A stretch of DNA of 16,363 bases from Verrucomicrobiota bacterium (GTDB taxonomy: Bacteria > Verrucomicrobiota > Verrucomicrobiia > Verrucomicrobiales > DEV007). The stretch is taken from the NCBI GenBank assembly GCA_045046875.1, contig JASFYY010000101.1, positions 1 to 16,363 on the forward strand. Direction: 5' to 3'. The number at the start of each line of letters is the position of its first letter. The stretch's first letter is position 1. The notes under the pieces were generated by a model. That model had not been told where the DNA came from. It saw nothing but the letters and a program-made list of their open reading frames with translations, and searched no databases. Position numbers and translations under genes: made by a program. Below are positions 1-16,363 of this stretch, one piece after another.

Positions 1-112
1 CGCCCTTTTTATATAACAACACAGCCTGCTTACGGCGATCATGAAGCTCAGCATTTGTCAACTTGCGCCCGTCTCTTAATTTCATTCGGAACTATAAACC
101 AGTGCACTCTGT

Positions 113-505
113 TTGTCCACCGAGTTAGTACCTAGCCAGGATTATAAACGACCCGTCTTTGATTTTCTTCTTAAGCTGCCAGAAAAATACCTCATGGAAG
201 ACACAATGCTCATCGGTGACCTGAACACAGGGCGACATTATGAAGACGAGGAAGGGGCTACATATGTTTCTGCCCACCAGTTTGATGCGCTTCTGGAACA
301 AGGGTGGATCGATTCGTGGCGAATTCGTAATCCTGACGCACGGGAATTTACTTGGTTTTCGCGGGGTTATAATAATGGTTTTCGCCTTGATCATACCCTT
401 GTCTCTCCGGCGATGAATGAGCGGATTACGGATGTGAAGTATTCTCATACGGAACGAGAAGCAGGAGTAACTGACCACTCTCTGATGGTGGTGGATGTTG
501 ACTGA
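113..505 (+). pseudogene. 5'-truncated endonuclease/exonuclease/phosphatase (EEP, ExoIII-like) gene; only the C-terminal half is present
   Basis: C-terminal EEP motifs are present: IGDLN, GWIDSWR, FTW, RLDH and DHS. The N-terminal motifs (xWNxx, LQE) are absent. In-frame TAA stops at 14-16, 77-79 and 95-97 prevent upstream extension, and the only start at the 5' end is TTG at 113. Confidence 0.7.
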
Positions 506-578
506 AATTAAGGATAAATTCACATTTCCACTTCGAGAAACAACCGAACAAAACTAAACTCATTATGAAGGGTAGCTT

Positions 579-1535
579 TCACATTCCTGATTTCCGTATC
601 ATTCCTTTCAAAAAGGGTTCTCTAGATATGGATCGTCTTGTGGCATCGCAAATAACAAATACTCCCTCTCCGTAAGGCATGCCAAAATCATTCGAATCGG
701 ACGCGCGGGCAAATACCGTCAATAACGAACTGCCAAAAAGCCTTACAACGACAATAGGACCTTCTTGATTAAGATTTACAATGGTTATTCCATGTTCGTG
801 TTTTCCGAGATCTGAAAAAAAATCGTCTGCAGGTGCTGCGCCATCAAAAGATGCCCCGTGAATTTTAACATCCGCAGCTTCTTCCGCTGTTGAAGCGCGG
901 ATAGCTTTCTGCCACTCGCCGTTTAGTGGGTCATCCAGAAAATCCTCACCCAAATACTCAAAACATGCGAGATAAGCGATTTTCATCAAGCCTGCCTTAA
1001 TTACTGTTAGGTTGAACGATGCTTGCAGATGCAATTCCTGATTCTCACTTCTTTCGACTTTCACTTCACCGATAGACATACCCTTATTTTTAAGATTGGC
1101 TTCCATCTGAGTGAGTAGTTCTTGAGACTGTCCCTCTGTCGCGACAATCCGTTTGGGCCTTCCATCGATATCAATGTCAACCGGATTTCGGTGGTAAACC
1201 TCAACTGCCCCCGAGTGCGGTAGAGTTATATCAACGGGTCGCCCCCCTTCTACTGTTGTTCCTCTGAGTTTCAATTTTGCAGTTCCTGATCGTGATTCTA
1301 TTCCATGAGTAGTCCGTGGAATAGCGACACTTGGATCTTCGAGAAATCGCGCATCGAAGGTTTGCCCAAATTCGTTATTTTCTTCCTCACAAGCACGAAC
1401 CGAATACCCATTTGGGCCACCTAGTGCATCTAGAATGATGTGCTCCCGGCTCGTTTTTTCAAGTTCATTGAGCAGCTTCAAGGTATAAGGACATCTTTGC
1501 TGCCATTCTATATTTTCTTTTGCTTGATCAGTCAT
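579..1535 (-). CDS. HNH endonuclease (HNH_5-like N-terminal domain) with an uncharacterised C-terminal region, 318 aa
   Basis: N-terminal CPY...SREHIILDALGG...ACEEENNEFG matches the EHIIPxxLGG...CxxCNxxFG pattern. A later KIAYL motif is typical of this family. It starts 10 bp after the stop of the upstream gene. Confidence 0.72.
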   Translation of the reverse strand: MTDQAKENIEWQQRCPYTLKLLNELEKTSREHIILDALGGPNGYSVRACEEENNEFGQTFDARFLEDPSVAIPRTTHGIESRSGTAKLKLRGTTVEGGRPVDITLPHSGAVEVYHRNPVDIDIDGRPKRIVATEGQSQELLTQMEANLKNKGMSIGEVKVERSENQELHLQASFNLTVIKAGLMKIAYLACFEYLGEDFLDDPLNGEWQKAIRASTAEEAADVKIHGASFDGAAPADDFFSDLGKHEHGITIVNLNQEGPIVVVRLFGSSLLTVFARASDSNDFGMPYGEGVFVICDATRRSISREPFLKGMIRKSGM

Positions 1536-1545
1536 AGATTTTTTA

Positions 1546-3420
1546 TCATTTTCTTAGAGGAGTTCCTTCGGTTTCGCCTAATTGCTCCCGAACACATCTA
1601 TAACCATGTAAAAGGAGCCCGAGGGTCAACCACCAAACATAACAGACTGTTCCAGTGAAATATGCACCATCGGGCGCTAACCCATGCGACATTTCATTGC
1701 GGAGATTGTGCCCGAACCGTTCAATCAAATTCCCTCTTAGATCGAATGCAATATCTTCTCCGAAAATTTGCCTCATCTTTGTATGGCAAAGGAGCCACCC
1801 AATATCATGCTCCTTCTGAGTTCCATCAGATTCCAAGGTCGACGTTACGACATCGTGTTGCTGGAAAACGTATCTGATCGACTGTTCCAATTGAGGAATA
1901 AGGATATGGGCTGCAACAATCCAATCCCCGTAGAAACCAGCTTGAATCCCGCGGAGATAGAAATACTCATGCCCTTCAGGGACAAATGGATTGAGCTGGA
2001 TCAGAAATGACAAATCCCTCATGCGAAACGAATGCTCATTTAGTAGCACACGTCGAGCGGGTTCGATTATTGCATCCACACGGTAGGGCCACTCTGATTC
2101 TTTGGCCTGCTGCCACATATCATCACGAAACGCTTGTTCATTATCTGCGTCAGAAGACGGACTGATGCCTGGTGAAGTGGCCGCCACTTTCCCAGAGTAA
2201 TCCTTACTAACTGCTGGAAACATATTGTGTAAGAATTGCTCGTTATTCTCTTCTACCTGTTTTTTATAGGAAACCGGATCTATAGGCCGAGTAATTAAAA
2301 TGAAACGCATTATCGCTTCTTGAAAAGAGTACCCATGAACATGATTCCGAGCAGCTTCTTGAGATTTTTTAAATTTTTCTTTGAAGCCTGGAATCTCCTC
2401 AAAATTAATCTCCATAGGACTCATTTCGGCGAGTGACGCCTTTTGAAGCTCAAGAAACCGTAAGTGGATTTTTTTGATTTTTTCAGTATCGGCTTTCGAC
2501 TGCCTCAAGACCTCTATTCCTTTGCCCACCCAATGCGCAGCGTATCCAGCCCCATTTCTTTCCTTCCCTTGCTCACCACGGTTAATCAAAGAATCTCCAC
2601 GCGCCTCACCACACCGAAGCTCGTCATCTCCTGACCCGGCCTTGCGGTGCCAACGACAAGCCAACTCCCAATAATCGTCTGCAAAATGGGTTTCTTCTCT
2701 GGCCTGAAAAACGGCGGCAAGCTTTTCGCTTAGGGCAGCATATATAGCAGGATCGCCAGATTTATATTCCATCAAATACCTCATCATTCGAGCGCAAAGC
2801 AATCCTGATTCAACATCTCCTTTATATCGTTCAATCACGGCTTCTATCTCACCGATAACTTGCATATGGAGATCCTTGTGATATCCCAGCTTTGCGGCCA
2901 ATTGTAGAGCTCTCTCAAGACGTTCAGCAAATACAGTCCACGAATCTGCATTTTCGAGACGCTTGGCCGAATCAATGTAAAAGCCGACTGCCTTGCGTGC
3001 GTAAATATGGCTTTTCCGACATTCCCAAATAACGTCTGAGATCCGTGCACCCAACTCAGAATCTTCCACATTCTCAACTATTCCTTCTAACGCATCAAGG
3101 TCGTCTTCAGTGAGGTCTTCTGCCATATGTGAACGATGCTTCCCATCTGGCGAAAAAGGCCCATAAGGGTTACCACTGATATCATAGTTGGGCATATAGG
3201 AACAGAGCCTCCCCAAAAGCCTATGAACACTAAATCCAACACCGTCTCCAGCATCTTTCAGCTCTTTTGCACGTCTAAATAATCCTCTCTGGAACTCAAA
3301 ACATTCCTTCATAGGTTCTTCTTTAAGGATAGACACCCAATCACTGGCATAGGTAATTATATCCTTAGAAGTAACCACATACCCCTCAAAGATCTGAGAC
3401 TCATCATTTTTATCAGTCAT
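1546..3420 (-). CDS. DUF4209-domain protein: helical N-terminal region plus C-terminal HEPN-type domain (putative RNase), 624 aa
   Basis: C-terminal AAHILIPQLEQSIR...DLRGNLIERFGHNLRNEMSHGL is characteristic of DUF4209. The R-X4-H motif RNEMSH is encoded at 1684-1701. The ATG overlaps the upstream stop (ATGA at 3417-3420). Confidence 0.8.
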   Translation of the reverse strand: MTDKNDESQIFEGYVVTSKDIITYASDWVSILKEEPMKECFEFQRGLFRRAKELKDAGDGVGFSVHRLLGRLCSYMPNYDISGNPYGPFSPDGKHRSHMAEDLTEDDLDALEGIVENVEDSELGARISDVIWECRKSHIYARKAVGFYIDSAKRLENADSWTVFAERLERALQLAAKLGYHKDLHMQVIGEIEAVIERYKGDVESGLLCARMMRYLMEYKSGDPAIYAALSEKLAAVFQAREETHFADDYWELACRWHRKAGSGDDELRCGEARGDSLINRGEQGKERNGAGYAAHWVGKGIEVLRQSKADTEKIKKIHLRFLELQKASLAEMSPMEINFEEIPGFKEKFKKSQEAARNHVHGYSFQEAIMRFILITRPIDPVSYKKQVEENNEQFLHNMFPAVSKDYSGKVAATSPGISPSSDADNEQAFRDDMWQQAKESEWPYRVDAIIEPARRVLLNEHSFRMRDLSFLIQLNPFVPEGHEYFYLRGIQAGFYGDWIVAAHILIPQLEQSIRYVFQQHDVVTSTLESDGTQKEHDIGWLLCHTKMRQIFGEDIAFDLRGNLIERFGHNLRNEMSHGLAPDGAYFTGTVCYVWWLTLGLLLHGYRCVREQLGETEGTPLRK

Positions 3421-4535
3421 TTTATATACTTCGCTTCTGCACGTATTAAAGCGCCATCAAGATCGCTCGGATCACGATCAAACTCATCTGCAACAAGTTG
3501 GCAATATTCAGTCCAAGACTCATTCCTCCGATAGTTCGGTCCTACTTTTGGATGTTTGACCTTTTTGCAAAAACTCCAAGGTGAAGGAAGAATTGTCATT
3601 GAATTAAAAGACCTGATCAATTCTTCGCTATCTCCCTGAATTTGCTGCCGCTCCAAATGTGCTCCCACTGGTAATCGCAAATATTGGAAGCGATTCATCA
3701 GCTTCCCCACTTCCGATTGATGGGTCCGGGGCTCAAACAGCAAACATTTATCAGCAGATTGAATCTGAAGGGAATTTAGCAAATCAATATCATTGGATCC
3801 GATAGGCACTATGGATGTTTTCCGGTTTCCAACTTTGTAAACCTGCGGATCATAAAAAAAGAGACAACTAGTCGGACTTAAGGGGAACACCAATTGGAAT
3901 CCAGATCGACCGAACCCTGAAAACGACCTTCCACTTCCTCTCCTATCCAACAATTGATTCATTAGTATCACTGGGTGATCACTTGTATAGAACAACTTAT
4001 TCGAGCCTTCTGATGGTGTTAAAAATTTGTAATGGAGCGTTTCCATTTCCATGAAGTTTGGGACAAGGTTATTTTTAAAAAGCATTCCGCTCACACCTTC
4101 AAAGTCCATTAACCCGGGCCGCCAACCTTCTTCCGGTTCCCTTAACTCTCCTTTATCTATGCCATCCTTTAATACAACATCCGCCCAATATTTAGGAAAT
4201 TGTTTGGCAATTTCAGCAGCCTTCCGAGTTCGAAGATAAAATATAACTGTCAGCATCCTCATCCCCACCAGTTCTTCAACGCTCATTGTCCTCCGCTTAG
4301 CTATTTCTCGAATTACGCTTGCGCTGGTTTGCTCCACATACCTCAACCAATCATCAGCAGAATCCGTCCCGTTATGACGATAAAAATAGTTAGCCTGACA
4401 ATGATTTTTAATCTTATCTCTCCCAATAAATCTGTAAGGGTCTAGAGCAGCTATTCCGATCTCTTTCTCGTCACAGAAATGACGGAGGTAATGCTGAGGC
4501 ACGAAATGTTGTTTCTTATTTTTTGGATCTGCCAT
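3417..4535 (-). CDS. DUF4238-domain protein, 372 aa
   Basis: N-terminal KKQHFVPQHYLRHF, CQANYFY, YLRT, FYTSDHPV and FPLSP motifs are typical of DUF4238. Confidence 0.85.
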   Translation of the reverse strand: MADPKNKKQHFVPQHYLRHFCDEKEIGIAALDPYRFIGRDKIKNHCQANYFYRHNGTDSADDWLRYVEQTSASVIREIAKRRTMSVEELVGMRMLTVIFYLRTRKAAEIAKQFPKYWADVVLKDGIDKGELREPEEGWRPGLMDFEGVSGMLFKNNLVPNFMEMETLHYKFLTPSEGSNKLFYTSDHPVILMNQLLDRRGSGRSFSGFGRSGFQLVFPLSPTSCLFFYDPQVYKVGNRKTSIVPIGSNDIDLLNSLQIQSADKCLLFEPRTHQSEVGKLMNRFQYLRLPVGAHLERQQIQGDSEELIRSFNSMTILPSPWSFCKKVKHPKVGPNYRRNESWTEYCQLVADEFDRDPSDLDGALIRAEAKYIK

Positions 4536-4691
4536 TAGAATCGACCTAGAGATAACCTAATACGAGATGAATCTATATGTAGAGATTTCCCGCAGAAAAT
4601 ATGGCTGCCTCCTCAAAGAGCGGCGCCAATACGAAATAGCTAAACATCTGAAAATTCCGATTTTTGCCTAGCTTACTACACGCTAATAAGC

Positions 4692-5600
4692 TTAGTTGTC
4701 ATCGAAAAAATCTCCAAAATCACTCATTTTCTCTTGAATGATTTGTCGTGCCATCATGGCATAAGGCTTACTAGAGCCTCTTGCCGCAACTAATTGCTTC
4801 ATCGAAGCGAGCATCACTTCTTCAATTGCCAATTCCACAGGTTTCGGAAGTGACTGCTCATCAATCATAATTTTCGCCAGGCTTTTAATAGTGGCGATAT
4901 TCAACTCGATAATACGAAGATGCTCCCTCCTGTTTAGCACCAAACCTGAACGATTTAGCCCATACACCTCAATCGATGCAATGGCCATTTCCCCCTTTAG
5001 CCCACTTGTTTGCACTGGTAAAAATACAGCTTCTTTTTCATGAATTTGAAGTACTTCACCAGGGTCATCTTTGCATGGATGTAAAAGCAACGGAACCTCA
5101 TCTCCCAGATCATTCTTTCCAGTCGCACGATAGTTTTCGTCTTGAATAGGAAATCGGTCCTTTTTGCCTAAAGACATCATATTTCCACTTACCGCATCCT
5201 CTTGCTTCCGCTCTCGATTGCAATCAATACAACTCGGCAGGAGATTATCCCATTCCGCAGCGAGCCAGTAGTATGCAGGCTTCATCTCACCACCTCCCTC
5301 GATTTTAACACGCCCCTTTGGTCGCCAATGCTCAACATCCATTGGCTGGGTGGCGGCATAGAGGGTCTCACAGTAGGCGCACTTTCCGTGAAACAATTTG
5401 GTGAGCGCCCCTTTTACTTCCTCGTGCTTATATAGCTTAAAATTATAGCTCCATCTTGCTTTATCTTTCCCTTTCTTTTCCCATTTTTCTAACGATTCCT
5501 TAGCTAGGCGAGTCTCCTTAGCCGCGCTTGCTTTCCCCTTAGTATCAGGAGCACTCAGCACATTCGGTTTATCCGCCAATTTACGATCAACACGTATCAT
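4692..5600 (-). CDS. PtuB-like HNH endonuclease (Septu / retron type I-A effector family), 302 aa
   Basis: Motifs FHGKCAYCE, DVEHWRPK, YYWLAAEWDNLLPSCIDCN, FP, LLHPCKDDP and SIEVYGLNR. Start reassigned from 5639 to the ATG at 5600 (MIRVDRK), which has an ATGA overlap with the upstream stop at 5597-5599 and GGAGGAGGG immediately upstream. Confidence 0.85.
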   Translation of the reverse strand: MIRVDRKLADKPNVLSAPDTKGKASAAKETRLAKESLEKWEKKGKDKARWSYNFKLYKHEEVKGALTKLFHGKCAYCETLYAATQPMDVEHWRPKGRVKIEGGGEMKPAYYWLAAEWDNLLPSCIDCNRERKQEDAVSGNMMSLGKKDRFPIQDENYRATGKNDLGDEVPLLLHPCKDDPGEVLQIHEKEAVFLPVQTSGLKGEMAIASIEVYGLNRSGLVLNRREHLRIIELNIATIKSLAKIMIDEQSLPKPVELAIEEVMLASMKQLVAARGSSKPYAMMARQIIQEKMSDFGDFFDDN

Positions 5601-7924
5601 TCGCCCTCCTCCTGATCGATTATAGATGCATAACGCCATAAATCGACGACTCGCTTTTTAACTTCTTCTCGACGCTTATTACGATCATCATCTTCATCCT
5701 GATTCTCAGTTTCAATTGTTTTTTGATCGGCTAGAAAATCATCGATCGCTTCGTAAATGAGTTGATCTCGCCTTGTGTACCCAAGCACTCCATACTTATG
5801 AAGCTCACTGGAAAGAGTATTGCGCCTAACATTCTCATCACTGGTCAAATTATCCCGTCTTGCGAGCAACTGATAGTACTCTGTAAATTTACGATCAACA
5901 TCAGGATCGATTGTGCTTTCTAATCCAAAGTGGTTTGAGGTAAGCAGCTGATCTACTCGGAGTTTTTTTGGTGACGGCAATTCATTTTCAATTCGGACGA
6001 TTTGATCTGCCTCATACTGTTCGGCCAATGGCAATGTGGAGTCAGGCTCTCGTTTAACCACTAGCACCTCCCCCTTTCTAAGCCCACGCAAACAGAGCGG
6101 ATCATGAGTGGATGTGAAAAATTGCATCTGTGGAAACGCTTTCCTCAATCGAGATACGATCCTCATCTTCCACCTAGGATGTAGATGAGTTTCCAACTCA
6201 TCGATTAGAACAATTCCCTGGACGAATTGCATATCCTTCACATTACCCGGAACACCTGCCATGATATCACAAGCAAGGGCTACGATGGTTTGATATCCTG
6301 CACTCAAGTTTTCCAACGGTTGCCCGTCGACAAGTATAGTGCTCCCATCTTTTTCTACTGACTGCTCATCCTTTAGCCCAATTAGGTCTTTGATGGCTAG
6401 TCTTGCTGGCCTAAACTCCTCTTCACTCAATAAAGAAAGCCAATTGCCCGCATCAATCAGAGGGGTAAATGGGTCAAACATATTGATTATCTCAATATTG
6501 TTTTCCTTGCTCGATAAATTGGAAGCCTTTGAGTCAATAGGTAATAAACGAGTCGATCCATACGACCTAACAAATATTCCATGATTTTCTCCACCAGATT
6601 CGAAAGAGAACTTCGTTTTGGTAATTTTTAATACAATTATATCGCCTGAAGAGAGAGCCAGCCTTACTTCCCCTACTCGCTTCCCTCGCATCAAGAATCG
6701 CTCAGGCCTAAGAAAAGGCTTAAGCTCGGGATCAACTAAATACTGCTCACCAGCTAACGCCAACGTGATTGCCTGTAATATTGAACTTTTCCCAGAGCCG
6801 TTTTCACCCAATAAGGTTATCCATTCTTTGAATTCCTTAATGGAAGATTCTTCCTCTTCGCTTTCTAGGACTGCCTCAGAAAATTCAATCGTTGGTTCGA
6901 TGGTAAGCGAATGAATTGCTTTAAAGTTACTTATTGAAATCGATTCAATAGAAACATTTTTTATGAGCTCCTCAATCTTTACTATTCCGTCACCTTTGGT
7001 ATCGACCAATTGCACAATTGGCCTGTTCCGTTGATCATCTAACCAATTAACATCATCAGGACAAGTTTCCAGCATCCTGCTGACATCATCCATATTTCCA
7101 TTTCGTATTTTATTCTCAATGGTAATTTCGAGTTGCAGTCTTCCAGATAGCCTCTGTGCCACTCGATATATTAGACCCTCTATATCTCCACGCGTCAGTT
7201 GAGATATCGTCAACCGTGCTAGCATCTGCCGCTTCATAGCAATAAACTGCTTATCACTTCTAATATATTCCAATACAAGCTCGAGCAATATATCAACCGC
7301 GTCTGTCGAATCACCCGCTCGCGTCCAAAAAATTTTAAAGCGTTGCGCTTCTTTACTCCGCAGATCAATAAGGCGATAATTATTCAAGCCAAATACATCT
7401 ATTGTCGCTCCTCCACGATTAAATTTGTTAAAAAAAGCCGAGGAGCTTGATATAGTTCCTTTCCCATCAAACTCGAGATGATACTCTGGCTGATCTACGC
7501 AAGGGTCGATTAAATATGGCTTTTCTTTTTTTAAATCTCTATCCCCCAGTAAAGCCCTGCTGTCCTCATCTGCCAGCGGAAATTTTTGCCCCTTACTTTC
7601 ACTACAACGGCTACAGGATAAATAAAGATTTTCCCAGCTATAGGCAAGCCAAGGATAGAGTGAAACAGGACGAAAGTGATTTATCACCTTGCTATCTTTT
7701 TTCGTCAGTTTTTGTTCACAATAGGCGCATTTGCCATTGAATAAGTCGAACAAGGGATCGGTCAGATTGGATCTTAATTTTCTATAATCAATACGCCATC
7801 GAGTTTTTTTCTGTGTCTCCTCCGGGACATCAAACTGTGCCTGCAGATCGATTTCCATTTTTTCATACATCGCCGAAGAGAAAAAATGTGGCATCGGAAT
7901 AGATTTTCGATCGATATAAATCAT
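5597..7924 (-). CDS. Fusion of a PtuB-like HNH domain (about aa 1-240) and a PtuA-like ABC-type ATPase, 775 aa
   Basis: N-terminal FNGKCAYCE...NHFRP...WLAYSWENLYLSCSRC...LIDPC...TIDVFGLN. C-terminal ISISNFKAI, Walker A GENGSGKSS (6782-6808), YGSTR, signature LSAGY, Walker B/D-loop VLIDELETHLHPRW, H-loop STHDP and LLTSNHFGL. AGGAG lies 9 nt upstream of the ATG. Confidence 0.88.
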   Translation of the reverse strand: MIYIDRKSIPMPHFFSSAMYEKMEIDLQAQFDVPEETQKKTRWRIDYRKLRSNLTDPLFDLFNGKCAYCEQKLTKKDSKVINHFRPVSLYPWLAYSWENLYLSCSRCSESKGQKFPLADEDSRALLGDRDLKKEKPYLIDPCVDQPEYHLEFDGKGTISSSSAFFNKFNRGGATIDVFGLNNYRLIDLRSKEAQRFKIFWTRAGDSTDAVDILLELVLEYIRSDKQFIAMKRQMLARLTISQLTRGDIEGLIYRVAQRLSGRLQLEITIENKIRNGNMDDVSRMLETCPDDVNWLDDQRNRPIVQLVDTKGDGIVKIEELIKNVSIESISISNFKAIHSLTIEPTIEFSEAVLESEEEESSIKEFKEWITLLGENGSGKSSILQAITLALAGEQYLVDPELKPFLRPERFLMRGKRVGEVRLALSSGDIIVLKITKTKFSFESGGENHGIFVRSYGSTRLLPIDSKASNLSSKENNIEIINMFDPFTPLIDAGNWLSLLSEEEFRPARLAIKDLIGLKDEQSVEKDGSTILVDGQPLENLSAGYQTIVALACDIMAGVPGNVKDMQFVQGIVLIDELETHLHPRWKMRIVSRLRKAFPQMQFFTSTHDPLCLRGLRKGEVLVVKREPDSTLPLAEQYEADQIVRIENELPSPKKLRVDQLLTSNHFGLESTIDPDVDRKFTEYYQLLARRDNLTSDENVRRNTLSSELHKYGVLGYTRRDQLIYEAIDDFLADQKTIETENQDEDDDRNKRREEVKKRVVDLWRYASIIDQEEGE

Positions 7925-7933
7925 GTTGCAATT

Positions 7934-7938
7934 CTCCT
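7934..7938 (-). promoter_or_regulatory. Shine-Dalgarno site of the HNH-ATPase gene
   Basis: AGGAG on the minus strand, 9 nt before the ATG at 7924. Confidence 0.6.
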
Positions 7939-7993
7939 AATTTTTACGAAGTCAATCAAACGCAAAATTGAAATCATCACAACAGAGTTTTGT

Positions 7994-8022
7994 AGTATAA
8001 TCCTTTGCCTCTCCGCATCTAA
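7994..8022 (-). promoter_or_regulatory. Candidate sigma70-type promoter for the HNH-ATPase/HNH operon
   Basis: Minus strand reads TTAGAT-17 nt-TATACT about 70 nt upstream of the start codon. The -10 is good (5/6) but the -35 is weak. Confidence 0.35.
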
Positions 8023-8097
8023 TTTGAATATCATACCTGGCGTTCTAGACCAACAATAAAAATACCCTTGCATTACTCCGTTAATCTCAGGACAATC

Positions 8098-8123
8098 GTG
8101 TTTTGCAAATATTTGAAAATCAC
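8098..8123. repeat. Imperfect inverted repeat, possible operator
   Basis: GTGTTTTGCAAAT-ATTTGAAAATCAC, centred on the perfect palindrome CAAATATTTG, in the intergenic region upstream of the Septu-like operon. Confidence 0.5.
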
Positions 8124-8147
8124 ACCCCTTCCCATATCCATGTAGAC

Positions 8148-9368
8148 TCACTCCTCTGCCCCACGCATTCCTATTACATCTGGCAGCCCTGAATGCATCC
8201 AGGGCAATGGTCCGCCGCATACTGGGTCCAGAATATCGGCACGGGCTTCGACCCATCTCAGCCACAGGTCGAGACCGGAGCCATACGGTTGCTCGCCATA
8301 TCGCTGAAGCACCTCACTTTTGCAGGCTTTGTGGAACGAGCGAATGGACTCAGCCTTTTCATGTTTCTCGACATCCTCCAACAACTTCTCGACGGCCCGC
8401 GCCTCTTGCCTACACTGTTGCTGAAAATGCCATCGGATCTCTTCGCGCTCCTTTCTACGCTTCTCCTCAATTGCCCACTCGATTTCCCGCTTCTTCCGCT
8501 CGATTGTTTCCAGGCGCATATATTCTCCAGCTTGCGGGAAGCGAGCCACTATCTCACTGACGAACTGCTCAATTCGCTGAATTTTTCCATCCCGCCACAC
8601 TCTCCTTTTATTGAACCCACTCGACACATCTAACGAAAATTCGAGCTTTCCTGAAGGAACATCCTCCCAGTCTTGCCACGAGTATTTTCGATCCTCAGGC
8701 TTCTTGAAGTATTCCCGCCTGTTCTTTTCCCGCAGCGAGAAGCAAACGTGCTCCTCCCCCACTAATACCCAGCAACATTCGCTAGGAGTGCCAGCTCTCT
8801 CGTAGTGAGGCTTTTCAAGATCACGTCGAGCTGTTGGACAATCCATGCTTGAGGACAGTTTAAGGCCCTGCGCTTCAACTCCTCGCACCACGGCATCGAG
8901 AAACAGGAGCGCACGATCCAGAGAACTCGCCGACACCTCGGCATCGAGCCTCTTTCTTACCTTTCTATCTCGCCAACTTTTATTGGACCAAAGCTCACGC
9001 AAATGGGTTCGTGTTTTTTTAACCAGTGGATGAAGGTTATCCAAATTGTCCGCGATGGTGATTTCGGGGAAAGATTCCTTCTCTTGTGGAGTGGGACGAT
9101 GACGATTTATCTCACGCTGGCGCTTACTGTTCTCCTTATTCACAACGTGTTCCAAGCGGGTGTCCTCATTGGCTTTTGGTAGTTTTTTCTTTTTTAGTTT
9201 TTTCCCGGATGCGGTTTTTGTCCAATACCCCAAGGGAGGAGTTGGTATATTCATTGATACACAGATACGTTTGAGTGCACTGCTTGAAATACCCAGTTCA
9301 GCGGCGATTTTCAATGCAGGGCGAGCCCAGGCATCCTCATAGAGCTTTTCACGTTTTAGAGTGGTCAT
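8148..9368 (-). CDS. Hypothetical protein with an N-terminal HTH-like DNA-binding segment and a C-terminal coiled coil, 406 aa
   Basis: N-terminal REKLYEDAWARPALKIAAELGISSSALKRICVSMNIPTPPLGYWTK resembles a conserved uncharacterised family seen on mobile elements (RxxLYxxVW...A..GIS...L...C....IP.P.RGYW.K). Later WRDGKIQRIE, a charged coiled coil and WLRWVEARADILDP fit the same family. Confidence 0.75.
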   Translation of the reverse strand: MTTLKREKLYEDAWARPALKIAAELGISSSALKRICVSMNIPTPPLGYWTKTASGKKLKKKKLPKANEDTRLEHVVNKENSKRQREINRHRPTPQEKESFPEITIADNLDNLHPLVKKTRTHLRELWSNKSWRDRKVRKRLDAEVSASSLDRALLFLDAVVRGVEAQGLKLSSSMDCPTARRDLEKPHYERAGTPSECCWVLVGEEHVCFSLREKNRREYFKKPEDRKYSWQDWEDVPSGKLEFSLDVSSGFNKRRVWRDGKIQRIEQFVSEIVARFPQAGEYMRLETIERKKREIEWAIEEKRRKEREEIRWHFQQQCRQEARAVEKLLEDVEKHEKAESIRSFHKACKSEVLQRYGEQPYGSGLDLWLRWVEARADILDPVCGGPLPWMHSGLPDVIGMRGAEE

Positions 9369-9473
9369 GAGCTAATCTACACGCCAGCCACTTTCATTCC
9401 GACTTCTTGTATCCCCCATCAAACTCCTTGCAGAAAATAGGCCGTAGGTGATAGAAGTCTTTCTCAATCTATC

Positions 9474-11042
9474 ATGTCAGAAGATCACAAGAAGCAACTC
9501 GAATCCCAGCTGTGGAATATTGCCAACACCTTGCGGGGTAAAATGGGTGCCGATGAATTCCGCGATTACATCCTGGGCTTCATTTTCTACAAATACCTGT
9601 CAGAGCGGATGCATCGCTTCGCCGATGAGATCCTGAAGCATGACGGAATCCAGTTCGACAAAATCGATGAGGCGAGCGCAGACGGGCAGGAAATACTCGC
9701 CGCCATCGAGGAGGAATCAGTCGGGCGGCTGGGTTATTTCCTCAAACCATCCGAACTTTTCCACAAGATCGCAGAACGCGGTGGGCAGAAGACAGACAAT
9801 TTCATCCTCGAAGACCTAAGCAATATCCTCAAGCACATCGAGTCCAGCACCATGGGGCACGATAGCGAGGAGGACTTCGAGGGGCTGTTCGAGGATCTCG
9901 ATCTCGGCTCGTCCAAGCTCGGGAAAACCGAGAATCAGAAGAACGAACTCATCGCCAAGGTGCTCGTCCATCTCGATCAGATCGACTTCCGGCTCGGCGA
10001 CACCGAGGCCGACGTGCTGGGCGATGCCTACGAATACCTCATCGGCCAGTTCGCCAGCGGCGCGGGGAAAAAGGCGGGAGAGTTCTACACCCCGCAACAG
10101 GTCAGCACCATCCTCGCCCGCATCGTCACCACTGGGAAGAAGAAGCTCAAGAGCGCCTACGACCCCACCTGCGGCTCGGCCTCGCTGCTGTTGAGGGTGG
10201 CGAAGGAGATCAAGGACGTGGGAAAATTCTACGGTCAGGAGATGAACCCGACCACCTACAACCTCGCCCGCATGAACATGATCCTGCACGGCGTCCACTA
10301 CCAGCGCTTCGATCTGCGCAACGAGGACACTCTGGAACATCCCGCTCCCGAACACGCCGACCTGCGCTTCGATGCCATCGTCGCCAATCCGCCCTTCTCC
10401 GCGAACTGGTCGGCCAGCGCCATCCATGAGAATGACGACCGCTTCAGCGCCTACGGCAAACTCGCCCCCAAGACCAAGGCGGACTTCGCCTTCGTCCAGC
10501 ACATGGTGCATCACCTCGACCACAGCGGCACCATGGCCTGCGTCCTGCCGCACGGCGTCCTCTTTCGCGGCGCGGCGGAGGGACACATCCGGAAATACCT
10601 CATCGACGATTGTAACTACCTCGATGCCGTCATCGGCCTGCCGTCCAATATCTTCTATGGCACCGGCATCCCCACCTGCATCCTCGTCCTGAAAAAGGGA
10701 CGCGAAAACCCCGACGACATCCTCTTCATCGACGCCAGCCAAGGCTTCACCAAAGAGGGCAAGGACAACACCCTGATGCCTGAGGACATCGAGCGCATCG
10801 TCAGCACCTACCGGAAACGGGAGAGCATCGAGAAATTCAGCCACGTCGCCGAGTTGAGCGAGGTCGAGGAAAACGACTACAACCTCAACATCCCGCGCTA
10901 CGTTGATACCTTCGAAGAAGAGGAAGAGGTCGATCTCGCGGAGGTCTCGGAGAAGCTGGTCGCTTTGGAAAACGAGATGGGCGAGACGGACAAAGTCATC
11001 GCGGGGTTTTGTGAGAAACTGGGAATCAAGACACCGTTCTGA
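9474..11042 (+). CDS. hsdM: Type I restriction-modification methyltransferase subunit M (N6-adenine), 522 aa
   Basis: LWNIANTLRG, LGDAYEYLI, GEFYTP, motif I YDPTCGSASLL, motif IV ANPPF, LPHGVLFRG and NLNIPRYVD. Confidence 0.97.
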   Translation: MSEDHKKQLESQLWNIANTLRGKMGADEFRDYILGFIFYKYLSERMHRFADEILKHDGIQFDKIDEASADGQEILAAIEEESVGRLGYFLKPSELFHKIAERGGQKTDNFILEDLSNILKHIESSTMGHDSEEDFEGLFEDLDLGSSKLGKTENQKNELIAKVLVHLDQIDFRLGDTEADVLGDAYEYLIGQFASGAGKKAGEFYTPQQVSTILARIVTTGKKKLKSAYDPTCGSASLLLRVAKEIKDVGKFYGQEMNPTTYNLARMNMILHGVHYQRFDLRNEDTLEHPAPEHADLRFDAIVANPPFSANWSASAIHENDDRFSAYGKLAPKTKADFAFVQHMVHHLDHSGTMACVLPHGVLFRGAAEGHIRKYLIDDCNYLDAVIGLPSNIFYGTGIPTCILVLKKGRENPDDILFIDASQGFTKEGKDNTLMPEDIERIVSTYRKRESIEKFSHVAELSEVEENDYNLNIPRYVDTFEEEEEVDLAEVSEKLVALENEMGETDKVIAGFCEKLGIKTPF

Positions 11043-12274
11043 TGAAAGCGGCAACGACAATTCCAAAACTGCGATTTTCCGATTTCACGCAAAAGTGGAC
11101 AATTCTTCGCATGGAGAACATTGGCCGGGTGATCCGTGGTGCCAGCCCGAGACCTAAGGGGGATAAAAGGTATTATGGCGGCACAGTCCCAAGACTGATG
11201 GTGCAGGATGTAACACGGGATGGGAAATGGGTTACTCCGACGATTGATTCCCTCACTGAAGCTGGAGCTAAGTTGAGTCGGCCGTGCCCGGCAGGCACCT
11301 TGACCATAGTTTGTTCAGGAACTGTCGGGATTGTCTCTTTTCTAGCCGTCGATGCGTGCATTCATGATGGATTTCTTGCGCTTATCGACATCGACGAAAC
11401 GGCGGTAACAAAGGATTTTCTGTTTCATCGCTTAAGCACCCTTCGTGAGCAGTTTGAGCAGGGAGCAACCCATGGAGGAATATTCACGAATTTAACCACC
11501 TCTGGGATCAAGGAGTTTGAGTTTCCCGCTCCCACCCTCCCCGAGCAGCGGAAGATCGCGGACTTCCTGACGGCGGTGGATGGGTGGATCGGGCAACTGA
11601 TCCAAAAGAAAGCCCTGCTGGAGGACTACAAGAAAGGCGTGATGCAACAGCTCTTCACCCAAGCCATCCGCTTCAAAGACGAACACGGCAACGACTTCCC
11701 CGAGTGGGAGGAGAAGAAGCTGGGGGAGGCAACAAAATGGGCATCAGGAGGCACGCCATCGAAGGACAACGCTTCGTTCTGGGAGGGCGACATTCCTTGG
11801 TTGAGTGCCGCGTCCATGCACGAAAGGTATTACAGTGACTCACCGCTTAGAGTTTCAAAGGAAGGGGTGAAGTCGGGATCGAAGATGGCGCTGAAAGGAA
11901 CGCTTTTACTTCTAGTTCGCGGTAGTATGCTTTGGAATCGAATCCCAGTTGGAATCACTACACGCGATGTTGCTTTCAACCAGGACGTGAAGGCGCTTAC
12001 TCCGACAGGCAAGGTTCTCGCTGGATTTTTGCTCCAGTGGTTTATCGCTTCGGAAAACATGCTTCTCCACAAGGTGGTTGGAACTGGGATCGGCGCAGGC
12101 AAGTTGGATACGGATGAAATGAAGAGCCTACGTTTCCGTCTGCCTACGACTGAAGAACAAACCAAGATCGCCGACTTCCTCTCCGCCCTCGACCGCAAGA
12201 TCGAAAGCGTCGCCACCCAGATCACAGAGACCCAAACCTTCAAGCGCGGGTTGCTCCAGCAGATGTTTGTATGA
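11042..12274 (+). CDS. hsdS: Type I restriction-modification specificity subunit S with two TRDs, 410 aa
   Basis: IPKLRF N-terminus; two variable regions separated by conserved PTLPEQRKIADFL...KKGVMQQLF...FPEWEEKKLGE; C-terminal repeat PTTEEQTKIADFL...KRGLLQQMF. TGATG overlap with hsdM. Confidence 0.96.
   Translation: MKAATTIPKLRFSDFTQKWTILRMENIGRVIRGASPRPKGDKRYYGGTVPRLMVQDVTRDGKWVTPTIDSLTEAGAKLSRPCPAGTLTIVCSGTVGIVSFLAVDACIHDGFLALIDIDETAVTKDFLFHRLSTLREQFEQGATHGGIFTNLTTSGIKEFEFPAPTLPEQRKIADFLTAVDGWIGQLIQKKALLEDYKKGVMQQLFTQAIRFKDEHGNDFPEWEEKKLGEATKWASGGTPSKDNASFWEGDIPWLSAASMHERYYSDSPLRVSKEGVKSGSKMALKGTLLLLVRGSMLWNRIPVGITTRDVAFNQDVKALTPTGKVLAGFLLQWFIASENMLLHKVVGTGIGAGKLDTDEMKSLRFRLPTTEEQTKIADFLSALDRKIESVATQITETQTFKRGLLQQMFV
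11552..12180 (+). repeat. Internal direct repeat of the hsdS conserved regions (copies at 11552-11568 and 12164-12180)
   Basis: AAGATCGCGGACTTCCT versus AAGATCGCCGACTTCCT, 16/17 identical, both encoding KIADFL. Confidence 0.8.
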
Positions 12275-15147
12275 GTGACTCACCACCCAACACCGTTGCC
12301 ATGACCCAGTCCGAGCAGGTGCTGGAGGACGGACTGGTGGCGCAGTTGGTCGGCCTTGGCTACGCGAAGGTGGCGGTGACGGATGAGGCTTCCATGCTGG
12401 CGAACCTGAAGGCGCAGCTCGGGGCTTTCAACGAAGTGGAACTGACCGACGGGGAGTTCACCAAGGTGCTGCACCACCTGAACAAAAGCGCGGGTGTTTT
12501 CAGCAAGGCGAAGACCCTGCGGGACAGGATGAAGCTGGATCGCGAGGACGGAACAACCACCTATCTGGAGTTCTTCGATTCCACCGATCCGCTGCGCAAC
12601 CGCTGGCAGGTGACTCAGCAGGTGGCGATGGACGAGGGCAGCTACAAGAACCGCTACGATGTCACCATCCTCTGCAACGGCCTGCCGGTGACGCAGATCG
12701 AGCTGAAGCGGCGCGGGCTGGAGATGAAGGAGGCTTTCAACCAGATCCAGCGTTACCAGAAGCACAGTTTCTGGAGCGGCCAGGGCTTGTTCCACTTCGT
12801 CCAGCTCTTCGTGATCAGCAACGGGGTGAACACGAAGTATTACGCCAACGCCCGCAAGCAGTCCTTCAAGCAGACCTTTTACTGGGCGAGCGAGGACAAC
12901 AAGACGATCCGCGAGCTGAAGCCCTTCGCAGAGGCTTTCCTGAACCGGGAACACCTCGGCGGGATGATCGGCAAATACACGGTGCTCAACGAGACGGACA
13001 AGATCCTGATGGTGCTGCGCCCTTACCAATTCTACGCAGCGGTGGAGATCGTGGAGCGGGTGATTCATCCCCCGGAGACCGATCCCAATGGCTACGTCTG
13101 GCACACCACCGGCTCAGGCAAGACGCTGACGAGTTTCAAGGCGGCGCAGATCCTCACCGGGCTGCCGGGCATTTCCAAGGTGGTCTTCGTGGTGGACAGG
13201 AAGGATCTGGATTACCAGACGATCAAGGAGTTCAACGGCTTCAGCAAGGGGAGCGTGGACAGCACGAACAACACGAAGAAGCTGGTGGCGCAGTTCACCG
13301 ACGACACCAAGCTGATCGTCACCACTCTACAAAAGCTCAACACCGCCATCAGCAAGCAGGCGTATCTTGCTGCAATGGAGAAGCTCCGAGACGAGCGGAT
13401 CATTTTCATCTTCGACGAGTGCCACCGCAGCCAGTTCGGCGACACGCACAAGCGGATCGTGGAGTTTTTCCGCAATCACCAGATGTTCGGCTTCACCGGC
13501 ACCCCGATCTTCGCGGACAACGCGGCGAGCAAGAACGGCAAGAAGCACACGACCAAGGATCTCTTCCACAAGCAGCTCCACACCTATGTGATCACGGATG
13601 CGATCAAGGACGAGAACGTGCTGAAATTCGCCGTGGAATACGTGGGGCGATACAAGAAGAAGGGCGCGACCGAGATCGACATCGAGGTGGAGGGCATCGA
13701 CACCAAGGAGCTGATGGAATCCCCGGCACGGCTGGAGAAAATCACGGACTACATCATCGACCGCCACGCGGTGAAGACCCGCAACAAGGAGTTCACCGCG
13801 ATGATGTGCGTCGGCTCGGTGGATACGCTGATCAAATACTACGAGCTGTTCGCCGCGAAGAAGAAGGAGGGCAAGCACAAGCTCCGCATCGCCACGATCT
13901 TCAGCTACACCAGCAACGAGGAGGACAAGGACGCGGACGGCATTCTCGATGAGGACAGCGAGATCATCGGCGGCGAAGGCGGCAACCCCCACACGCGGGA
14001 GAAGCTGGACGGCTTCATTTCCGACTACAACGCGATGTTCGGGACGGGCTACTCGACCAAGGACACTCAGAGCTTCTATAACTACTATCAGGACATCGCC
14101 AAGAAGGTGAAGGCCGGGAAGGTGGATATCCTGCTGGTGGTGAACATGTTTCTAACCGGCTTTGACAGCGTGAGGCTGAACACGATGTATGTGGATAAGA
14201 ACCTGCGCTACCACGGTCTGGTGCAGGCGTATTCCCGCACCAATCGCATCCTCAACGAGGTGAAGAGCCAAGGGAATATCGTGGTCTTCCGCAACCTCAA
14301 GAAACGCACCGACGAGGCCATCGCCCTTTTCTCCAACGTGAACGCCAAGGAGGAAATTTTCGTGCCGCCATACGATGAGTATGTGAAGCAGTTCAATACC
14401 GTCGTGATAGAATTGCTAGCACTGACGCCCACTGTCCGCAGCGTGAAAGATCTGCCCGATGAAGAAGCGGAATTGAAATTTGTGAAGATCTTCCGTGAGC
14501 TGATGCGCTTGCGGAATATTCTGGAATCATTTTCCGAATTTGAGGATGACGACCTCGCTCTTCCTGCACAGCGCTTTGCTGATTACCGCAGCGCTTATCT
14601 GGATCTTTACGACAAGGTCAAAACGGACAATCAAAAGGAGAAAACTTCTATCCTCGATGATGTAGATTTCGAACTGGAATTGATCCACCGCGACGTCATC
14701 AACGTGCAGTATATCCTGACCCTGTTAGCGCGGCTCTACGACGCGGACGAAGCCCAGCAACAAAAACTCCGAACACTGATCCTTGATTCCGTCGCGGGAG
14801 AAATTGAGCTGCGCAGCAAGCGGGAGCTGATTCAAAAATTTATAGATGGCACCCTACCCAAGCTGGACAGCGCAGCGGAGATTCCGGATTCTTTCGAGGA
14901 CTTTTGGGAACAGGAACGGGTCAAGGCTTTTGATGCCCTGTGCAAAGAGGAGCATCTTGATCCTGATAAGCTCAAAAAGGTCATCGACAAATACGTTTAC
15001 ACAGGAGACGCCCCCCTACCTGATCCCGACATTGTCGAACTGATCGACCAACCGCTCAAACTAATGGAGAGAAAAAAAATAAGGGAGCGGGTCTTAGAAA
15101 AAGTAATCGACTATGTGGGGACTTTTATCGAAGGAATAGCGGCGTAG
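12271..15147 (+). CDS. hsdR: Type I restriction endonuclease subunit R (EcoR124I-like), 958 aa
   Basis: Nuclease RYDVTIL...QIELK and QIQRY; helicase motifs LRPYQ, HTTGSGKT, DECHR, FTGTP, MFLTGFD and QAYSRTNR; C-terminal DFELELIHRDVINVQYI. ATGA overlap with hsdS; an alternative start lies at 12301. Confidence 0.97.
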   Translation: MSDSPPNTVAMTQSEQVLEDGLVAQLVGLGYAKVAVTDEASMLANLKAQLGAFNEVELTDGEFTKVLHHLNKSAGVFSKAKTLRDRMKLDREDGTTTYLEFFDSTDPLRNRWQVTQQVAMDEGSYKNRYDVTILCNGLPVTQIELKRRGLEMKEAFNQIQRYQKHSFWSGQGLFHFVQLFVISNGVNTKYYANARKQSFKQTFYWASEDNKTIRELKPFAEAFLNREHLGGMIGKYTVLNETDKILMVLRPYQFYAAVEIVERVIHPPETDPNGYVWHTTGSGKTLTSFKAAQILTGLPGISKVVFVVDRKDLDYQTIKEFNGFSKGSVDSTNNTKKLVAQFTDDTKLIVTTLQKLNTAISKQAYLAAMEKLRDERIIFIFDECHRSQFGDTHKRIVEFFRNHQMFGFTGTPIFADNAASKNGKKHTTKDLFHKQLHTYVITDAIKDENVLKFAVEYVGRYKKKGATEIDIEVEGIDTKELMESPARLEKITDYIIDRHAVKTRNKEFTAMMCVGSVDTLIKYYELFAAKKKEGKHKLRIATIFSYTSNEEDKDADGILDEDSEIIGGEGGNPHTREKLDGFISDYNAMFGTGYSTKDTQSFYNYYQDIAKKVKAGKVDILLVVNMFLTGFDSVRLNTMYVDKNLRYHGLVQAYSRTNRILNEVKSQGNIVVFRNLKKRTDEAIALFSNVNAKEEIFVPPYDEYVKQFNTVVIELLALTPTVRSVKDLPDEEAELKFVKIFRELMRLRNILESFSEFEDDDLALPAQRFADYRSAYLDLYDKVKTDNQKEKTSILDDVDFELELIHRDVINVQYILTLLARLYDADEAQQQKLRTLILDSVAGEIELRSKRELIQKFIDGTLPKLDSAAEIPDSFEDFWEQERVKAFDALCKEEHLDPDKLKKVIDKYVYTGDAPLPDPDIVELIDQPLKLMERKKIRERVLEKVIDYVGTFIEGIAA

Positions 15148-15177
15148 GCTGTGGAAAGCCCTTGATAAAAGAGGGGG

Positions 15178-15540
15178 TCAAGCAATTACTTCCAGCCCGT
15201 GGTGGATATGCGTATCATATAGTTCTGCGAACTCTACCTGAGCCGCTCCCACATCCTGCTCAAATCGACGTAGGTTAGCTCCGGTATCAACACCGATGGA
15301 ATGTAGCAGCCAACGCAGGGACTGGAGCAAAAGGCGGGGATCACGAGATAGATGGGCTCCTGCACTGGGGAAAGCATTGACGTTGTCCATGAAGGCCGAT
15401 TCAGCGCCATAGTCACTGACGACCACTACGCTGTCGATGATGTGGGTCCACCGTGGGTAGATTGCCCCCTCTACGCCATCAGCAGTAAAACTAATACCCT
15501 CTCGCAGGGCGTCTGGACTTCTATTTATCTTTAATGCCAT
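15178..15540 (-). CDS. Hypothetical protein, about 120 aa (MALKINRSPD...HHGLEVIA)
   Basis: Open frame converging on hsdR with a 30-bp gap and protein-like composition from the ATG at 15540. The longer ORF-track start at 15609 adds an unconvincing leader. No recognisable motif. Confidence 0.5.
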   Translation of the reverse strand: MALKINRSPDALREGISFTADGVEGAIYPRWTHIIDSVVVVSDYGAESAFMDNVNAFPSAGAHLSRDPRLLLQSLRWLLHSIGVDTGANLRRFEQDVGAAQVEFAELYDTHIHHGLEVIA

Positions 15541-15559
15541 TTTGCAAATTTTTGCAAAT
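15540..15559. repeat. Tandem TTTTGCAAAT x2, each copy containing the palindrome TTTGCAAA
   Basis: TTTTGCAAATTTTTGCAAAT abuts the ATG at 15540. The same 10-mer occurs at 8101-8110. Confidence 0.55.
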
Positions 15560-16155
15560 CTCGCGGAATTACTCCTACACACATACACCCGATTGAAGCC
15601 ATTTAACACGATGAAAAAATTCTATCACCTCTAGCGAAATTGCGACTCTCTCTAAATTTCATTCCCATCCACACCGACCAATCTTCCCCTCTTTCTTCCA
15701 TCGCAATTTTTTTCGCATCTTCCGTCCTCCACGCCCTTGCCTTACAAGTCTGATTGCCTGCTGCTTTTATTCCACTTGTATCCCTCTGGATCACATTGTG
15801 TAAAAAACAAGTATAAGACTGCAAACTTACTCACCTTCTTTCCCTCGGCCTTTCCTTCCCCCCTTGAAAAGCTTCGCTCGCCTTCTGCCCCTAGATTTAT
15901 TAGGCGCAGTTTTCAGCTTAGCTTTGCTTCCTCTTTTTTACCTGTTTTACAATTCATGCAACCTCCTTCTTTTCACGTTAATGTCGATTTTCATAATTCA
16001 AACGCGATTAGTTTCACGCCGTAGTCGAACTTTGTTCAATATACCATATTGAAACCTACCCTACATAAATAACTAGCGTAACGTAACGAACTATCACTAG
16101 AGCTAACTTCAATTTGAATGATCCAAACCCTGAAACCGACCTCTAGACAAATCCT

Positions 16156-16362
16156 TCATAGTTCAATCTGGTTGTTTCGTTTTTTCATTTCTCGTTTTGC
16201 AGCAAGGATGGCCTCACGGCGGGAATCAACATCAAGGTGAGCAATGCGCTGCTCCGTCCTCCGCAGGTCACTGGCCAGGGCGCGGGTGCGCTCACCCTCA
16301 GCAACAGCAACAGCGCGGTCACGCATAGTCAGCACAGCCTCTTCGTAGGACTGGCCAGCCTG
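16156..16362 (-). CDS. 3' end of a gene entering from the right edge; coiled-coil tail, possibly of a relaxase/mobilization protein
   Basis: Not in the ORF track. Hand translation gives QAGQSYEEAVLTMRDRAVAVAEGERTRALASDLRRTEQRIAHLDVDSRREAILAAKREMKKRNNQIEL*, open to the window edge with higher GC than the adjacent DNA. The function call rests only on the style of the tail. Confidence 0.6.
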   Translation of the reverse strand, partial: QAGQSYEEAVLTMRDRAVAVAEGERTRALASDLRRTEQRIAHLDVDSRREAILAAKREMKKRNNQIEL

Positions 16363-16363
16363 T

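Follow-up and report, generated by a model that had tools for sequence, protein, structure and literature searches.

The window (the whole stretch of DNA analyzed, 16,363 nucleotides) carries a two-gene module on its minus strand. The first gene (5597..7924, minus strand) encodes a 775-residue protein in which a putative PtuB-like pseudo-HNH, a linker, a PtuA ABC ATPase, and a C-terminal helical claw follow one another, with the PADLOC profile PDLC00292 spanning residues 1–764. The second gene (4692..5600, minus strand) encodes a free PtuB HNH nuclease of 302 residues (PDLC00328, E 1.8e-76) with E90-H91/N119/N128 and four zinc cysteines intact. An ATGA at 5597..5600 (minus strand) makes the start of the free HNH gene overlap the stop of the fused gene, an arrangement suited to translational coupling. 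AGGAG-type Shine–Dalgarno sequences were present at both gene starts, as AGGAG ahead of the fused gene (7934..7938, minus strand) and as AGGAGGAGG ahead of the free HNH gene (5605..5613, minus strand), while an alternative ATG at 5639 had none. A preliminary description of this DNA had proposed the two reading frames, their ATGA coupling, and a series of motif pairs shared by both proteins; the frames and the coupling were borne out, and every quoted motif was present.

The module adjoins a type I R-M operon and a PDC-S39 gene, and from this defense-island context we infer, by analogy, an anti-phage role. Its GC content is 0.424 vs 0.51 for the genome, and only 12 of the 1675 windows compared were as low. 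No full-length match turned up among 400 same-phylum genomes or among 60 relatives. Promoter and terminator scans of the window gave about as many matches as chance predicts (9 vs 9.4 and 4 vs 4.1, respectively), Rfam gave no match in the window, and no repeats tied to the Septu module were found. A search of sequencing runs listed no RNA runs and one DNA run, with a share of 0.07.

The fused PtuB-like domain and its ATPase

The PtuB-like domain occupies residues 1–240 of the fused protein (7205..7924, minus strand), as delimited by profile matches, alignment to the free HNH, and structural superposition. Residues 1–186 are 28% identical to residues 1–221 of the free HNH (E 9e-21). The first 238 residues match PADLOC PtuB1 (E 3.6e-36) and score above the TIGR02646 cut-off (63.7 vs 52.15 bits), and modelled residues 1–237 superpose on Ec78 PtuB (9vh1_F, 1–211) with Z 18.2 and rmsd 2.8 over 194 aligned residues. 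These results confirmed the earlier proposal that the first ~240 residues of the ATPase are a diverged homologue of the downstream gene. The fused domains also have conserved residues of their own, with Q at position 40 in 83% and D at position 140 in 94% of them.

A variable helical and disordered linker follows (residues 246–323; 6956..7189, minus strand; pLDDT < 50 at 288–313). The ABC ATPase core (residues 324–650; 5975..6955, minus strand) was assigned from sequence motifs and from its similarity to E. coli PtuA 8ee4/8eea (Z 26.4–26.6). It contains Walker A GENGSGKS, signature LSAGY, Walker B/D-loop LIDELETHLHP, and H-loop STH, with Gly456 at the likely Q-loop position. The ATPase motifs were near-invariant in 237 proteins (K379 in 237, D575 in 237, E576 in 233, and H607 in 236). 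The C-terminal helical domain (residues 651–770; 5615..5974, minus strand) is a putative counterpart of the PtuA claw, which binds PtuB (PMC12819146, PMC12475279); the model places helices at 674–774, and the alignment to 8eea_C extends up to residue 713.

AF2 gave a pTM of 0.83 for the whole fused protein and 0.89 without the claw (residues 1–628); both models show the fused domain packed rigidly against the ATPase. Of the 20 top covarying pairs that join the HNH-like domain to the remainder of the protein, 5 linked residues 10–45 to residues 475–515, a box picked after viewing the data and one whose margin over the best box in 8 shuffles (2–4) is small. The fused domain is predicted to sit on the ATPase core and not in the PtuB-binding C-terminal claw. 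For a verified homologous pair (L010), a predicted complex of fused residues 1–722 with free residues 1–277 scored 0.30, with the mark at 0.32, a value that speaks neither for nor against binding.

The fused copy could instead bind the free HNH as the dead half of a dimer, inhibiting it or giving it substrate specificity. The two paralogues are kept together in 25/25 loci, and one paper mentions, for a retron HNH, an AF3 prediction of low confidence with an HNH dimer on tRNA (PMC12475279), but we consider this pairing unlikely. Fused and free domains showed little co-divergence (rho 0.15), and the PtuB-binding claw of the solved complexes is fully conserved in the fused clade (S663, F666, and G667 in 237/237 proteins), so the canonical PtuB site suffices.

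Distribution and phylogeny of the fusion

An alignment-based genome scan, which provides a sample and not a census, yielded at least 24 loci besides the window; a genome scan with a single protein as query found nothing. The free HNH lay directly downstream in 25/25 loci with an intact fused gene (the window and 24 others), and 19 of these 24 are on plasmids, many being rhizobial and some close kin. Among the best 150 representatives at 50% clustering, 143 (counted by eye) had one match stretch spanning both domains, and the fusion was present in complete plasmid records. Judged from these homologues, the layout is widespread, and the fused domain has been retained in several phyla. The preliminary description had named a one-off read-through or assembly artefact as the outcome that would undo its proposal, and the window is indeed one 16-kb contig of a 163-contig assembly. 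Such an artefact, or a recent tandem duplication, has a negligible chance of being the explanation in view of the full-length homologues, the complete plasmid records, the consistent pairing with a free HNH, and the lack of DNA similarity between the HNH copies.

In the ATPase-only tree, 25 fused and 3 broken-fusion loci split from 16 unfused loci (SH-aLRT 99). This tree was built by a quick method with SH-aLRT only and a midpoint root, and it left out rows below 100 bits or spanning fewer than 280 profile positions. The HNH tree placed 21 free partners and the partner of one broken locus in one clade (97/97) and gave 4 changes for the fused state, with long branches. The ATPase tree, in which the fusion marks its own clade, suggests a single origin of the fusion. 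In the phylogeny of fused versus free HNHs suggested earlier, the two copies are not sisters. Recent duplication of the neighboring gene was rejected on this ground and on two others. The two HNH-coding stretches retain no similarity at the DNA level (best blastn match 20 nt, E 0.08), and fused domains are 26% identical to their own partners and likewise 26% identical to the partners of other loci. Distances of the ATPase and of its free partner correlated only weakly and not significantly (rho 0.12; 144 of 2000 permutations as high). In three loci (L039, L050, and L055), the fusion is broken by an apparent frameshift or IS beside intact ATPase and HNH frames, so the fused domain may be dispensable.

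Catalytic residues of the free and fused HNH copies

Free and fused copies were compared in the 25 paired loci, and the use of locus pairs avoided the collection bias of the free database set. The D/E, the His, and the second Asn were each present in 25 free HNHs, vs 13, 7, and 8 fused copies, respectively. His and the second Asn occurred together in 25/25 free HNHs and 0/25 fused copies, and the free HNH retained E-H/N/N in 25/25 loci. The four Cys (25 free vs 24–25 fused), N119 (25 vs 25), and P94 (25 vs 25) were retained on both sides, and mean pairwise identity was similar (free 0.327, fused 0.277). In the database sets (120 free HNHs and 237 fused domains given), the D/E-H..N motif was found in 117 of the 118 free HNHs called vs 61 of the 231 fused domains called. 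The free set was gathered by its resemblance to the free HNH of the window and is less diverse (mean identity 0.546 vs 0.47). Family-wide, the His/Asn dyad was kept in 148 of 232 fused domains. The His status of the fused domain requires no fewer than 42 changes on the ATPase tree (mean of shuffles 68), a sign that the residue was lost repeatedly. The equivalent His is essential in Ec78 (H57A; PMC12640716; PMC12673091) and in EcB88 (H75; PMC13096335).

This comparison shows strict selection for catalysis acting on the free PtuB, and selection for fold and zinc binding, not for catalysis, acting on the fused copy. As the contribution of the present analysis, we propose from these alignments that the fused domain is a pseudo-nuclease in the course of decay. 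The preliminary description had credited the ATPase with its own HNH; the PtuB-like domain is real, but in most members it is not of a catalytic type.

The window's own fused domain keeps the zinc cysteines C66/C69/C104/C107, H83, and N99, and it carries N82, S108, V80, and V87 where its free partner has E, N, D, and K, respectively. H83 and N99 align with His57/Asn73, named as the catalytic dyad of Ec78 PtuB (PMC12804668), and with this published dyad kept, residual activity is possible. The acidic residue before the His and the Asn after the last CxxC are both replaced (N82 and S108). Ec78 PtuB itself aligns without an Asn directly after the fourth Cys, so S108 alone is insufficient to prove the fused domain inactive. 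A Septu with two nucleases, in which the fused domain is active at least in the window's copy and in those family members, about a quarter, that have the full motif (61 of 231), would fit H83 and N99 and a Pfam HNH match above cut-off (25.3 vs 21.4 bits). We nevertheless regard it as improbable. In 18/25 paired loci, R, Q, L, N, or another residue takes the place of the His, with every partner intact; the losses recur across the tree; and the residue before the His in the window's fused copy is Asn, not acidic. BrxU and HEC-06, which belong to a different HNH family, require an acidic residue at this position of their HNH motifs (10.1101/2024.01.29.577857).

A purely structural role, as a stabilizing cap or oligomer spacer without sensing in a module of ordinary Septu type I function, would agree with conservation on fold residues instead of surface catalytic ones, with the rigid packing in both models, and with the broken fusions. 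Against it stands the retention of a 240-residue zinc domain across several phyla with fused-specific conserved residues, and the kinds of module found alongside or in its place. TPR repeats are inserted in the linker of two relatives (P0058 and P0095), and the sister ATPase at L008 has a SIR2-like N-terminal domain, which suggests the N-terminus as a sensor slot. We give the structural reading roughly a one-in-five standing among the explanations.

Classification and proposed role

Three PADLOC PtuA1 profiles of 726–773 positions (PDLC00292, PDLC00288, and PDLC00291) match the whole fusion (E 3.8e-182 to 1.3e-103), with PDLC00328/00319/00329 as the PtuB1 profiles. The profile search suggested in the preliminary description identified the two proteins as PtuA1 and PtuB1. 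Such profiles were built from clusters of Septu loci listed by Doron et al. (PMC8565338), and as they span the fusion over its full length, it is already catalogued as Septu type I, without a name of its own. Of the earlier claim of a candidate distinct subtype, a Septu variant with a conserved fusion and its own ATPase clade stands, but this variant already falls within the PtuA1 profiles. In the literature, of which our coverage was incomplete, we found no published description of the fused architecture and no experimentally tested member of the fused clade.

The module resembles Septu type I in its gene order of ATPase then HNH, the intact adjacent downstream PtuB with its catalytic His/Asn, and the absence of an associated reverse transcriptase (PF00078, 0 matches in a genome 94.7% complete). 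It shares with the E. coli system (8EE4/8EE7/8EEA) the PtuA-family ABC ATPase fold with claw (Z 26.6 to 8eea_C) and the likely Gly at the Q-loop site. It differs in that tested or solved PtuA proteins have no N-terminal PtuB copy (8ee4 has 465 residues). The 6:2 assembly PtuA6:PtuB2 (PMC12640716) is a feature of solved Septu type I, whereas the fused clade is known here from genes and models. A phmmer search of the free HNH against the PDB gave two chance matches only (E 0.7).

Septu type II, or retron I-A (Ec78/Eco7, Ec83/Eco4), also has PtuA and PtuB as its effectors. The fused domain can be superposed on the PtuB of Ec78, and the retron PtuA likewise has an added N-terminal domain, there binding the RT (PMC12804668). 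Here, however, the N-terminal domain is a PtuB copy and not the retron NTD, and the NCBIfam Ec78 scores are far below cut-off (PtuA 86 vs 500; PtuB 68 and 54 vs 150). Retron membership was rejected: no RT was found in the genome, nor did Rfam match anything in the window. Of 23 plasmid regions, L040 has a retron RT close by (convergent), and L037 has an RT-domain gene. The OLD-family and retron I-B ATPase–TOPRIM fusions (GajA, Eco8 effector) also combine an ABC ATPase and a nuclease-fold domain in one chain, but their nuclease is a C-terminal TOPRIM with catalytic motifs kept (PMC7736814), whereas the window's module has an N-terminal decaying HNH and its active nuclease is a separate protein.

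We favor, as the probable reading, that the module belongs to a separate, widespread clade of Septu type I and stands alone, without a retron. Killing would fall to the free HNH, with the fused copy serving as a non-catalytic regulator or sensor. An ancestral PtuA would have gained a whole PtuB copy at its N-terminus, once. The fused copy is predicted to dock in cis via an N-terminal arm on the ATPase core, leaving the claw free. By analogy with known PtuAB, ATP-bound ATPase dimers would hold the free HNH in paired claws, and infection would activate or release it to cut tRNA or DNA, resulting in abortive infection. In the least certain step, the fused pseudo-HNH may set ATPase assembly and gating; it could do so as a binder of nucleic acid or of a phage product, or by standing in for the surfaces used in higher oligomers. 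The N-terminal domain of retron I-A PtuA, adapted to RT binding, is a comparable precedent. More speculatively, the dead PtuB copy might act as a decoy or sensor whose PtuB-like surface catches anti-Septu proteins or phage nucleic acid and switches on the free HNH via the arm.

What activates stand-alone Septu is not known according to PMC12475279, and studies disagree on its substrate, one naming DNA (PMC12640716) and another tRNA-Tyr (PMC13096335). The clade described here, which annotation tools currently hide under "PtuA", offers a natural two-state comparison in one operon, where one PtuB, catalytically decaying, is attached to the ATPase and the other is free and intact. If the fused domain is only structural, it would be a modest footnote to Septu diversity. 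If the fused copy is a decoy or sensor, the clade would be a Septu that stands alone and has an identifiable trigger module built in, a counterpart of the type II retron, and would deserve its own subtype.

Architecture of the gene pair

The fused gene (775 aa, 7924-5597, minus strand) and the free HNH gene (302 aa, 5600-4692, minus strand) are coupled by an ATGA overlap, with a Shine-Dalgarno-like site before each. The window is one entire contig of a 5.6-Mb assembly, 94.7% complete. The N-terminus of the 775-aa protein shares 28% identity with the 302-aa protein (E 9e-21). In the AF2 model of the fused protein (mean pLDDT 85.7, pTM 0.83), residues 1-237 superposed on the entire Ec78 PtuB (Z 18.2, rmsd 2.8, 194 aligned); for residues 324-713 the counterpart was E. 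coli PtuA (Z 26.6, rmsd 6.2, 340 aligned). The reading frames, identity and superpositions confirmed the preliminary description of an ATPase fused to a PtuB-like HNH domain and accompanied by a second, free HNH. The ATPase motifs of the fused protein are intact. G456, present in 236/237 family proteins, appears by eye to be the counterpart of a G-x-x-R stretch in E. coli PtuA, where HMMER gave no alignment. Passages of PMC12804668 report a glycine at the Q-loop site in type I Septu and tie it to weak catalysis.

Distribution, host context and history of the fusion

A protein search with the fused query gave 901 matches among 8000 scored candidates. In the 50%-clustered library, a single stretch ran across both domains in 143 of the best 150 representatives (counted by eye), which ruled out the one-off read-through or assembly artefact considered earlier. 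The HNH-like domain was present in all 237 proteins pooled from both sources, these being the best matches to a fused query. Among the matches listed, context was sampled at 10 genome loci, 20 metagenome loci and 23 of 40 plasmid matches. The HNH-ATPase plus HNH order recurred in 24 further loci (4 genome, 1 metagenome, 19 plasmid), with the free HNH directly downstream of the intact fused gene in 24/24 as in the window; the other sampled loci held three broken fusions and unfused or partial ATPases. Named hosts included alpha-, beta- and gammaproteobacteria, Bacillota and Bacteroidota, and protein source names extended the range to Planctomycetota, Actinomycetota and one archaeon.

The fusion was not found in 400 same-phylum genomes, with only two candidates scored per genome, nor in 60 relatives, five of which had weaker partial matches, unfused wherever examined. 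The pair has a GC of 0.424 versus 0.51 for the genome. It has a type I R-M operon on one side and a PDC-S39 gene on the other, the setting of a horizontally acquired defence island. The complete R-M operon (hsdM-hsdS-hsdR, 9474-15147, plus strand, GC 0.554) is divergent from the low-GC minus-strand cluster. Downstream of the pair lie three co-oriented low-GC genes (579-4535, minus strand), likely further defence genes: a 372-aa DUF4238 gene, a 624-aa PDC-S39/DUF7380+DUF4209 gene that overlaps it, and after these a gene whose 318-aa product gave a weak HNH_5 match. The sole match of a 406-aa ORF (8148-9368, minus strand) was weak, N-terminal and RWP-RK-like (HTH), with none in PADLOC, NCBIfam or PHROG. 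A 21-nt near-palindromic direct repeat (90%; 8101-8121 and 15540-15560) and an 18-nt inverted pair (89%; 9446-9463 and 15613-15630) lie to either side of the 406-aa gene and/or the R-M operon; these could be sites for a regulator, ends of an element or chance matches. At the contig start (113-505, plus strand), an exonuclease III-like (xth) gene is represented by its C-terminal part.

An ATPase-only tree grouped the 25 fused loci with the 3 broken fusions, apart from the 16 unfused rows, of which two are identical (SH-aLRT 99); this fits a single fusion event, in a sample seeded by a fused query. In the suggested phylogeny of fused versus free HNH domains, the free partners formed their own clade (97/97) and the fused domains fell outside on long branches. 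Identity of the fused domain was 0.264 to its own partner versus 0.258 to other partners, and the duplication is old. Distances correlated with those of the ATPase for fused domains (rho 0.40) and not significantly for free partners (0.12). Of the broken fusions, L039 (2477-4773) and L050 (1591-3820) have the HNH-like part in another frame than the ATPase, and in L055 (1150-4015) the N-terminus is interrupted by an IS630; ATPase and free HNH frames are intact in all three. L050 is almost identical to intact L049, and the same partial match occurs in two further plasmid records.

In three plasmid loci from alphaproteobacteria (L049, L050, L054), the free HNH is closely followed by a same-strand patatin-like phospholipase gene, a possible third component in a subclade. 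On another plasmid, a retron St85-family RT (L040, 5641-6654) is convergent to the free HNH, and an RT-domain gene lies nearby in plasmid locus L037 (6819-7196); none was seen in the annotation of 21 other plasmid regions.

Active-site decay and predicted position of the fused domain

Across 25 locus pairs, every free HNH (25/25) carried all four catalytic-site residues: E-H, N and N. Among the fused copies, D/E was retained in 13, His in 7 and the last Asn in 8, and no copy combined His with the last Asn. The fused copies retained each of the four zinc cysteines (24-25 of 25) and, throughout, the middle Asn and the Pro that follows the His motif. Overall divergence was alike (mean pairwise identity 0.277 fused versus 0.327 free). 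Where a call could be made in the database sets, 117/118 free proteins and 61/231 fused domains had the full motif, calls being impossible for 2 and 6, respectively. A FastTree built from the ATPase part required 42 or more changes of His status, versus 68 +/- 3 when shuffled; therefore, the loss was repeated rather than a single old event. The lost His is the equivalent of Ec78 H57 and EcB88 H75, whose mutation (H57A in Ec78) abolishes defence according to passages of PMC12640716 and PMC12673091 (Ec78) and PMC13096335 (EcB88). Judged by sequence, the fused domain is a decaying nuclease.

The fused copy in the window lacks four residues that scarcely vary among free partners (E82, N108, D80 and K87) and is therefore probably, not certainly, inactive. 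We resist a flat "dead" label because H83 and N99, aligned with the dyad positions published in PMC12804668, are kept, and Ec78 PtuB has no Asn directly after its last Cys. The rival reading of the fused domain as a second active nuclease is improbable.

In solved PtuAB complexes, one PtuB is clasped by two PtuA C-terminal domains (PMC12819146 and PMC12475279). The models spoke against the fused copy filling this claw in cis: claw removal (residues 1-628) lifted pTM from 0.83 to 0.89. On that basis the models put the fused domain on the ATPase core; they are models of a monomer, which cannot separate cis from trans dimer contacts. Five of the top 20 inter-domain covarying pairs (K40-R508, F31-I511, R42-D513, T41-I479, F15-P488) fell in one box, residues 10-45 against 475-515, compared with 2-4 for the best box in 8 shuffles, the box being chosen afterwards; this agrees modestly with docking on the core. 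A purely structural cap is rather unlikely, and a direct dimer of dead and live HNH domains is as improbable as a second nuclease; all three rivals partly overlap our main reading.

That reading, which we hold to be fairly probable, is that the ATPase dimer would use its claw to hold the free, intact HNH. By analogy with other Septu systems, this nuclease would become active against tRNA or DNA on infection, which the cell would thereby abort. The fused pseudo-HNH would be a non-catalytic module shaping assembly or gating. TPR repeats between HNH-like domain and ATPase (family proteins P0058 and P0095) and a SIR2-like domain on the N-terminal side of an unfused sister ATPase (L008, 3985-7230) point tentatively to a sensor slot at the N-terminus.

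Place within Septu type I

The PtuA/PtuB profile search suggested earlier matched the fusion end to end with three PADLOC PtuA1 profiles (726-773 positions). These long profiles were also the best matches for 5/5 other fused proteins, and short profiles were preferred by 3/3 unfused ATPases. As described in passages of PMC8565338, PADLOC profiles were built from clusters of at least 5 sequences of the Septu loci of Doron et al., and its Septu classes are only type I and retron-linked type II. The architecture was therefore most likely already among those original loci. The proposed distinct subtype is partly supported: the fusion marks its own clade and no description of it was found, but it already lies inside the type I profiles.

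The ABC-ATPase classification of Krishnan et al. 2020 is the likeliest place for such a fusion to be listed. No description of an HNH-fused PtuA was found in text passages of PMC12819146, PMC7736814, PMC12640716, PMC12673091, PMC12804668, PMC13096335, PMC12475279, PMC8565338, PMC10853773, PMC12065111, PMC11811056, 10.1101/2024.10.26.620412 and 10.1101/2024.01.29.577857. Since Krishnan et al. 2020 and Li et al. 2024 lie outside this coverage, "undescribed" is provisional. The fusion is genuine and conserved, a variant of Septu type I that defines its own clade and is hidden in existing profiles. Its new, testable points are the predicted docking site and the decay seen in the active site of the fused domain.
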